Origin: a virus
Virus record (IMG/VR): IMGVR_UViG_3300037755_001058
Span: 27,854-91,853 of that record
Length of the DNA: 64,000 nt
Direction: 5' to 3' (one strand)
Below the pieces are notes generated by a model. That model made no database searches. It saw only the letters and a program-made list of their open reading frames with translations, and was not told the origin of the DNA. Positions 1-64,000 of the stretch are shown here, one piece after another. The position numbers and the translations under genes were made by a program. Within the stretch, counting starts at the first letter, position 1. The number at the start of each line of letters is the position of its first letter.

Positions 1-607
1 CGCTTGGTCCAGGGCGTCTGACCAGGTGGTCTGGGAGGATGGTGCTCAGGAGCTGTGCACATCGGAGGGATCTAGGCTAGCCTCCAAGTACTCTCACAGG
101 ATTCCACTGGTTGAGCCGTCAGAACAAGATTTGAAGATTGCCAGGACGGCCGTAGCCTCTGCCTGTCGAACATTTTCAGTGGCCAACGACGATTTCAACA
201 CGGTATTTGTGCGATGCTGTCACGTACAGTTCGCCGTGACAACGCTCGAGCGACTGTTCGACGGTGAGCTGCAATATCGAGACTACTCGGAGTTCATGGA
301 TCGTCAGCGCATCGATAGAGGCGAGGTTACCAAGGTAGTCGTAGGACTTCAACCACGCGCTGTACCAGCAACGTGTAGAGCCCTTCTGGGCCTGAGGAAG
401 GTGAACCCCAATTCGATTGGAATGGTGCTAGGTCTGGACGGTGGAGAGGCGCGCCTGTTCATGTCCAAGCTGGCACAGAATGGCGCTGCGATCTTCGACA
501 CCGAGAACGGTCGAAACACTTCGATGGTGTGGACCTCAGACTTCGTAGGGTTGCTGCGAGACATGGAGACGAACCCTCCTGAGGTAGATGGGGAGGACCT
601 CTTCTAA
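1..607 (+). CDS. 5'-truncated ORF, possibly the C-terminus of an MCM-like/AAA+ replicative helicase
   Basis: KIARTAVASAC...V..CHVQFAV resembles the MCM C-terminal lid helices, followed by a possible winged helix. The ATPase motifs would lie upstream of the window. Confidence 0.35.
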   Translation, partial: AWSRASDQVVWEDGAQELCTSEGSRLASKYSHRIPLVEPSEQDLKIARTAVASACRTFSVANDDFNTVFVRCCHVQFAVTTLERLFDGELQYRDYSEFMDRQRIDRGEVTKVVVGLQPRAVPATCRALLGLRKVNPNSIGMVLGLDGGEARLFMSKLAQNGAAIFDTENGRNTSMVWTSDFVGLLRDMETNPPEVDGEDLF

Positions 608-653
608 TCATGAACGGTAGTGATCGATCATCGAGAGTGATTTAGTTATGGAT

Positions 654-681
654 CATGATATGTACTAAGATACATATCATG
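654..681. promoter_or_regulatory. Perfect 11-6-11 inverted repeat in an AT-rich intergenic region
   Basis: CATGATATGTA-ctaaga-TACATATCATG. Confidence 0.6.
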
Positions 682-711
682 CACGTGAAGAAACCACCAC
701 GGAGGATGAGA

Positions 712-1917
712 ATGGCACTCGCGCTCACACTGGCCGCCACACAGGCGGCCCTCGTCTACCTCGGAGAAGAGCCCGACGAGAAGGACCCCGGTGACCAGCT
801 GGCCGGTGTCCTCGCCGACTACAACCTGGACCCCGCCGAGTTCATGACCGAGCAGACCCTGTTCGCCTGCGGCTATCACCGCGGCCTGACGGGTGGCACC
901 TTCAGCAAGGAGCAGCAGGTTCCGAGCAACGGCTCGGGGCCCGACGAGGTGCTCGGCAACGCGCTCGACACCGGCTTCTCGTTCGGACTCGAGGCCCGCG
1001 ACCTGAAGACCCCGCCGCCGCCGAGCCTCGTGTTCGAGGCGGTCAAGTCCGGCGATCTCACCTGGGGTCGCCTCGGCGAGTGGGTCGCCACGGCGAAGCC
1101 CGACCTCGCCACCACCCATCGCCTCGCGTCTGCCATCGAGGTGGGCTCCGGCAAGGCAGCCGTCGTGGTCCCGGCCGGCACCCCGGTGGACGTCATCGCC
1201 GATGACATCGAGAAGGATGGCCAGCCGCACGTCATCGTCCTGTGGGACGGCCTGGCCCTGATGGTTCCGAACCCGTCGGACAGCCCGAGGATCGTCTCTG
1301 GCGACACCGACGTGGTCCCCGAGCGGAAGCGGAGGTCGAGCACCGCCGGTGGGGGTACCAGGAAGGCCTCTGGGCCGACCAAGCCGAAGGGTCCCTCCTT
1401 GAAGGATGCGATCCTGCGCGTCGCCATGGGCGAGGATGGTGGTCCGGGTCCGCTCCAGACCAACGGCGCGTTCGCGTCGCGGGTGATGGGTGAGGCCCGC
1501 CGGATGGGGATCGAGGAAAAGGCGCAGAAGTTCGTCCAGAAGGCCGACAAGCACGTGCCGTACTACCTGAACGCGATCAAGCCGGACAGCAAGACCGGCG
1601 CCCCGGGGCGGATGAGCGTCACCGATCCGCCGGACCACCTGATCGCCGCGATCGAGGCGCGGAAGTTCTACCTGAACGCCGACGGTACCCACGACGAGAA
1701 GATGGCGGCGATTCCCACCGAGCTGGCCGATCGCATCGCCGACAAGACCACCGTCGTGAAGACCGCACCACCGGTCGAGCGGCCGAAGAAGAAGGCCGCC
1801 GACGAGGCCGCCGACGAGGCCGCCGACGAGGCCGCCGACGAGGCTGCCGGGCTCGTCACCGACGAGCCCGCCGAGCCCAAGAAGGGCAAGGGCAAGAAGG
1901 ACAAGGCCGAGGGATAG
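712..1917 (+). CDS. Hypothetical protein with an acidic repeat and Lys-rich tail
   Basis: GGAGG at 701-705 before ATG 712; strong GC3 codon bias; C-terminal (AADE)4 and KKGKGKKDK. Confidence 0.8.
   Translation: MALALTLAATQAALVYLGEEPDEKDPGDQLAGVLADYNLDPAEFMTEQTLFACGYHRGLTGGTFSKEQQVPSNGSGPDEVLGNALDTGFSFGLEARDLKTPPPPSLVFEAVKSGDLTWGRLGEWVATAKPDLATTHRLASAIEVGSGKAAVVVPAGTPVDVIADDIEKDGQPHVIVLWDGLALMVPNPSDSPRIVSGDTDVVPERKRRSSTAGGGTRKASGPTKPKGPSLKDAILRVAMGEDGGPGPLQTNGAFASRVMGEARRMGIEEKAQKFVQKADKHVPYYLNAIKPDSKTGAPGRMSVTDPPDHLIAAIEARKFYLNADGTHDEKMAAIPTELADRIADKTTVVKTAPPVERPKKKAADEAADEAADEAADEAAGLVTDEPAEPKKGKGKKDKAEG
1795..1842 (+). repeat. 4 x 12-bp tandem repeat GCCGCCGACGAG (AADE)
   Basis: Read directly from the sequence. 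Confidence 0.95.
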
Positions 1918-1919
1918 TG

Positions 1920-1951
1920 GCCGACCCTTCCGAGGGGGTGAGGCGTTTTTT
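1920..1951 (+). terminator. Probable intrinsic terminator
   Basis: Imperfect GC hairpin (gccgacccttc-cga-gggggtgaggc) followed by TTTTTT right after the stop at 1917. Confidence 0.55.
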
Positions 1952-2233
1952 CGTGAACGCCGCCCAGCGCATATCGAGGCGACCCGTCGCCAAGGCAGCC
2001 TACGCGGCTACCTTGGTCGTCGGGCCGTTCAGTTTCAGTGTGGCAACCAAAGGTACCGGGTCATCCTCATTGATTCCGAAGATCGGAATGCCAACAGCGA
2101 CCAGATCAGACTCGTGGACGTCAGCCGTACTAGCGCGGCCCGAAGAACAACGACGTACGAGGCTGTCTCGAGAAGAACGTAGGGATAAGAAGAGGCGTAG
2201 AAAGGTTACCCGCGCCGCCAAACGGAGGAACCG

Positions 2234-3013
2234 TTGAACGTTCAGGCCTGCGCCCCAAATGGTATCGATCTCGTCGACCTGCCTTCGGACCCTCAGGCCG
2301 ATATGATCTCTCGCCAGAGGCGCTTCCAGGCTCGGGTATACGGAGAAGCCAAGCTGGCAGAGTTGCGCGATTTCGGCTCATCACGGCGCTGTGACGTACG
2401 GGCCGTGTTGCATCACCTAGACATGGGTGGTCAGGAGTGCTCCGAGGCCTGGGACATGGTCGAGGGTGGATGGAAACACCACAAGACCAATCCGCACGAT
2501 CCTGACAAGCTCGAACTCATGATGGAGCTCGTCGATATCATGTGTTTCGCGCTGAACACGTACATCTACATGGGGGGTCAGCCTGAATCGGAACTCGTGG
2601 CGGCGGCCGTTGCCAGGAGCAAGGAACAGATGCGATACCCGAAGATTGGCCTCGACGAGGCATGGGTCATCGGGGCATCGAGCTGGGAGAGGAACGGCCC
2701 GAAGATGCGAGCCCTGTACGATCATGGCCGCGGTAGCCATGGGCGGGAGTGGACCAAGGAAGCCGCGACGCGCATCAACTTCCTCAGGGCACAGTTCTTC
2801 GACTCAGCAGCAACCATCAGGTACGGTCTGTCGAGGATGACCAAGGCCGAGCGCGAGACGTTTCCGCCGGCGTCCGGTTATGTCTACATCCAACTCGTTC
2901 CGTGGATCTGCGGTGCGGTTCAGGCGATCCCTGGAATGGGACTACAGGACCTGTACTCTGCCTTCGTGAAGAAGGACCAGATCAACAATGAGAGGCAAGA
3001 TGCAGGCTATTAG
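2234..3013 (+). CDS. Dimeric all-alpha dUTPase/dCTPase (dUTPase_2 / T4 gp56-like NTP pyrophosphatase)
   Basis: ECSEAWD...WKHHK, ELVDIMCF and terminal KKDQINNERQDAGY motifs; GGAGG before the TTG start. Confidence 0.8.
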   Translation: MNVQACAPNGIDLVDLPSDPQADMISRQRRFQARVYGEAKLAELRDFGSSRRCDVRAVLHHLDMGGQECSEAWDMVEGGWKHHKTNPHDPDKLELMMELVDIMCFALNTYIYMGGQPESELVAAAVARSKEQMRYPKIGLDEAWVIGASSWERNGPKMRALYDHGRGSHGREWTKEAATRINFLRAQFFDSAATIRYGLSRMTKAERETFPPASGYVYIQLVPWICGAVQAIPGMGLQDLYSAFVKKDQINNERQDAGY

Positions 3014-4211
3014 CCTGGGGTACCAATCGCATCCGTTGGACGACCAGTTCTCTGCGATCACGGTTCGTTTGAACGAGGCGTCCGATGAGCACACAGCTCT
3101 CGGGACATGCATCTTCGCCGGAGGATTTTCCTTCGGAATGGAAGAGGCCGGGTTCACGGTGGCCGGTCATCTCGAACTTCCGGACCTGGCCCTCGGGTCT
3201 CACACCTCCAAGCAGAGGTGGCCGGTTGCCGTAGCCAGTCTCGATCTATGGAAGGAGTACATCGATCAGCTGCGGGATAAGGACATCGTTCCAGATGTAT
3301 TCTACGCCAATCCACCTTGCGTTGCTTACGCCGGTACTGGGAAGCACGATGGAACGATGGATAGTCGTATGTGCTATACCAGGTACTGCGCGTACGATGC
3401 AGCCATGAGACTTCAGCCTGACGTCTGGATGTGGGAGCTGGTCGACGGAGTCATGCGAGACCGAGGATTTCTCGATGCGATGGCGTTCCGAGCGAAGTCC
3501 CTCGGGTACAGGTGCTACGCATTCCTTACATCATCGGCTATCCATGGTGGATACCAGGACAGGCGTAGATTCCACTTCGTTGCTAGCCGGTTCGAGCTAG
3601 ACTTCGAGGATGTGTGGGCCAACGAGCCCGTTCCTCGTAGGACCGTGCACACCCTCTCAGAGGCGTTGGCGTCGGTGCCTGCAGGTTCTACCAACCACGA
3701 GACCGTGTATAGGGGAGCATTCCGATCGATCTTCCCGTTCTGCCCCCCGGGAATGCACCTTCGGGATGTGTCTGATGATGTCATGCGTGAGCACTACCGT
3801 CCACGTGGTACTGCGTGGACAGGCACGGGGAGACCTGGGTTCTCACACACGCGTGCGAGGATGGACCGGCCATCCCCTAATGTCCTCGGAGGCCATACGA
3901 TAATCCACCCCATCGAGAACAGGTACCTCACACCTCGTGAGTGCGCCGCTATCATGGGGTTTCCCCATGACTACGCCTTCAGCCACGGTGCTATGGCGTA
4001 CGCTGAGATAGGCAGGGGGTTGTGCACCCACAACGCCGCGTTCCTGGGGAGGGTAGTCAAGAACGCTCTTGAGAGGCGCGTGCGTACGGTGCCGACCAGG
4101 GTTGACGACTCCTGGATGACAGTGGTAGACTGGCGCCGGAGGGCCAAGCCCCTTCGGCTGAAGATGACCGAAGCCGAAATCGAGGCTTGGTGGAGTGAGC
4201 GAGTTTCGTAA
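3000..4211 (+). CDS. C5-cytosine DNA methyltransferase homolog with atypical cofactor-binding motifs (candidate carboxymethyltransferase)
   Basis: Motif IV PPC (Cys at 3318), motif VI WELV, motif VIII QDRRRF, motif IX RYLTPRECAAIMGFP, motif X YAEIGRGL; start could be 2988 or 3000. Confidence 0.85.
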   Translation: MQAISLGYQSHPLDDQFSAITVRLNEASDEHTALGTCIFAGGFSFGMEEAGFTVAGHLELPDLALGSHTSKQRWPVAVASLDLWKEYIDQLRDKDIVPDVFYANPPCVAYAGTGKHDGTMDSRMCYTRYCAYDAAMRLQPDVWMWELVDGVMRDRGFLDAMAFRAKSLGYRCYAFLTSSAIHGGYQDRRRFHFVASRFELDFEDVWANEPVPRRTVHTLSEALASVPAGSTNHETVYRGAFRSIFPFCPPGMHLRDVSDDVMREHYRPRGTAWTGTGRPGFSHTRARMDRPSPNVLGGHTIIHPIENRYLTPRECAAIMGFPHDYAFSHGAMAYAEIGRGLCTHNAAFLGRVVKNALERRVRTVPTRVDDSWMTVVDWRRRAKPLRLKMTEAEIEAWWSERVS

Positions 4212-5190
4212 CACAATAACGTACTCCACCAGCCGCGATCGCATCCTTAGATCGTGTCCCAGGAAGTACTGGTACCACGTGTACGCATCTTGGCGCGGAT
4301 GGTGGAGGCGTGGCAAGCCTCCGACTGATAGACGCGCAGAGGATACGTACCAGGCCAGGTTCTTCGACAATATCCCTGCCTTAACTGGTAGGATTGTGCA
4401 CGACCAAGCGGCTAGGATGTTGAGAGGTGCTCAAGAGGGACGTCGGTGGGTGGACGCAAATGGCGTTGGACAGACGCTTCTGAGAAACACTCGATCTGAT
4501 GCAGAGCACCGACTAAATGTGGCCAGGGGGCGTCGCTACGTCAACCCTAAGGTCAATACCAGACTCCTGGAGTTCGAGCTGGGGGGCGAGGTAGACGACT
4601 TCGATTTTTTTGATCGGGTACGAACGAAGACTCTGTCCATCGTTTCTCCGGATGAGTGCTGGAACGGAATGGAGGAACGAAGGAATCTGTTCCTCCATGC
4701 CATCACCAATGGGAAGAGCATCGTCCTAGTGGAGGACCTCGTAACATATCACGTCAACGGCGTGCAGGTCTGGTTGCAGGTGGACATGATGATGAGGTCT
4801 GACCACGATCCAGTGCATGACTGTGTGATCGTGGACTGGAAGACTGGTCGCCCAAAGCCTGAAGATGTCCATCAGGCAGAACTGTACGGTCACTGGGCGT
4901 GGATGAAGGGTTGGACCGGAGCTCAGGTGATCATGGCGTACCTAAAGAACGTTGACTCGGTGGAGCTCAGAGCCATCGAGATGAATCGTCACAGAGTGGT
5001 AAGTGCCGAAGCCAGAATCGCCAGGTTCATAGACGATATCCGGTCTCGCATCGTTGATGGCGATATTTTGAGGAACGAGCCGATAGAAGAGAGGTTCGAA
5101 GCCATTGGCAGCCCGGTTGGATGCGCTGTATGCGAGTTCCAGGCGATCTGCGGGGCTGACGGAACGAAGCCGAGCTGGGTGGACCGTTGA
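4195..5190 (+). CDS. PD-(D/E)XK exonuclease, Cas4/AddB-like with a 4-Cys Fe-S staple
   Basis: SCPRKYWY, G..VH, VDMM...IVDWKTG, QAELY, CAVCEFQAIC. Confidence 0.8.
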   Translation: MSEFRNTITYSTSRDRILRSCPRKYWYHVYASWRGWWRRGKPPTDRRAEDTYQARFFDNIPALTGRIVHDQAARMLRGAQEGRRWVDANGVGQTLLRNTRSDAEHRLNVARGRRYVNPKVNTRLLEFELGGEVDDFDFFDRVRTKTLSIVSPDECWNGMEERRNLFLHAITNGKSIVLVEDLVTYHVNGVQVWLQVDMMMRSDHDPVHDCVIVDWKTGRPKPEDVHQAELYGHWAWMKGWTGAQVIMAYLKNVDSVELRAIEMNRHRVVSAEARIARFIDDIRSRIVDGDILRNEPIEERFEAIGSPVGCAVCEFQAICGADGTKPSWVDR

Positions 5191-5222
5191 TGGAAGTCGT
5201 GGTAAGTTAGGCTGTCGGAGGT

Positions 5223-6482
5223 TTGATGTACCCATCCGAGACACTCAAGCGGAACTGGTTCGCCCGGGAAGAGATCCAGGAGGTCCTGCGAGGTCTGGGA
5301 CTTCCAGTGGCGATGGACAGCACACACGTCGTAGTGGCCGGCGTTGGTGATCTCACCAACTGGCTCGCCGCGTGTAGCGACGATCATGTCGCCGGTCTCC
5401 TTGGGATGACGGAGAGGTGGACTACCGCATTCAGGAATGCGTCCGCTCCGTTCTCTGTGCGACACCTCTCCTCTCCGGGTGTGTCGTTCAGGCACGGGGG
5501 ACGGGCCGCGCTTCTCGATGGCGCGTGCATGTCGGTGACGTTCCCGAGCAGCGGTGCGGCATCGGATGGACCCATCGCATACGTCGTCCCGGTGCGGAAG
5601 CAGATGTTGAACACCCGCGCCGAGTGGGTGGAGCACGTGGCTCTGGTGCCGAAGAGTGCGTTCGGCCAGTGGACAGCGCTCTCGGGCGCCGTGGACATCG
5701 TCCAGCGCGAGATGAACGCGAGCTCACTCACGCTGCGCTGCTTCAACGGCCCGGATGAGCGCATCCAGCCCATGAAGCTCGACTCCATCATCATGGAGTC
5801 CGGCCTCAAGGCTTCGGTCGTCGATGATGTGCTTGGGTTTCTCGGCAGGCGAGATGCGTTCGTATCTCGTGGACTTCCGTGGACCAGGAAGTACCTGTTC
5901 AACGGACCCCCGGGTACGGGCAAGACGAGTCTGGCCAGGTGGATGGCGACCGAGCTCGGCCTGCCGGCGTACACGTTCGACTTCACGGATCGGTTGGCCG
6001 ACGGTCGTGATCTGAAGTACTTCATCGGCTGGGTGTCCAGGCAGGCTCCGGCTTTGGTCATCCTCGACGACTTCGAGAAGGTGTTCGGCGGGGACAACGC
6101 TACCGGCATCACCAGGCACGCACTTCTGACGATGATGTCTGGGATGGGTAGCCTGGACGGGCTGGTGTTCTCGGTCACCTGCAACTCCACCACCCCGTTC
6201 GACGGACCGATGAGGCGCAGGTTCGACGCCATCTTCGACGTCCCCCTTCCCGCTACGGAGGAGCGCCGAGTGTACCTCCACAGGATGCTCGATTCCGAGG
6301 GGATCTCGGGAGACTCCGTGGTGCGCCTGGCCGGACAGACCGATGGGTGGTCGTTCGACGACCTGCGAGGATTGGTCGCCACGGCACTCGGCCTGTCGGT
6401 GACGGCAGGTACGATCGCCGAACGAGACCTCTCCAGGGCGATGCGGGTCATGGAGCAGCGCCGGATGCAGCCGCTCGAGTGA
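5223..6482 (+). CDS. AAA+ ATPase (BCS1/CDC48-like ATPase domain)
   Basis: Walker A GPPGTGKT, Walker B LVILDD, TCN and RRRFD second region of homology. Confidence 0.85.
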   Translation: MMYPSETLKRNWFAREEIQEVLRGLGLPVAMDSTHVVVAGVGDLTNWLAACSDDHVAGLLGMTERWTTAFRNASAPFSVRHLSSPGVSFRHGGRAALLDGACMSVTFPSSGAASDGPIAYVVPVRKQMLNTRAEWVEHVALVPKSAFGQWTALSGAVDIVQREMNASSLTLRCFNGPDERIQPMKLDSIIMESGLKASVVDDVLGFLGRRDAFVSRGLPWTRKYLFNGPPGTGKTSLARWMATELGLPAYTFDFTDRLADGRDLKYFIGWVSRQAPALVILDDFEKVFGGDNATGITRHALLTMMSGMGSLDGLVFSVTCNSTTPFDGPMRRRFDAIFDVPLPATEERRVYLHRMLDSEGISGDSVVRLAGQTDGWSFDDLRGLVATALGLSVTAGTIAERDLSRAMRVMEQRRMQPLE

Positions 6483-6490
6483 GGTGAGCA

Positions 6491-8230
6491 GTGGCAGACG
6501 AGTATGCTCGCGAGGATGTTGCCATCATCCTCGAGAAGACGAACCTACAAATCGGGTACATGGAGGGCGAGGTTCCTGGGTCTCCACCCCAGGAGGACCC
6601 GTTCGTCGTCGGAGCTGGTCAGATCGTCGAGCCACCGGTGAATCCTACGCGCGCAATGCGCGCGGTCAAGTCGAACGGCCATCTTGCTGCGGTGTGTGCA
6701 GTAGTGGCGGAGGGGTGTGCCGGAGTCCGGTACGAGATGGTTCCCAGGTTCAGATCGAAGTTCGTTCCAGGGATGGAGAACTTCGACGCGGCCAGGCCGG
6801 ATACGTGGCCCCCTGAGGCTCGAGAGCAACGGCGGAAGCTCCAGGTACTCGTGCAGGCGGGCTTCATTGGAAGAGGCGCGGAGTCCATCCGGTCCGGGTT
6901 CAAGGACCAGGAGCTCGATAGGATCATCCTGGGGTGGGGTGGAGTCCAGGTCCGGCGAGAACCGACGGTGCGCGGTGGTCCATCGGTTCCGCCACCGCGA
7001 GGTCTATCACGGTTCGAGGCCTGCAACGCTCGGTTCACACATCCAGATAGAACTGCCACCATGACACCGGTGCCGGTGGCGTTGGAAGATGGTACGATCT
7101 GGTGGGTAGAGGAACCACGATTCTTCAGGAAGCTGCGAGTGCAGCTGGCCAACGGCCGCTACACCTGGTTCAAGGAATACGGTGATTGGCGGTCGATGTC
7201 GTCTCGTACGGGCAATCGTTCTACGGGAGCAAGGCGCAAGCCTTCCATGGTTCCTGGCCAGCCAGGAACGTACACCCCCGGACAGGTTCCGGACGGACAT
7301 CCGGCTGCGATCGAGGTGATGCACTGGAGGACCTCGTTTCCAGGAGTGTACCCGTACGGATGGTCGGCGTGGCATAGCGAGATGCGAGCGGCCGATGCGG
7401 CCGATGAGCACATCGGCCTCGTTCTTCAGTACCTCAAGTCTGGATTGCACTCGCTGGTGTTGGCTGCTAGCACCAGACCGTTCGACCAGGCTGCAGCACA
7501 GGCTGCCATCCAAAAGGTCGATGAGCTCGGTCGTGGTCGGAAGGGGTTAGGTTCCTTGGTCACTCTGGCCTTGGTGCCATCAGACAGCGACGCCAGGTCG
7601 CCGGCTGCGATGTTCGACAATGGGACTGCCGATACTGGGAAGCTGGTCCTCCATGAGATCAGTACGAAGCTTCCCGATGCGCTCCTCAGCAAGGACGGCC
7701 TTCAGGAATCCACATCAGTACGGTTCAGCAACGCAGAGCGGATCCCTGGGCTGTTGCTGGGACGGTCAGAGACGTACAACTTCGCCACGGCGTCAGCAGC
7801 ATGGGCGGTGGTAAACCGACTGAGGTTTGGCCCTAGTCACGAGGAGCGCGAGTCGTTCCTCGATAGGTTCCTGATCGAGATGGGGATCACCTTCTGGCGC
7901 CTGGACGTAGTCTCACCTGAATGGGATGACAAGGAGCCATTGTCTGGCATTGCCTCCGTGGCCGGTCAGTACGGTGGTATGTCGGCCAACGATGCCATGA
8001 TGATGTTGAGCGATGTCCTCAACACCGAGTTCAAGCCGTCGAAGGACTGGTGGGGCGACGTTCCATTCGCGCTCGTCAACGCCATCATCAACGCAACGGA
8101 CCCTTCGGGGCTGGCCAAGCTGATGGGAGTTGATCTTCCTGAAGACTTCAAGAACGTCGTTCCGCAGGTGGCCACACTGGCTGCCATGGTAGAGGAGCGT
8201 CTTACGGCGCTCGAGGCTCAGGTTCCGTAG
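6491..8230 (+). CDS. Phage portal protein (PBSX/HK97-like)
   Basis: HLAAVCAVVAEGCAG N-terminal helix, D..ILGWGGVQV, and RIPGLLLGRSETYNFATASAA, typical of PBSX-type portals; no other portal candidate in the window. Confidence 0.75.
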   Translation: MADEYAREDVAIILEKTNLQIGYMEGEVPGSPPQEDPFVVGAGQIVEPPVNPTRAMRAVKSNGHLAAVCAVVAEGCAGVRYEMVPRFRSKFVPGMENFDAARPDTWPPEAREQRRKLQVLVQAGFIGRGAESIRSGFKDQELDRIILGWGGVQVRREPTVRGGPSVPPPRGLSRFEACNARFTHPDRTATMTPVPVALEDGTIWWVEEPRFFRKLRVQLANGRYTWFKEYGDWRSMSSRTGNRSTGARRKPSMVPGQPGTYTPGQVPDGHPAAIEVMHWRTSFPGVYPYGWSAWHSEMRAADAADEHIGLVLQYLKSGLHSLVLAASTRPFDQAAAQAAIQKVDELGRGRKGLGSLVTLALVPSDSDARSPAAMFDNGTADTGKLVLHEISTKLPDALLSKDGLQESTSVRFSNAERIPGLLLGRSETYNFATASAAWAVVNRLRFGPSHEERESFLDRFLIEMGITFWRLDVVSPEWDDKEPLSGIASVAGQYGGMSANDAMMMLSDVLNTEFKPSKDWWGDVPFALVNAIINATDPSGLAKLMGVDLPEDFKNVVPQVATLAAMVEERLTALEAQVP

Positions 8231-8304
8231 TCCCGAATTGAGCGGAGCTACGAGACTTGATGCAACCTACCATGAGTGTTATAACTCTTGTGGGAGGAGC
8301 AAGG

Positions 8305-9252
8305 ATGGAAGGATTGATCTGTCTACGAACTGGACAGCTCCGCAGAGGTTCTGACGGACAGTCAGAGCCAGTCGATCCCGATGGAATCGAGCACATGTGG
8401 GTGCCCATCATCGAGGGTGAGCCAATGTTCGTTCAGAACGTGGGCTCTACCTCTAACCCGCACGACCGAACCGACGATGGAAGGTTCGACAGATCGCACC
8501 TCTCCCCAGAGAGGGCATACAGGATCGGTCGCGATTACTTGGCGCACTGTATTCGGTACGGTTTCCCGATGAAGGTGATCAAGGAGCACTTCGGGGCTGG
8601 GGTTCGCATCCTGGAGATGGGGTGCGGGAAGGAGATCCCGTTGTTCAGGACGCTCACCTGCGACCATTCCGCCACGAAGTACTACAAGCCGAGTCAGTAC
8701 TGCGGAGTCGACCTGAATCCCATCAAGTACCATCCTCGAGTGACAGGCATCGAGAGCAAGGTTCTCTCGCGCGTCAACTGCGTGACCGAACCGGAGAAGG
8801 TGCCAGATTGGACGTTCGATCTGGTCTTGTCCTTCGAGGTCGTCGAGCACATGGACAAGCCCGACGGTGACAGGTTCCTCGATGCCATGGTGACCTTCGC
8901 CAAGCGCAAGGTCGATCGTGAGGGCAAGCCAGGAATGATCCTCCTGTCGACACCCGTGAACAACGGAACCATCGCCAAGAACCACATCTACGAGTGGCGG
9001 CGCTCGGAGCTGGAACGAGCCTGGACCAGGCGTGGGTGCAGAGTGCTCGAGCAGTACGGTACGTTCAGCAACCTCAGGGACCTGTTCGCGGCTATGGACG
9101 ACACCGAGATCGAGGTGTGGAATCGCATGGCGGCCTACCACAGTCCGAACACGCTGTCATGCGTGTTCAGCGCCATGCATCCTGAGGCCGCTAGGAACGT
9201 GGCCTGGAAGATCGAGGTTGGTGAGGATTCACACCCTCTGGATGGACGATGA
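8305..9252 (+). CDS. Class I SAM-dependent methyltransferase
   Basis: HCIRYGF, ILEMGCG, GVDL, FDLVLSFEVVEHM, ILLSTP..NHIYE; GGAGG upstream of ATG 8305. Confidence 0.85.
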   Translation: MEGLICLRTGQLRRGSDGQSEPVDPDGIEHMWVPIIEGEPMFVQNVGSTSNPHDRTDDGRFDRSHLSPERAYRIGRDYLAHCIRYGFPMKVIKEHFGAGVRILEMGCGKEIPLFRTLTCDHSATKYYKPSQYCGVDLNPIKYHPRVTGIESKVLSRVNCVTEPEKVPDWTFDLVLSFEVVEHMDKPDGDRFLDAMVTFAKRKVDREGKPGMILLSTPVNNGTIAKNHIYEWRRSELERAWTRRGCRVLEQYGTFSNLRDLFAAMDDTEIEVWNRMAAYHSPNTLSCVFSAMHPEAARNVAWKIEVGEDSHPLDGR

Positions 9253-9464
9253 GCAAAGGTACGACGTGTCTGGCGTGCCGGCACTGTTTCATGGAGCCGG
9301 ACGATGACTTCTGCTGCGGGCATCCAGATGCCGGAGAGGTGGGGACGTACGTCAAACGCGCAGCGGTGGAGGGGGGACACTGCGGCCCAGAGCGGCCGAA
9401 GTTCGAGCAGCACCCGCTCCGCACCGCCGACGGCTACATGAAGCCGATCGAGCGTACCACATGA
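9249..9464 (+). CDS. Small Cys-rich (possible Zn-binding) hypothetical protein
   Basis: CLACRHC...CC...C; ATGA overlaps with both neighbouring genes. Confidence 0.65.
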   Translation: MSKGTTCLACRHCFMEPDDDFCCGHPDAGEVGTYVKRAAVEGGHCGPERPKFEQHPLRTADGYMKPIERTT

Positions 9465-9880
9465 ATTACTACCTCGCAACCAAGCTCGAACGTGCCGAAG
9501 AAGCACGCGCAGTGCACTTCAACCTGGTTTCTCTCGATGTAGGCTTCAAGTGTACCTACGACTGGACAACCCATGGTTCGGTCAAGAACACCTCCAGGAT
9601 CCGTCTGGCAGAGGTTGGACTGAACGAGACCAAGGGTGTCCTCAGTGCTGACGTGGTGATCGTTCTTCTTCCTGGAGGGCGAGGCACCCACGCCGAGCTC
9701 GGAATCGCGATCGGCGCTGGCAAACGAGTGATCCTTCATTCGAAGACCGGCAATGAGTTCGAGGTCAACGACGGGACCTGTGCGTTCTACTGGCAGCCGC
9801 TGTGCGAGAGGGTCGTGGGAGACCTAACCGCGCTCGTCAAGTACCTCGCCGAGCCGGCCGTCGGGATGATCGTCAGGTGA
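9461..9880 (+). CDS. Nucleoside 2-deoxyribosyltransferase-like / (d)NMP N-glycosidase (DNPH1/MilB fold)
   Basis: YYLA, YDWT, GVLSADVVIVLLPGGRGTHAELGIAIGAGKRV (catalytic Glu motif GT.aElG.A). Confidence 0.75.
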   Translation: MNYYLATKLERAEEARAVHFNLVSLDVGFKCTYDWTTHGSVKNTSRIRLAEVGLNETKGVLSADVVIVLLPGGRGTHAELGIAIGAGKRVILHSKTGNEFEVNDGTCAFYWQPLCERVVGDLTALVKYLAEPAVGMIVR

Positions 9881-10758
9881 ACCCAGTCATCATCATCGAG
9901 GGTCCGGACGGGGTGGGCAAGACCACCCTGTGCGATGCCCTCGCACAGAGGTTTTTGGGCTCGTGTACGATTGTTCATTCCGTTCACTATGGCCCACCAC
10001 CCGGTGATGAACCAACCGCCCTGTACTACTGGGACGAGGTGGACAACATCCTGGGCCTGGCGAAGTCCGGTCCAGTGATCGTCGACAGATTCCATGTTGG
10101 TGAGATGGTCTACGGCCCGATCCTCCGGGGTGATGCTGGGATGAGCCTCGACGAGGCTTGTGTCATCGACATGCGACTGCAGGCCATCGGCGCCATGATG
10201 TGTCATTGTAGGCTATCATCCACAGACCTATCGTCCAGATTGCTGTCCAGGGACGGCGGCCTTCCGGATTCTGCTAGCGGCGCCGCGCTGGGCCACAGCG
10301 AAGCCGTTCGGGCAGCGTTCTTTGGGATGACCAACGGAGTGCTTCCGTCGTCTTGGGAGCAGCTCGATATGACCTGGTACCCAGCACAGCTGGTTCCACT
10401 GGTGGCGCTGTCGTCGATCTCCCTGAGCACATTCGGTGCGGAGGTTGGGGTCATCGGCAATGTCAGGTCTCCACAAGTGCTCATCAAGGTGCCGAACTCT
10501 GACATGGATACCCTCTCGAGGGTAGTTCGAGGTTTGAGGTTGGCGGGGATGGTACGGGTCTCTGCCATCGAATATGATGACACCGATCTGAACTACACAA
10601 CCGTATCTCGATCAGTAGCCATGGGGTTGTCACTGCATCGTACCCTCATGGAAAGGGGGTTCAAGCTCCCGTCTGTCGTGTCCACCGACGCGACTCCGGA
10701 AGATATCGCCGAGGCAGTACGAACCGCCGTGGTGGCACAGCCCAGTCCGGAAGGATAG
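9877..10758 (+). CDS. dNMP/thymidylate-kinase-like P-loop kinase with an extra C-terminal domain
   Basis: IIIEGPDGVGKTT and VIVDRFHVGEMVYGPILRG; GTG 9877 overlaps the upstream stop. Confidence 0.8.
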   Translation: MNPVIIIEGPDGVGKTTLCDALAQRFLGSCTIVHSVHYGPPPGDEPTALYYWDEVDNILGLAKSGPVIVDRFHVGEMVYGPILRGDAGMSLDEACVIDMRLQAIGAMMCHCRLSSTDLSSRLLSRDGGLPDSASGAALGHSEAVRAAFFGMTNGVLPSSWEQLDMTWYPAQLVPLVALSSISLSTFGAEVGVIGNVRSPQVLIKVPNSDMDTLSRVVRGLRLAGMVRVSAIEYDDTDLNYTTVSRSVAMGLSLHRTLMERGFKLPSVVSTDATPEDIAEAVRTAVVAQPSPEG

Positions 10759-10778
10759 ACACATGGGTGAGGTGAACG

Positions 10779-11033
10779 ATGAAGTTCAACGAGACGGCCA
10801 TCAAGGCGCTCCCGGAGCGAAACCAGAGAACGATCATGAACCTCCTCAAGGAGTTGGAGGTCTCCCCGGAGCGGGGGACCTTCGTGATCAGTCGGGAGAT
10901 CCTCGACCGGATGACCCCCCGGCAGCTCAGGACGCTCAGGCTGATGCGGCGCGTCCACGACGCGATGGACGTTCCGGTGGTGACACGAGGCCGTTCATCA
11001 ATCAAGCGGAAGGAGTCGACCGCGACGGAGTGA
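10779..11033 (+). CDS. Hypothetical protein
   Basis: GAGGTG SD; host-like codon usage; TGATG coupling to the next gene. Confidence 0.65.
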   Translation: MKFNETAIKALPERNQRTIMNLLKELEVSPERGTFVISREILDRMTPRQLRTLRLMRRVHDAMDVPVVTRGRSSIKRKESTATE

Positions 11034-11989
11034 TGTCATTCGGCTCGATGGATGAGCTCTTCAGGTTCGCCGTCTGGAAGTGCATCGAGCATGGACGGAT
11101 GACCAAGCCGAGGGGCTTTTCGGTTCTGGAGATCGCCACTCCCACCGTGCTCACCTTGCGGGACGTCCACAGGCCGTTCATCCACTCGCCTCTGCGACGG
11201 CCCAACTACCGATTCGGCCTGGTAGAGGCCGCATGGATCGCAGCCGGATCCGATCGTCTGGCCCACCTTTCCGCCGTGAACTCGCGGATGGCACGGTTCA
11301 GCGATGATGACTCCACGATGTGGGGTGGGTATGGGCCGCGCGTGATCGGTCAACTCGACCATGTCATCGAGACACTGCGGCGGGACAACGACAGTCGCCA
11401 GGCGGTCGTGACGACATGGCGACCCATGGTTCCACCGGTGGTGGGCAAGTCTCAAGGCCCGATTCGATCGGCTGGCCTGATGGCCACAGGTTCTGAGACG
11501 GTCAGTCCTACATGGGATGGCTACTCCTGGCGATCAAAGGACGTCCCGTGCACCGTAGCATGGCACTTCCAGTTGCGGAACGGCGGACTGGCTCTGACCG
11601 TATTCATGCGGTCTAACGACGTGTGGCTGGGGTTGCCGTACGACGTGCTGAGCTTCACCACCATCCAGCGTGTGGTTGCTTCTGCACTTGGTGTGAGACT
11701 CGGTGCGTACCACCATGTGGTCAGCAACCTTCATCTGTACCAGAAGAACTACGAGGCTGCTGTCAGTCTCATGGGGGAGACCGTCTCCAACGAGACTGTG
11801 GTGATGCCACCATTCGATGACCTGTTCCTCGGTGGCAGTAGTGATTCGATGTCGACGATCTTCAACACGACTCTCAACGGCTCTCTCATCTTGATGTCCA
11901 AGCCCGGGATGCAGCCGTTCATCTCGGCGGTGATTGGATCCGATGAATGGGACGACTTCCGAAAGCTCATGGCTGCTAACGGAAGGTGA
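11033..11989 (+). CDS. Thymidylate-synthase-fold pyrimidine C5 transferase, predicted dCMP-specific (hydroxymethylase/methylase)
   Basis: FSDD...YGPR, DSRQAV, KDVPC (catalytic Cys), MRSNDVWLGLPYD (Asp at the E. coli ThyA N177 position), NLHLY. Confidence 0.85.
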   Translation: MSFGSMDELFRFAVWKCIEHGRMTKPRGFSVLEIATPTVLTLRDVHRPFIHSPLRRPNYRFGLVEAAWIAAGSDRLAHLSAVNSRMARFSDDDSTMWGGYGPRVIGQLDHVIETLRRDNDSRQAVVTTWRPMVPPVVGKSQGPIRSAGLMATGSETVSPTWDGYSWRSKDVPCTVAWHFQLRNGGLALTVFMRSNDVWLGLPYDVLSFTTIQRVVASALGVRLGAYHHVVSNLHLYQKNYEAAVSLMGETVSNETVVMPPFDDLFLGGSSDSMSTIFNTTLNGSLILMSKPGMQPFISAVIGSDEWDDFRKLMAANGR

Positions 11990-12001
11990 TAGGATCTCAG
12001 T

Positions 12002-14389
12002 ATGCTCGACGCCTCCTACAGGATCTGTTGGTCTATCGACTCTTGGGTATCAACCCTTCGAGAGGCTCAGGATTCGTGGATAGTTGGGTATGACTTCGAA
12101 ACCTGTCCTGACAGGTTCCATGCCGACTACCACCCGAAGAAGGGTCGCGATGGCAAGCCGAGTAAGTGCATCCCCAGCGCTCTTCGTCCTGAGGATGGAG
12201 CAAGAATCGCGGGCATAGCCATTTCATGGCTCGACACCAATGACCGAATCAGGTCCGCGTACGCCCCCATCAGGCACGATCCACGGTTCGCGGGTGGTGA
12301 TCAGCTTGACCCATTGCAGGTCTGTAAGGCATTCAGCGACTTCATCGCCGACAGGCCTGCTGATAGGTATCTGGTTGTTCACAATCTCATGATGGAGCTT
12401 AGTTGTCAGCTGGCCGAGAATATCGTGTGGCCGAAGGAGGGGCAACTTCACGACATTCAGATCGCGGCCAGGGTTCTCAACCGGGGAGTAGGATTCCAGG
12501 AGCTGATCGGCCTCAAGCCACTCCAGGCCGAGGTGTTGAAGCGAGACATGGGGTCCAAGAACGACTTGGATCGTTGGCTGAAGGCCCATAGGTTCAAGCC
12601 TGGTCGTGACATCTGGAGAGCCCCTGCACCATTGGCCGGTTGGTACGCTCAGGATGATGCCCGTGACACTCTCGAGATCTGTCTGAAGTGGTGGAAGCTG
12701 ATTCATCAGCCACCTACCAGATGGTGGTGGCACAGGGCACCAGATAGGTCTCAGCGCCTGGACCTGTACGAACTCGAGATTCGTGCGGCTATTGAAGCCA
12801 CAATCTCATGCATGCGTGGGACACGGTACGATGCACCCTTCTGCCGGCGTCAAGGACGCGCGGCCGAGGTACTGCAGTCCATCGCTCGCGACTGGATCCG
12901 AGGATACCTGGGAATGCCGGCCCTCAATCCAGGAAGCCAAACCCAGCTCAGAGGTGTTCTGTTCGGAACTCGGTTCAACTTCGAAGTCTCGCTCGAGCAC
13001 ACGACGGAGAGCTTCAAGAAGCTACCAGAGCGTGAACAGGCATCGACAATAGCTGGGCATGGCAAGGCACCTCTGGTGAGTTACGCCTCTCTCGATGTTG
13101 ATGCCCTCAAGTACTACGAGTCCAAGTACATAGAACACGCGGACCTGCTGTTCATGCTGGCTGTGTACCGTAAGTGCTCCACAGCCATATCGTGGTTCGA
13201 TGACAGGGTCCTGCAGTTCGGCGTTCGTGGATCTCCAGATCCATGGTGGAATTCAGACGCTGGTTCGTACCTGAACTTGATGTTCCATCGTCTGAGGACG
13301 GTAGGGACCGGCCCGGGCCGGATGAGCAGTTCAGACTACAACGCTCAGCAGGTGCCGAAGCGACTGAAGATGCTGCTGAACGCAGCTCGGCTATTCCGTA
13401 TCCTGGAGGAGGTCATGCACCCGTCCAGGCTAAACGGAATCATGTCGATTCTGATTAGAGTACCGTGTAAGGAGGGCGACGAGGCGAAGGTCCTTGGACT
13501 GCAGCCTGGTGACGAGGTGGTGGACTTCTCCATCAGGAGAATGTTTATCTCCAGGCCGGAGTTCAACCTCAGGACGTTCGACCTCTCACAGGTCGAGATG
13601 CGTGGGTTTGCCCATTACACGGGTAATCGCCTACTGTGTAACGGGTACGGGCCACCGTTGGCTAACGTCGCGGCCTTAGCAGAGTTAGACGCCGTCCAAG
13701 CTCTCATGGAGGAACGTGAGCCTGATTGGTCGAATGTCGATGTTGAACGCCATGTTAGGATGGAGGAGAACGAGTTCGACATTCATGGATTCGTCAGTGA
13801 CGAGCTGAGCATCTCACGCAAGGGTGGAAAGGGGATCAACTTTGGGCTCGTCTACGGAATGGGTGAAAAGAAGCTGGCTCGAGGTCTAGGGTGGTCACCT
13901 GGCGACGGAAAGCTGTACCTAGCCAGATACCATGCCAAGTTTCCAGAGATCAGGCAGATGCAGGGAAAGATCGTCATCGCCCTGAGGAGCAGGGGATACG
14001 TCTTCGATCCATTCGGCAGACGTTACTACCTACCGGTGGCCAGAGCGTACGTAGGCTTGAACCGCCTGATCCAAGGGTGGGCTGCCACTGCGTTCAAGGT
14101 GGGATTCGTCAGGACCTCCGAGGTGTTCAGGTCACCAGGGTTCGGTGGTGGGTCTATCGATTCTGTCACTGGACTCCGTCGTAGTGATGGAGCCAGAATC
14201 CTCACCTGTATCCATGACGAGCAGATGGGTGAGATCCACAGGTCGCTCGATAATGTCAGGACTGACTGGGTGGTCAGGTCGTGCATGACGAACCTGTTCG
14301 GATTGAACGTACCGCTAGCATCGTCATCTGAACGTTCCGACGGCCCGTGGGACAATGCTACCGGTGTCTCGGCTAAACTACCAGTATGA
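12002..14389 (+). CDS. polA: Family A DNA polymerase with 3'-5' exonuclease
   Basis: ExoI YDFET, ExoII HNLMMEL, ExoIII YAQDD, motif A DLSQVEMR, motif B RKGGKGINFGLVYG, motif C IHDE. Confidence 0.93.
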   Translation: MLDASYRICWSIDSWVSTLREAQDSWIVGYDFETCPDRFHADYHPKKGRDGKPSKCIPSALRPEDGARIAGIAISWLDTNDRIRSAYAPIRHDPRFAGGDQLDPLQVCKAFSDFIADRPADRYLVVHNLMMELSCQLAENIVWPKEGQLHDIQIAARVLNRGVGFQELIGLKPLQAEVLKRDMGSKNDLDRWLKAHRFKPGRDIWRAPAPLAGWYAQDDARDTLEICLKWWKLIHQPPTRWWWHRAPDRSQRLDLYELEIRAAIEATISCMRGTRYDAPFCRRQGRAAEVLQSIARDWIRGYLGMPALNPGSQTQLRGVLFGTRFNFEVSLEHTTESFKKLPEREQASTIAGHGKAPLVSYASLDVDALKYYESKYIEHADLLFMLAVYRKCSTAISWFDDRVLQFGVRGSPDPWWNSDAGSYLNLMFHRLRTVGTGPGRMSSSDYNAQQVPKRLKMLLNAARLFRILEEVMHPSRLNGIMSILIRVPCKEGDEAKVLGLQPGDEVVDFSIRRMFISRPEFNLRTFDLSQVEMRGFAHYTGNRLLCNGYGPPLANVAALAELDAVQALMEEREPDWSNVDVERHVRMEENEFDIHGFVSDELSISRKGGKGINFGLVYGMGEKKLARGLGWSPGDGKLYLARYHAKFPEIRQMQGKIVIALRSRGYVFDPFGRRYYLPVARAYVGLNRLIQGWAATAFKVGFVRTSEVFRSPGFGGGSIDSVTGLRRSDGARILTCIHDEQMGEIHRSLDNVRTDWVVRSCMTNLFGLNVPLASSSERSDGPWDNATGVSAKLPV

Positions 14390-14399
14390 GGAGGACGCA

Positions 14400-14795
14400 G
14401 TGGCAGAAGGATCTGAGGATCTGGAGCGGAACAAGGAAGGCAAGAAGTGGAAGAACGACAAGCAGAGCCGCCGCGAGAACCATGTCATCATCGAGGAGAG
14501 GACGCTGCTGACCTTGGTGAAGTCGGGTAACGTCGACATCAGGGTCGAAGTCAAGCGTCACATGACCAAGAAGAATCAGATCCCGCAGAACTTCATCGAC
14601 ATTCGTGAGTGGTGGTACGCTCAAGGCCCGGACGAACCGCCCGTCCCGAAGAGGGCCGGGGTGATGCTACACCGTGAGCACATGGGCCGCATCATCGAGG
14701 CCATCTTGAAAGAGTTGGCCGTAGGTGAGATCAGCGAGGAGCACCTCGAGAGCATCTCGGTCGAGATAGAGAGGATCGGTGCCACCGAACCCTGA
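14400..14795 (+). CDS. PC4-like ssDNA-binding protein
   Basis: FIDIREWWY...PVPKRAGVML matches the PC4 signature; GAGGAGG before GTG 14400. Confidence 0.75.
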   Translation: MAEGSEDLERNKEGKKWKNDKQSRRENHVIIEERTLLTLVKSGNVDIRVEVKRHMTKKNQIPQNFIDIREWWYAQGPDEPPVPKRAGVMLHREHMGRIIEAILKELAVGEISEEHLESISVEIERIGATEP

Positions 14796-15180
14796 AACCA
14801 AGATCACGGTGACCATAAGGAAGCACCTCGAGACTCGAGGTGCACACTTCGTGAAGCTGAGCGACAGTTTCACCCGTGGAGTTCCTGACGCCCTGGTCGT
14901 TACCAACCGACCTGTCATGGTAGAATTCAAGGTCGACAGGCTTGTTGGTACCGATATGATGAGGACGTATCGATCTCTAGGGTTGTCAGGCGCTCAGGAC
15001 CACCACATCAAGGCCCTGCATCGACGGTGTCTGAACTCGGCGGCTGTTGTCACCAACACCGCCCGTGAGAATCGACTTCGGGTGTGGGTCCCACTCAACC
15101 CGCACGACGAGAAAAACGAGACGTACATCTGCATCGCCGAAGGATGGAGGGAGTTCGATCTGTTCATGGGAGTCGCATGA
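14779..15180 (+). CDS. VRR-NUC nuclease / Holliday junction resolvase
   Basis: PETKI...RGVPDALV...MVEFK...LSGAQ. Confidence 0.8.
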   Translation: MPPNPETKITVTIRKHLETRGAHFVKLSDSFTRGVPDALVVTNRPVMVEFKVDRLVGTDMMRTYRSLGLSGAQDHHIKALHRRCLNSAAVVTNTARENRLRVWVPLNPHDEKNETYICIAEGWREFDLFMGVA

Positions 15181-15653
15181 TGGACAGCCCACCAGACCTT
15201 AGGGTGCTGTTGGTGGAGCTCGCCCGGGAGCTCAATCGGATTCGTCCTGAATCCGTTCTGGGTGCGGAGCTGGAGCGAGTATCCACGGCCAAGAACACGT
15301 TGTTAGTGCTCAGTCGTGTTCTAACGGCCATGGCCGTTCGGGCCGGCGTATCGAAGGATGCGGTTGACAGGGCCGTGGCCAAGGCCCGTCGGGCTAACGA
15401 ACCCAAGCAGGGTGACATGTTCGTTCCTGTTGTGGTCAGCCCGGTTGCTGAGACGTTGACGACTACCACGGATTGGTACATCATCGCTGAGGTTGACCTG
15501 GTGCTTCTCAAGCACCGAACGGAACTTCCAGACTGGTTCGTTAACGATTTCTGGCCAGGCTGCATACGGCGCGCGGCTCAGGGCCTGAGGTTGACTGATC
15601 GAGAGCGAGCAATTGCCGAGTACCAAGCCAGTAAGGCCAGGGGGGAACGGTGA
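15177..15653 (+). CDS. Hypothetical protein
   Basis: Fills the gap between neighbours with ATGA/GTGA overlaps. Confidence 0.6.
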   Translation: MMDSPPDLRVLLVELARELNRIRPESVLGAELERVSTAKNTLLVLSRVLTAMAVRAGVSKDAVDRAVAKARRANEPKQGDMFVPVVVSPVAETLTTTTDWYIIAEVDLVLLKHRTELPDWFVNDFWPGCIRRAAQGLRLTDRERAIAEYQASKARGER

Positions 15654-16114
15654 TGAGGCCATCTTGGGACGAGTACTTCATGCACATGGCGGTGATGATC
15701 TCCACCAGATCGACGTGTGACCGTCGCAGGGTGGGGTGCGTACTGGTGTCGCCTCAGTGGAATGTGGTGAGCACCGGGTACAATGGCTCGGCTCCTGGAA
15801 CTGAACACTGTGACGATACGGGTCACATCATGCACGATGGGCACTGCGTTCGTACCATCCATGCCGAACGCAACGCCATCGCCCATGCTGCCAAGCGCGG
15901 AGTGGCTACCGACAGGACTACGGCGTACATCACCACGATGCCGTGTCCCACGTGCATCACCGATCTTGTTGCAGCAGGGATCAAGTCGGTGGTCTTCCTA
16001 GAAGGCTACCACGACGAGGAGGATCAGGTCACTCGTCGCTTGGCCGCGGCGAGCGGTGTCGTGCTGTACGAATACGACGGGAGAAAGACATGGGAAAGTC
16101 CGATCGACCGGTGA
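15650..16114 (+). CDS. dCMP deaminase (ComEB-like)
   Basis: RPSWDEYFM, RSTC.RR.VG, TGYNG, HAERNA, PCPTC. Confidence 0.93.
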   Translation: MMRPSWDEYFMHMAVMISTRSTCDRRRVGCVLVSPQWNVVSTGYNGSAPGTEHCDDTGHIMHDGHCVRTIHAERNAIAHAAKRGVATDRTTAYITTMPCPTCITDLVAAGIKSVVFLEGYHDEEDQVTRRLAAASGVVLYEYDGRKTWESPIDR

Positions 16115-16758
16115 GAATAGCTCTCATCGGAGCATCAGGTACTGGCAAGACCACGCTGGCAACCCACATCTCCACCACGTTCGGGATTCCCATGAACCCA
16201 CACGGTTCCAGGTCCACAGCCGCCGCCATGGGTTTCGGTAGCCCGTACGACGTGGATAGGGCATCGAAGCAGGCGTACAAGGCAGCCCTCATGGAGGGGT
16301 ACGACCCCAAGTCGGCTGCACAAATCTCCATGATAGATTGGGCCACCTACGGCCGTGGTGGTACGGTACGACCGCTGTTCCAGACCGGTCTTCAGAAGAC
16401 GAAGATAGAATGGGAACGTGCCAACCTCCCCTTCGTCACGGATAGAACCACTATCGACGACCTGTGCTACGCCCTGCTACACTGCGTCGAGGTCGTGAAC
16501 TATGAGTTTCTAGAGGCGGCTCGTGCGCACATGGCCATCTACGATCTGGTGGTGTACTGTCCCGCCTACGCATTCATCAACCTGGGTGACGACCCTGCGA
16601 GGCTGTCCAGTCGAGCGTACCATACCACATTCGACATCATGCTGTCTGGGTTCATGCACTCGTGGGACATCATGCGAAATGCGTTGGTGCTGGACACTTC
16701 AGACCTGAACTGGCGGTGTGAGGCTACTGAACTGGCTGTACGTGCCATCGCGTCCTGA
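16111..16758 (+). CDS. P-loop nucleotide kinase-like protein (AAA_28/NadR-type)
   Basis: RIALIGASGTGKTTLA, FVTDRTTIDDLCY. Confidence 0.75.
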   Translation: MRIALIGASGTGKTTLATHISTTFGIPMNPHGSRSTAAAMGFGSPYDVDRASKQAYKAALMEGYDPKSAAQISMIDWATYGRGGTVRPLFQTGLQKTKIEWERANLPFVTDRTTIDDLCYALLHCVEVVNYEFLEAARAHMAIYDLVVYCPAYAFINLGDDPARLSSRAYHTTFDIMLSGFMHSWDIMRNALVLDTSDLNWRCEATELAVRAIAS

Positions 16759-16791
16759 GCGGAATAGCGAAGTAACCCCGCTGATACCATA

Positions 16792-16825
16792 TTGACACCA
16801 TACGACGTGTTGATGTGGTATAGAT
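16792..16825 (+). promoter_or_regulatory. Possible sigma70-type promoter
   Basis: TTGACA at 16792 and TGGTATAGAT downstream; spacing is longer than ideal. Confidence 0.3.
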
Positions 16826-16877
16826 GTGAGAAGCTCACCATACCCCCCCTCTCCACCACAAGACAGAGAAACGAACC

Positions 16878-17627
16878 ATGGCTACCAAAAACGAGATGAG
16901 GGACGAAATCTGTCGGGCGGAGCCCGACAACGTGGTAGCCACCAACAAGAAGGCATCGCACGCGGAGCTCAAGGCAGAGCTCTCAAAAATTCATGACCGA
17001 CTCAACTCCGTGGCAGATCGTCCTGCTCCTGTCGAGCCCGTGTCTGTGGCACTGCACTTCCGGATCGATGGCGAGAACGTCACCTGGAAGTACGCAGATG
17101 CAGACGGCAACATGTCTGTCCTGAAGGTCGGCGAATCGATGCCAGGTATCGGTCACACCGTACTTCTCGATGATGGAAGGCCGGCGACCATCACGAGTCG
17201 GTCCGGTGGCCTGCCCATCACCGCAGGAGACCTCGTCACCATCGAGGTGTTCGACCCACGACGAGTGTACGAGACCCCGAACAGAACCAAGGTGGTCTTC
17301 AAGCGTGCGGATCGAGGCAGAACGGTGCTATGGTCCTACACCGCTCAGGGTGAGATCGCGATCGGAGGCCATGTGGTGCTATCGCGCACAGACAGCACCG
17401 CCAAGCCGACATCCCAGCGAAAGAAGCGGATGAGCCAAAAGGCGTTGGCAGCCTGGCTCATCGCCAACGATCCGACCATCACCGGCAAAGAGCTGACGGC
17501 GGCGATTCGCGATGCGTTCCCGTCCAGTAACGTCAGTGACCGACACGGCCCCCACTACCTCTCGTTGTCGCGACACGGTAGGCTCCCGGAGCCTACCGAC
17601 GATGATCCAAGGACCTGGGAGGAATGA
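16878..17627 (+). CDS. Hypothetical protein with a possible C-terminal DNA-binding helical domain
   Basis: Long ORF after an intergenic gap; basic RKKR followed by a helical segment. Confidence 0.7.
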   Translation: MATKNEMRDEICRAEPDNVVATNKKASHAELKAELSKIHDRLNSVADRPAPVEPVSVALHFRIDGENVTWKYADADGNMSVLKVGESMPGIGHTVLLDDGRPATITSRSGGLPITAGDLVTIEVFDPRRVYETPNRTKVVFKRADRGRTVLWSYTAQGEIAIGGHVVLSRTDSTAKPTSQRKKRMSQKALAAWLIANDPTITGKELTAAIRDAFPSSNVSDRHGPHYLSLSRHGRLPEPTDDDPRTWEE

Positions 17628-17707
17628 CGAAACCCACTTTTAATTGGCACGGGGAGGTTGGCTAAACTACCTGGACTATACCACCACACCAACCAGGAGA
17701 GTGGCGC

Positions 17708-18820
17708 ATGGATAGCAGCATGACGATGGAAGATCTCGCTCGTACCGTGGAGGCCCTCCCTCAGCCTACCGATGTCCCGGTGTCCCTCGATTGGGACTGG
17801 GACATCGACGACGACTTCCGTATCCGCTTCGGCGGGCGAATCGCCCCTGCTCTGGCCATGTACCAGGGCAAGAGCATGTTCGACGCCAAGGTCGATCTCA
17901 CCGGAACGCGGTGCCTTCAGCTCGAGGCCCGTTGGGCCAAGGTCCAGAACGTCGACGCCGCAACACTGGCCAAAGCGGAGCGTGCCGCTGTGGCCCTTCG
18001 CCATCAGGTGGCGAGTCTGAACGCTGCCATGGCCGCCACGGATGACATCGACGCCACCGCCCGAACCTACATCGACGAGTCCGGCAACGAAGTGGTCGGA
18101 GGCCTGGTGAGCCGTCGGTACGCTCCGATCAGCCACCTTCGCCTCGTCGAGCTGATGATGGACAACGTCCAGTTCGACTCGGCAGTCGTTCAGAAGGCTC
18201 GGGTGAGCCCTTCCAGGCTCGACGCTGTCATCATGCTCGATGGGTCGAGCTGGAAGGTCGACGGGGGGATCAAGAGCGGGATGCGGTTCCGCAACGGCCA
18301 GTTCGGCGACTACTCCTACGGGTGGGAGGGCATGCTGTTCTGGTTGCTCTGTACGAACGGGATGATGGACGTCGTGGCCTCCGAGGAGATGCTGCACCGT
18401 CACGTGAAGCGGGAGGGGATCGATCTCGGCGCAGACCTCGCCGCGGCAATGCAGCGTGGCGACGAGATGTTCGACCGTAGCCGATTGGCTACCGAGGTCA
18501 AGATCGACGTTCCCCACCTGATGGTGGAGCTGTTCCGTCGTGGATTCTTGACCAGGGGCTCGCTGCGCGAGACTGCCAAGCAGCTCGAGTCCATGGGCGG
18601 AGTGGCTGGCCACCAGCGCGACTCGACGCTCTGGGGTGCCAGCCAGGTCGTCACCGCCGCAGCCCGGAAGTACAGCTTCGGCCAGTACGACTCCATGGGA
18701 CGCCTCGCTGGGCGTCTCGTGTTCAAGGGTGTCGACCCGGTACTCGCCAGCAAGCCTCTTCCGAACGACGCCCCGAACTCCGATGAGATCTACGAGGAGT
18801 TCTTCGCGGCAGCCGCGTGA
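17708..18820 (+). CDS. DUF932-like protein
   Basis: GLVSRRYAPISH, RN...G, WLLCTNGM resemble DUF932/DUF945; AGGAGA SD. Confidence 0.6.
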   Translation: MDSSMTMEDLARTVEALPQPTDVPVSLDWDWDIDDDFRIRFGGRIAPALAMYQGKSMFDAKVDLTGTRCLQLEARWAKVQNVDAATLAKAERAAVALRHQVASLNAAMAATDDIDATARTYIDESGNEVVGGLVSRRYAPISHLRLVELMMDNVQFDSAVVQKARVSPSRLDAVIMLDGSSWKVDGGIKSGMRFRNGQFGDYSYGWEGMLFWLLCTNGMMDVVASEEMLHRHVKREGIDLGADLAAAMQRGDEMFDRSRLATEVKIDVPHLMVELFRRGFLTRGSLRETAKQLESMGGVAGHQRDSTLWGASQVVTAAARKYSFGQYDSMGRLAGRLVFKGVDPVLASKPLPNDAPNSDEIYEEFFAAAA

Positions 18821-18856
18821 TATCCCCAGCAGGGGGCCATCCACCACACCAACACT

Positions 18857-18899
18857 CACTTCCGCTTACCCCTAGGATGGTCCTAGGGTAGCGGAAGTG
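18857..18899. terminator. Long stem-loop (terminator or regulatory hairpin)
   Basis: CACTTCCGCT-TACCCCTAGGA-tgg-TCCTAGGGT-AGCGGAAGTG. Confidence 0.65.
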
Positions 18900-18958
18900 G
18901 CTATCGAAGAGGGACACATGACCAACTATGCGGAAGACGTCCGAGCCTGGATGCCCCT

Positions 18959-21613
18959 GTGACGGCGGGCCGCGCGTTCCATACCGATAGTCGCACGTGG
19001 AGCAACTTCCAGCCGAACGAACTGGTCAAGCTCTGCGGCGTCCCGATGGGCCGGTGGCCCGTGTACGTCGTCAAGGAGCTCCTCGACAACGCCGTGGCGG
19101 CGCTTGAGGAACACGCTCTTCGGGTGCCGATGATTCGTGTGACGGTGACCAAGGACTACGTTGAGGTCATGGACAACGGTCCTGGCATCTCAGACGTCGT
19201 TCTCGAGAAGGTCCTGGACTTCGAGCGGTTCGGTGGTAGCAACCGTCATCACAAGCTGCCAACCAGGGGGGCCCAAGGCAACGCGATCATGACCATCGTC
19301 GGGATCGCCTCCGCCTGGGCACCGGACCGAAGCATCGAGGTCTCGCGGCCCTCTGGACCCCGAGTCGCACTGGATGTGAAGCTCGACAAGGTCCTGCAAG
19401 AGGTCAAGGTCGAGACCATCACTGTAGGCGAGCCAGGGCCGTCTGCCATCAGGGTGCCGTGGCCGGTCGAGGTCCCGTGGAAGCGGGGTGGCTCTTCGTT
19501 CGAGGATGTTGTCTCCACGATCAGAGACTTCTCCTGGATGAACCCCCACGTACAGTTCATGATGACGGACTCCACTGGGAAGTCCACGGCGACCAGGTCG
19601 GTCCTGATGGAGCCCGGGGCCACAGCCGCAATGCGCGGATCGTTCTCATGTGGTGCCGCATCCTGGTTCACCAGAGACGAGTTCTACGAGAGGATGGCTG
19701 CAGACGTTCGTGCCAGACCCGACATCATGATGTCGGACTGGTGCAAGGAGTTTGCCTTCTCGAAGGTGGGCCCGGCCGTGCTGTCCCTCTCCGGAGAGCC
19801 CGATGGGACGCTGTCCGCCAAGGTAACGGTGGACAGCGGGCACAAGGTGTCGTCATTCCTTCAGGGCCTCGTCCTCGGATGCAGCAACCTGAAGCTGGCG
19901 GAGAATCCACAGTTCGTACCGCTGGGCAAGGATCGGATGGCAGGGTTTCTGACCTCGGAGCGTGGGTCAGATCGTGACTGTGATGCCCAGTACCATTCGC
20001 TCACCGGGTCATTCGGCGACGGCGATACCAAGGTCCCATTCCTGGTGGAGGTCTGCCTTCAGCAGATGCCTGACAGGGTCAGGTACTCGCCAGAGCCAAC
20101 ACTGGCGATGAACCGTACCGTGCTGTACGGCTCTCCGTCGTTCCGGCGGAAGGACGGCTTCCAGTGGCGCGAGAAGGTCCGTGGCAACTGGCATGGCCTG
20201 GATGGGGACTTGGGGGCCCTGGCCAGGGCGTACCAAATCGACCACGGGAAGACGCCGGCGGCTATCCTGGTCCATGTGACCTGTCCATCGCCGGGGTACG
20301 CCGGCTATGGCAAGCAGCAGTTCGACACCTCATGGCTGGCCGGACCACTCAGCCAGTGCTTCGAGCGCGTGACGCTCGAGGTCAGGAGACAGCGGGCTGG
20401 AGAGGCTCGACGTAAGAACGCGAACCGCCCGAAACGGGATACCATCCGTGAGGAGATGTTCCGACTCGTTCCAGGTGTACTGGACGAGGTCACCGATAGC
20501 GGAAAGTACGAGCCGCTCATCAGGCAGTTCTACTACTCCTTCAGGAAGGAGTGGTACACTCAGGACGATCGAGAGCTTCACTACGGAACGTTCTGTGCGT
20601 ACGTCGACGAGTACGAGCGCAGCATCGGAAGGTTGGTCTGTCTGAGAGACCCCCGTGGAACCCTGTACGAGCCACATAGCAACAAGGTGGTCCGCCTCGG
20701 TACGAGCGATGTGCGGGACTACAAGCCGAAGAAGTGGGAGGGCCACACCATCATCTTCGTCGAGAAGGAGAACCTCGCCTCTCAGATGAGGGCGATGAAC
20801 ATCCACAAGCGGTGGGATGCCATCATCGTCGGGTCCAAGGGGTTCGCCGTCGAGGCCATCCGGGAGGTACTCCAAAAGTACCGACGGCTGCTCGGAGATC
20901 TGGTGAAGATCGTCGTCCTGCACGACGCCGACCCGGCAGGGTACATGATCGGATACGATCTGGCCACCAACCTCCCGAGGTTCGGTGATACGGTCGACGT
21001 CCAGGTCATCGACGTCGGTCTCACGATCAGAGATGCTGTCACCATGGGGCTTCAGGACGAACCATTCGACCTGTCCAAGCAGGTCTGGTCGATGATCACG
21101 AAGACCATGATGACCAAGACCCTCAAGGACCCTGACGGAACCACTCGGCCCCTGCTAGAACCGGAGGCGCGTGACTCCTTCGTTCCGAGCATCTGGCAGG
21201 GCGCCGAGTATCCATCCTGGGCTGACAAGCCTCGCGGTCGACGAGTGGAGCTCAACGCGATGCCTCCACGAGAATTCGAGGCTTGGGTCGAAAGGAATCT
21301 GGAGATACATGGCTGCAGGAAGGTCAGGCCACCGGATGAGGTCGTGAGCGAGCAGATGGTGAACGCTCGAACGAACGCCATCACGAACCAGACCGGCGAA
21401 CTGTTCATGCGCCTGATGGGTCAGGAAGTGGTTGATGAGGTGCTGCGCGAGATCGGCGTGCCATCGTACGATCTGGACTCTGTTCTGGAGAGCCGGCCTG
21501 AACAGCACTGGCACTACCTGGTCACCAGAGCTGCCCAGTCCGGACAGGACATCGGCCAGGCAGTGGAACGGGTGATGAAGCGGCGGTTCCCCCAAATGTT
21601 CGGAGGTGGGTGA
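18959..21613 (+). CDS. Fused type IIB DNA topoisomerase (Topo VI B+A in one chain; Topo VIII-like)
   Basis: GHKL boxes KELLDNA, DNGPGIS, RGAQGNA; Spo11/Top6A-type RQFYY (catalytic Tyr), FVEKE, SKGF, HDADPAG, RRVELNAM. Confidence 0.85.
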   Translation: MTAGRAFHTDSRTWSNFQPNELVKLCGVPMGRWPVYVVKELLDNAVAALEEHALRVPMIRVTVTKDYVEVMDNGPGISDVVLEKVLDFERFGGSNRHHKLPTRGAQGNAIMTIVGIASAWAPDRSIEVSRPSGPRVALDVKLDKVLQEVKVETITVGEPGPSAIRVPWPVEVPWKRGGSSFEDVVSTIRDFSWMNPHVQFMMTDSTGKSTATRSVLMEPGATAAMRGSFSCGAASWFTRDEFYERMAADVRARPDIMMSDWCKEFAFSKVGPAVLSLSGEPDGTLSAKVTVDSGHKVSSFLQGLVLGCSNLKLAENPQFVPLGKDRMAGFLTSERGSDRDCDAQYHSLTGSFGDGDTKVPFLVEVCLQQMPDRVRYSPEPTLAMNRTVLYGSPSFRRKDGFQWREKVRGNWHGLDGDLGALARAYQIDHGKTPAAILVHVTCPSPGYAGYGKQQFDTSWLAGPLSQCFERVTLEVRRQRAGEARRKNANRPKRDTIREEMFRLVPGVLDEVTDSGKYEPLIRQFYYSFRKEWYTQDDRELHYGTFCAYVDEYERSIGRLVCLRDPRGTLYEPHSNKVVRLGTSDVRDYKPKKWEGHTIIFVEKENLASQMRAMNIHKRWDAIIVGSKGFAVEAIREVLQKYRRLLGDLVKIVVLHDADPAGYMIGYDLATNLPRFGDTVDVQVIDVGLTIRDAVTMGLQDEPFDLSKQVWSMITKTMMTKTLKDPDGTTRPLLEPEARDSFVPSIWQGAEYPSWADKPRGRRVELNAMPPREFEAWVERNLEIHGCRKVRPPDEVVSEQMVNARTNAITNQTGELFMRLMGQEVVDEVLREIGVPSYDLDSVLESRPEQHWHYLVTRAAQSGQDIGQAVERVMKRRFPQMFGGG

Positions 21614-21984
21614 TGGAACCCTGCGACGGTTGCGGTGCCACCGGCACCTACGACTCTGAGCTCCCAGGATACCGCATCAAGGTCTGCAACTGTGAGACCG
21701 TCAGGAGCGTGGTCCAACACCCGCAGCGTCCCATGCCCCCGAAGAGGTGGGCCAACCGTCGGGGCAAGCTCAACGGGCTCGTGGCGCTGCGCCGCGTCCT
21801 CGACAGCTCCTGGCTCCGCAGGTATGCCAGGGAGGCCCTCACGGACGAGGAGCTGCGTCTGGAGATCGAGCGTCGAACCATGGTCGAGGCCAGGGCAGAG
21901 TCTGTGCGGAAGGTCGATCGACGGAAGGCAATGGCCAGTTTGGTAAGGGCAGTCGGTGAGTTCGTCAGGGGAGGTCACGAATGA
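21610..21984 (+). CDS. Hypothetical protein with an N-terminal CxxC...CxC
   Basis: PCDGCGATG...VCNC; overlapping start and stop with neighbours. Confidence 0.6.
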   Translation: MMEPCDGCGATGTYDSELPGYRIKVCNCETVRSVVQHPQRPMPPKRWANRRGKLNGLVALRRVLDSSWLRRYAREALTDEELRLEIERRTMVEARAESVRKVDRRKAMASLVRAVGEFVRGGHE

Positions 21985-22754
21985 TCATGGATACCCGACT
22001 GATGCTTCAGGTGCGAGAGGTACCTAGCATCGATCTGTACGGGCTCTGGCTGTACATCGAAGCAGCTCTTCCGATGGATGGGTATCGACGTTGGATGATT
22101 CCAACTGGTGGGACCCACGGCTTCGATGGGGCCAAGACTTGGCTATCGATGGTCGATTCATCCACGCGCGACCGAGTGCTCCGACTACTCGCCGACATGA
22201 AGGGATTAGAGCCTGAGTGCGGATCTCCTGGGTGGTGCTACTGGGATTCCGACTGGTGCGTCGGTGGGCCTGTGAAGGGATGGGTGCTAGGCTTCCGGGC
22301 ACAGATGCCTGTGTGGTGGTCAGTCCATCATCTTGACCCCAGAGATGATACCCGTCTCCAGGATGGTTCTCGCCGTGTGGCGGCGCTGGCTCTGGCCGAT
22401 GTCGCACGACGCGAGTGTGCGCCATACCAACAAAACCTAGTTCACTCACACGGGGAGCGGGCGATGAGCAAGAAGCGAGTGATCCTCATCATCACCGAGG
22501 ACCCGGACAGCGTCGAGGTTCGGATGGTCAGGCCTGAAACGTTGCTCCGTGGTCATCGGTACGATGCCGTCATCACCGCCGATACGCTTCCGAGCATCGT
22601 CGTGGACGACCTGGGGCCGCCGCGGGAGGTGAGCTCGGCTGATATCGAGAAGATGAAGCGGTGGTGGGAACGCGACGTGCTACCGGCGCAGCGTCGGTTC
22701 GTTCAGGAGTACCAGCAGGAACCGTTCATTCAGAAGGAGGGCGACGATGGGTGA
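21981..22754 (+). CDS. Hypothetical protein; internal in-frame start at 22464 gives a terminase-like peptide
   Basis: GGAGG SD; second SD GGGGAG plus ATG at 22464. Confidence 0.55.
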   Translation: MIMDTRLMLQVREVPSIDLYGLWLYIEAALPMDGYRRWMIPTGGTHGFDGAKTWLSMVDSSTRDRVLRLLADMKGLEPECGSPGWCYWDSDWCVGGPVKGWVLGFRAQMPVWWSVHHLDPRDDTRLQDGSRRVAALALADVARRECAPYQQNLVHSHGERAMSKKRVILIITEDPDSVEVRMVRPETLLRGHRYDAVITADTLPSIVVDDLGPPREVSSADIEKMKRWWERDVLPAQRRFVQEYQQEPFIQKEGDDG

Positions 22755-23154
22755 CCACTGCTGGGATCTTCCCTGGGCGGAAGAGGCCAAGTTCGGTGAG
22801 CCACCAATGGGCGAATTCAACTGGGCGTTGGACCAGATAGGTCCAGAACTCAAGCCTGGAGATTCGCAGATCCTGGGCATTTGCGAAGGACACGGATCTA
22901 CCGTCTACCTCAAGAGGAAGGACGACGGCACGCTGTGGTTCACCCATGGGCGCGTGTTCGTTCCCAATCTGGGAAGTGTCTGCCCCAGGCCAAGGCTGGT
23001 GCACAGACCCAAGCGGTGGTTCGACGGTCTCGCACTCTTGCGTGGCCTCTGGTGTCAGATGAGACGCCACTTCATCGTCATCGAGACGTTCGACATCGAC
23101 CAGGAGTGCTGGCGGTGCGAGGACTGCGGCATTCATTGGTGGGACCGGAAATGA
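22747..23154 (+). CDS. Hypothetical protein with a C-terminal CxxCxxC
   Basis: AAGGAGG SD; CWRCEDCG. Confidence 0.6.
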   Translation: MGDHCWDLPWAEEAKFGEPPMGEFNWALDQIGPELKPGDSQILGICEGHGSTVYLKRKDDGTLWFTHGRVFVPNLGSVCPRPRLVHRPKRWFDGLALLRGLWCQMRRHFIVIETFDIDQECWRCEDCGIHWWDRK

Positions 23155-24800
23155 GTACAGAGCCTGACTGGCAGTCCTACATTCCGGAAGTCAGCCTCCG
23201 GCCACAACAGTTCGACGCCCTGTCTCAGATCTGGGATGTCCTGTACGTTCAGGACAGAAGGGTTTGCATCCTCGAGGCACCGACCGGTGTTGGCAAGAGC
23301 CTGATCCAGCTTGCACTCTGCAGGCACAACGCCGCGCACGGCAAGAGATCGTACATCGTGACACCTCAGAGGGTTCTCCAAGATCAGATGCGGTCCTGGG
23401 ATGAGGTGGCCGTCATGAAGGGCAAGTCGTCGTATGACTGTAGACTTGTGGCATCATGTAGCGCCGCCACCGCCCCGTGTACCCTAGACTCGGATGTTCG
23501 CAACCAGAATGCTGGCGATTGTTCCGTGGGACGGTGTCCGTACTTCACGGCACTGGACACGGCGCAGAACTCCTCGGTAGTGGTTCACAACTACGCCAGC
23601 CTTCTGTCTCAGGCACACATCGGCCGTCATTTCACCACGCGCGGTCTGCTGTGCTTGGACGAGGGTCATACAGCTGTGGACTGGATTCGCAACTACATGA
23701 CGGTTGAGATGACGCCTGGTGACGTGCGAGAGCTGACGTCGCTATCACCACCAGAGAAGATCGAGCTGTTCATGCCGTGGCTTCGCTGGATCCTCTCGAA
23801 CGTGGACGAGGTACCGAAGGGTCTCAGTGACCAGCTGAAGGTTACACTCATGCGTCTGTTGGCTTGGCGTAAGCCGTTCGGTTTGTTGACCAAGCTGCAG
23901 CTCGAGGCGATGTTCGAAGAAGACCCCAAGTTCGCCTCGTACGAGGCCGACGCCAAGAACCGGTTGTTGGACTCCGGTGACGTACCGTTTGCCACGGTAT
24001 GGAACGAACCGACCAAGTGGCGTGATGAGGGATGGTGGACTACGATACCACTTCGGGTGGCCCCCATGGCTGGGGCGCTGACGGAGTTGGGTGACAAGGT
24101 GCTCGTAGTGACGGCCACAGTACTCAATCGGCCGCTGCTGGCGGCTGAATTGGGACTCAACGCCGAAGAAGCCGGCCTTGTGATGATCGATTCCGCCTTC
24201 GAACCTGGCAACCGCCCAATCGTTCGAAGGTACAGCGGGAAGATGAGCCAGCGACACCAGAGGTCGACGTTTCCCAAGCTCATCGACGAGCTCTGTCGGA
24301 TCGCTGCCCGGCACCACGACGAGCCTGGGATGGTACATACCGTCAGCCATCGGCTTTCAGCAGAGATCTGCTACGAGCTGAGAAACCGTCTGGGAGGACG
24401 AACGGTGGAACAGCTCCCCACCGGTGGCGCTCGAGAGCTGATCATCCATAGGTTCCTGTCTGGAGGCCTCGGACCGAATGCCATCCTGGTGGGTCCATCG
24501 CTCATCGAAGGGGTAGACGGAGAGGGAGACTCCTGCCGGTGGCAGGCCATGTGCAAGGTGCCGTGGCCATTCATGGGTGACCCAGTGGTGAAGTACATCA
24601 GGTCCAGGCCGGGGCAAACGGCGAAGTCTTGGGCCGAGGCATGGTACACCTGGAAGGCAGCTCAGGCAACGGTCCAGGGCATCGGTAGGGTCTGCCGGAC
24701 CCCCCACGACTTCGGCACCACGTATCTGCTGGATTCAGGGTTCGACACGATCCTGAAGTCCAAGTACGTTCCAGACTACGTCAAGGCAGCCATCACCTGA
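23151..24800 (+). CDS. DinG/XPD-family SF2 helicase with Fe-S cysteines
   Basis: Q motif LRPQQ, EAPTGVGKS, Cys cluster, DEGH, TAT, EGVD..GD.CR...KVPWP, QGIGRVCR..HDFG..YLLD. Confidence 0.88.
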   Translation: MSTEPDWQSYIPEVSLRPQQFDALSQIWDVLYVQDRRVCILEAPTGVGKSLIQLALCRHNAAHGKRSYIVTPQRVLQDQMRSWDEVAVMKGKSSYDCRLVASCSAATAPCTLDSDVRNQNAGDCSVGRCPYFTALDTAQNSSVVVHNYASLLSQAHIGRHFTTRGLLCLDEGHTAVDWIRNYMTVEMTPGDVRELTSLSPPEKIELFMPWLRWILSNVDEVPKGLSDQLKVTLMRLLAWRKPFGLLTKLQLEAMFEEDPKFASYEADAKNRLLDSGDVPFATVWNEPTKWRDEGWWTTIPLRVAPMAGALTELGDKVLVVTATVLNRPLLAAELGLNAEEAGLVMIDSAFEPGNRPIVRRYSGKMSQRHQRSTFPKLIDELCRIAARHHDEPGMVHTVSHRLSAEICYELRNRLGGRTVEQLPTGGARELIIHRFLSGGLGPNAILVGPSLIEGVDGEGDSCRWQAMCKVPWPFMGDPVVKYIRSRPGQTAKSWAEAWYTWKAAQATVQGIGRVCRTPHDFGTTYLLDSGFDTILKSKYVPDYVKAAIT

Positions 24801-24812
24801 AGGAGAACGCGC

Positions 24813-25691
24813 ATGTTCTACATCGACAAGGACACACAACGTGTTCGACGGATCGTGACGGTGGAGACCGAAGCTCCAGACTTCATCCACGCTACCGTCG
24901 TGGCTGGGTTCCGTGAGATGCGATCCACCGCCGGACGACGCCCTGGACCGGAGTGGAGGCCGGACCCCAAGTTTCAGGGGGACTCGAGGAAGTGGCTCTC
25001 GTACAAGGCGGTCATCAAGGAGGGGGTGATGATCCGTCGCGAGGATATCACTCCAGAGTACCCGAGGGGCGCCGAGAAGTACCAGTTCGGCCGAGAGACT
25101 TACGACGGGATCGTCAGGCCCATCGTCAAGAGTGCGATCGATGCACGTCCTGCGCGTCGTCGGAAGGTCCCGCTGTCGATCCGTGAGGCGGTCGTGGACA
25201 ACGAGTGCGAGCGCGCCGGGGTACCGAAGCTCGAACCCGAGGAACTCGAGTCGATCGTCGCTTCCATCCAGAAGGAGATCACCGAGCCCAATGCCGAGAA
25301 GCGCGAGAAGGCCCGACGGGCCATCGTGGCGGATGGGAGGACGATCGTACCGGCTCAGAAGGAGCCCCCTGTGGAGGAGCCCCCTGTGGAGGAGCCCCCT
25401 GTGGAGGAGCCCCCTGTGGAGGACAGCGGAAGTGCCGTCGAGAAGCGCGAGAAGGAGAACTCTCGATGGTCGGACAGTCTCTCGATGGTCGTCAACAACA
25501 ACGAGGATGGAGACCTCTTCGAAGAGGCGGTGGCCGTGAGAGGATGGCCGATCCCTCTGGTCGCCGATGCCAAGCGTCGGGTGAAGGGAGCGGCTGGTGT
25601 CACTCTCGCCTTCGCGGCGAAGACCAACTACAACCCGGACAAGCACGGAACCGTGAAGAGCCACGAGATCGAGACTGGTACCAGCGAGTAA
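24813..25691 (+). CDS. Hypothetical protein with EPPVE repeats
   Basis: AAGGAG SD; biased codon usage. Confidence 0.75.
   Translation: MFYIDKDTQRVRRIVTVETEAPDFIHATVVAGFREMRSTAGRRPGPEWRPDPKFQGDSRKWLSYKAVIKEGVMIRREDITPEYPRGAEKYQFGRETYDGIVRPIVKSAIDARPARRRKVPLSIREAVVDNECERAGVPKLEPEELESIVASIQKEITEPNAEKREKARRAIVADGRTIVPAQKEPPVEEPPVEEPPVEEPPVEDSGSAVEKREKENSRWSDSLSMVVNNNEDGDLFEEAVAVRGWPIPLVADAKRRVKGAAGVTLAFAAKTNYNPDKHGTVKSHEIETGTSE
25362..25421 (+). repeat. 4 x 15-bp tandem repeat GAGCCCCCTGTGGAG
   Basis: Read directly from the sequence. Confidence 0.95.
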
Positions 25692-25750
25692 TCGCGAACC
25701 AGCTCTCTGGCACTGATCGATCAACCAGGTTACCCTGAACCTGGGTAGGT

Positions 25751-26578
25751 GTGATGAAATTGTACGAGGCAGTCGTACTTGATGGGGTTCCTGAGCCCGA
25801 CCTGCCTGGCCACGTCAAGGCTCAGATCCCTGAGTTGTACGCCGACGCCGAGTACCCGTACCTCATCCCACCATTGTACCCCGGTCCGTCTCTAGGCGGA
25901 TGGCAGAGTGTCCCCTCGGCTGGTGAGGGGATTGCCGTCATCGACCTCGGAGGTGGATCGTTCAGATGGATCGGCACCCTCGACACGGCGGCCGCGATCG
26001 GTGCCAATCCAGCTGGAAGGGTTGGAGCTCGATCGAAGGACGGTCGGCATAGCATCATCATCGATGATACCTACGGAGTGCAGTTCGCGGTGCAAGATGA
26101 TGCAGCCGACGAGATGCAGTTCGTTCGTATCGATCCTGATGGGACCATCCAAATCAACACGGCCCTCGGTCACACGTTCCTGATGCAGACCGATGACGAA
26201 CTGGTCCATCTGCAGACTCCTGGTGGAAACATCCTCCAAATGAGCACCGATGGCATCATGATGGTCCACTCCGACGGGGTGGCCAGCATGGAGCTGAAGT
26301 CCGGTGACATCGCCACTCTCGGCGGAACGGTGGTACAGATCAGCGGTGGTAGTATCGAACTCGGAGATGGTTCGATTCCACCGACGAACCCATACATACT
26401 GTCACTCAGCTTCATGGCAGACCTCGCTCTCCTGTGTGCTGACGTGATCGCCATCGGTGCTGCCATTCCCACCATGTCACCGTACGTAGCGACGAATGCT
26501 GCGTCAATGTCTGGTAAGATCGGTTCATCACTAGGTGCAGGTGCGCCGTACCTCTCGACGAGGATCTACGGAGACTAG
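25751..26578 (+). CDS. Baseplate central spike (gp5/gpV/VgrG-like OB fold plus beta repeats)
   Basis: PDLPGHVKAQIP...SVPSAGEGIAV, then GHTF/GGNI beta-repeat pattern; first gene of the baseplate block. Confidence 0.7.
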   Translation: MMKLYEAVVLDGVPEPDLPGHVKAQIPELYADAEYPYLIPPLYPGPSLGGWQSVPSAGEGIAVIDLGGGSFRWIGTLDTAAAIGANPAGRVGARSKDGRHSIIIDDTYGVQFAVQDDAADEMQFVRIDPDGTIQINTALGHTFLMQTDDELVHLQTPGGNILQMSTDGIMMVHSDGVASMELKSGDIATLGGTVVQISGGSIELGDGSIPPTNPYILSLSFMADLALLCADVIAIGAAIPTMSPYVATNAASMSGKIGSSLGAGAPYLSTRIYGD

Positions 26579-26580
26579 AT

Positions 26581-26730
26581 ATGGCTACGCGCTGCAAATT
26601 CCCCGCGCTGCCAATCCCTGCCATCCCAAGCTTCACGTTTCCACCACCACTGCCGGCGCTACCGATTCCCAAGATACCATCGTTCAAGTGCATCCTCGAC
26701 GAAGTACTGGGGCCACCCCCGGAGAAGTGA
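26581..26730 (+). CDS. Small Pro-rich protein (49 aa; not in the ORF track)
   Basis: MATRCKFPALPIPAIPSFTFPPPLPALPIPKIPSFKCILDEVLGPPPEK; exactly fills the gap between the spike and gp25-like genes. Confidence 0.6.
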   Translation: MATRCKFPALPIPAIPSFTFPPPLPALPIPKIPSFKCILDEVLGPPPEK

Positions 26731-26733
26731 CGA

Positions 26734-27063
26734 ATGGCCAGAACCATGAAGTGGCCCCCGGTTCCGATCAACGGTCGGATCGGAATGGTAGAGGGGGTCG
26801 ACGCGACCAACATCCTGCTGCTACAGACTCTCGGGGATCTGCGGGCCAACCCTTTCAACGACGACAACATCTCGCTCGGCAACATCACCTACAAGCCAGT
26901 GGGTGTAGCCAAGGGACGAATTCAAGGAGCGCTAGAACGACTCCGAAGGATCGTGTCGGTAGAGTCGGTGGTGGAATCGGGTGATGTCGAGGATCGTACG
27001 TACACCATTCGGTTCACTGATCGCGAGACCAGGGTACGGTCAGAGGTAACGATCGATGGCTGA
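26734..27063 (+). CDS. gp25/GPW-like baseplate wedge subunit
   Basis: Size, position before the J-like gene, and the IQGALER.RRIVSVESV...YTIRF pattern. Confidence 0.6.
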   Translation: MARTMKWPPVPINGRIGMVEGVDATNILLLQTLGDLRANPFNDDNISLGNITYKPVGVAKGRIQGALERLRRIVSVESVVESGDVEDRTYTIRFTDRETRVRSEVTIDG

Positions 27064-29254
27064 CAGGCCCAGCGACGTCAGGTGGCCACCGTCGAACGAC
27101 ATCTCGTTCGATTCCATCTTCGACCGCCTCATCGATCTCAAGGTGCAGCACTTTCCAGAGCACACCGTCCGTGACATTGCCGATCCGTACGTACAAATCA
27201 TGGCTTTGACTGCAGCTCTTGGGCAACACGCGTTCGGGCGAGCGAACCACGCCCTGAAGCAGCTCGCCCCGAAGACTGCCACATCACGCCGTGCACTCGT
27301 CTCGCTACTGGAGATCGTCAACCGACCGCTCGCACCGATACAACCCGCCCGAGGGAAGGTGTACGCTCGGCTGAAGGCAGCCTCCGTGGCTGACACGGTC
27401 ATGATCGAAGAGGGTCAACGCATCGCGCCGACCAACACCGTCGACCCTGTGTTCACGATTGATAGCGATGTGTCCATCGGTTCTGTGGCCGGGATCTCGA
27501 CATGGTCAGTTCTAGCAGGATCGGTCACCCTGGAGTCCGTGTACCCGGCTACGTTGTCCGCCATGGAGGTGGACGACTACATCATCTTTGGGTCTGACGG
27601 CTCATTCTTCGATGAACTGACGATCGACGTTGGAACTACCGCGCTTCCAGCGATCACAGCATCGTGGGAGTACTACAACGACGAGACCGGTGAGGTGACA
27701 TCTGCATCGATCGTGGGATCTAACCTCGAGTTCGACATCAGCGACTACCTGAACGGATCGGTCCCTGAGGGGTTGGAGGTGACTATCACCCACACCCCTA
27801 CGAACGTATCGGAGACCGTTGACACGGCCTCGGGTGTCGCGACCACATCGTTCCTCGGCCAATCATCTCCAAGCGAATCGGCAACGGACTACTCGGTCTT
27901 CGCCGAATGGAGACCCGTTCCTGGAGTCACCGATGGCACGGTTGGGATGACCCAGGACGGAGTGGTATCTTGGGACGTGACCGGAGTCAAGGATTCCGAT
28001 AACGACTGGGTGCCCCATGACACGTACGGGTTTGCAGTCAGGATGCGCATTGCTGACGACCCGTCCGTACTCCTGCCCTCGGACCTTGATCTCGACTCGG
28101 CTCCAGACAATCCCGATGGGGATTGGTTCGTCGAGGGGTACATCACCCAAGGTGTGCGAAGGACGATTTCGCTCGGACAGACGGATGGGTCTGCATTTCA
28201 AGCCCTTCCGATCAGTTCGGTGTTGATCGACGAGCCGGTGGCCGATCCAATGTGGGAAATCTCGATCGGTACAGAGACCGATTGGGCCGTGGTGGCAGAC
28301 TTCAGCAACTCCGGCCCTGCATCGAAGCACGCAGTCCTCAAGGAGGACCCTGACGACGGCTGGACGGTCGTACTCGGCAACGGTACGGTCGGCGTGCTGC
28401 CAACCTCGGGGCTCGGAGTGTCCGTCACGATCCGAACCGACTCACAGAGTCCAGGGGATCTCGATCCCAACGCCGGGATCAGAGCTCTCAGTGGTTTGGG
28501 TCTGGTGACAGGTTTCGTTCTGTTCCGCGGAACCACAGGATTTGCCGAGGCCGAGGCGTCTGATGCGAATGCCGTGATGGAATTTCGAAACAGCATCCTG
28601 CCTCAGCTTGCCCTCAGGGCAGAGAGTGCCATCACAGCACCAGAGATCGTCACAGCCCTCACTGGTGGAGCACCAAACAGAGCCACGTTCACTACCGCAG
28701 ATGGAAGGACGCCATTCAGTCGAGCCCTCTTCTCCCTGGAAGGCGCTGGTGATCGTCAGTACCGAGTGATGGTCGTGGGCGCTGAGTCTGACCCGTACGG
28801 TACGGTTGACTCGAACGATCTGGATGAGGCGGAGACCTGGTTGAACGGAACCCCCGTGGGGGTAGAGATCGTCGGCGGGCACGGGCCGAACAATACCGAG
28901 GCGATCGTTGGTTCATTCGTCTCCAGGCCCATGCGTCCAACCATCGTCCTCACGGTGAAATCGGCCCAGGGTGTACTGGCTCAAGCTGACCAAATTGTGC
29001 GGCAGTTCTTCAAGCCGCATAGCAAGGATGAAGATCTCGTCTACCGTTGGTCGTTCGGAGGGAAGGTGCCCGTGCCCATCCTATTCGGCCTCTTATGGGA
29101 AGGAGTTCCCAACAGGACATTTCTGACGCTCACCGTCAGTGATGGGGTCCTCGCCTACACGGCTGGCGACAGCATTCAGCTCGAGTCGTTCGAACTGCCC
29201 ACACTTGATCCGGCCTACAGCGCAGCGGCAGACATCTCCATCGTGGTGGGATGA
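27056..29254 (+). CDS. Baseplate wedge protein (gpJ/T4 gp6-like)
   Basis: DSIF..L...FPE.T..DIADP, LAPKTATSRRAL..L, VLGNGTVGVLP, GFAEAE. Confidence 0.75.
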   Translation: MADRPSDVRWPPSNDISFDSIFDRLIDLKVQHFPEHTVRDIADPYVQIMALTAALGQHAFGRANHALKQLAPKTATSRRALVSLLEIVNRPLAPIQPARGKVYARLKAASVADTVMIEEGQRIAPTNTVDPVFTIDSDVSIGSVAGISTWSVLAGSVTLESVYPATLSAMEVDDYIIFGSDGSFFDELTIDVGTTALPAITASWEYYNDETGEVTSASIVGSNLEFDISDYLNGSVPEGLEVTITHTPTNVSETVDTASGVATTSFLGQSSPSESATDYSVFAEWRPVPGVTDGTVGMTQDGVVSWDVTGVKDSDNDWVPHDTYGFAVRMRIADDPSVLLPSDLDLDSAPDNPDGDWFVEGYITQGVRRTISLGQTDGSAFQALPISSVLIDEPVADPMWEISIGTETDWAVVADFSNSGPASKHAVLKEDPDDGWTVVLGNGTVGVLPTSGLGVSVTIRTDSQSPGDLDPNAGIRALSGLGLVTGFVLFRGTTGFAEAEASDANAVMEFRNSILPQLALRAESAITAPEIVTALTGGAPNRATFTTADGRTPFSRALFSLEGAGDRQYRVMVVGAESDPYGTVDSNDLDEAETWLNGTPVGVEIVGGHGPNNTEAIVGSFVSRPMRPTIVLTVKSAQGVLAQADQIVRQFFKPHSKDEDLVYRWSFGGKVPVPILFGLLWEGVPNRTFLTLTVSDGVLAYTAGDSIQLESFELPTLDPAYSAAADISIVVG

Positions 29255-31215
29255 TGGGATCGTCATTCGGAGACTCTGACAAGTTTGGCCTGTCGACGCT
29301 AGCGCGGCGTTGGACTCCGTCGTCCATGGTTCAAGACCCCAGCGCTCAGCAGATGATGGACGCCATCGCTGACCAGCTGGCCGACGCACTGAATATTCTG
29401 CTGGAGCTCGAAAACTACATCCCGATCATCTGGTCTCCGACACGGTGTTTGAACGCGGATCTGATCAGGCTCCTGCAACTCAACGGCATCGACGGATCTT
29501 TGGGGACTGTAACGGTAGAAAAGGCCAGGAGGCTCGCTGCCATCACCACCACCGATCTGAGAGCATGGCGGGGTGCGTTTCGAGCGCATCGGGCCGTGGC
29601 TGGCGCCCTCACTGGTGGTCAGGTCATTATCCAATCCTGGCTTGTAGATAGGTTCGTGGTAGACGAGTCCACCATGAACTTCGTCCTCTTGGAGGATGAT
29701 CGAGAGAGCCTGTCGTTCGTGTACGTCATGGGTCAAGGTCCTTCCGGCACCGAGTACGATGCAGGCGAGCTTGCCACGCGCCTGGACGATCTTGCAAAGC
29801 CGGTTCTCGATGAGTTGGATTTCATATCGTGCTTTGCGCTGACGGCCTGGCGTGACGGTCTGGCCGGCTGGGGACTGGACGGTGCCAGCGTAATCCTCAC
29901 TGATGTTCCTGGCGAGTACGAGGCCGTGGAGATGGGCCCTGATGTGGCACTCGATGCCGTACAGGGAGTGCGGTCGGCGTCCGATAAGGATGATCTGGTA
30001 GGTGACGAGGTCATGCTCGTCACGGCTTGGTTCAAGACTGATGGGGCGGCCTCGGGAGACTACTGGGAGGTGATGGCATACGCCACAGAGGACGCCCACC
30101 TGGCGGCATCTCCCGGAGATGACGCATTCGTCGCCAGAGTGAACGTTGGAAACGGCATCGCGGATATCGGTCGCATGACTGACGGGGTGTACACATCGAT
30201 CGGAACGGATGCATTCTACATCCCAGATGGCACCGACGGACAATACCACCGTGTCGACTTCTTCATCGATCGTCGGTTGTTCAAATCTCGAGTGAAGCTG
30301 GCAGTCGATGGTAACGAAGGATACTGGCACGAGGAGGCGTTTTACGGGCCTGATGCGCCGTCCGGAGTCAAGGCCGCCGTGGTGTGTAGAACGTCGGCAT
30401 TCACCCAAGGCCGAATCCAGGTCGCTGCCATCGTGGCACGGATGCTGCGCACGTCCATCGCTGAGTGGGACCTATCTGGCCCGCTAAGCGTACCAGACCT
30501 CAGGTCTTGGTGGAACGCGCTGGATTCGGATAACCTGTCGCTAGACGGTGGGAACAACGTACTGTCCTTGACTGATGTTGGCCCGATGGGTGTTGACGTT
30601 GTTCCCATTGCCACCCCCTTGGCTACCACACTGCTAACGGTTGGTACTAGTGCGGCCAGACTTCCAGGACCGTTCCTCGGAGCCAACAACAACAGGCTGA
30701 GCGGATCTTGGACCGCCGTTGACACGACAGGTGGGTGGTCCGTGATGGCGATCATTCCGTTGACCGTAGAGTCTGTATACACACGCACATTCGCCACGCT
30801 TCGTGGTGGCAACAGCGTTCTCATACGCCGAGCTAGCGCGGCAGGGCAGCTCGAAGTACTCGTCGCTGCAGCAGCTGGTACAGCATTCGACGCTGGATTG
30901 GGGGCTGCCAACGGGGCCGGTGCATTCGCCGTGGTGTTCGTCCGGCGTGACATCACCGGCGGCGTCATCAAGGTGGACTGCTGGTACGATCAGAAGCTCG
31001 GAGGAGGACTGCAGAGCAACTCAACATCGTACGCCGACGCCGCAGGACCTACGTCTACCCTGTCCTCGGTGTACATTGGCGGTCGAAATTTGGTTGGTCT
31101 CGAATGGGAAACAGGCCACGCAGCATCTGTGGCGTGGTGGGATCGCTCACTGTCGGATGACGAAATCACGCAATTGGCACAATGGGCCGGCTCAGTGCTA
31201 GGGTACCCCATCTAA
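29251..31215 (+). CDS. Baseplate protein (gpI-like N-terminus) with a C-terminal LamG/ConA-like domain
   Basis: Follows gpJ; DLRSWWNALD...VYIGGR...WDRSLSDDEI LamG-type terminal motif. Confidence 0.6.
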   Translation: MMGSSFGDSDKFGLSTLARRWTPSSMVQDPSAQQMMDAIADQLADALNILLELENYIPIIWSPTRCLNADLIRLLQLNGIDGSLGTVTVEKARRLAAITTTDLRAWRGAFRAHRAVAGALTGGQVIIQSWLVDRFVVDESTMNFVLLEDDRESLSFVYVMGQGPSGTEYDAGELATRLDDLAKPVLDELDFISCFALTAWRDGLAGWGLDGASVILTDVPGEYEAVEMGPDVALDAVQGVRSASDKDDLVGDEVMLVTAWFKTDGAASGDYWEVMAYATEDAHLAASPGDDAFVARVNVGNGIADIGRMTDGVYTSIGTDAFYIPDGTDGQYHRVDFFIDRRLFKSRVKLAVDGNEGYWHEEAFYGPDAPSGVKAAVVCRTSAFTQGRIQVAAIVARMLRTSIAEWDLSGPLSVPDLRSWWNALDSDNLSLDGGNNVLSLTDVGPMGVDVVPIATPLATTLLTVGTSAARLPGPFLGANNNRLSGSWTAVDTTGGWSVMAIIPLTVESVYTRTFATLRGGNSVLIRRASAAGQLEVLVAAAAGTAFDAGLGAANGAGAFAVVFVRRDITGGVIKVDCWYDQKLGGGLQSNSTSYADAAGPTSTLSSVYIGGRNLVGLEWETGHAASVAWWDRSLSDDEITQLAQWAGSVLGYPI

Positions 31216-31225
31216 CGGAGCCTCG

Positions 31226-34200
31226 ATGAGCACCGGAGTCATTCACGCCGGATTCTTCCCGAACCAGATCATGGGTTCGACCAGACTCCGTGAAGACATG
31301 TTCGAGGCGGCCAGGCAGTACGCCAAGGACCTCGGCGGGCGAGTCATTGGGGAATGCGTCATCGACGCCACGCTCGCTGGCCTCGTCGTCACCGATGACG
31401 CGGCAGCCATCAACGAGCGCAAGCTGACCGTTGCTGGGGCATTGGCGGCTCTAGCAGAGTCCGGCGACATGTTCAACGACATGGGTGACACGTCAACCCT
31501 GCTCCAGCAGGTGGAGGGATCGCGCACCATCACTCTTCATGATCCAGACTGGTTCGTCGACATTCCGTACGAGAATGCGAACGGATCATCGTACTCGGTG
31601 TACCTGCACCTCACCGAGTACCCCATCGATGTGGGCGTCGGCAAGCCTGGCGGACGCGGATACTCCAGGTGGGTGGAGGTTCCGGGGATCACCATCAATC
31701 CCGACTCGGTGTCGGACGCGAGTGACCACTTAGAGTTGGTCGTCCTGACAGGCCTGACCGTTCTCGGGGTCCAGCCATGGCTGACCTCGAATGAAGAAGA
31801 TGCTGACTGGTCCATGGACTGCGTCGTCTACCTCGACACGGATGTTACCGGGGTGGAGATCGCCATCGATGATCCTGACGTGGCAATCGCCTTCACGGCG
31901 AAACTCACGAAACGGGTGGGAAACCCAGACTGGATCGTCGACCTCACAGGGATCGGAGACGGATACCTCGGACAGGAGACCCCCAGTACTACTGCGGCAG
32001 AGTACAAGATCGTCGTGTTGGGTCCGGTCGTCACGACTACCGACTTCGACTCTGACCCAGACTACGTTCACATCGCGCAGGTCGACTCGGCTACCGGATC
32101 TGAGACCATCAGCCATTCCGGTCAGGTGATCGTCGATTCCCTTGCCAGCGGAATCATCAGCATGCCAGACGGGCTGCTCGATGGTGGCTGTCTGACAGTT
32201 CCAGGTGTCACGAACGGTACTACCACGGCTGACATCGACGGAACTGGAGTGATCCATACCCGAGGCCAGCTCTGGCAACCCGGGGCCGAGAGCGTCGGTG
32301 GCATTCCAACGTCCGATGAGTTCTTCGTCTCGTTCGATCCCGACACTATGTCGTACGACCTGTACACCACCATGGCGGATGCTCTACTCGACGATCGAGT
32401 GCCAGTGGCGTACGGAATCACCGATGGGACTCCAAACATCACGTTCCTGATCGGAATCGGGAAGAGTGTTAGGCACGTCTCGCGCGTGGTCGAGCTGACT
32501 CTGAGCTCAGATGCCGAGGCGCGCACAGCTTTCACGAACCTGAAGGAGGCTCTGGGCTACTGCGCGGCTCTGAGTAACCTCGCTGATGTACGAGGGTTCC
32601 GCATCAACGTTCAGGGCACCGTTAACGTTGGAACGGATGTGGTGAACGAAACGGAACTGCTGTCCGTTCCCGGAGTGCACTTCGTCGGTGCACGGATGCT
32701 CAACTCTAGCGCCGCTGCTGGAGTGTCCAGTGGATTCGAGTGGACTGGGGTGTCGAACTCCCTATTCTCGATTCCATCAGGTACCACCCTGGAGTCATGG
32801 ACCTTCGAGAACATCAGGTTCAGCTACGTCACAACGGTGGCTACTGACATGACCGTGGCGGCATTCAGCAACGCTCACATCACTAGCAACCTGACGTTCA
32901 TCGGGTGCCTGTTCGACGCCCCCAGCACCCAGATCTTCACGGCGTACTACAGTACCGGCAACAGCGTCAACCTGAAGTTCGTCGACTGTATCAATGCCAA
33001 TAACGGTGTGTGGATCTACAACACAGGTTCCAACTCACTCGGTCCTCTCACGATGCGGAACTGTCGTCAAGACGGTTCCGCATCGGCAAGCGTCGGTCCA
33101 GCGTACGGAGTAGTGTGGGATGCCTCAACTTCCCCAGGAGCTTCCTGGAGGATTCAGGACTGCGACTTCACGAATCTGGATGGTCCAGCGCTCTACTCAG
33201 CGTCTGGTCTGGTCAACGGTTGGATCAAGGACAACCGGATTCACTTCCAATCTGGAGCTCAGTCCGGAGCCGGGATCGATCTGGGGAATGGTACGGCTAC
33301 GGCGGACTGTGAGAATCTCTTCATCCACGACAATCACGTAGACCTGACGGCGTACTCTTCCGCTACAGATGGGATCAGAGTGTACTCCGATCGTGGAGTT
33401 CCGCCAAACATGTGTGGAATCTTCATCCATGACAACTACGTGGAGATGGCGTCCTATCCATCGGGCAGCGTGGGAATCGAGGTAGGCGGGAACGCCAACG
33501 ATGGGGTAATCGTCCATTCCAACGTCGTTGGTGGATCGGAATTCGGTATCTTCATGACGGGTACCGGTACCCAAAACGTGGTTTCCAGCAACTGTGTGTT
33601 CAGCGAGCAACAGGCGTTGAACATCGGTGCCGATCAGTACGCACTCGTTGCTAGCAGCAATTCGCTGCTGATCGGGACTGGATCAGTTCCGTGTGTCCTG
33701 TGGAGTGGTGACCACGGAGTGCTGACGGGTAACTACGTTGATGGCTCTGGAGGAGCGGGGGCTATCGGTCTCATCACCGGTTCCTCCGCGACCAACCTCG
33801 TGGTCACCGGTAACTTCATCGAGGGGTTGGACTATTCCATCGACATTGATGCGTCCACGGTGGTGGTGTCCGGTAACAGGTTGTCGGGCGATCTGAGAAG
33901 CCAGGACAACACCCATCTCATCATCGGCAACGTGATGACTGGCGACCTCGACAACGTCACCTCCACCCAGGTGACTGTGATCGGGAACCATTGGACCGGT
34001 AACATGGACCTCAACTCCGGTACTGGTTGTATTGTCGGTGCTAACAGGGTAACCGGGTACGTCAACGAGATCGGCAATGGCTCGATGCTGGTCTGCAACA
34101 GGGTTGATGGTGCCACCGGAACTGCAACGTCCGTCGGGATGGTGGTCACCGGAAATCTGTTCGAGGACACCACCGCGCCTACCACCACGTTCGATGAGAT

Positions 34201-34471
34201 TGGGGACCTCGTGATTACTGGGAACATCTTCCGTCACGACCCGAACATCGATACAAACACGAACAATGACATCGTCATGACCGGCAACGCATTTCTCGAT
34301 TCGTCTGCATGGACCATCGAGGCCGTCGATGGCGCTGTTACTGGAAACTACGTGGAAGGGGCCTTGACTCTTGGAGCGGGAAGCGCCAACCTCGCCGTGG
34401 TAGGCAACAGGTTCAACGCCGGGGCTCCCACCGATAGCGGCTCTGGCAACGCTGTGGCCAGCAATACCTGA
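31226..34471 (+). CDS. Tail fibre/tailspike with a right-handed beta-helix (putative depolymerase)
   Basis: Many [VI]xGN/IHDN repeats over the C-terminal half; located after the baseplate genes. Confidence 0.75.
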   Translation: MSTGVIHAGFFPNQIMGSTRLREDMFEAARQYAKDLGGRVIGECVIDATLAGLVVTDDAAAINERKLTVAGALAALAESGDMFNDMGDTSTLLQQVEGSRTITLHDPDWFVDIPYENANGSSYSVYLHLTEYPIDVGVGKPGGRGYSRWVEVPGITINPDSVSDASDHLELVVLTGLTVLGVQPWLTSNEEDADWSMDCVVYLDTDVTGVEIAIDDPDVAIAFTAKLTKRVGNPDWIVDLTGIGDGYLGQETPSTTAAEYKIVVLGPVVTTTDFDSDPDYVHIAQVDSATGSETISHSGQVIVDSLASGIISMPDGLLDGGCLTVPGVTNGTTTADIDGTGVIHTRGQLWQPGAESVGGIPTSDEFFVSFDPDTMSYDLYTTMADALLDDRVPVAYGITDGTPNITFLIGIGKSVRHVSRVVELTLSSDAEARTAFTNLKEALGYCAALSNLADVRGFRINVQGTVNVGTDVVNETELLSVPGVHFVGARMLNSSAAAGVSSGFEWTGVSNSLFSIPSGTTLESWTFENIRFSYVTTVATDMTVAAFSNAHITSNLTFIGCLFDAPSTQIFTAYYSTGNSVNLKFVDCINANNGVWIYNTGSNSLGPLTMRNCRQDGSASASVGPAYGVVWDASTSPGASWRIQDCDFTNLDGPALYSASGLVNGWIKDNRIHFQSGAQSGAGIDLGNGTATADCENLFIHDNHVDLTAYSSATDGIRVYSDRGVPPNMCGIFIHDNYVEMASYPSGSVGIEVGGNANDGVIVHSNVVGGSEFGIFMTGTGTQNVVSSNCVFSEQQALNIGADQYALVASSNSLLIGTGSVPCVLWSGDHGVLTGNYVDGSGGAGAIGLITGSSATNLVVTGNFIEGLDYSIDIDASTVVVSGNRLSGDLRSQDNTHLIIGNVMTGDLDNVTSTQVTVIGNHWTGNMDLNSGTGCIVGANRVTGYVNEIGNGSMLVCNRVDGATGTATSVGMVVTGNLFEDTTAPTTTFDEIGDLVITGNIFRHDPNIDTNTNNDIVMTGNAFLDSSAWTIEAVDGAVTGNYVEGALTLGAGSANLAVVGNRFNAGAPTDSGSGNAVASNT

Positions 34472-36498
34472 TGCCTGGAATGGACGGTGTCAGCGGGATC
34501 CGCCGACGGGTAATGGCTGACATCGCAGAGCGAATCGGGGCCAACGACGTGGATGACGTCGGAGAGCTCCTCCTTGAGATGGTCAACCGCGGACGGCGTA
34601 GGAACCTGACAGACGAGGAGGTCATGGAGCTCGATCAATTGATCGACATGCTCCAAAGGCTTGAGGCCCTAGACAGCGCGTGGGTGTTCGGACACCGGTA
34701 TATGGGTCACAAGTTCGTGTCCACAGACCCAGTATGCCCCAAGTGCAATAACGAGGTCCCACATCGTACGATTTTAGTGTGCCCATCGTGTGGGGAGATG
34801 GGCCCATGGGTACAGCTCGAACGTCATATCCAGAGCTCGTATTTGCACTACTACTTGGTGGAGCAAGCTACCAGGCTCGTCAACAACTCACTCCTCATGC
34901 CTGATGGGGCGTACAGAGCCGACGGCACAGTAACGGCCGTGCCTCGAGGTGGTGCGAAGAGCACATGGTTGTGTGAGATCATGGGTACGTGGCTGGTGCT
35001 CACGGACAGAAGTCGGTGTCTTCTGCTCCTCTCCAATACCATCGAGCAGGTGACGGAAAGGTGTAACGAGATCAAGACGGAGCTGGAGGAGAACGAGTCT
35101 ATTATTCGTGATTTCGGCCAGCTGTCCGCATCGCGAATGGAGAACAGAACGTGGACGAAGTCAGACTTCGTCCTGCCGAATGGAAACAGAGTGGTATCCA
35201 GGGGCGCCATGCAGTCCATGCGTGGCGTCAAGAACCGTGAGAATCGACCCGACGTGGTCATCGCCGACGACTCGGACGATGAGAAGTTCCTCACTACTCC
35301 AGAGCAGGCGAGGAAGGTACACGAATGGTGGGACTCTCGTGTAGTTCCAGCCTGCCATCCAAACGCGTTGTTCATGTTCCATGGAACCGTCATCTCAGAG
35401 ATGGGTCTCCTATGGCAGATGTTGTCAGGACACCGTGGGCGCACGTTCAGACAGCACGTTTTCAGGGCCGTTGAAGACAGGGCTGGATGCGCCAGCTGTG
35501 GAATGCCCGCACCTACCGTGGGTAGGTTCGACTGTCCAGTGTGCGCTAAGAAGACGAGGGCGGTCAGACCGAGCTCGTACTGGGGAGCTCGATTCACGGC
35601 CGAAGCCTTGGAAGTGACTAAGGCACGCGTAGGCCACTGGGCCTGGCAGACCGAGTTCCAACAGGAACCGCACGATGATTCCGCATCGTGGTTTCAACGT
35701 GAGTGGCTGGATCGGGCTCGTCGCGATGATCTTGCGCCGTTGCCACGGTCGTCACGACGTATCATTCCATGGTCGGCCATCGCGTGTACACTTACGGGAT
35801 CAGAGGCGGTAGAATTGGCCACCATGGCCGACTCGAAGTACGCGAAGGTTCCTGGCGATCTAGGTCCGTACCAGGTGATCGTTCAGAGTTGGGACCCGGC
35901 ATGGGCCAGGGCAAAGAAGAAGGGTCAGGAGAGGGACCACGCCACCGCGTACATGGCCGGTGTGGGCATTGGGCTCACGTGGGATGACACGTTCGACGTA
36001 TTCTGGCTCGATCGTGGGCGTAACCTGCCGGGAAATTCGGCGTACCGCGAGTGGATGTACGAAGAATGGGTTCGGTCGATCCTCCCGTCAGGATCCATCG
36101 AGCGCCCTGGCCAACTCGGGATGATCGTAGAAAGAAACAGTGCCGGTGTGCTGTTCCAGTACGGTGTCGAGGAGCATTGGGGAAGCATACCAATGATCGA
36201 TCACCAGACCGGGGCCGAAAAGCATGATCTCACCGACGGAATTCCCGGGATGGCGTCTACTCTGAAAGAGGGCCGGATGATCATCAGGGCCGGTGGCTCA
36301 GACGAGCAACGGGAACTGGCCGACGAGCTGATCTACGAGATTAGGCACTCAGGACGGAGCCGGTACAAGGACATGCTGATGGCCCTATGGTTCGGATGGG
36401 CATATATCCAGCGATGGGTTAGAGACGTTCGGGACCCAGCTAGGTACGAGGAGCTCGTACGCCGTCGTAGCCCACTCCAGCGACGTACGACGCATTGA
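34471..36498 (+). CDS. terL: Terminase large subunit with two double-Zn-ribbon inserts
   Basis: Walker A PRGGAKST, Walker B RPDVVIADD, coupling motif HGT, EFQQEP, nuclease SWDPA, IVERN, KDMLMALW. Confidence 0.88.
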   Translation: MPGMDGVSGIRRRVMADIAERIGANDVDDVGELLLEMVNRGRRRNLTDEEVMELDQLIDMLQRLEALDSAWVFGHRYMGHKFVSTDPVCPKCNNEVPHRTILVCPSCGEMGPWVQLERHIQSSYLHYYLVEQATRLVNNSLLMPDGAYRADGTVTAVPRGGAKSTWLCEIMGTWLVLTDRSRCLLLLSNTIEQVTERCNEIKTELEENESIIRDFGQLSASRMENRTWTKSDFVLPNGNRVVSRGAMQSMRGVKNRENRPDVVIADDSDDEKFLTTPEQARKVHEWWDSRVVPACHPNALFMFHGTVISEMGLLWQMLSGHRGRTFRQHVFRAVEDRAGCASCGMPAPTVGRFDCPVCAKKTRAVRPSSYWGARFTAEALEVTKARVGHWAWQTEFQQEPHDDSASWFQREWLDRARRDDLAPLPRSSRRIIPWSAIACTLTGSEAVELATMADSKYAKVPGDLGPYQVIVQSWDPAWARAKKKGQERDHATAYMAGVGIGLTWDDTFDVFWLDRGRNLPGNSAYREWMYEEWVRSILPSGSIERPGQLGMIVERNSAGVLFQYGVEEHWGSIPMIDHQTGAEKHDLTDGIPGMASTLKEGRMIIRAGGSDEQRELADELIYEIRHSGRSRYKDMLMALWFGWAYIQRWVRDVRDPARYEELVRRRSPLQRRTTH

Positions 36499-36545
36499 CG
36501 AAGCACCTGTCGTAGCCCCTAGAGGGTATACTACTAAAGACGTCA

Positions 36546-36618
36546 GTGGCCGTAACTCAGACGGACAGAGTGCCGACCTCCTAAGTCGGAAACGTAGGTT
36601 CAAGTCCTGCCGGCCACA
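36546..36618 (+). tRNA. tRNA-Arg (anticodon CCT), CCA not encoded
   Basis: Acceptor GTGGCCG/CGGCCAC, D arm CTC..GAG, anticodon arm CCGAC-ctCCTaa-GTCGG, T arm GTAGG-TTCAAGT-CCTGC. Confidence 0.93.
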
Positions 36619-36633
36619 TACCTTGGAGATCTG

Positions 36634-38547
36634 GTGAACATCAAAGAGCGTCTGACGAAAGCTCGTCAGGACTATGCCGAAACTGGTGAATCAGGCCTAA
36701 CGGACGATGAATGGGACGCCATGAGGAACTGGGCCGAGTCCACCGGAGTCAGTGTCTCCAGTCTGCCCGAACTACCATCATCAACGCATTGGCCTGTGGT
36801 GAGACACCTCCACCAGATGTACTCCATCCCTGAGTGCAAGAGCCTCGAAGAGTTGGAACAGTTCGGAAAGAATGACTTGGGATTCCTCAGTCTGAAGTAC
36901 GATGGATTGAGCATCGAACTACAGTACGATCACGGGACCCTCAATCGTTGCGTCCTCAGGGGAGATGGGTACCAGGGAGAGGACGTCACGCCGAATGCGC
37001 GTAGAGCCATGTGCGTTCCGGCGAACCTTCCGACATCCATGCTCACCGGGTCGGTCTTCGGCGAATTGGTCATCAGCTTCAACAACCTCGATGAGTTGAA
37101 CAAGATCCGTACGGACGCCGGGTTGAATCCGTACAAGAGCCCGCGCAACGCAGTGGCCGTCATACGAGCCAAGACCGTGACAACCCAGGTGATGGCTCTG
37201 TTCCGGGTTAGGGCATTCGACACCACTTTCGGAGACTCACGCCTCGGACAGGATGATCGGCTCAAGCTGCTCAGAGATTTGAACGCCATGATGAGAGGCC
37301 CCACGACCATCAAGTTCGATCCAGTAGTAGTCAAGCGGGTAACACCGGCCGATGCCTGGCTCAAGGTTCAGGACGTGGCCATCGCTCGTGACGACTACCA
37401 ATATCAGATGGATGGGATGGTATTCCGGTACAAGGACGGAACCTCGGTCAAGCTGAAGTTTCCTCCCCAGTCTGCCGTGACCACCGTTCGAGACGTTGTG
37501 GAGCAACTTGGGCGAACTGGTGTGGTAGCGCCGAGGGTGGTGTTCGACCCGGTCGAGTTGGTATCAGCCACGGTAAGATGTGCCAGTGTTCACAACTCCG
37601 ATCTAGTGGCAACTAAGCTGTCAGGGCTTGGCATCGGTGCGGTGGTGCTCATTAGCCGACGAGGCGATGTCATACCTCACGTAGAGAGTGTGATCAAACC
37701 TGCCGAGGTTCCATGGACTCCCCGTCAGGATTGTCCCTCGTGCGGGGCTGAGGTCGTACAGGATGGGTCCATCCGCAGATGTTCGGCTGACCCTGGTGCA
37801 TGCCCCGGATCGGTGGTGGGTCTGATAGTAGAATTCTGTCGACGGATGGGAATCGACGGATTTGGACCGGGGGTATCGGGGGCTTTGGTCTCGGAAGGCG
37901 TGGTCTCCACACCGGCAGACCTGTACATGATGGACCCGGAGATTGTGGCCGCCGTCAGGACCCCGGGTGGAGCCGTAATCGGCGATACTATCGCCAATCG
38001 TCTGGCGGCAAAGGTCGATTCCAGATCCGAGGTGGGATGGGGGGAACTTCTGGGGTCATTGTGCATCCCAGGTTGCGCTAAGTCTGTGATGGAGGCCGTC
38101 GCAGGTAGGTTTCATGACCCTGAATCGTTACGAGCGGCGAACCGTGACGAGCTAGTGTCTGTAGACGGGGTAGGTCCTGAACGAGCGGCCTCCATCACAG
38201 CTTTCGTAGAATCTCGGTGGGATGACATCATGGCCCTGGCGGGAGTGGTCAAGATCCGTCAACCCGGAGGCCGCATGGCTGGGAAGGTGATATGCATCAC
38301 CCTCGGCCTTCGGACATGTGGACGTCCCGAGATGGAGGCGCGAATCCATCAGGCTGGTGGCGATGTCAAGGGATCCGTGTCGAAGCGGGTCACCCATGTG
38401 GTGTGCAACTATCCAGACGATTCCACCACCAAGTTGAAGCGTGCTAGGGAGCTTGGCATTCCAATCGTCGGTGAGGATGAGCTCCTGGGCTGGTTGGGCC
38501 AATCTCAAGAGACCGAGGAGGACTTTGATGAGCAGGCGGACTTCTGA
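36634..38547 (+). CDS. ligA: NAD-dependent DNA ligase
   Basis: SLKYDGLS, RGDGYQGEDVT, DGMVF, GRTG, SRRGDVIP, CPSC Zn finger, HhH repeats, BRCT GSVSKRVTHVV. Confidence 0.95.
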   Translation: MNIKERLTKARQDYAETGESGLTDDEWDAMRNWAESTGVSVSSLPELPSSTHWPVVRHLHQMYSIPECKSLEELEQFGKNDLGFLSLKYDGLSIELQYDHGTLNRCVLRGDGYQGEDVTPNARRAMCVPANLPTSMLTGSVFGELVISFNNLDELNKIRTDAGLNPYKSPRNAVAVIRAKTVTTQVMALFRVRAFDTTFGDSRLGQDDRLKLLRDLNAMMRGPTTIKFDPVVVKRVTPADAWLKVQDVAIARDDYQYQMDGMVFRYKDGTSVKLKFPPQSAVTTVRDVVEQLGRTGVVAPRVVFDPVELVSATVRCASVHNSDLVATKLSGLGIGAVVLISRRGDVIPHVESVIKPAEVPWTPRQDCPSCGAEVVQDGSIRRCSADPGACPGSVVGLIVEFCRRMGIDGFGPGVSGALVSEGVVSTPADLYMMDPEIVAAVRTPGGAVIGDTIANRLAAKVDSRSEVGWGELLGSLCIPGCAKSVMEAVAGRFHDPESLRAANRDELVSVDGVGPERAASITAFVESRWDDIMALAGVVKIRQPGGRMAGKVICITLGLRTCGRPEMEARIHQAGGDVKGSVSKRVTHVVCNYPDDSTTKLKRARELGIPIVGEDELLGWLGQSQETEEDFDEQADF

Positions 38548-38773
38548 GCCATTCGTGGCGCTGGACGGCTGCCGACATAAGGACACGTACGTTCGGGCCA
38601 TGCTGGTGTCGCTACCAATGCTCGATGGAGAGGTAGTCGATCGGCCCGTTCCTCTGGCCCTATTGAAGGCTGATGTACCCATCGACTATGGTGGTGGTGA
38701 ATTCACCCTTGTCGTTCTTGCGCGATTCGCCCAGAAGTTCCCAGACCACGAGTGGAGACCGTACGATGGATGA
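38528..38773 (+). CDS. Hypothetical protein
   Basis: GAGGAGG upstream; bridges the ligase and exonuclease genes. Confidence 0.5.
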   Translation: MSRRTSEPFVALDGCRHKDTYVRAMLVSLPMLDGEVVDRPVPLALLKADVPIDYGGGEFTLVVLARFAQKFPDHEWRPYDG

Positions 38774-39950
38774 GATTCACCCCCTGTTCGAAGTAGACCC
38801 GTCCCTGCCGAAGGCTGGGGGGCCCGTGAAGCCGTACAGGTGGCTGCTGATCGATGGTGGAGGCCTGGCTACCACGGCCTGGGCAACGCATCGAGATCTG
38901 GAGCGGGTGGAGAACAGGATTCGAACGGCAGTGTACGTCATGATCACATGTCTCGCCAGTCTCAGTCGACTGGTTCACGAGTCGGCGAAGATCGTCGTAG
39001 CCTGGGATGGGTATGACAACAGGGCATGGCGGCGGGGACATCACCCGTGGTACAAGCACGGGCGTGGCACGATGATCGACCGCCGCGAGGTGGCCGTGGT
39101 GGTGGATCAGGTGGGACAGCTGCTCACCGCCATGGGGGTGGCCATGCTGCAGATTCCCGGGAGGGAGGCGGACGACCTCGTCGCCACGCTGGCTCGTCGG
39201 GTGGAAGCCAACGGTGAGACGTGTCTGATCTTTTCGGACGACAAGGACTACATCCAGCTGGTGGGCGACAACATCCATCTGGCGCGCAGGTCCATGGACG
39301 GGATCGTGATGACCCCCGACCAGTGCAAGCTGATGGGCTTGCCGTTCGGCGAGCACGCACTTCACATCAAGGCTGTCGCAGGTGACTCCGGTGACAACAT
39401 CAGAGGCCTTCGAGGCATCGGCGACAAGAAGGCCTTCCAGCTACTCGAAGCGCATCCAGATTTCTTCGAGATGGCGTGTGAGGACCCGAGCTTGGTCGAC
39501 TGGGATGACCTGCCGAGGTCCGTTCGCATGGCGTTCGTCCGAGCAGGTCGGAAGATCACCCACCCAGTCCCGATCCAGGACAAGGAGTTCGTCCTGGCAT
39601 TCTGCAGTCGAGGAGACCAGAAGCACCTGCAGCGGATCGTCGACGTGGACATGGCGTGCTCCGAGGAGGCAGCTCTACGTGAGGCTGCCATCGAGTCGGT
39701 CAGATGCCTCCGACTCGTGGAGATGGATACGGAGGTGCCGTTGCCAGATCCGATCGAGTTCCCGAACATCAACGTGGAGCGCATCCCTGTGCTGTTGAAG
39801 GCTCTCGACATGGCCGATGAACACGATCTGATCTCGAGCCTGTACGCACTGGCCAGGATGCGAAATCCCTCGCTCCTGCCGCCACGAAGGGCAGCTGTCA
39901 GGGCAGGCCAAGTGATCGACATGAGTCCAACGCCTGACGACATGTTCTGA
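38766..39950 (+). CDS. 5'-3' exonuclease / flap endonuclease (Pol I N-terminal type)
   Basis: LLIDG, AWDG, YKHGR, EADD, SDDKDYIQL, GDSGDNIRGLRGIGDKKA. Confidence 0.92.
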   Translation: MDEIHPLFEVDPSLPKAGGPVKPYRWLLIDGGGLATTAWATHRDLERVENRIRTAVYVMITCLASLSRLVHESAKIVVAWDGYDNRAWRRGHHPWYKHGRGTMIDRREVAVVVDQVGQLLTAMGVAMLQIPGREADDLVATLARRVEANGETCLIFSDDKDYIQLVGDNIHLARRSMDGIVMTPDQCKLMGLPFGEHALHIKAVAGDSGDNIRGLRGIGDKKAFQLLEAHPDFFEMACEDPSLVDWDDLPRSVRMAFVRAGRKITHPVPIQDKEFVLAFCSRGDQKHLQRIVDVDMACSEEAALREAAIESVRCLRLVEMDTEVPLPDPIEFPNINVERIPVLLKALDMADEHDLISSLYALARMRNPSLLPPRRAAVRAGQVIDMSPTPDDMF

Positions 39951-39981
39951 ACTCCACCACCATCGAGAAGAGAGGGACATA

Positions 39982-41418
39982 ATGCCTACCGCAGACGACT
40001 ACCTGACCACGGTTGGACAGGCCACCGTGGTCCAAGGCCTTCCTGAGGAGGCCGTGGCGATGCTGTTCGGGATGTTCTCCCGAAATCCCAGAAATCTGCG
40101 GGACACCCTGCAGACGATGATCGATGATGGCGACATCGATCCTCCTCCGTTCGACTCCAAGGACATGACGGACCGTGTGCGTTCGTTCCACGAGAGGATC
40201 ACCATCGGGTATGGCCACAAGAGCGTGGCAGACCACGCGATGGTCCACTTCTGTTTGGAAGGCGTCTCGGCACTGGCCGAGCGCGACTTCTTGTCCGCCC
40301 GACTCCTGGCCGCTTCTTCGAAGTCCACGAGGTTCGTAGACTTCAGCAACGTAGGTTGGGTGACTCCAGAAGAGATCAACGACCAAGACCTGAGATTCGA
40401 GTACGATGATCACTGCCTCGACATGATGAGGGCGTACGAGTATCTCGTCCCTCGTGCTGTCGACGCCGTACGCGAAGTCTGTCCGTACGTTTCAGAGGAA
40501 TGGAACGGCAAGGAGAAGCTCTGGGAGGGGGCTACCCACAAGCGAGCCTTGGACTCGGTACGAGACGTACTTCCGATGTCTGCGCGCACGAACTTCGCCG
40601 TGACCATGAGTGCCACTGGCCTGAGAGAGATGCTGGACAAGCGCCAGTCCGATCTCACCACGGCGTACGAGATCAGAGAGGCCGCGGACAGCATCAGACT
40701 GGCGTCCAAGGCCGCTGTACCTACACTTCTCCCCGATGAGACCAGGATTATCCGTCGACAGCCCATGATCGCGGCAAGCTGGACTAGGGCGCGCATCCAC
40801 GCACCGATGACCGTACGGATGGTTACGCGTCCAGACTGGAGTTCCGTGGAGACCATCCTGGGTGAGTCGATCCAGCGCGCCATCCATCGGTGGACCAACG
40901 ATCGCACCCAGTACATGGTTCCCGACCGTACGGCTGAGGCAGCGACGTACGCTTTCATCATCAACATGCCGATCGCCATCCATAGAGACCTTGGACGACA
41001 CCGTCCGCTGACCCAACTGCAGACGCTGCTCGGACCTGGGCTCGGATACGGCGTGGACCCCCTCCTCATCGATCAACAGGCGATTCAGTCGAGCCCGAAG
41101 CTCGTCGAACTCTCCCTGGAGCATGCAAAGATTCTCCAGGAGATCGATGAACGCCTCATGGGATTCATGTCACGGATGAATCCAACTGCACTGCAGTACG
41201 CCTGCCCGCTTGCAACCATGGTCCGCGTCGCATGGGTGGTCAACCTGAGGGAGTTGGTGCACATCCTTGGACTGCGCACCGTGAAGCAGGGACACGCCGG
41301 ATACCGTCTTCTCGTGCAGATGGTCGCCAAGGCGGTGAAGGCTCACGATCCCATGATCGCTCCGCTGGTTGACTCCGTCACCAACTTCGACCAGATCATC
41401 GTGGGTCGACCGGGTTAG
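39982..41418 (+). CDS. thyX: FAD-dependent thymidylate synthase, tandem two-domain type
   Basis: GYGHKSVADHA, SKSTRFVDF, RDLGRHR, NLREL.H.LGLRT..QGH.GYR. Confidence 0.85.
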   Translation: MPTADDYLTTVGQATVVQGLPEEAVAMLFGMFSRNPRNLRDTLQTMIDDGDIDPPPFDSKDMTDRVRSFHERITIGYGHKSVADHAMVHFCLEGVSALAERDFLSARLLAASSKSTRFVDFSNVGWVTPEEINDQDLRFEYDDHCLDMMRAYEYLVPRAVDAVREVCPYVSEEWNGKEKLWEGATHKRALDSVRDVLPMSARTNFAVTMSATGLREMLDKRQSDLTTAYEIREAADSIRLASKAAVPTLLPDETRIIRRQPMIAASWTRARIHAPMTVRMVTRPDWSSVETILGESIQRAIHRWTNDRTQYMVPDRTAEAATYAFIINMPIAIHRDLGRHRPLTQLQTLLGPGLGYGVDPLLIDQQAIQSSPKLVELSLEHAKILQEIDERLMGFMSRMNPTALQYACPLATMVRVAWVVNLRELVHILGLRTVKQGHAGYRLLVQMVAKAVKAHDPMIAPLVDSVTNFDQIIVGRPG

Positions 41419-41464
41419 AACTCACCCGAACTGTCAACGTTGGAGTCATAGGAGGTAGCGACGG

Positions 41465-41470
41465 TATAAT
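41465..41470 (+). promoter_or_regulatory. Possible -10 box upstream of the RNR gene
   Basis: Perfect TATAAT in the intergenic gap; no good -35. Confidence 0.35.
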
Positions 41471-41513
41471 GTACTGTTGTGCTGTCGCAGTTACCTTCTT
41501 CAGGAGATAGATC

Positions 41514-44500
41514 GTGAACTCCTACTTCGTCACCCCCTACGAGGAGAACCTGTTCACGACGAGGTACCAAGACCCAGGCAATCGAGACGGCGAACAGACG
41601 TGGGAAGACGCGTTTGGGCGGGTGGTGGAGGCTGTTGTTCCAGATCCGATCCTGAAGATGACTCTCCTGGGAATGATGTCGCGCGGCGAGGTGCTGCCGT
41701 CGAGTCCCCAGCTGTGGAACTTCGGAGCGATCGGTCGACGGTACCCCATGAACGGAGGGTCGTGCTTCACCGGCTTCATGGGGGATACCCTCGAAGACTT
41801 CAGGGCGGCTGATCAGCACGCCGAATCTGTCTACGTGGCCAGCGGTGGGTTCGGGCTCCTTCTCGACACCGTTCGACCCAGGGGGTGCATGATCAAGCAC
41901 TGCAGCGAAGGGGCCATGGGCAGCATGTGCTCTGGTGGGCCTGCGAAACGCGTGGAGGGCACCACCGGGTATATCACTGGATCAGGGCGGGCCAGGGGTG
42001 CTCTGATGTTCCAGCAGAGCATCTGGCATCCCGACATCCTGGAGTTCATGCTCGCGAAGCGCCCCAGCTCCCTTGGGTTCATGGACGACTGGGAGGCGAA
42101 CGCCAGGAGTGTCCTGCTGGCCAAGAGGATGGACAACCTCGATACCCTGATCGCGAAGTACCACAGGTACGCGATGCAGAAGGATTGGCCGGACTCGTTC
42201 ACTGTGATTGTCGATACCGGTCCAATCGCCGTCAAGGAGGCCATGGCGGCTGGAATCATCAGGCTCAACGAACTGGGCCAGCTCATCCCTGTAGTGACGG
42301 ACTGGTCCGCCGCAATCCCGCGCGAGGCCAATCGGGACTGGGACCTCCCGATGCAGAACTGCAACATGTCTGTCCGCGTGCCTGACGAGTTCTACGACGC
42401 CATCGACGCCGACGCGAACTGGGTGCTACACTGGTTCAGTCCAGATCCTCCCAAGGACGATGAGAACCCGTGGACCAAGACCGACTGCCTCGGGGATGGT
42501 CTGAGGGAGATCGCTGACGGAACCGTCATCATCGTGTCGGACGACATGACGAGGGCAGACCCGGTGTACGTCTCGGACAACTCCGAGATTGACTACAAGT
42601 ACGGAGTGGTGATCACCACGTGGGAGGGGCTCGTTCAGAACCTCTCTCCCAATCGGAACCAGTGGAGGGACACCGAGTACTCGAGGTTCTACCGGACCAA
42701 GATCCTGCCAACCCTTCAGAACCTGAAGGGTCCGATCAAGGCCCGTCAACTGTGGGACATCTTGATCGACAACGCCTGGAACCATGCCGACCCTGGCATC
42801 ATCAACTGTGGTACGTACGAGCGCTACCAGCCGGTCGACAGCACGGTGTACGGGCCGAGGCTGTCCAATCCATGCTGTCTCGTCGGAGAGACCCTCGTCG
42901 ATACGGACGAGGGGCGAATTCGAATCGATGAGCTGGTCCGGCGCGCCGACCGCGGAGAGGCGCTCCCCAACGCCTTCTGCTATGACCTCCTCGACCGACG
43001 GCCGTCGGTGAGGCCCATCACGCACGCCTGGCTGTCCGGACACGACGAGGAGGTGTTCGAGGTGGTCACCGACAAGGGGATCGCGTTCCGTGGTACGGCG
43101 CACCACCCCGTTCTGCTGAAGAACGGCTCGTACGTCAAGATCTGTGATCTGGCTCCAGGGATGGCACTCAGGAAGATCCATCGGTGCGTGCATCCGTCCG
43201 GGTACGTGTACATCACCGGAAGGAAGGACTTCATCGAGCACAGGCTCGTGTACTCGGAGATCTCTGAGACCCCCCAGGACCAGATGGAGGGTCTGGACGT
43301 CCATCACGACGATGAAGACAACCAGAACAACGCGTTCTGGAACCTCAAGCTCGTCGATTCGACCGAGCACCGATCCCAACACTCATCCGGGTCCGGGAAC
43401 CCGAGGTTCAAGCACGTCGGTACCAAGGTGCTGGCCGAGTTCTACACCGAGGTGGTCAACTCCAAGTCGGCGAGGGGGCGCCCTCGGAAGCGGCCCGTCA
43501 CGCCCCAGTCGTGGAACCTCCACGTCATCCGCACCGGAAGGACTGACATCCCGAAGTCTTCCAGCTATGGCATCCAGGGCATGGGTTGGAACGACTTCTG
43601 TTCCATGATCGAGAGCCACCTCACCGACCTCGTGGATGGTGAGAACCACAAGGTGGTGTCGATCAGGTACGTCGGCCTGAGCGACGTCTACAACATCACC
43701 GTGAAGGACCACCACAATTTCGGCATCAGCAGCTTCACCGATCGAACCTCGGATTCGATCATCGTGAAGAATTCTGAGTACGTAAATTCTCCAGGAGGTT
43801 CCTGCAACCTGATCAGCGTGAACCTCAGGGCGGCGGCGGAGGCTGGTGGGGACTTTCTTCACGTGGTCAGCGAGTTCGCCAAGGTGGCGTCGCGATACAT
43901 CATCGGGGCGATGGACTACAGTCGTGCGCCCGTCGGGTTCATCGATGAGATGACCCGCAAGCACTTCCGTACTGTCGGCGTTGGATTCATGGGACTGGCG
44001 GAGGCCCTGATCCACTCTGGGCTTCGGTACGGCTCCGAAGAGGCCCAGCAGTTCACGGCGGCGGCAATGTCAGAGATCGCTCTGACGGCGTGGGAGACCT
44101 CGTTCGAGATGGCAAATGAGGGCCTTCCGAAGCCTCTGGGGTGGAACCCCAAGCGCATGATCTCCATCTTCGGTGATCGGTACCTGAACGCCATCGGGTA
44201 CGATCTCCCTCAAAGCCACCTGCTGCGATGGCGACGCCTCGCCATCAGAACTGCCGCTGGGGAGTGGGCTACCAACACCGTGATGACTAGCGTCGCGCCT
44301 ACCGGTACCATCGCACAGATCGCAGGCTTCATGATGTCTCGTGCCGCCGGGTGTTCGATCTCGGTGACCAGCGGCGTAGAACCGGTGTTCGCCCCCATCA
44401 CCGGTCGTCAGGACAACTCCGGCTCGACGACTACCTCCCACGACCTTTGGTCCACGGAGGTCGGAACAGACATTCTCATCACCGCGGCATCCGCATCGGC

Positions 44501-44795
44501 GGAGGATCACGTTCGGATGCAGGCAGCTGCCTGCGCGTTCTGCTGCATGTCGGTCAGTAAGACGATCAACGTACCGGTGACAGCATCGCGCGAAGAGATC
44601 GCAAACGCCTACCGACTGGCGTACGAACTGGGTGTACCCGGTACATCGGTGTACAGAGACCAGAGCAAGCCACACCAGGTCCTCTCAGCTCTGGAATGTC
44701 CGAGCGGAGAGTGCAAGGTCGGTCTCGACGACGATGTCAGCACGATGGATCGCCCTGCTGCCTTTCAGGAAGCCCTGGGACTCATCGGCAAGTAA
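41514..44795 (+). CDS. nrdJ: Class II (adenosylcobalamin) ribonucleotide reductase containing an intein
   Basis: PSSPQLWN, SCF, GGFG, NMSVRV.DEF, AW.HADPG, NPC[intein]SE, SCNL.SVNL, VAPTGT, SVSKTIN, C-terminal CPSGEC; no beta subunit nearby. Confidence 0.88.
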   Translation: MNSYFVTPYEENLFTTRYQDPGNRDGEQTWEDAFGRVVEAVVPDPILKMTLLGMMSRGEVLPSSPQLWNFGAIGRRYPMNGGSCFTGFMGDTLEDFRAADQHAESVYVASGGFGLLLDTVRPRGCMIKHCSEGAMGSMCSGGPAKRVEGTTGYITGSGRARGALMFQQSIWHPDILEFMLAKRPSSLGFMDDWEANARSVLLAKRMDNLDTLIAKYHRYAMQKDWPDSFTVIVDTGPIAVKEAMAAGIIRLNELGQLIPVVTDWSAAIPREANRDWDLPMQNCNMSVRVPDEFYDAIDADANWVLHWFSPDPPKDDENPWTKTDCLGDGLREIADGTVIIVSDDMTRADPVYVSDNSEIDYKYGVVITTWEGLVQNLSPNRNQWRDTEYSRFYRTKILPTLQNLKGPIKARQLWDILIDNAWNHADPGIINCGTYERYQPVDSTVYGPRLSNPCCLVGETLVDTDEGRIRIDELVRRADRGEALPNAFCYDLLDRRPSVRPITHAWLSGHDEEVFEVVTDKGIAFRGTAHHPVLLKNGSYVKICDLAPGMALRKIHRCVHPSGYVYITGRKDFIEHRLVYSEISETPQDQMEGLDVHHDDEDNQNNAFWNLKLVDSTEHRSQHSSGSGNPRFKHVGTKVLAEFYTEVVNSKSARGRPRKRPVTPQSWNLHVIRTGRTDIPKSSSYGIQGMGWNDFCSMIESHLTDLVDGENHKVVSIRYVGLSDVYNITVKDHHNFGISSFTDRTSDSIIVKNSEYVNSPGGSCNLISVNLRAAAEAGGDFLHVVSEFAKVASRYIIGAMDYSRAPVGFIDEMTRKHFRTVGVGFMGLAEALIHSGLRYGSEEAQQFTAAAMSEIALTAWETSFEMANEGLPKPLGWNPKRMISIFGDRYLNAIGYDLPQSHLLRWRRLAIRTAAGEWATNTVMTSVAPTGTIAQIAGFMMSRAAGCSISVTSGVEPVFAPITGRQDNSGSTTTSHDLWSTEVGTDILITAASASAEDHVRMQAAACAFCCMSVSKTINVPVTASREEIANAYRLAYELGVPGTSVYRDQSKPHQVLSALECPSGECKVGLDDDVSTMDRPAAFQEALGLIGK
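42876..43772 (+). mobile_element. Intein (299 aa) with an HNH homing endonuclease
   Basis: Block A CLVGETLV, block B GTAHHP, HNH EHRLVY...VHHDDEDNQNN..WNL, block F VYNITV...HNF, end IVKN followed by Ser. Confidence 0.88.
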
Positions 44796-44811
44796 CAACA
44801 AGGGAGCAACG

Positions 44812-45126
44812 ATGAAGAAGACTCATGTGTGGTTGGTGGGACTCATCCTGATGGGTGCGTCCCTCCCCTTCACGATGGGGATCGGGTGTCCGGGCTCTTA
44901 CGTCGAGAAGGACGTGGGCGTCTCGGACGCTGTGGACGAGGACGGAGAGGACTGCAAGGACTGCAACCGGCTGTGCAGTGTCTCGCTCTTGTTCTGCGTC
45001 GGCGGGAACCGGTGCCCTCTGATTCCGCCGTTGTGCCACCCCAACAACCAGTGCCCCCAGAGCTGCAAGCAGGCCTGCGGGAACTGGTCGAACCCCGGAG
45101 GTGGCAACAACCAGTGCGTGCCCTAG
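44812..45126 (+). CDS. Cys-rich exported protein, possible lipoprotein
   Basis: MKK plus hydrophobic stretch plus GIGC, then 10 more Cys; AAGGGAG SD. Confidence 0.7.
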   Translation: MKKTHVWLVGLILMGASLPFTMGIGCPGSYVEKDVGVSDAVDEDGEDCKDCNRLCSVSLLFCVGGNRCPLIPPLCHPNNQCPQSCKQACGNWSNPGGGNNQCVP

Positions 45127-45179
45127 GTGATCCCACCTCTTCGCCACATTCGACTCGACCCATTCGACAGGAGACAACG

Positions 45180-45992
45180 ATGCTCAACCGCATGATGATG
45201 CTCATGATGCTCGTCTGCGCCATGGTGGCCGTGGCGCTGTCGGCCACGGCCGACGCATCCTCGATCACCGTGGTCACGCAGCCATGGCCGATCAAGAACG
45301 ATGATCCGCCCGAGCTGGGCTTCCTCGACATGGAGAAGTTCACCCAGTACAAGGTGTTCTTCACCTGCACCGACCCGGACAACTGTGGCGGACCGTACTC
45401 CAGGGAGTCGGGGCACGAGGGCACCACCCTCGTGGCGTACAACAGCTCCAGCTCGGTCGTCGACTTCCTGCGCAACGACGATGAGCCGTTCATGGAGTGC
45501 TGGCAGCTCTACGACTCTACCAACGACGAGATGCGGTGGGCGGTGGTTCTCCCCCTCGTCAAGGACGACATCAACGGCGGGTACCACTGGCCGGGAGTCA
45601 ACAGTGCCGACGGCTGGCCCTACAAGGTGTCCTGTCAGGCCAGTGAGAGCGGGAACTCGGTGGTGACCCAGACCGTGCTCGCGGCCGACACCTCGACGCG
45701 GATCACCGGGACCACGATCACCCTGGCGACCGGATACGCCGCGACCCTCGACGACAGCAGTCTGATCGTCAAGCACAAGTTGCCCAGCGGGACGTACGCG
45801 TCCGGCTACGTGAACGGGAAGCTCGATGTCACCACCACGTGGTCTCACGTGAAGGCATACGTCGAGGAGGGAGGCTCGCAGGACTACATCACCTACATGG
45901 TCGGGCCGGAGGCGGAAGCCAACGAGGGCTTCTTCCCCCTCGTCAAGGATGGATCTGGCTCGCCCACCCCCTTCGAGTTCACCCGCCCGTAG
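45180..45992 (+). CDS. Secreted hypothetical protein
   Basis: Signal peptide ending ATADA; AGGAGA SD; strong GC3 bias. Confidence 0.75.
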   Translation: MLNRMMMLMMLVCAMVAVALSATADASSITVVTQPWPIKNDDPPELGFLDMEKFTQYKVFFTCTDPDNCGGPYSRESGHEGTTLVAYNSSSSVVDFLRNDDEPFMECWQLYDSTNDEMRWAVVLPLVKDDINGGYHWPGVNSADGWPYKVSCQASESGNSVVTQTVLAADTSTRITGTTITLATGYAATLDDSSLIVKHKLPSGTYASGYVNGKLDVTTTWSHVKAYVEEGGSQDYITYMVGPEAEANEGFFPLVKDGSGSPTPFEFTRP

Positions 45993-46379
45993 TTACATGG
46001 CGGCGGCCGTGACCACCCCAGCAACGCAACCCAGCACCACGGCTCCACCGATGAGGGCCACTGAGTTACGTTGCCGTCGAACCGTGTTGAGCCGAGCCTC
46101 GGACTCGGCCAACCTGATGTTGAGCTCCGTCGACGAGCTGACGATTTCGGCGTTCATGTCGGCCAGGTTGCGTAGCCGTTCGGCCGTCTCGGACAGGATC
46201 ACAGAGGCCCTGACCAACTCTGTTGACAGTTGGTCTGCCGACTGCGCCTTCGCGAGAAGAATGTCCATTCGAGACTCTGGCACGATGAACGTCGGGCCCA
46301 CGGCCTCTGCCACCTCACCTGGTGGGACGTAGACGGCAGGGTTGGTGGCAAAAGCCAAGGTGCTGATCACGGCGATCAT
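45993..46379 (-). CDS. Membrane-anchored coiled-coil protein (spanin-like candidate)
   Basis: Hydrophobic N-terminus, heptad region, RRQR plus C-terminal transmembrane helix. Confidence 0.5.
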   Translation of the reverse strand: MIAVISTLAFATNPAVYVPPGEVAEAVGPTFIVPESRMDILLAKAQSADQLSTELVRASVILSETAERLRNLADMNAEIVSSSTELNIRLAESEARLNTVRRQRNSVALIGGAVVLGCVAGVVTAAAM

Positions 46380-46699
46380 TCTGTGATCCTGTTCACGACA
46401 TCGGCCTTCGACTTGCCATCGAGTCTGCGGATATCATCGAGTAGCTGGTTCTCTGCATCTCTGGCCAAGTCCCTAGCGACGGAAGCTTCGTTCTCAGCGC
46501 TCACAGCGAGATCTATGGCTCTTCGGCGAGAATCAGCCGCTGCTGCAACAGCTGCGCGTTGAAGAGCCATCGCACCGGCGGCACCAGCCGCCGCCGCTGC
46601 CGCCTCCTGACCATGCCAAAACAGGTAGATGCCGACGACGGCCGTTGCCACTACACACACAATGGCTACAGCGATGTACGCGTTGCGCCGAGTCATCAC
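46376..46699 (-). CDS. N-terminal TM plus helical protein (i-spanin-like candidate)
   Basis: RR plus TM helix, then an Ala-rich coiled coil. Confidence 0.5.
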   Translation of the reverse strand: MMTRRNAYIAVAIVCVVATAVVGIYLFWHGQEAAAAAAGAAGAMALQRAAVAAAADSRRRAIDLAVSAENEASVARDLARDAENQLLDDIRRLDGKSKADVVNRITE

Positions 46700-47004
46700 T
46701 TGGTGGCGCTACCGGCCGCTTGCTTCACGGCCGGAGCCAACATGTCGTAGACCTTGCTGCTCATCATGCCAGCCACGATGCCCACCGCCCATGGCGGAGC
46801 CGAAGCCTCGGTGGTGATGATCAGCTGCCCAAGGACCGCCCCCAAAAGGAGCGGAGTCACCGCCATGGCCGTCTTGAACCAAGCCGTCTGACCGTCCAGA
46901 CCGGCTTGGATCGCCGCCCGCTTGACTCCCTCGACGATTCCGGCCACGACAGCTGCCGTGACCATGACATCCACGCTCAGGAGTGAACTGAAGATGGCGT
47001 CCAT
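46696..47004 (-). CDS. Holin-like membrane protein
   Basis: 102 aa with 2-3 hydrophobic helices; AGGAGG SD. Confidence 0.55.
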   Translation of the reverse strand: MDAIFSSLLSVDVMVTAAVVAGIVEGVKRAAIQAGLDGQTAWFKTAMAVTPLLLGAVLGQLIITTEASAPPWAVGIVAGMMSSKVYDMLAPAVKQAAGSATK

Positions 47005-47137
47005 CTGAACCTCCTAGAGGAGGATAGCACAACCAGGACGATTGGACAACAGGATAGTTTCGCTTGCCTAGAAGACCCCTAGAGCTGTCGAACACTTAGG
47101 GATCAAGGATGGCAAAACAACCCCTGTGTCGACAGCC

Positions 47138-48394
47138 CTAGGGGCCAATCTTGTAAGCCGGTTCAATGGATTTGAGAGGAGGGGGCTCCTCCACCACCCG
47201 GATCACCCGACACTGCGTGTTCCACCCGTGCGCGTCTACCACATGTTCAACCCACACCGGCAACCACACTCCACGGTCAACGTTTGCGAGCGCCCCCTCT
47301 AACGTAACAGATTCGTACGGAAGTAGGTCCGAGTTCCCATCGACCTCGACGGTAGCCCATCTACCGAGCTTTTCCCGTGTCTCAAAGTACCTAGACGCGA
47401 ACTCCTCCATGCTGAGGTCGGTCTTGTACTTGCCTGAGGCGATCACGTCGATGCGCTCCTCCTTTCCATGCTTACGATGTTCGACCACGGAGACCGCTAG
47501 AGTCATGTTTTTAACGTCATCCTGACTAAGCTCGAGAGGCTTCTCAGCCTTACGCCCCTCGTACGCGATAGCTGGGTCGCCGTTGAACTTGTCGGCCTCA
47601 AACTCCTTGATGACGAACCGCTCTCCAGCCGGAGCTGTGGGGTCGTATCCCACCAGACGTAGTCTGGTCGACTCTCCACCGTCTCGATTCATGGAGAGCT
47701 TATGGAGACTCCTTGCGTTCTCTGATTCCGGCAGCCCTCTGGCGTACACCAGGTCGCCTACGGTCGCCTTAGGCATTTGAAGGACCTTGTCCTTGTCCAA
47801 CCGTGGTCCGCCTAGTCTCAGAAACTGAGCGATATTCTTGAACCAGTTGAGATCGGACTCCCCAGACTTCTTGCTCGCCAGGCTATACCCGGCCTTCGTG
47901 TTGTTTGCCAGCGCAACGCCTGCGATCGGCTGATTCTCCAGCTCCCCGTTCGGGTCGAGACCGAGAGACCAACCGTACTCGTTGCACACACTCAACATTG
48001 CGCTAAAGAACGTGTCTCCACTCCCGAAGGTACGTGGCTTCTTATTCCTAGCCGCCCTGACCAGATCAGATACGGCCCTGACCGTCATCTTCTCGCCGCC
48101 TTCATCTTCAGAGTACGCGACAGTTGTGGAGACGATCTCGAACACCTGCACGAACTTCAGATCGTTGTTCCACCCGACGCTGAAATAGATCGTGCCACCA
48201 ACCTGCCACTGAGGAAGATCGGCAAGCCACGTACCATCGATATCCTGCGCCGGCATGATGATCGTGAACTCATCAGCCGCACTGAGCTGAAGACGACACT
48301 TGATCGACTCGAAGCCGTCGACGATAAGATTCTTCAGCCCCTCAGTCGCTAGATCGATTCGAGGTGCAAGCTCGTCATCGGGATTGATTGGCAT
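47138..48394 (-). CDS. Baseplate hub (P2 gpD/Mu gp44-like)
   Basis: ADEFTI, GESDLNWFKNIA, VDGNSDL...V.L.G...GVW....VEH; position after the tube initiator. Confidence 0.7.
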   Translation of the reverse strand: MPINPDDELAPRIDLATEGLKNLIVDGFESIKCRLQLSAADEFTIIMPAQDIDGTWLADLPQWQVGGTIYFSVGWNNDLKFVQVFEIVSTTVAYSEDEGGEKMTVRAVSDLVRAARNKKPRTFGSGDTFFSAMLSVCNEYGWSLGLDPNGELENQPIAGVALANNTKAGYSLASKKSGESDLNWFKNIAQFLRLGGPRLDKDKVLQMPKATVGDLVYARGLPESENARSLHKLSMNRDGGESTRLRLVGYDPTAPAGERFVIKEFEADKFNGDPAIAYEGRKAEKPLELSQDDVKNMTLAVSVVEHRKHGKEERIDVIASGKYKTDLSMEEFASRYFETREKLGRWATVEVDGNSDLLPYESVTLEGALANVDRGVWLPVWVEHVVDAHGWNTQCRVIRVVEEPPPLKSIEPAYKIGP

Positions 48395-49089
48395 CAGAGC
48401 CCCTCGATCGAATCCTCGAAGTACGCCGCCACGAAGACGTCCCGCGTTACCAGACCCAACGATTTACGCGGCATCTCGATAGTCTCGTTGAGGCCGACAC
48501 CTTGGTTGTACTCCGTCAACCCCTGGCCGTACCTGGCGTCTCCGTACTGGGTCTTTGCAAGATCCTCGAAGAGAGTACCCTCGGTCTTAGGGATGTAGCT
48601 GGTACCGAGGCTCAGTAGTGGCTCTGCGTCCGGGGCTAGAGTGATCGTAACCCTGCCAGGACCGATGGCACGTACGATTCTCGAGTTGAGCAGCCCCCCT
48701 GACCAATACTCGATAGGCATCTCGGGTACATCTGTGATGTAACCCTGGTACGCTCTCAACCCATGCATGAACATGATGCGAGGAGGCCGGCCCAAGGCCT
48801 CATCGGAGGAGGCCAACTCCTGCAGCCGCATCCATGCGAACTCGGGATAGATGTCTGTGACCGTCAGCCCAACGACGTAGAACTCGAACGATACCTGGCC
48901 TACGTCGTTACCGACGTACTTCACCCACGGCTTTGCCCCAGCGAGACCCGGCCTCCGTTGCCAGATGGGACGAGTCTTGCCGACGACCAACTTCGGATCG
49001 AACTGGCCGGGAAGTGGCACGGACAGGTAGTTGTCCATGTTCACAATGCCCCAGGTTGGACCTGGGGGGATGTTGACGAGGAATCCCAT
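48394..49089 (-). CDS. Tail tube initiator (gpU-like) with a LysM/gpX-like C-terminus
   Basis: RPPRIMFMHG...GYIT; LFEDLAKTQYGDAR; follows the tape measure gene. Confidence 0.65.
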   Translation of the reverse strand: MGFLVNIPPGPTWGIVNMDNYLSVPLPGQFDPKLVVGKTRPIWQRRPGLAGAKPWVKYVGNDVGQVSFEFYVVGLTVTDIYPEFAWMRLQELASSDEALGRPPRIMFMHGLRAYQGYITDVPEMPIEYWSGGLLNSRIVRAIGPGRVTITLAPDAEPLLSLGTSYIPKTEGTLFEDLAKTQYGDARYGQGLTEYNQGVGLNETIEMPRKSLGLVTRDVFVAAYFEDSIEGL

Positions 49090-51663
49090 CTACTCGATGA
49101 ACTCCAACGAGTCTAGGCCGACGGAGCGGATGTTGGTACCCTCAGAATTGATGATGAATCCGAGCTCCTGCGGGTGCATCGGATCCCCGCCACGTCCAGA
49201 GTGACGAGCCCGGAAGTTCACCTGTCGTTGGTTCTCGGCCACCTTCTCCCCGTCCATCTCAACCTTCTGGTTGAGATTCAAGTTCAACTCGATCGGGGGC
49301 GTGTCGAACTGAGTGGGAACGAACCCCTCCAAGATCTTGTCCTGGGCTCCTGACAGGGCCGATATCTGCAGGCCGATGTGCTTGGCGAGGGTCTTATTGT
49401 ACGGCTTCACAGCGGCTTCGATCTTCACCAGGACATCCTCGTACCACCCCAACATCCTAGCAAGAGCCATCCTGAAGGGCGACGTCAAGATGTCGACGAA
49501 CGCCAACGTGAGCGTCTTGAAGTTCTTCATGGTATCACCGGTACCGGTGATGATACGCACGAAGGCCTTTCCAAGCTGTAGCACGTCACTGGCTGTCTGC
49601 CGAAAGATGGGAATCATGCCCTGGGACATCATCGTCATGAGCCTGGTGAACGCAACGATGGCTTTCGTCACCCATCGCACGATCGTACCAACTACGTTGG
49701 CTGCTCGGAATCCCAACGAGACGAAGTCATGCATCGTGATGATGCCCTGCCCCTTGAAGTACGAGAAGAAGATGGATGTGGTATCATGAAGTCCGACGAA
49801 TGAGTGTTCCAACTCGTTCCACTGTGCCCGCAGCTGCGGCAACAGCGTCTTCCAGAACGTGGTGAACGTGGCCTTGAGCGGCTCCCATACCCCAAAGAAC
49901 GCCGCACGCCCGATGTCGTATACACGAGACAGCGTATCCAGCAGGGGCTCGTTCTCCCTCCGGAACGCCATGAACGCGAACGCCAACAGCCCGAATGCGA
50001 CCGCACCCTCGGCCGCCACCACCACCACCGGTCCGAATCCGGCTACGATGGCTACGAGAGCGCCTCCGAGGAACTGTAGTATCGGCCCCAACGTTGCAAG
50101 GATGGTTCCGAACACGGCCCCCAATGCACCAACAGCTATGGCAAGAGTGGTCGTGATTGGCACGGCCACCGAGAAGATCGTTGCCAGACTCGACACGGCC
50201 ACGATGGTAGCAAGGATGGTGCGACGAGTCCCAGAGTCCTGAGCTCTGTACCACTCCAACGCCATCGTGACGTACCCACGCAGCGTGACCATAGCATCAC
50301 GGAGCACGTTGATCGTATCCCTGATAGCCAAGGCCGTATCCTTGACCTCCAACCGCATGGTCTTGAACTTCTCGGCGAGTTCCGGGTCCTGGGGATTCAT
50401 GAGGTACTTGAAGGATTCGTTGACATCGTCGACGAACTGTGTGAAGTCCTTCAGGAGGTCCTTCAAGCCGATGCCCTGGACCAGGGCATCCCCAATCCTC
50501 CTGCCAAGGATCTGCGCGACATCTACGAGATTTGATGAGCGCCCGAATAGGGTGTCAGACAGCCGTGCAAGCAACTCGTCACCACGGCCCCCAGTTCGCT
50601 CCTGGAACTGAGCCGCAATCTCTCCGAGCACCGCCTTGGAGTACGCCTTACCTCCCTTCTCACCGGCGTTCTTGAACATGTCCTGTCGAAGAACAACGTT
50701 GAACGACTTCATGTTCTCGAATTCACCGCTAATGGCAGCGGACGTAACCGCCCAAGCGGCCTCGGCCACATTTCGCTTCCCGCCGGTTAGCGCAGCCAGG
50801 TTCGCCGACAGTCCAACGAGCTGCTCATTCATGTCCAAGTTGTCCCTGGACAACATCATCAACCTCTTGCTCCCTTGGATGATGTCCGTGAGGTTGAAGG
50901 GGGTTTTGGCCGCGAAGGTCTCGAGCCTTCCCATGAGGTCTTCAGTCTTCGTCGAACTACCGAGGAGCGTGTCGAACGTCACCCTGTTCGATTCCATCTC
51001 GCCCGACAGACGAATGGTCTCCCGCAGCATGCTGTTCAGACCACCGAACCCTTGAATACCGAGAAGGGCCCCGATCGCCCCTCCGATGCCAGCCATCGCC
51101 GCCGTCACGCTGAACGAGGCCATCCACGTGTCACGTTGAAGGACCCTGACCGACGATGTCACCCTGCCGATCGACCTCCTGGCTACGCCGCCCTGGACAC
51201 CGAAAGCTCTGGTCACACCACCGATGACTATGCGCATCTCGCGCATCAGACGAATTGCAGTACCAATCTGCCTTACCAGTACCATCCGTTCGGAGCGCTC
51301 AGCCTGCATCTCCTGCAGGCTGATCTGCCTTTGGCGAAGTTCCAACTTGGCCACATTGATCGCGACACGCTTCTGTGAGACCTCGGCTCGAATCGCAGCC
51401 TGTTGCAGCCTCGAGATCTTCAGTGCCACATCGGTCGTCACGTTGTACTTCTTCGAGATAGCATCGACGGAGTGTGCCGCCGTCTCGAAGCTCTTGTACG
51501 CGTCGATGCGACCCCTGTACGACGCCATCTCATCATCGATGGTCTGCTTCATGTGGCCCATGACCTGGGCGGTCACGGACGCCGCCCGCTGGACCCGCAT
51601 CAGCCCGGCGACGGCACCAGCAGCCGACACGACGAGCCTAAGTCCAGCAGTGGCAAGCGCCAT
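49090..51663 (-). CDS. Tape measure protein
   Basis: FDTLLGS...LETFAAKTPFNL tape-measure motif; helical Ala/Gly-rich with hydrophobic segments; follows the chaperone genes. Confidence 0.9.
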   Translation of the reverse strand: MALATAGLRLVVSAAGAVAGLMRVQRAASVTAQVMGHMKQTIDDEMASYRGRIDAYKSFETAAHSVDAISKKYNVTTDVALKISRLQQAAIRAEVSQKRVAINVAKLELRQRQISLQEMQAERSERMVLVRQIGTAIRLMREMRIVIGGVTRAFGVQGGVARRSIGRVTSSVRVLQRDTWMASFSVTAAMAGIGGAIGALLGIQGFGGLNSMLRETIRLSGEMESNRVTFDTLLGSSTKTEDLMGRLETFAAKTPFNLTDIIQGSKRLMMLSRDNLDMNEQLVGLSANLAALTGGKRNVAEAAWAVTSAAISGEFENMKSFNVVLRQDMFKNAGEKGGKAYSKAVLGEIAAQFQERTGGRGDELLARLSDTLFGRSSNLVDVAQILGRRIGDALVQGIGLKDLLKDFTQFVDDVNESFKYLMNPQDPELAEKFKTMRLEVKDTALAIRDTINVLRDAMVTLRGYVTMALEWYRAQDSGTRRTILATIVAVSSLATIFSVAVPITTTLAIAVGALGAVFGTILATLGPILQFLGGALVAIVAGFGPVVVVAAEGAVAFGLLAFAFMAFRRENEPLLDTLSRVYDIGRAAFFGVWEPLKATFTTFWKTLLPQLRAQWNELEHSFVGLHDTTSIFFSYFKGQGIITMHDFVSLGFRAANVVGTIVRWVTKAIVAFTRLMTMMSQGMIPIFRQTASDVLQLGKAFVRIITGTGDTMKNFKTLTLAFVDILTSPFRMALARMLGWYEDVLVKIEAAVKPYNKTLAKHIGLQISALSGAQDKILEGFVPTQFDTPPIELNLNLNQKVEMDGEKVAENQRQVNFRARHSGRGGDPMHPQELGFIINSEGTNIRSVGLDSLEFIE

Positions 51664-51894
51664 TCACCCCTTCTTGGCAGCGTCAGCCACCGCCTTCCGA
51701 TCCTTGTTGAGACGAGCTATCCAGTACTTCACGTACGTCCACCGCTGCTTCCGCAGTTCGGATGGAGACATCATCTGGAATCCCGAGGACCCCCAACCGC
51801 CGACACCGGTCATGAACTCGTACGTCAGATCGGCGAACTCCTTCAGGTCGATCTTCCACGTATCGACGTGTGTCAGAGGCCCTGAGAAAAAGGG
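51664..51894 (-). CDS. Tail assembly chaperone T segment (reached by -1 frameshift)
   Basis: Open -1 frame from the slippery site to the stop at 51664, directly before the tape measure gene. Confidence 0.75.
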   Translation of the reverse strand, partial: PFFSGPLTHVDTWKIDLKEFADLTYEFMTGVGGWGSSGFQMMSPSELRKQRWTYVKYWIARLNKDRKAVADAAKKG

Positions 51895-52658
51895 ATGACC
51901 GCCACCTCCCGGCAGTGCGGACAGACCATGTCGAGGTGCATCCTGAAGTTCGGAATGCACGAGTCCATGGTCTTGATGATCTTCGGCACGGCAGAGGCCT
52001 TGATGAGCCTGGCTTCTCCCTTGATCGAAGGAACTCGCGGAGCCCCACCACCGGTAGAGCTGGCCCTGATGCTGGAGAGAGCACGGTACAGGTTGACGGC
52101 CGCCTCCTTGTCCCACGAGCTCTCAGGCATCGAAGACTTGGAACCCATCCAGGTTGGATGCGAGACGTACATCGTACATCCCTTGAGGCTGGAAGGGAGC
52201 TCGGAGTCCTCGATGCCCTTCACCTCGTACGTAGCCTGAGGGCCCACGAGTGGTGCCGGCAAGGCCCGGCACTTGAGGTCTCCGAAGTCGACCTGCTTGA
52301 ACGGGCGAGCACACGACGGGCACGGAACGGACTCACCATCGAGATCCAAGGTAGACCCGTTCAGCTGGGCGGCCCACGCGAGGCTCAGGAACGTGACGTC
52401 AGTGTCCAACATCCCATGGATGAACTCCGGACCGACCTCATGGACCTCGTGCACACCAACACGCTTGGTGATCGTGAACGCCTCGAGAGCCTTACGCTTC
52501 CAGGTCTTGGCATCGTTGACCTCGGCCACTCGGATGGCCGTGTCGACGGTATCTTCCATCAGCTCGAAGGTGTTGCCCGACGGGAGAATTCCCTCATCGA
52601 ACATCTCCTTGAACGTACGTTCGGTCAGGATGGCATCGCCACCCGCCCCCTCGGCCAT
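51873..52658 (-). CDS. Tail assembly chaperone G
   Basis: Lies between tube and tape measure; CPSC and CPHC Zn motifs as in T4-like/CIS chaperones. Confidence 0.7.
   Translation of the reverse strand: MAEGAGGDAILTERTFKEMFDEGILPSGNTFELMEDTVDTAIRVAEVNDAKTWKRKALEAFTITKRVGVHEVHEVGPEFIHGMLDTDVTFLSLAWAAQLNGSTLDLDGESVPCPSCARPFKQVDFGDLKCRALPAPLVGPQATYEVKGIEDSELPSSLKGCTMYVSHPTWMGSKSSMPESSWDKEAAVNLYRALSSIRASSTGGGAPRVPSIKGEARLIKASAVPKIIKTMDSCIPNFRMHLDMVCPHCREVAVIPFSQGL
51888..51894 (-). promoter_or_regulatory. Programmed -1 frameshift heptamer C CCT TTT
   Basis: ATC CCT TTT TCT just before the G stop; X XXY YYZ pattern. Confidence 0.75.
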
Positions 52659-52683
52659 TCATCACCATCCTTGTTCTCGATCA

Positions 52684-53124
52684 TCACGGCCCGATCCGCT
52701 TCGCCCGGAAGTACGATACCATGAAGGTCGTCTGGCCAACCTCGGCACCATCCAGGCTCATGTCGTTCGGGGCCTCGCTCTTGCACATGGCGTGCTCGAC
52801 CTCGTAGATCGCCACGGGATTGTCCGCGGCATCCATACGCGTGACCGTGCCGGTGCAGAAGTGATTCGCCGCTCCGTTCTCGGTCGCCTCCTTCCAGGCG
52901 ATCATCTGGGAGATCTGCGGGTCGTGGTCGGGAACCACGATCGTCAGGTCGCGCCGGGTCACCTTGCCGGTGGCGTAGCCACGGCCATCCGGGCCATCGA
53001 CGACCTCCACCTCGTCGCTGAGACCGGACACGGACGTACAGTTCAGCTCGACCACCCATGGACCGAAGCTGATGGAGAAGTGGTTGGTGACGGCCGCGCC
53101 GTCGGGAATGGTTCGAGCGCCCAC
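52684..53124 (-). CDS. Tail tube protein (T4 gp19-like)
   Basis: NHFSI...CTSVSGLSDEVEVV...GKVT..DLTI; follows the sheath. Confidence 0.8.
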   Translation of the reverse strand: MGARTIPDGAAVTNHFSISFGPWVVELNCTSVSGLSDEVEVVDGPDGRGYATGKVTRRDLTIVVPDHDPQISQMIAWKEATENGAANHFCTGTVTRMDAADNPVAIYEVEHAMCKSEAPNDMSLDGAEVGQTTFMVSYFRAKRIGP

Positions 53125-53128
53125 GGTA

Positions 53129-55873
53129 TCACCCCTCGGAGACGAGCTGCGTCGGCGACAGCACGATGGTCAGGTTCTCGAGCGCGGGTCGCGGCCGGAA
53201 CTGGATCGTTGCCGTCACGTTGCCCTCGAGCAGCTCCTCAGGCGGGTTCTGGTCCGGAGGGACGAGAACCGTAACCTGCTGCTCGAAGCCCGGACCGGCA
53301 TGGTCACTGAACCAGCCGTCTCGGTAGTAGACCTTGAGCTTCTCCCGGAGGGAGGCTTGGATGTCGCCCAGTCGCCTGGCCGAGATGCTCTTGAAGATCC
53401 ACGGCCTGGTGGTCACGAACAGGTCTCTGGCGACGTGGTAGAACACGTCGCGTTCCGTGATCGTGTACCGCTTGCCCTTGGGGGTCCGCCCGAGGCTGTA
53501 CCGCCTATTCCCCCACAGGTAGACCGCCGCACCCTCCCAGAGCAGCATGACGATGCCATTGTCGTTCAGCAGCTTCTTGGGAGGGGTCCAGCGACCGATA
53601 TCGTCGCTGAGGCCGAGCACGCGCGGGCTCAAGCGGCCCTGTTCGTTGTTGTTGGCCGCGGCGATGTGGAACCCGCGCTCTCCATCGACCCCCTCATTCG
53701 CCAGGCGCGACTTGATGCCCAGGAACATCCCGGCCACGGACCGGGTGACGGCCTTGGTTCGGGCCACGTTGAGGAACTTGGCCCTCGACGGGAACAGATG
53801 GTCGACATAGTCCGACTCGACCTCAGACCCGGCCATGTCGGCAACCGCTGCCTGTCCAGGAAGGGCCTGGGCCTCGAGGCCGGCGGCGAACTCGGCGACG
53901 TATACCCACCCGTTCTTGCGGACGAACGGTTCGATCGCGGCCTTCACGGAGGTGGCCGTGATTCCAGGGGTGATGATCCGAACCAGGCCAAGGTTCGTGC
54001 AGAGCCAACGCTGGAAGATAGCATCTTCCAGGTCCGATGCGATGATGTACCTGGCAGCCGCGGGGGCAACCCCATCGTACCCACCCCACATCGGCCATCG
54101 ACCCTCGACCCGGAACGGAACGGCATCGGTACCGTACACCACCCCAGAGGTGGCGATGCCGAGTCCGGCGTGGCCAGTACCGCTCCCGAGGGTGAGGCTG
54201 GACTTCGATCCGTACGACCCCTGGAGACCGATGGTCATGGTACCGTCGGTGTTGGCCGTGAACGTGAACATGTCCGTGGTGTCGAGGGTGGTCAACTCGG
54301 CGGCGATGGCCGTCGCCCCGGGACCAGAACCGGCCGAAACGAGCGTGATGGCGGCCCCTCCATCCGGGGAGAGAATGACGGTCTCACCCACTCCGAGAGA
54401 GACTGCGTCCAGATCCACAGTGTCTACCGTGGCGGACACACCGACAGCAGACCCATAGCTGCTGAGGAGCAGGTCGGATCTGACGGAGATGGTGTTGTAG
54501 GTGCTGGCCGCCACTCGGAGGCGCTGGTTGGTGTCTCCATCATCGGACCGGGCCACGGGGTAGAGGTACGCCTCGCGGTTGGACAGGTCCAGGGGCAGAG
54601 GATCGATGCGGATGCGCGCCGTATCACTGAGAACGGCAGCGTCGTCCCCAGCGATGATGTTGAACGACGCCAGTTGCGGATGTACCGGCACGAACGGAGT
54701 GGCCACGGTGCCAGCACCTAGATCGAGCACGGTTCCATCGGCGAAGGTGACGGACACGGTGAACGTGGTCGCGGCCGTGAACGTGATGTTGTAGACGTGA
54801 GGCTCGATCTGGGACGCATCCACCGGGGCGACGTCGACGATGTACGGATCGCCGGTGTTGGTGGCACCGAGGCTCTGCCTCCACCACTGCATGGTGATGG
54901 TGGCCCCATCCACTGATGTTGGCACCTCGCAGAGGTTCGCGGGAAGCTTGGCCTCGACCGTGGCTCCAGCGTAGGTGGTCTCGATCTCGATCTGGTACCG
55001 AGTCTGCTCGCCGTCGGGAATGACCCGCAACCAGGGGCGGTCATCGTCATCGCTGAGGCCGAGATCACCGTACGACGTGACCGACTCCCACTCGGTGTCG
55101 GCCTTGAACTTCCGGACCCCCTCGACGCTGAACAGGGTGGCGGTGACGCTGTCCTGCCCGATCACGACTGCCAGCTCCTGGCCACCCGAGAGCAGAAGGT
55201 TCCAGGACCCGTCGATGACACCCATACCATCGGCGTCCTGGACGGCCTGGGAGAACTCCCCCTTGATGGTGGCGACTCCGGTATCGTCGTTCGACACGAC
55301 CTCGTACGGACCCCCGGAGTCGCCTTCGAAGGAAATCTGCGCCCCGACGAGCTCGTCGGTGTAGAACGTCACGCCGGCCAGCTCCAGCGACGTTGACAGG
55401 TCCACGGTGCTCGCGGTGAGATCGGCGGCGATGTCGTCGAGAAGGCCGAGCAGCACCCTACGCCGACCACCCCACTTTCCGCCGTTGTTCGCCAGAGCCG
55501 TCGCCAACGGGGCCCTGTCCGTGGCAACGAGTCCAGGCTGGCTCTTGCTGAACGAGCGATCCGGGTTCCGATCCCACAAGGGGACGGTGGACTGCCGATC
55601 GTTCCCATCGGTGACCCTCCCGATGAGGACCGGAGGGGAATCCTCTGAGTAGATGTCGTCGAGGGACAGACTTCCCTCGAAGACATCGTCTGGCTCACCG
55701 GACACCAGCCGCGCCTCGGCCTTCCCGAGGACCATCGCGGCATGCGTCACAGGACCCGAAGCGAACTGACCCATGACCGCCGACGAACCGCGAGGAGCGG
55801 TGGGCAACCCCTGGGCCCCATCGCGAACGATGACCGTGGTTCCGGGACCGTCGGGAACGAGTACGAGAGACAT
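53129..55873 (-). CDS. Contractile tail sheath protein
   Basis: PGTTV, GQFASGP, G.WG, LWGNR.., RPWIFK, PRPALENLTI. Confidence 0.88.
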   Translation of the reverse strand: MSLVLVPDGPGTTVIVRDGAQGLPTAPRGSSAVMGQFASGPVTHAAMVLGKAEARLVSGEPDDVFEGSLSLDDIYSEDSPPVLIGRVTDGNDRQSTVPLWDRNPDRSFSKSQPGLVATDRAPLATALANNGGKWGGRRRVLLGLLDDIAADLTASTVDLSTSLELAGVTFYTDELVGAQISFEGDSGGPYEVVSNDDTGVATIKGEFSQAVQDADGMGVIDGSWNLLLSGGQELAVVIGQDSVTATLFSVEGVRKFKADTEWESVTSYGDLGLSDDDDRPWLRVIPDGEQTRYQIEIETTYAGATVEAKLPANLCEVPTSVDGATITMQWWRQSLGATNTGDPYIVDVAPVDASQIEPHVYNITFTAATTFTVSVTFADGTVLDLGAGTVATPFVPVHPQLASFNIIAGDDAAVLSDTARIRIDPLPLDLSNREAYLYPVARSDDGDTNQRLRVAASTYNTISVRSDLLLSSYGSAVGVSATVDTVDLDAVSLGVGETVILSPDGGAAITLVSAGSGPGATAIAAELTTLDTTDMFTFTANTDGTMTIGLQGSYGSKSSLTLGSGTGHAGLGIATSGVVYGTDAVPFRVEGRWPMWGGYDGVAPAAARYIIASDLEDAIFQRWLCTNLGLVRIITPGITATSVKAAIEPFVRKNGWVYVAEFAAGLEAQALPGQAAVADMAGSEVESDYVDHLFPSRAKFLNVARTKAVTRSVAGMFLGIKSRLANEGVDGERGFHIAAANNNEQGRLSPRVLGLSDDIGRWTPPKKLLNDNGIVMLLWEGAAVYLWGNRRYSLGRTPKGKRYTITERDVFYHVARDLFVTTRPWIFKSISARRLGDIQASLREKLKVYYRDGWFSDHAGPGFEQQVTVLVPPDQNPPEELLEGNVTATIQFRPRPALENLTIVLSPTQLVSEG

Positions 55874-55890
55874 GGCGAGACCTCAGCGAA

Positions 55891-57075
55891 TCAGCAGTTG
55901 AACTCGTCCCGACTCACGGGCCTGACAAGACCCGGGAACTCGAGGGACAACGACGTGGTGACAGGACCATTCTCGTCTCTGGAGACGCGCACGACCTTGG
56001 AGCTGACGTACTCTTTGATGGTGATCCGGACCTTTCCGGTGCACTGAGGCATCCCGGCAGGACCCGTCTCGATGACCTCGACGAATCCGAGCAGGTTGGC
56101 CGCTAGACACCGGCCAATCGGCAACAGGATCACCAAGCCATCGGAGAACGCCGCCTGAAGGCCAAGCCTCATGGCCAGCGCGTCGGCCTGGCGCGAGGCA
56201 ATCCCATTGATGGTGACGGTGATGTCCTGCTCACGGACCCTGACCTCCGTTCCACCCACCAAGAAACTCGAATGGACGCCGGTCATACCGGCCTCCTCAA
56301 CGATGCTGGCCATCCACCATTCCGGTGCGATATGAACCGTGCGGCTCCCCTCATCACGCCGTACAGTGACGGACGGCTGTACCAGAACCGCAATCTCGAT
56401 GGCGGACCCGGACTGAGCTGGGGTGCTCTTCAGGGTGACGACGCCATCAGAGAAATCGGCACTCTTGTGAACCCCATCAACCGTCACCTGGACAAGCCCA
56501 ACGACGTTGTACCCGAACTCGGTGTAGTCACCACCAATCTTCCACTCAGACCTGGCGGCGGCCAAGGTCTCACGGTGCACGAGAACGAACGAGACGTCTC
56601 CGAGAAACGTGGCGACGCGCCTGATGCAGTGTGAGATCGCCCCCTCCCACGTGGGGAAATCTGCCAGTACCCTGATCTCACCAACCTGGGGGTCTGGATC
56701 GGTGATAGTAGCCACCAGGTGCACCACAAGTCCGAGCTCGGACCTGGTCCAAAGATCCAGATTCCCCAGCAGCCACGGGGCCATGAACTCCGTATCCCAT
56801 GTAGACTCGTCGGTCACGGCCTTGAAGACCATGTCGTTCTCATCGAGCCAGAACTGGGATTCTCCATCCGACACCCTGACCCTGACCCCATCTCCGGCAG
56901 GGTTCTGAAGGCCCATGAGCTCTGCTGATACCCACCTGCAGAATCTATCAGGACGAATCACTGGGTACGTCACCGTCCCAGACTCGCCGGTGAGCCTTGC
57001 GCGATGAAGCCTGACGACCACGTCCCCCTCTCGGGATCCGTACGTAGGCCTCAGAGTGGCGACGTCGATCGCCAT
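55891..57075 (-). CDS. Neck/tail terminator-region structural protein
   Basis: Position just upstream of the sheath; SRQADALAM-type C-terminal domain. Confidence 0.5.
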   Translation of the reverse strand: MAIDVATLRPTYGSREGDVVVRLHRARLTGESGTVTYPVIRPDRFCRWVSAELMGLQNPAGDGVRVRVSDGESQFWLDENDMVFKAVTDESTWDTEFMAPWLLGNLDLWTRSELGLVVHLVATITDPDPQVGEIRVLADFPTWEGAISHCIRRVATFLGDVSFVLVHRETLAAARSEWKIGGDYTEFGYNVVGLVQVTVDGVHKSADFSDGVVTLKSTPAQSGSAIEIAVLVQPSVTVRRDEGSRTVHIAPEWWMASIVEEAGMTGVHSSFLVGGTEVRVREQDITVTINGIASRQADALAMRLGLQAAFSDGLVILLPIGRCLAANLLGFVEVIETGPAGMPQCTGKVRITIKEYVSSKVVRVSRDENGPVTTSLSLEFPGLVRPVSRDEFNC

Positions 57076-57890
57076 CAGAACTCGTCCCTGAACTGCCCGA
57101 GACGGCCACCCCGGCGGTGCCCCCAGGCACCATCGCTGCCGCTGATCCCGAACTCATGGACGTCGTAGTCAGCCTCCGCATTCTCAATGTGATGCGCTCC
57201 CCCGGCCAGCATCACGCGCCGACCCTGGACCGATGCCCGAATCTCCTCCGGATCGCTCATCTTGTCCTGACGAGCGATCCGGAGCATCTGGTCAACCCAA
57301 GACGGAAGCCGAGTTCCGAATGCCACGTTCTTGGCGATCGCGGCAAGCGCCTGGTCCATCCTGCGGCTCTCGAGGAAATGGATGTGGGGGCGCGGAGGGA
57401 CGACCACGATTCCACCGCTTTCGAGACCGCTCTCCACGAATAGCTCGCTGGCCTTCGACAGGCCGATGTTCTCGGCTGCCTTGGCAACCAGAGCACCGAA
57501 CGCCCGAGCGTCCATCTTGACGGCGTACCCGGAGTCCAACATCTGAGCAATTCGGACCCAGTTCTTCTGGTTTCCATCCGAGTTCATCGGATCTGGCCCG
57601 AACGTGATGACCGCCGACTTCGATCCCTTCTTGACGATCACATGGTTCGCCAACGTAGAGAGTGGCCGGTGGTACCCTGTCAGGTAGATGGTCAGCTCCG
57701 CGAGCTTGGGGGCCACACCGGCCCTGAGCCTACCCCTGTACACGGCAGCGAGGATGACCGCCGCCCTGTACGGGACGCTGTTCTCGGCTTCTGCCAATCG
57801 CTGCGAGGTACGGCCCAACACGCCGATGAAGGCGTTGAGCTTCTGCCTCGTATTCGACCAGCCGAGGACCTCTACCAAATCGTGCTCCAC
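57075..57890 (-). CDS. Neck/tail completion protein
   Basis: PKLAELT, RIAQMLDSG, VPPRPH motifs typical of virion morphogenesis proteins. Confidence 0.55.
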   Translation of the reverse strand: MEHDLVEVLGWSNTRQKLNAFIGVLGRTSQRLAEAENSVPYRAAVILAAVYRGRLRAGVAPKLAELTIYLTGYHRPLSTLANHVIVKKGSKSAVITFGPDPMNSDGNQKNWVRIAQMLDSGYAVKMDARAFGALVAKAAENIGLSKASELFVESGLESGGIVVVPPRPHIHFLESRRMDQALAAIAKNVAFGTRLPSWVDQMLRIARQDKMSDPEEIRASVQGRRVMLAGGAHHIENAEADYDVHEFGISGSDGAWGHRRGGRLGQFRDEF

Positions 57891-57931
57891 TGGACGAGAT
57901 TACCACACATCTCGACCAACGTCCATGCCGG

Positions 57932-58354
57932 TCAGTCGTACCTCGTCGCACCGCTCAAGGCGGGGCTCCGATCTGTCAAGGTCACCGACCATCCGTCGAA
58001 GCCACCATCCGGACTTCCCACGGATCTGTTCCTAGGGAATGCCGGTTCGGCACTCATGACGAACAACTTCTCTCCACTTGCCAACTCCACCAGATCGTTG
58101 GTCTGTGGCACCCACAATGCCGTCGGAGGGCGATCCCTTTTCAGGATATGCAGAAGCGATCTCTTGGCCTCATCGCGCCCAGGATAGCCCGCCTCAGCCT
58201 GATTGCGAAGGGTGTTGTACACCTTGGCCTTCATCTTGAACGATGTCGACCTAGTGTCCGCGGCAATCACCGAAGTGTCGCCGAGCTCATCGGGCGTCTG
58301 ATCCACCATGGGACGAATGGTGACCATCTGAGATCTGACGAGTCGAACCCTCAT
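57932..58354 (-). CDS. Head closure/stopper-like protein
   Basis: Beta-rich, about 140 aa; follows the adaptor with an ATGA overlap. Confidence 0.5.
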   Translation of the reverse strand: MRVRLVRSQMVTIRPMVDQTPDELGDTSVIAADTRSTSFKMKAKVYNTLRNQAEAGYPGRDEAKRSLLHILKRDRPPTALWVPQTNDLVELASGEKLFVMSAEPAFPRNRSVGSPDGGFDGWSVTLTDRSPALSGATRYD

Positions 58355-59676
58355 ACCACCCGTCCATCGCCACACCTGAGCGACCAAGGGCCAGGCATGA
58401 TACGATACTCGGCAAGGATTCGGTCGACAGTTACATCTCCAGTGACGCCCATACCGATGGCACTCTGGTGGTACGTTACCCTGGCATCTCTTGTTGCCTC
58501 GGTCTCCACCCGATTACTGGTCCCTTGAGCCCGCGCGTCGTCTGCGTCAGCCCCGAGGGATAGAGACTGCCATCTGATCAAGCCCACGATGGCCTGCTTC
58601 ACCCGAATCGGTAACGTCTTTCCGATGCCTGTGAGGCCCCAAGTTGCGGTGATCTTCACATCGAGGGCCGGGTCCCACACGCCACCGATGCGTTCGAGAT
58701 ACGGCTGCCTAGCGTCACGGCCCCTCACCCTGAAGGCAACGTCACGGTTGAGGATCGCGTCGACGACGGTCTTATCGCCCCACGGCTCGGTCAGCTCGAT
58801 GTCGGGGTCCGTGCCACCATCCTGTGGGAGCAGGATGGGAACCGGAAGGTACAGACGGCTACCTTGGCCACGCAGCGAATGGAACGTCCCCGTCCATGCG
58901 GGAATCCAACACCCGGTGTTCTCGATGAACAGCTCGACGGCGGCCCGCCGCAACTCACGTAGGTCTTCGTCGTTGATGTGACCAGTCGTCCACCCGGTCC
59001 ACCGCCTGATGTAGTACAGGCTGGCCCACGCCGCCGGATCGAGGCCGGTACTCGGTTCCCAACCATCGAAGTGGGCGAGCACCGCTGACGAATCGGCTGC
59101 CTTGACAACAATGACATCTGACAGACCAGGACCCGATGGGGGGTCCACCTTCACCTGTACTCGTCCACCCTCCGTGAATACTACCGTCTCGTAGTACCAT
59201 GAGTCGGTCTGTCCAGGGACCTGTACCATGGGCTGAGGCCACGAGATTGCCACCCCATTTTCGTCCCTTCCTACCTGAGCCGCTTCTGTATCGAACAGAC
59301 CCAACTCGGCAGAGACAGGCGAGGTCGGAATGACGCAAGCCACGGTGTACGTGGTCTCGGGTACCGTATCCTCGACAGGATCATCAGACGCTCTTGACCT
59401 GATGATCACGGCCGGCTGATCAGCCCCGCCGATGGAGAATCGAGCCCAGAACGGACCCTCCGACAGCAGGGCCAATTCAACAGAGTACACCCCCTCAGCA
59501 CCCTCGACCATGGACACCGGAAGTACTAGGGCATCACCTGCCGAATCCACCCCAACATCGATCCCGTCGAGCCCGTATAGAGCTACCAACTCGACACTGG
59601 CTCCGGCCGTCCTTGGATTGGTGGCCAATGTCAGATCGAATGTCTCGCCAGCCACGCAGCGGACAGTGTCGCCCAT
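58351..59676 (-). CDS. Head-tail adaptor with N-terminal Ig-like domains
   Basis: AVELFIENTG, VKITATWG..LPIRVKQAI, VDRILAEYR adaptor pattern. Confidence 0.65.
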   Translation of the reverse strand: MGDTVRCVAGETFDLTLATNPRTAGASVELVALYGLDGIDVGVDSAGDALVLPVSMVEGAEGVYSVELALLSEGPFWARFSIGGADQPAVIIRSRASDDPVEDTVPETTYTVACVIPTSPVSAELGLFDTEAAQVGRDENGVAISWPQPMVQVPGQTDSWYYETVVFTEGGRVQVKVDPPSGPGLSDVIVVKAADSSAVLAHFDGWEPSTGLDPAAWASLYYIRRWTGWTTGHINDEDLRELRRAAVELFIENTGCWIPAWTGTFHSLRGQGSRLYLPVPILLPQDGGTDPDIELTEPWGDKTVVDAILNRDVAFRVRGRDARQPYLERIGGVWDPALDVKITATWGLTGIGKTLPIRVKQAIVGLIRWQSLSLGADADDARAQGTSNRVETEATRDARVTYHQSAIGMGVTGDVTVDRILAEYRIMPGPWSLRCGDGRVV

Positions 59677-59679
59677 GGC

Positions 59680-60330
59680 TCACCCCACCCTGAACGCGCG
59701 TCCCGCCAGGTCAAGCGAGAAGGAAACCACCCACGTCAAGGCTACCGCCGCCGAGAAGATGGGATCATCACCGGTGTCGACCGTAGTCATCACCAGCCTC
59801 AACGATCCAAGAGGCTGCCCGGCAGAGAAGTACGTGTCCACCGGTAGAAGCAGCTCACCACAGTACACACCCGTAGGAGTGACCTGCTCGACCGTGTCTC
59901 CATCTTCGATGTCGAAGTTCCCAGTACCGGCGTGGATCGTGATCGTGGTTCCATCCGGAACGGTCAGGACCTCGTAGACGTGAGATGCTCCCTTGTCCTT
60001 CGCTCTCAGGTAGTCCCCAGAGCTGAAGGGACTCGAGTCGTCCACCGTGAGTGTGTGGATGTTCTCACCACCACCCCCACTACCGGCCCCATACACTGGG
60101 AAAGCAGTGAGAGCAGCCTCCTCACCACCCACCGGGTACGCCACCTCTGACATCTTCGGAGCCACCCAGCTCTCTGCCACCTCGAGATCGGTGACGGTGG
60201 AGCCAACCGTGAGCATCGCCTCCTGGAGGAGGAAGGCCTCTGGCTTCCCACTCTCCGCCGGAGAGGTCTCCATCAGCAGGGAGAGGCGGTGCGTTGTACC
60301 CGCCTGGACGGGTTCTGCCCTGACGGTCAT
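59680..60330 (-). CDS. Virion structural protein
   Basis: In the head operon; TLTVDDSSPFSSGD beta-barrel motif; GAGG SD before ATG 60330. Confidence 0.55.
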   Translation of the reverse strand: MTVRAEPVQAGTTHRLSLLMETSPAESGKPEAFLLQEAMLTVGSTVTDLEVAESWVAPKMSEVAYPVGGEEAALTAFPVYGAGSGGGGENIHTLTVDDSSPFSSGDYLRAKDKGASHVYEVLTVPDGTTITIHAGTGNFDIEDGDTVEQVTPTGVYCGELLLPVDTYFSAGQPLGSLRLVMTTVDTGDDPIFSAAVALTWVVSFSLDLAGRAFRVG

Positions 60331-60366
60331 CGAAACCTCAGGCCCCACTGGGCGTCACTCGAAGGA

Positions 60367-61317
60367 TCAGTAGGGGCGGTACTCCTTGAGGAAGACGCGC
60401 AGGATGCCCGCGCCGGCCGTGAACGCCGTGGGGGCAGCCTCGACCTCGATGTCGAGGTTGTCGCCGGGGGCGAACTGCGACCCGGTCGGCGAGGCGCCGG
60501 TCGGGGCCGAGCCGAGGGCCGTGGCGGCCAGGAGGATCTGCAGGTCGCTGGTCGTGTCCGCCGTGCCGCTGATGCCGGTGCGGAGCGTGATGTCCCCGCC
60601 AGCGCCGGCCCCATCCTCGCCGGGGATGTACTCGTAGTACGAGACCTCACCACCCCAGGGGAACTCGGGGAGCTTCGCCCCATCGACGGCCAGGGCCCCT
60701 GCACCGAGGCCGTAGAAGTCAGTCAGGTCGACGTGGAAGTCCATGTGGCCACCCGGGTAGGCGACGAGCGTGGACGGATCGGTGGTGTCGGCCATCTCGC
60801 CGGTCTTCTTGGCCGTGTCGGTGTAGTACGGCCTGCCAATCGACTTGGTCGCCACGTCGATGACGGTGTCCGCCGACCTGTGGAACCGGATGGACCCGAC
60901 GATCGCGAACGTCGAGTTCTTCTCGTCGAGTCCGAGGTACGTCGCGATCTCGGCGAAGGTGGGCTCGACGGCAGACGCCACGGCAGCCACGGTGCCGGGG
61001 ACCCACAGCTTCGAGAAGGCACCGGCGTTCTTGTGCCGCATCAGAACCAGAGCGAACCAGACCGCCTGCCCTGTGGTGAGGTAGTTCGCCTCGTCGACGA
61101 GGGTGACCTCTTCGGCCGGGAGCTCCTTGACGTAGCCGAAGACCCTGGCTACGCCTCCCGTGCTGCGTGCCACGAGGACGGTGTCACCGGCTCCCGTGAC
61201 CTGCGAGCTGAGGGTGTCGATCGATGGCGTGACATCGATGCCCACGAGCTCGATCGGCTTGAGTGGCACGACCTCTCCGCCGGCAACGTGTGCGGCGTTC
61301 TGAACGTCGAAGCTCAT
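60367..61317 (-). CDS. Capsid decoration/cement-like protein
   Basis: Downstream of the MCP; very high GC3 bias like the MCP; beta-rich. Confidence 0.5.
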   Translation of the reverse strand: MSFDVQNAAHVAGGEVVPLKPIELVGIDVTPSIDTLSSQVTGAGDTVLVARSTGGVARVFGYVKELPAEEVTLVDEANYLTTGQAVWFALVLMRHKNAGAFSKLWVPGTVAAVASAVEPTFAEIATYLGLDEKNSTFAIVGSIRFHRSADTVIDVATKSIGRPYYTDTAKKTGEMADTTDPSTLVAYPGGHMDFHVDLTDFYGLGAGALAVDGAKLPEFPWGGEVSYYEYIPGEDGAGAGGDITLRTGISGTADTTSDLQILLAATALGSAPTGASPTGSQFAPGDNLDIEVEAAPTAFTAGAGILRVFLKEYRPY

Positions 61318-61619
61318 GGCTCTGTCTCCGGACTGCTGATGGGGATGGCCTTGATCCTCTCGATGGCCTCAACCTGGTGAGGAAGCAACCCATTCGTCTC
61401 TTTCGGCGTCTCTTCCGTCTTCTTCCACCTGCGCGGTGTAGACTTCGGAGCATCCTCGCCCTTCCGAACCCACCCGGGGGTTCTATCGAGCTTGGCTGCC
61501 ATGATGGCATGAGACTCGAACCGTTCCGGGTCCAAGATGATGGTGTACCCGTAGGGTACGAACCTTCCTGGAGTCCTTGGGTTCGGGGCACGCCTTCGAG
61601 CGACGACGAACTTGACTAC
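61314..61619 (-). CDS. Small head-associated hypothetical protein (start uncertain)
   Basis: AGGAGG at 61631-61626 with in-frame GTA at 61619; the first canonical start is TTG 61535. Confidence 0.45.
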   Translation of the reverse strand, partial: VVKFVVARRRAPNPRTPGRFVPYGYTIILDPERFESHAIMAAKLDRTPGWVRKGEDAPKSTPRRWKKTEETPKETNGLLPHQVEAIERIKAIPISSPETEP

Positions 61620-61643
61620 TGGGCACCTCCTACTGGGTCAGGA

Positions 61644-63065
61644 TCACGGAAGGACGTCGAACCTCGGGCTGATGATGTCGTCCACGAGGGCCATGCCATC
61701 GTAGTCGGCCACCATGAAGTCGAGATCCATGTGAACGATGATCTCGATGACCTCGTCGTTCGGGTAGAACACCGTGTAGATGCGCACCCCGTTCCGGATG
61801 ACGGTCAGAAGGTACCGCCAGATCCCGAGGAACAGCGGCTGCAGGTCAGCCCACCTGACCGCGTAGCTGCTGGCGGTCGTCGACACGATGGTCTGTCCGA
61901 GCGTCGAGGTGGTCGTCACCGTGTTGTTCGGGGTCGAGAAGTCGACGGCGAGGGTCTCCTCGACTCCCGTGTCGACGCACACGATGGTCACGTAGCGCTG
62001 CCCATCGTCGCCAGTGGCGGAGCGATCGACCCCAGAGGTCGCCAGGGTATTGATCGTGATCGTGATCGTACCATCGCCGTTGTCCACGACCGAGTCGGGG
62101 TCGAGACCGTCGTAGCCCTCGCCGGAGCTGAACCCGTCGTCCGGAAACTGCGGGACGACCACACCGGTGCGTCCCAACGGGTTGGCCTGGGCGCCGACCG
62201 CGTTCAGGAGGCCCATGCCGAGCTCGTTCACGATGCTGGGGTGGGAGTTGCTCGGGTTCGCCCCCAGGGCCGAGAGCTCGGTGAGCCACCGGCTGACCAG
62301 GGTGTCCGTCAGCCCCCACGCGAGCGCCGAATCCTTCCGGTACGGCTTCTCGATCTGGTGGAGCATGCCCGCCCAGATGCCGTTGTGGTAGCTGAACCCG
62401 TCGGCCTGGCTGACATAGTTCGAGCTGTTGGCGCGGATCTTCGTGAACCACCCGTCGGCCGTCGATCGCTGGATGTTCAGGTCCGAGTCGGTCGGAAGGG
62501 ACATGTCGCCGTTGACGCCGAGGTCGGCCAGAACGTTCCCGATGCCCACGGCGACGCCGGTCTGGATCAAGTTGTTGACGTTCTGACCCGCCCGAGCCGC
62601 CGCTCGGATGGCATCCAACCTGATGCCGAATGCACCGGACATCGTCTTGGTCTCGAACGTCTTGTGGTCGGTCGTGGGCTTGTGCAGCGGGATGTTCTTC
62701 CGTGGCCCGTCGGTCGCGACGGGGGCCATCCGGAAGTTCCGGTCATCCCACATGTCGAGGTACCCCGTCCGCTCGTCCACGCCCCGAAACGAGGTGAACC
62801 GAAGCCAGTCCGACTCCTGACGGACCCTGGAGAACAGGCCGATCTGGGCGATCCGGTTGAGGGACGAGCCCGCGGGCTCGTCCTCCACGCTGAAGTAGCC
62901 AGACCCGCCGCTCTTGGTGCTGACGGAGAGACCACCCCCGGCGACCACGCGACCACCGCTGCTCGCCGGTGAGGCGTTGCGCTCGGTGACAACCGGGACC
63001 TTCTGTCCGCCGGCGAAGAGGCCCTGCACGGCCCTCAGGGACTCCTGAACGATGACGTCGGCCAT
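61644..63065 (-). CDS. Major capsid protein (HK97 fold, P2-family-like) with an inserted beta domain
   Basis: LADLGVNGD...DGWFTKI, IEKPYR, IIVHMDLDF; follows the scaffold; strongest codon bias. Confidence 0.8.
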   Translation of the reverse strand: MADVIVQESLRAVQGLFAGGQKVPVVTERNASPASSGGRVVAGGGLSVSTKSGGSGYFSVEDEPAGSSLNRIAQIGLFSRVRQESDWLRFTSFRGVDERTGYLDMWDDRNFRMAPVATDGPRKNIPLHKPTTDHKTFETKTMSGAFGIRLDAIRAAARAGQNVNNLIQTGVAVGIGNVLADLGVNGDMSLPTDSDLNIQRSTADGWFTKIRANSSNYVSQADGFSYHNGIWAGMLHQIEKPYRKDSALAWGLTDTLVSRWLTELSALGANPSNSHPSIVNELGMGLLNAVGAQANPLGRTGVVVPQFPDDGFSSGEGYDGLDPDSVVDNGDGTITITINTLATSGVDRSATGDDGQRYVTIVCVDTGVEETLAVDFSTPNNTVTTTSTLGQTIVSTTASSYAVRWADLQPLFLGIWRYLLTVIRNGVRIYTVFYPNDEVIEIIVHMDLDFMVADYDGMALVDDIISPRFDVLP

Positions 63066-63101
63066 TGCCTGGCTCCTCTTCTGCGAAAGTCGAGTTGTGG
63101 A

Positions 63102-64000
63102 TCAGCCGCCGAGGTTGCCGAGCACCCTGCTGGGCACTTCGACCTGGTACGGATCTTCGTCGTTGGCCGAGAATGATCCCAGCCCGTAGGGGAGCGAGTC
63201 GTCGCCACCACCGTCGCCACCCCCATCACCGGAGGCAGGAGCGTCACCACCGTTTTCGTACGCCCGGAGGCACGCCACGATGGCCTCGGAGACCGATGGG
63301 GCGACCAGCGACCGAACGGTCTGGGCGAGCTCGCCATCGGGCGAGCTCTTCAGCTCGGAGGTGATGAACTTCGAGAGCGCCGAGCGCATCGAAGCCGCGA
63401 CCTGAAGGTTCTCCGGGGCGGCCGAGTCGATGTTGATGCCGCCGACCGCGCCGGCGATCAGGCTGGCAAGTGCCGACCCATCGGCGCCGCCGAGGAGGGA
63501 GAGCACGGTGGCGGTGTCCCACTGGGTCACACCGTTGTCGCCCCACGAGAACTTCTTCGCCTGCTCGGGCGCCTTCTCACGGGCCTGGTCGAGGGCGGAC
63601 TTCACGACGTTCATGAACCCGACGGGATCCTCGTTGGCGATCCGCTGCAGGTCCGAGAGGTTGAGGTTCATCGACTTCTCCGTGTCATCCGTGTTCTCGA
63701 GGGCACCGAGCTCTCTGAGCAGCCTCAGGGCCTCGTCGAGCTTGGACTGATCTTGCTTGCTGTGCCGGGCACCAGCCAGGAGGGACTGGACGAGCCGGAC
63801 GGCCTCAGCCTTGGTGGCCTCGGTTGGCGCAACACCCACGACTCCAGACGGCATGGACCATGCCCATGAGGCGAATGCTGCCGACAGCTCGGCGAACTGG
63901 GCGAGAACGGCTTCGGAGGTGGACGGAAACTCTCCGCTGTCTCGCATGATGCTGAGGACGGCGTCCTCCATCATGGGCAGCGCGATGGAAACGCCCTGGA
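63102..64000 (-). CDS. Scaffold/protease C-terminal part (start probably beyond the window)
   Basis: Helical, acidic protein immediately upstream of the MCP. Confidence 0.55.
   Translation of the reverse strand, partial: QGVSIALPMMEDAVLSIMRDSGEFPSTSEAVLAQFAELSAAFASWAWSMPSGVVGVAPTEATKAEAVRLVQSLLAGARHSKQDQSKLDEALRLLRELGALENTDDTEKSMNLNLSDLQRIANEDPVGFMNVVKSALDQAREKAPEQAKKFSWGDNGVTQWDTATVLSLLGGADGSALASLIAGAVGGINIDSAAPENLQVAASMRSALSKFITSELKSSPDGELAQTVRSLVAPSVSEAIVACLRAYENGGDAPASGDGGGDGGGDDSLPYGLGSFSANDEDPYQVEVPSRVLGNLGG

Follow-up and report, generated by a model that had tools for sequence, protein, structure and literature searches.

A fused type IIB topoisomerase gene of the Topo VIII type among the replication genes of an uncultured contractile-tailed phage

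In the literature, type IIB topoisomerases are partitioned by carrier: Topo VI is chromosomal, Topo VIII is plasmid-borne and Mini-A is viral. This partition underlies scenarios for the origin of the family (PMC7671362). The preliminary description of the present locus had placed Topo VIII mainly on plasmids and integrated elements, and stand-alone Mini-A subunits in viruses, in agreement with that account. Three Topo VIII enzymes have been characterized, and all are weak (PMC4117785, PMC7671362). The P. polymyxa M1 enzyme, encoded on pPPM1a, is the only member with ATP-dependent relaxation and decatenation (PMC4117785). The M. marina enzyme relaxes DNA without ATP (PMC4117785), and that of A. 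degensii, the only characterized member of the GxxGxA group, linearized or cleaved plasmid and did not relax it (PMC4117785, PMC7671362). Literature searches gave no paper that links Topo VIII to a phage.

The window analyzed here is a 64,000-nucleotide stretch of IMG/VR virus record IMGVR_UViG_3300037755_001058 (positions 27,854–91,853). It encodes a protein that is a single-chain B-A fusion, like the Topo VIII of the GxxGxA group (e.g., Halalkalicoccus jeotgali B3 plasmid 5; PMC4117785, PMC7671362). Both have the RVELNAM box, an arginine at Tyr+3, the GxxGxA motif, the switch lysine and a C-terminal extension, and the H. jeotgali protein aligns over 94% of the length with 25.6% identity (E 7e-50). 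GxxGxA-group genes lie on plasmids or integrated plasmids, whereas the window gene is on a ~100-kb contractile-tailed phage in which PF00589 was not detected. The phage clade also differs from this group in having Ala for the Asp/Glu at N-box Asn+3 and Lys where Pro usually follows Arg529. The Topo VIII of P. polymyxa has the same architecture and catalytic residues as the window protein, with a tblastn match (E 4e-29) across the C-terminal 36%. However, it is plasmid-borne, 751 aa long and about 23% identical, and has a GxxGxG G2 box.

More distant systems share parts of the protein. Archaeal and plant Topo VI (Top6A2-Top6B2; 2zbk, 2q2e, 9o0g) has the fold of both halves and the same ATP-site residues, switch lysine, tyrosine and Toprim metal ligands, but is chromosomal and consists of two subunits with a full-length 5Y-CAP and a T2BI box of the form R/KxExxA/S. 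Mini-A (Takahashi 2019) is likewise virus-encoded and has 5Y-CAP and Toprim domains, but is about 300 aa long, has the box xWELDAL and is without GHKL or transducer domains. The type IIA enzyme of T4-type phages (gp39/gp52/gp60) has a role analogous to the one proposed here, as a phage type II topoisomerase in a large phage possibly with modified DNA, and both enzymes have a GHKL ATPase. Its type IIA cleavage core is, in contrast, non-homologous, and PF00521 was not detected in the window's phage.

Gene structure and subfamily assignment

The gene spans positions 18959–21613, and all features given here are on the forward (+) strand. It has a GTG start and a TGA stop (21611–21613), and encodes 884 aa; the N-terminus is supported by alignment with 19 homologs. 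The GHKL/Bergerat ATPase domain (19064–19603, about aa 36–215) includes an N-box, KELLDNAVAA (19073–19102, aa 39–48), with invariant E40 and N44 and a clade-specific A47. The G1 box DNGPG lies within 19169–19189, and the G2 box RGAQGNA (19265–19285) is of the GxxGxA type. An H2TH and transducer region follows (19604–20440, about aa 216–494) and includes GYGKQQF (20303–20323) with the family-invariant Lys452. The winged-helix 5Y-CAP domain (20441–20743) contains RQFYYSFRK (20522–20548, aa 522–530), with conserved Arg522 and Arg529 (Tyr+3) and the codon of the predicted catalytic Tyr526 at 20534–20536. The Toprim domain (20744–21268) has FVEKEN with E602 (20756–20773, aa 600–605), the DxDxxG motif DADPAG (20924–20941, aa 656–661) and the T2BI box RVELNAM as an exact match (21242–21262, aa 762–768). 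A C-terminal helical extension (21269–21610), common to the reference Topo VIII proteins, has invariant K788, P791, L843, P847 and W851.

Every motif quoted in the preliminary description (GHKL, transducer, RQFYY, and the Toprim EK and DxD in one 884-aa chain) is present, and Pfam and NCBIfam agree with the layout. In the HMM search that had been proposed as a check, both halves exceed Pfam curated cut-offs: PF02518 (GHKL) matches aa 36–111 with 27.1 bits (cut-off 26.4), and PF21180 (Top6A/Spo11 Toprim) matches aa 598–667 with 27.9 bits (cut-off 24.1). NCBIfam Top6B models cover aa 36–210, and Top6A models cover aa 586–664. The N-terminal 500–568 alignment columns match Topo VI-B structures (E 1e-13 to 7e-17), and GyrB and MutL rank lower. 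This profile-to-PDB alignment places K452 on the Top6B switch-lysine motif SAGKES, the lysine of which we take to be K427 in Topo VI-B numbering. A model of the C-terminal half (pLDDT 90.6) matches Top6A of the M. mazei DNA-cleavage complex (E 1e-8), as well as 1d3y and Spo11. MksG (E 7.5e-5) and JetD (E 6e-4) are weak matches of this half (TM about 0.3) and rank under every Top6A and Spo11 chain. A BFVD structure search with the C-terminal half returned no significant match.

The defining features of Topo VIII have been published, including a discriminating T2BI box (PMC7671362). When the protein was aligned with 44 diverse representatives and with three references from the literature, six of the seven published molecular features were found. 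Top6B-like and Top6A-like moieties are in one open reading frame (GHKL aa 36–111, Toprim aa 598–667). The Bergerat-fold boxes are present (E40 and N44; D72-x-G74-x-G76; G104-x-x-G107-x-A109), and their residues are invariant in a 45-sequence alignment, except that D72 is nearly invariant (Glu in some sequences) and A47 is specific to the clade. K452 is invariant in the 45 diverse sequences and the three references. The R/HxxY/F/M-Y motif with Arg at Tyr+3 occurs as RQFYY526SFR529, with R522, Y526 and R529 invariant in the phage clade and the references. The Toprim Glu and subsequent DxDxxG (E602, D656-A-D658-P-A-G661) are invariant, as are R762, E764 and N766 of the T2BI box in clade and references. 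The seventh feature is a truncated 5Y-CAP, which the window protein may or may not share: by an estimate from domain boundaries, about 75–90 residues separate the last transducer helix (aa 496–511) from the Toprim start (aa ~586–598), compared with about 185 in Top6A models.

In a midpoint-rooted FastTree (LG+G) tree of 180 sequences, the phage clade has support of 1.0 and a long stem (0.98 substitutions per site). It is sister (0.997) to the group with the H. jeotgali reference, and the P. polymyxa and P. amygdali references branch next. Topo VI and Mini-A outgroups were left out of the tree, so the subfamily assignment draws on the T2BI box and the full-length alignment. The fused chain and RVELNAM do not fit Topo VI, with its separate subunits, full 5Y-CAP and R/KxExxA/S box. 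The full GHKL and transducer domains, and RVELNAM in place of xWELDAL, do not fit Mini-A. Identity with JetD or MksG (Wadjet-type nucleases) was rejected on the low structural rank and no PADLOC match. Judged by its sequence, the protein belongs to the Topo VIII subfamily as a fused type IIB enzyme of full length with predicted strand passage, and the earlier Topo VIII-like reading stands.

Two open reading frames around the gene were considered and rejected. A 14-codon uORF overlapping the GTG start is not a conserved leader, as it is not kept in relatives. A downstream, translationally coupled Cys-rich ORF (21613–21984) was rejected as a partner subunit because it is absent from three relatives (L005, L006 and L011). 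The intergenic region upstream of the gene has a GC-rich imperfect hairpin (18856–18899), and comparable long hairpins occur 5′ of the Topo VIII gene in L005 and L006.

Viral carriage and the replication module

The carrier is a contractile-tailed phage of ~100 kb, known from uncultured material. Its record is classed as a virus in IMG/VR, and the window encodes a tail sheath (phrog_23) together with a tape measure and TerL, all of which bear out the earlier assignment to a myovirus. The placement in a replication region is confirmed as well: the gene lies between a family A DNA polymerase (PolA, 12002–14389, the upstream anchor of the module) and an XPD/DinG-like (Rad3-type) helicase (23151–24800, probable start ATG 23151, 549 aa), the conserved downstream neighbor. 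Genomic context was taken from related loci. The order PolA, dCMP deaminase, AAA, o249, Topo VIII and helicase is kept in four independent related contigs, across which Topo VIII is as conserved as PolA (57–65% and 58–60% identity, respectively). The Topo VIII gene is a conserved core replication gene of the whole phage lineage. One of the four (G001) is a complete genome of 107.8 kb and has direct terminal repeats. One relative carries the label 'Myxococcales', which comes from MAG binning alone.

Pfam searches with positive controls detected no type IIA or IA topoisomerase (PF00521, PF01131) and no tyrosine integrase (PF00589) in the window's phage (G000) or in G001. Topo VIII is therefore the only detectable topoisomerase of the phage. 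With G000 at about 85% completeness, its missing part could hold a second topoisomerase, although the complete G001 has none.

The gene had been called unusual in a phage. It is rare and was undescribed, but is not unique, because distant Topo VIII genes also occur on at least six further IMG/VR contigs, which are small and (pro)phage-like. A scan of IMG/VR with a single protein query gave no match; the matches came from alignment-based scans. In the phage database survey that had been suggested, queries from three Topo VIII subgroups, run with a working positive control, found no homolog among 50,697 phage genomes on deposit. The family itself is known, and a contractile-tailed phage is a previously undescribed class of carrier. 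By profile search (E≤1e-30), the family has 2,195 clusters at 50% identity, compared with 82 published sequences.

Proposed function and alternatives

The clade has 20 members with 51–67% identity, in which every catalytic residue is invariant. Constraint was judged by per-domain identity and invariant residues in place of dN/dS, because synonymous sites are saturated at 50–67% protein identity. Mean identity in the clade is 56% for the GHKL part and 49% for the transducer part. The ATP pocket is altered. The departure from DNAxDA to DNAVAA, noted earlier, is real: all 20 clade members have Ala at position 47 (Asn+3), and all 43 of the other family representatives have Asp or Glu there. The adenine-binding G1 Asp (D72) is Glu in 6 of the 20. 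The equivalent acidic residue of Topo VI-B, Asp45, makes water-mediated contacts only (PMC1616964), so its loss need not abolish hydrolysis.

The protein is probably a functional Topo VIII that serves as the phage's own type II topoisomerase in replication of the ~100-kb genome (probability roughly 0.68). This reading draws on domain content, catalytic residues and their conservation across the lineage, Top6B/Top6A fold similarity, gene position, and no other topoisomerase having been detected. For the phage enzyme we infer that it dimerizes, depends on ATP, passes strands and has this biological role. On binding ATP, the two N-terminal GHKL domains would close the N-gate around a T-segment, with E40 as the general base, N44 as the Mg2+ ligand, and contributions of the G1 and G2 loops. 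Lys452 of the transducer would sense the γ-phosphate and relay the signal to the C-terminal half. Tyr526 of each 5Y-CAP would cut both strands of the G-segment, and the partner's Toprim would bind the Mg2+ for cleavage through E602, D656 and D658. The T-segment would pass through the break, which would then be resealed. The outcome would be relaxation of supercoils ahead of forks and decatenation of daughter or concatemeric genomes. Counted against a functional enzyme are the clade-only changes in the ATP pocket, membership of the GxxGxA group with its cleavage-only A. degensii enzyme, and the weakness of the characterized enzymes.

Some of these points would also fit an enzyme that only breaks DNA, like Spo11 or the A. 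degensii enzyme, and that degrades the host chromosome or starts recombination-dependent replication with no strand passage. The sole assayed member of the GxxGxA group linearized plasmid without relaxation, and the ATP pocket has clade-specific changes, namely A47 and, in 6 of the 20 members, D72E. However, E40, N44, the G1/G2 glycines and the switch lysine K452 are invariant down to 51% identity and the GHKL and transducer parts are clearly constrained, neither of which would be expected were ATP-gated strand passage lost. The T2BI box covering the catalytic Tyr is intact and the phage has no other detected topoisomerase, and we consider loss of strand passage unlikely. The same clade-specific pocket substitutions, with the precedent of M. 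marina Topo VIII, could indicate an ATP-independent relaxase in which the remodeled GHKL is only a structural or regulatory clamp. The general base, Mg2+ ligand and switch lysine are nevertheless all kept, and the Topo VI-B Asp45 contacts are only water-mediated, which make this quite improbable.

Two further explanations concern the identity and the origin of the gene. JetD and MksG are weak structural matches of the C-terminal half, as would suit a defense or counter-defense nuclease related to these or to OLD-type Toprim proteins. Such a nuclease is very improbable, since Top6A and Spo11 match far better, PADLOC gave no match at E≤1, the exact Topo VIII signature is present and the gene lies within a conserved replication module. 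The record is a metagenomic assembly and the binning of one relative in a 'Myxococcales' MAG could point to an assembly or binning artifact, with a plasmid gene on a chimeric viral contig. That origin is hardly credible, as the same gene and synteny recur in at least four independent assemblies, each of which has a related PolA, helicase and TerL; the complete genome with direct terminal repeats is among them.

Implications for the type IIB family

As a core gene of a phage lineage, with other (pro)phage-like carriers, Topo VIII breaks the partition among chromosomes, plasmids and viruses, and the family is far larger than published. The phage is also an example of a virus that encodes the complete B-A enzyme, as the scenario of Mini-A arising by loss presupposes. 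A broader proposal is tentative and rather doubtful: that a lineage of non-integrating ~100-kb phages uses Topo VIII as a type II topoisomerase dedicated to replication, possibly acting on hypermodified DNA with a remodeled ATP site, that tailed viruses, and not plasmids alone, are a substantial reservoir of type IIB topoisomerases and perhaps their origin, and that viral Mini-A descends from a viral Topo VIII that lost its B moiety. The Asp-to-Ala change in the ATP pocket, found only in the phage clade, is a natural variant open to direct testing. The three studied Topo VIII enzymes are weak or unstable, which may reflect an origin in decaying elements. Purifying selection acts on the phage gene as strongly as on PolA, and its product is better suited to biochemical and structural work.

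Gene product and family assignment

The window contains an uninterrupted ORF (18959–21613, plus strand) with a GTG start that encodes 884 aa. The start at 18959 is supported by N-terminal residues (MTAGRAFHTDSRTWSNF...) that align from the first positions with 19 homologues. Two Pfam matches exceed curated cut-offs, the GHKL ATPase PF02518 (aa 36–111) and the Top6A/Spo11 Toprim domain PF21180 (aa 598–667), bearing out the fused 884-aa ORF of the preliminary description, whose quoted motifs were all found in place. NCBIfam models for Top6B (aa 36–210) and Top6A (aa 586–664) also match; their scores, far under the equivalog level, are what a distant subfamily should give.

Topo VIII enzymes are defined by a B-A fusion, or a split inside the transducer, and have N, G1 and G2 boxes (G2 being GxxGxG or GxxGxA), a switch lysine in the transducer, a truncated 5Y-CAP with R/HxxY/F/M-Y plus Arg at Tyr+3, and a Toprim Glu followed by DxDxxG (Takahashi et al. 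2019, PMC7671362). The T2BI box reads RVELNAM in Topo VIII, R/KxExxA/S in Topo VI and xWELDAL in Mini-A (PMC7671362). The window protein was aligned with references from P. polymyxa pPPM1a, H. jeotgali plasmid 5 and P. amygdali pMPPla107, and in a second alignment with 44 diverse representatives (22–26% identity). Invariant residues in the family alignment are E40, D43, N44, G74, G76, R103, G104, G107, A109 and K452 in the N-terminal part and Y526, E602, K603, D656, D658, G661, E764, K788 and W851 in the C-terminal part; R522, R529, R762 and N766 are nearly invariant. The protein carries RQFYY526SFR529, FVE602KEN, D656ADPAG and an exact RVELNAM (aa 762–768), and its G2 box (GAQGNA) is of the GxxGxA type, as in the H. 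jeotgali enzyme. Searched against PDB sequences, the family profile matches Top6B (E 3e-34) and Top6A (E 1e-11), and aligns the invariant GK (K452) onto the Top6B SAGKES/SESKDA lysine, the switch-lysine position. The exact RVELNAM, the alignments and both profile matches support the initial reading as a fused type IIB enzyme, and the protein is an additional member of the already known Topo VIII family.

An AlphaFold model of the full-length protein (mean pLDDT 79) has Topo VI-B chains as its best PDB matches (9o0g_B, 1mx0, 2q2e_B and 2zbk_B; E 1e-13 to 7e-17, 500–568 columns), with GyrB and MutL ranking lower. For the C-terminal half, modelled separately from a 50-sequence alignment (pLDDT 90.6, pTM 0.83), structural matches include the Top6A chain of the M. 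mazei Topo VI-DNA cleavage complex (E 1e-8, 336 columns), Top6A of M. jannaschii and the yeast Spo11 core complex. A BFVD search with this half returned no significant match.

Phage lineage and gene neighborhood

The parent record is a 91,853-bp IMG/VR virus record (CheckV completeness 85%), of which the window is bases 27854–91853. The window encodes a family A DNA polymerase, dCMP deaminase, XPD/DinG-like helicase, TerL, NAD-dependent ligase, exonuclease, ThyX, a ribonucleotide reductase with an HNH insert, a tape-measure protein and a tail sheath. This gene content indicates a contractile-tailed phage, in agreement with the earlier term myovirus. The sheath homologue (53129–55873, minus strand) is unusually long at 914 aa, and the PHROG sheath profile spans residues 13–905 with large insertions. 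A tRNA-Arg (anticodon CCT; 36546–36618) is flanked by TerL and the NAD-dependent ligase. TerL relatives among deposited phages are all <30% identical, so the lineage lacks a close cultured relative.

A word-indexed search found 38 full-length Topo VIII homologues (50–67% identity) and one shorter one (737 aa); the contigs that carry them reach 108 kb. Genomic context was read for four homologue contigs: IMGVR_UViG_3300006928_000001 (107,823 bp, direct terminal repeats, CheckV 100%, TerL 63% identical), the near-identical JGI contig L010, a 35-kb contig and L006. L006 (CAZHCG010000001.1; 100,715 bp), binned into an uncultured Myxococcales MAG, carries a related TerL and is a whole phage genome of the same lineage (TerL 63%, Topo VIII 57% identical). 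Its Myxococcales label arose through a binning error or else offers a weak clue to the host.

Gene order was compared in three of the four contexts, the contig loci L005, L006 and L011. The order is kept as PolA, o189, dCMP deaminase, (AAA), o249, (o370), Topo VIII, helicase, o292, o275, o732, (o654), with bracketed genes missing from one or two loci; the gene sits in the replication region as first proposed, between PolA/dCMP deaminase and helicase. Topo VIII (57–65% identity) is as conserved as PolA (58–60%) and more than the helicase (51–53%) across these contigs. Within the clade, identity averages 56% in GHKL, 49% across H2TH and transducer, 64% across CAP and Toprim, and 52% in the C-terminal extension; both halves of the protein are therefore constrained. 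In this phage lineage, Topo VIII belongs to the conserved core genes. The window's virus record and a complete ~107.8-kb relative with direct terminal repeats each encode exactly one PF21180 gene; type IIA cleavage core (PF00521), type IA topoisomerase (PF01131) and tyrosine integrase (PF00589) genes are absent from both, with working positive controls.

Upstream of the gene is a GC-rich imperfect hairpin of about 18 bp (18856–18899), and long hairpins also precede it in L005 and L006. A 14-codon uORF (ATG 18918 to TGA 18960–18962) with a good Shine-Dalgarno sequence (GAAGAGGGA) follows the hairpin. The stop codon of the uORF shares bases with the Topo VIII GTG start codon, and the Topo VIII gene itself lacks a Shine-Dalgarno sequence. 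Relatives do not conserve this uORF. Translationally coupled to the Topo VIII stop is a Cys-rich ORF (CDGCG...CNCE; 21610–21984, 123/124 aa; GGAGGTGGGTGATG) with no Pfam or PHROG matches. It was rejected as an obligate Topo VIII partner, since no such ORF follows the gene in L005, L006 or L011. The helicase ORF is listed at 22881–24800 (639 aa, TTG start), and its true start is probably ATG 23151 (549 aa). This ATG overlaps the preceding ORF's stop (ATGA), 549 aa is also the length of the L005 orthologue, and the PHROG match starts at residue 102 of the long form.

ATP pocket and predicted activity

The DNAVAA deviation reported in the N-box is real: position 47 (Asn+3) is Ala in 20/20 clade members and Asp or Glu in 43/43 other representatives and all IMG/VR relatives. 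In S. shibatae Topo VI-B the corresponding residue is Asp45, whose contacts at the pocket edge are all water-mediated; Mg2+ and adenine are bound directly by Asn42 and Asp76, respectively (PMC1616964). D72, the G1 Asp equivalent to Asp76, is replaced by Glu in 6 of the 20 clade sequences but never among the other representatives; the window protein keeps Asp. The clade retains the general base E40, the Mg2+-binding N44, the glycine loops and K452. From these residues, the ATP site appears remodelled yet probably functional.

Mainly because of this remodelling, topoisomerase activity cannot simply be assumed. Two rival behaviours, cleavage only and ATP-independent relaxation, are both known among characterised Topo VIII proteins. 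A defence-type nuclease is a weaker alternative, disfavoured by zero PADLOC matches and by the structural ranking of the C-terminal half, in which MksG and JetD fall far below Top6A and Spo11 (TM about 0.3). An assembly artefact is likewise weaker and disfavoured by the data. The Topo VIII-type interpretation is supported, and a homodimeric type IIB topoisomerase is the most likely predicted mechanism. Its likely role would be relaxation and decatenation in replication and packaging of a ~100-kb genome with direct terminal repeats. T4, a phage with modified DNA, brings its own type II topoisomerase. If the cytosine-hypermodification module proposed beside PolA is real, this phage may parallel T4.

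Topo VIII genes in other viruses

Topo VIII was described as exclusive to free and integrated plasmids, with Mini-A as the viral type (PMC7671362). Apart from the two founding papers and reviews citing them, the literature searched contained no paper that links Topo VIII to phages. A tblastn search of 50,697 deposited phage genomes gave no match for the window protein, the P. polymyxa reference or a third subgroup (L025); a control TerL query did find matches in this collection.

An alignment-based scan found about 20 further IMG/VR contigs whose Topo VIII genes, fused or split, are distant (about 25% identity) and all encode R[VI]ELNA[MFL], RxxxYxxR and DxDxxG. In six (L014, L016, L019, L021, L025 and L026), a terminase, major head or portal gene lies within 10 kb. 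Integrase, primase and ParB genes are also common, and the frequent integrases and ParB suggest temperate phages, phage-plasmids or satellites. Two-ORF genes occur on small viral contigs (L013, L019, L020, L021 and L026); in L019, L021 and L026 a terminase or portal gene follows a few kb downstream, and the fused genes of L014, L016 and L025 are placed likewise.

A 180-sequence tree recovers the window's clade as a monophyletic group (support 1.0) with a long stem, and its sister (0.997) is a group with the H. jeotgali plasmid enzyme; the distant IMG/VR lineages are scattered. An exhaustive profile search of 50% identity clusters, in which the whole phage clade is one cluster, matched 9,573 representatives at E≤1e-3, of which 2,195 also pass E≤1e-30. 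Of the best 150 matches, one is 690 aa long and the others 812–1,026 aa, a length range that fits complete B-A fusions. By these counts, the fused Topo VIII-type family is >10x more diverse than the 82 sequences of the 2019 survey (PMC7671362).

The phage-borne clade and the distant IMG/VR carriers show that viruses do carry Topo VIII genes; such carriage recurs, is rare and had no earlier description. The gene had been called unusual, which holds for its rarity, but it is not unique. The new aspect is the class of element: the Topo VIII family has not been described before for tailed phages.

What the first reader, a model, noticed from the sequence alone, without database searches (positions are those of the whole stretch)
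61851..62105. One beta-module appears in the major capsid, baseplate wedge and tail fibre proteins
Seen: the MCP insert (61851-62105, - strand) reads LDPDSVVDNGDG...YVTIVCVDTGVEETL...TLGQTIVSTTASSYAVRW. The baseplate J-like protein (about 27689-27910) has EVTITHTPTNVSETV...FLGQSSPSESATDYSVFAEW. The tail fibre (about 31694-32017) has INPDSVSDASD...DVTGVEIAI...YLGQETPSTTAAEYKIVV. The shared signature is LGQxx[PV]S[TE][TS]AxxYx[VI]. Inference: a small domain has been inserted into three unrelated virion proteins, including the HK97 fold. It may be an adhesion module or a docking site displayed across the whole virion.
Basis: seen in the sequence. Interest (0 to 1): 0.7.

Follow-up and report, generated by a model that had tools for sequence, protein, structure and literature searches.

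The report
Shared beta-barrel in capsid, baseplate, fibre
One small, previously unnamed beta-barrel domain really is present in the capsid protein, a baseplate wedge protein and the tail fibre of this uncultured phage lineage, an old three-way sharing that resembles the known spread of Ig-like domains on phage particles.

Summary

The similarity is homology, not chance. hhalign scores for the module pairs are 69, 48 and 34. Column shuffles give 11 +/- 2.5 with a maximum of 19, and other parts of the same proteins give 9-29.

A profile search of 1.84 billion proteins finds 362 cluster representatives. Nearly all of the best 150 belong to the same three host families:
- P2-family HK97 capsid proteins;
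- baseplate-J (gp6-like) wedge proteins;
- the conserved N-terminal part of tail fibres with swappable tips.

Module copies group by host protein (3 label changes on 188 tips). The host proteins are full-length homologues at 25-28% identity. So these are old resident paralogues, not a recent shuffle.

Wedge plus fibre is the wider pattern. The capsid copy occurs in a subset, and sister phages carry an unrelated insert at the same capsid site.

AlphaFold predicts a six-stranded beta-barrel (pLDDT 79). No Pfam family matches and no structural match is clear (best Z 6.3).

The function was not tested. I favour a structural contact domain (I-domain-like in the capsid, a fibre-wedge joint in the tail) over host adhesion. 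This is a new variant of a known kind, of moderate interest.

The parts
61644..63065 (-). Major capsid protein (473 aa), HK97 fold, P2-family-like
   Evidence: The AF2 model matches P2/P4 gpN and phiRSA1 capsids at Foldseek E 2.4e-11. phrog_1623 'virion structural protein' matches at 4e-10. Distant full-length homologues P0152 and P0164 pass the Pfam PF05125 cutoff.
61830..62132 (-). Capsid copy of the module (residues 312-412).
   Evidence: It lies between the capsid-profile matches, which end at residue 310. AF2 predicts a six-stranded barrel when it is modelled alone (pLDDT 78.8). hhalign to the wedge module scores 69.3. It is the most conserved part of the protein (0.72 against 0.60 pairwise identity).
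61857..61901 (-). LGQ...S.TA..Y.V loop motif, capsid copy (residues 389-403)
   Evidence: L389, G390, S395, A398 and Y401 are invariant in 36 homologues. pLDDT exceeds 90 in the module model.
27056..29254 (+). Baseplate-J / gp6-like wedge protein (732 aa)
   Evidence: The family profile hits PDB 9gtp 'Baseplate protein J-like' at E 4e-4. Full-length homologue P0087 (28% identity over 735 aa) hits annotated baseplate J / gp6 wedge genes of cultured phages. No Pfam hit of its own.
27671..27931 (+). Wedge copy of the module (residues 206-292); LGQ motif at 27854-27898
   Evidence: The A4 profile matches 206-292 at E 1e-24. hhalign to the capsid module gives probability 97.8. G268, Q269, S273, D278 and Y279 are invariant in 21 homologues.
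31226..34471 (+). Tail fibre / spike (1081 aa) with a conserved N-terminal part and a beta-helix C-terminal part
   Evidence: Homologues carry PF05048. Distant relatives keep the N-terminal part but carry Kelch or endosialidase tips.
31673..32041 (+). Fibre copy of the module (residues 150-272), with two clade-specific insertions; LGQ motif at 31967-32011
   Evidence: Alignment A4. hhalign scores 33.7 to the capsid module and 48.2 to the wedge module. A capsid-only profile hits distant fibre modules at 4e-17.
26734..27063 (+). Small gene just upstream of the wedge gene (109 aa), possibly gp25/W-like. Context only.
   Evidence: Position and size only. No PHROG hit.
29251..31215 (+). 654-aa gene between the wedge and fibre genes, possibly the second wedge protein (gp7 / P2 gpI position). 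Context only.
   Evidence: Gene order only. No PHROG hit. It carries no module.

Best explanation
Shown:
- A domain of about 90 residues is a true homologous family. Its signature is PDSV..G..L at the start, TG..E in the middle and LGQ...STTA.DY.V at the end.
- Its paralogous copies have long been resident in three virion proteins of an uncultured myovirus lineage: the P2-type HK97 capsid protein, the baseplate-J wedge protein and the virion-proximal part of the tail fibre.
- Wedge plus fibre is the widespread pair. The capsid copy fills a capsid insertion site that sister phages fill with something else.

Predicted: a six-stranded closed beta-barrel, with the LGQ motif forming an ordered loop.

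Inferred mechanism (about 45% likely): it is a protein-protein contact domain of the particle, not a host-specific adhesin.
- In the tail, the wedge and fibre barrels lie side by side at the baseplate rim and help form the fibre joint.
- In the capsid, the barrel acts like the P22 I-domain. It is a built-in accessory domain on the outer face of each subunit that aids folding or braces capsomers. Its capsid-specific conserved loop (DRS.TG.DGQRY) may serve this.
For: Homology:
- hhalign results.
- Negative controls.
- Cross-hits of single-family profiles: the capsid-only profile hits fibre P0093 at 4e-17 and wedge P0207 at 4.6e-13.

Old residence:
- Distant host proteins are full-length homologues at 25-28% identity.
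- Modules cluster by host type, with 3 Fitch changes on 188 labelled tips.

Restriction to three families:
- The 22 odd-sized hits are fragments or length variants of the same three, apart from two short proteins (P0083, P0154) similar only in the module.

Co-occurrence in other records:
- Three copies in G001 and G002.
- In G004-G010, a wedge copy plus one or two further copies in fibre-sized or unclassified frames. Two of these records are complete.

Capsid site is a hotspot: G004-G008 capsids carry an unrelated insert of about 80 aa there.

Fold: AF2 gives pLDDT 78.8 and six strands. The nearest structures are six-stranded barrels, Z 5.7-6.3.

For a structural role:
- The module is the best conserved part of the capsid protein.
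- It stays fixed in fibres whose receptor-binding tips are swapped for Kelch, endosialidase or beta-helix domains.
- Fibres dock on wedge proteins in known myophages (PMC9942802, read).
- P22 and CUS-3 I-domains are six-stranded barrels inserted in the HK97 fold (PMC11243222 abstract; PMC7602432).
Against: - No contact was observed or modelled. No multimer prediction was possible, and model coordinates could not be inspected.
- Whether the barrel faces outward in the capsid is inferred only from its insertion position.
- The conserved Ser/Thr/Asp/Tyr loop could equally be a sugar-binding site.
- In the wedge protein the module lies in a generally variable region.
- Structural matches are all below Z 8, so even the fold class is tentative.
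- The P22 I-domain did not appear among the listed matches.
Confidence: 0.45

Rival explanations
1. Adhesion module. The barrel is a weak carbohydrate- or surface-binding domain displayed on head, baseplate and fibre. It would keep the particle near host cells, as proposed for Ig-like domains such as T4 Hoc.
For: - Ig-like domains show the same distribution across tail fibres, baseplate wedge proteins and capsid insertion domains (PMC7602432).
- Weak FN3-like rows appear in Foldseek (E 0.12).
- Weak tail-fibre rows appear in BFVD.
- The conserved loop is rich in Ser, Thr, Asp and Tyr.
Against: - The module is more conserved than the capsid core.
- It stays constant while fibre tips change host-binding domains.
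- In fibres it sits at the virion-proximal end, about residues 125-230.
- No Pfam Ig, FN3 or CBM match.
Confidence: 0.3
2. Common docking site. The three copies bind one shared partner or one another. Examples would be head fibres, or stowed tail fibres attached to the capsid barrel, as phi29 head fibres attach to the BIG2 insertion domain.
For: - The same loop motif is kept in all three paralogue classes over deep divergence.
- There is phi29 precedent (PMC7602432).
- Several unannotated, probably abundant virion genes lie next to the capsid gene.
Against: - No candidate partner was identified.
- Phages with only wedge and fibre copies are common, so any capsid-linked partner is not general.
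- The variable motif positions show no concerted evolution within a genome.
Confidence: 0.12
3. Recent module shuffling or gene conversion within this genome.
For: Three copies lie in one genome. Modular exchange is common in phage tail genes.
Against: - Copies are only 26-37% identical to each other but 50-70% identical to their orthologues.
- Copies cluster by host protein across lineages.
- Host proteins with the module at the same position are full-length homologues at 25-28% identity.
Confidence: 0.03
4. Chance or compositional resemblance of beta-rich, Thr/Ser/Gly-rich segments.
For: Pairwise BLASTP is marginal. All three are beta-strand regions.
Against: - hhalign scores are 9 to 23 sd above column shuffles.
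- The module is the only hit in full-length profile comparisons.
- Other regions of the same proteins score at background.
- Single-family profiles retrieve the other families at E down to 4e-17.
Confidence: 0.02

Closest known systems
Promiscuous Ig-like domains (BIG2, FN3, I-set) on tailed-phage virion proteins (the survey cited as ref. 89 in PMC7602432)
   Same: A small beta domain is added to tail fibres, baseplate wedge proteins and capsid proteins (as coat insertion domains). This is the same three classes of host protein.
   Different: - No sequence match to any Ig or FN3 Pfam family.
- The predicted fold is a six-stranded closed barrel rather than a clear Ig sandwich.
- The module is confined to three fixed host families, with stable old residence, rather than scattered and sporadic.
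- It is highly conserved rather than fast-evolving.
P22 / CUS-3 coat protein I-domain
   Same: A six-stranded beta-barrel genetically inserted in the HK97 fold (PMC11243222 abstract). Here a predicted six-stranded barrel is inserted after the A-domain helices and before the C-terminal long strands. I-domains stabilise capsids (PMC7602432).
   Different: - No detectable sequence relation: the profile search of PDB sequences finds no P22 chain.
- P22 I-domains did not appear in the listed structural matches.
- To my knowledge I-domains have no paralogues in tail proteins.
T4 gp10-gp11-gp12 shared structural module (Leiman et al. 2006, from my own knowledge; not read here)
   Same: Baseplate and fibre proteins of one phage share a homologous module, pointing to duplication within the tail gene set.
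   Different: That module is a trimeric fibre-type fold shared only among tail proteins. Here it is a monomeric barrel that also sits in the capsid protein.
N-terminal beta-barrel 'crown' domain of F1/V1-ATPase subunits; FNR FAD-binding barrel; RND-adaptor barrel
   Same: These are the best structural neighbours of the model: Z 6.3, rmsd 3.4 A over 79 residues for 7vai_F, and Z 5.7 for 5nik_D. The ESM Atlas gives TM about 0.55.
   Different: Z below 8 is within the range of common arrangements. Identity is 2-13%. No functional link is implied.

Membership tests
HK97-fold major capsid protein, P2 family (PF05125) | HK97 fold with closest similarity to P2 gpN-type capsids | tested here: met
   Foldseek gives 7jw1 (P4/P2 procapsid) at E 2.4e-11 and 7oz4 at 1.6e-10. 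The model has mean pLDDT 65.
HK97-fold major capsid protein, P2 family (PF05125) | Pfam profile match above the gathering score | tested here: inconclusive
   P0001 itself has no PF05125 hit. Its full-length homologues P0152 (27.4 bits) and P0164 (29.2 bits) pass the cutoff of 27.
Baseplate J / T4 gp6-like wedge protein | Sequence relation to known baseplate J proteins | tested here: inconclusive
   No Pfam or PHROG hit for P0002. The family profile hits PDB 9gtp 'Baseplate protein J-like' at E 4e-4. Homologue P0087 hits annotated baseplate J / gp6 genes at E 6e-6 over the C-terminal core only.
Ig-like phage accessory domains (Big_2, fn3, I-set) | Match to an Ig-like Pfam profile | tested here: not met
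   Pfam scans of the three proteins at E up to 1 and of 20 distant module-bearing proteins at E up to 0.01-0.1 give no Big_2, fn3 or I-set hit over the module.
Ig-like phage accessory domains (Big_2, fn3, I-set) | Ig-type beta-sandwich fold | tested here: inconclusive
   FN3 domains appear only weakly (Foldseek E 0.12, TM 0.30-0.36; VIA Z 4.2). Six-stranded barrels score higher (Z 5.7-6.3).
P22-type I-domain | Accessory domain genetically inserted within the HK97 fold | tested here: met
   - Capsid-profile matches stop at residue 310, and at 282 in P0152, leaving about 60 C-terminal residues after the module.
- AF2 strand order supports the same reading.
- Sister capsids have an unrelated segment at the same place.
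P22-type I-domain | Six-stranded beta-barrel | tested here: inconclusive
   Predicted only: six strands, pLDDT 78.8. The nearest solved folds are six-stranded barrels, but at Z below 8.
P22-type I-domain | Homology to the P22 / CUS-3 I-domain | tested here: inconclusive
   No P22 chain in the profile search of PDB sequences at E up to 10. None is listed in the structural searches, which does not exclude it.
Collagen-flanked surface repeat (PF19079) | Pfam match above the gathering score | tested here: not met
   17.6 bits against a cutoff of 27, E 0.0046, on capsid residues 317-356 only. It is absent from the 20 other module-bearing proteins scanned.

The most novel reading that the evidence does not exclude
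The three barrels form one recognition system within the particle. They bind each other or one shared partner through the invariant LGQ...STTA.DY loop. The capsid surface would then present the same socket as the baseplate rim, for example to hold head fibres or to stow tail fibres against the head. That would be a capsid-to-tail coupling not described for HK97-fold phages.
Probability: 0.12. Interest if true: 0.7.

Novelty: new variant of a known kind. Interest (0 to 1): 0.45.

Why it matters
It defines a new, unnamed virion domain family: at least 362 cluster representatives, no Pfam model and no clear solved fold.

Its distribution is unusually disciplined. It occurs in the same three structural proteins, and it is old and conserved.

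It adds a second example, besides the P22-type I-domain, of a small barrel inserted in the HK97 fold. It shows that this capsid site can be filled by a domain shared with the tail machinery.

The family gives a handle for annotating capsid, wedge and fibre genes in a large uncultured myovirus group that current profile libraries barely recognise. It also poses a clear structural question for cryo-EM.

Tried and rejected
- **Pairwise BLASTP of the three proteins.** Only marginal, so family profiles were needed.
- **A fourth copy in the genome.** None, using a 3-sequence HMM and the A4 profile on called genes and six frames.
- **A second, tandem module in the wedge protein,** suggested by a second LGQ at residue 373. 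Rejected: hhalign is at background, and the only hit is the overlap of the two slices.
- **Cultured relatives.** None carry the module.
  - The capsid protein has no tblastn match in 50,697 phage records.
  - The distant capsid P0152 hits only an XkdG-type gene, and outside the module.
  - Wedge hits cover only the C-terminal core.
  - TerL is at most 27% identical to any cultured phage.
- **Fold identification.** No result was clear.
  - Foldseek against PDB and BFVD gave nothing at E <= 1e-3.
  - VIA-align gave best Z 5.7 (wide search) and 6.3 (second look).
  - The ESM Atlas gave TM about 0.55 to assorted barrels.
  - The PDB sequence profile search gave only eRF3 at E 1.2.
- **P0073** (2093 aa, 19 weak stretches). 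A low-complexity false positive.
- **The alternative capsid insert of sister phages.** It has no paralogue elsewhere in those genomes and no Pfam family.
- **Host assignment.** One distant capsid homologue lies in an Ignavibacteriales MAG. This says nothing firm about this phage's host.
- **Tools.** Two papers on the P22 I-domain were not held.

Full report
**Setting.** The window is bases 27854-91853 of a 91.8-kb IMG/VR virus record with 61% G+C. It is a myovirus. A 914-aa tail sheath, a tape measure and the capsid gene lie on the minus strand. A baseplate-fibre-terminase block lies on the plus strand. No cultured phage is close: the capsid protein has no tblastn match in 50,697 phage records, and the large terminase is at most 27% identical to any.

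**The observation.** The three quoted strings are present at the stated places:
- capsid protein P0001 (61644-63065, minus), residues 321-405;
- wedge protein P0002 (27056-29254, plus), residues about 212-285;
- fibre P0003 (31226-34471, plus), residues about 157-264.

Pairwise BLASTP is only marginal, with E of 0.009, 0.12 and 2.3. The case therefore rests on family profiles.

**Homology.** I collected 36 capsid, 21 wedge and 14 fibre homologues (alignments A1-A3). Each family conserves the same motif positions:
- L389, G390, S395, A398 and Y401 are invariant in the capsid family;
- G268, Q269, S273, D278 and Y279 in the wedge family;
- L248, G249, Q250 and Y260 in the fibre family.

The full-length profile comparison of capsid against wedge returns the module as its only hit (probability 96.4%, E 1.4e-9, 77 columns). 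Capsid against fibre is colinear over the whole module but weaker (E 1.1e-3). Wedge against fibre aligns the first strand (E 9.8e-5).

On module-only slices the scores are 69.3, 33.7 and 48.2. Forty column shuffles give mean 11, sd 2.5 and maximum 19, and reversed profiles give 10-15. Other parts of the same proteins score 9-29 against the module profiles.

Profiles built from one family alone retrieve the other families. With E-values scaled to 1e6 sequences:
- the capsid-only profile hits distant fibre P0093 at 4e-17 and wedge P0207 at 4.6e-13;
- the wedge-only profile hits 45 of 49 capsid-type proteins.

The fibre module of this particular clade carries two insertions. This explains its weaker direct scores. 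Chance and composition are excluded.

**Distribution.** I made an 11-sequence module alignment from the window and IMG/VR loci (A4). Searched against 1.84 billion cluster representatives, it gave 362 proteins at E <= 1e-3.

The best 150, together with the earlier family sets, fall into three contexts:
- proteins of about 420-480 aa with the module near residues 265-390;
- proteins of about 720-750 aa with it near 210-310;
- proteins of 460-2661 aa with it near 125-230.

These are full-length homologues of the window's capsid, wedge and fibre N-region at 25-30% identity.
- The capsid-type ones reach the Pfam P2 capsid cutoff.
- The wedge-type ones hit annotated baseplate J / gp6 genes of cultured phages, but only in their C-terminal core.
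- The fibre-type ones carry varied tips: Kelch propeller, endosialidase and, in this clade, a beta-helix.

Twenty of the 22 odd-sized hits are fragments or length variants of the same three families. Two short proteins (P0083 and P0154) are similar only in the module.

On a tree of 210 modules the copies group by host protein, with 3 label changes on 188 labelled tips (midpoint root, classes assigned by length and position). So the copies are old paralogues that have stayed put.

**Co-occurrence.** I searched ten other IMG/VR records.
- Two have three copies: frames of 435/729/586 aa and of 453/791/487 aa.
- One has only the capsid copy (427-aa frame; G003).
- Seven have a copy in a wedge-sized frame (715-852 aa) plus one or two further copies in fibre-sized or unclassified frames. 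These include two complete genomes with terminal repeats.

In five of those seven, the capsid homologue (402-415 aa) carries a different segment of about 80 aa at the same position. That segment has no similarity to the module (hhalign about 10), no paralogue in its own genome and no Pfam family. Wedge plus fibre is thus the general pair. The capsid site is an insertion hotspot that this lineage fills with the tail-type barrel.

**Structure.**
- The full capsid model (pLDDT 65) is an HK97 fold. It is closest to P2/P4 gpN and phiRSA1.
- The module follows the A-domain helices and precedes the long C-terminal strands. This is topologically like the P22 I-domain site; I infer that from the order of secondary structure, not from superposition.
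- Modelled alone with 44 sequences, the module reaches pLDDT 78.8 and pTM 0.71. It has six strands, and the LGQ region is an ordered loop with pLDDT above 90.
- No clear structural relative was found. Foldseek found nothing at E <= 1e-3 in PDB or BFVD. VIA-align gave best Z 5.7 and 6.3, to six-stranded barrels of RND adaptors, FNR-type reductases and V-ATPase crowns. The ESM Atlas gave TM about 0.55 to similar barrels and a phage nozzle domain.
- Pfam has no model for it. The only hit is a sub-threshold CFSR match.

**Function (inferred).**
- In the capsid family the module is the most conserved segment (pairwise identity 0.72 against 0.60).
- The capsid copy carries a conserved, capsid-specific loop that the full-capsid model places at low confidence (residues 341-356).
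- In fibres the module belongs to the constant, virion-proximal part, while the receptor-binding tips are exchanged.
- Fibres dock on wedge proteins in known myophages (Pam3).
- I-domains brace HK97 capsids.

These points favour a structural contact role (about 45%) over weak host adhesion of the Ig-like kind (about 30%) or a shared docking socket (about 12%). None of these was tested here.

**Comparison and verdict.** Ig-like domains are already known to occur in tail fibres, baseplate wedge proteins and capsid insertion domains (PMC7602432). The pattern is therefore a known kind. What is new is the domain family itself, its probable barrel fold, its strict three-protein distribution and its high conservation. 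I rate it a new variant of a known kind, of moderate interest.

**Earlier scan notes.** The scan's earlier notes on this genome concern other features. One, on the scattered structural gene blocks, agrees with my gene map. The module sequence had not been noted elsewhere in the scan.

Noticed in passing
L051, L055, L057, L058, L059 (capsid genes of records G004-G008): Sister-lineage P2-like capsid proteins carry a different conserved insert of about 80 aa at the same site (motif DY.LD...GTIAR ... GDTVKVTY). It has no Pfam family and no paralogue in its own genome.
   Followed up: yes
window 53129-55873 (-): The tail sheath is 914 aa and matches a 496-position sheath profile end to end. It must therefore hold large insertions.
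   Followed up: no
window 60367-61317 (-) and 59680-60348 (-): Genes of 316 aa and 222 aa lie just downstream of the capsid gene and have no PHROG match. The first has third-position G+C of 0.90, like the capsid gene, so it may be an abundant virion (decoration?) protein.
   Followed up: partly
window 61830-62132 (-), capsid residues 341-356: A capsid-specific loop inside the module (DRS.TG.DGQRY) is nearly invariant in 36 homologues, yet the full-capsid model predicts it with low confidence. It is absent from the wedge copies and shorter in distant capsid copies.
   Followed up: partly
window 31226-34471 (+) and relatives P0086, P0093, P0143: Fibres of this wide family keep the N-terminal part (about 90-300) but exchange the distal part: beta-helix here, Kelch propeller or endosialidase elsewhere. 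Record G010 has two 1334/1335-aa proteins that both carry the module.
   Followed up: partly
window 61644-63065 (-), capsid residues 18-73: The N-terminal 70 residues or so of the capsid protein are variable, Gly/Ser-rich and predicted disordered. A separate 290-aa gene (63102-63974) sits in the scaffold position.
   Followed up: no
L060 (CAZTBP010000001.1, Ignavibacteriales MAG): A distant module-bearing capsid homologue (26% identity) lies in a 336-kb contig of a bacterial MAG. It is a possible prophage and a hint to the hosts of the wider lineage.
   Followed up: no
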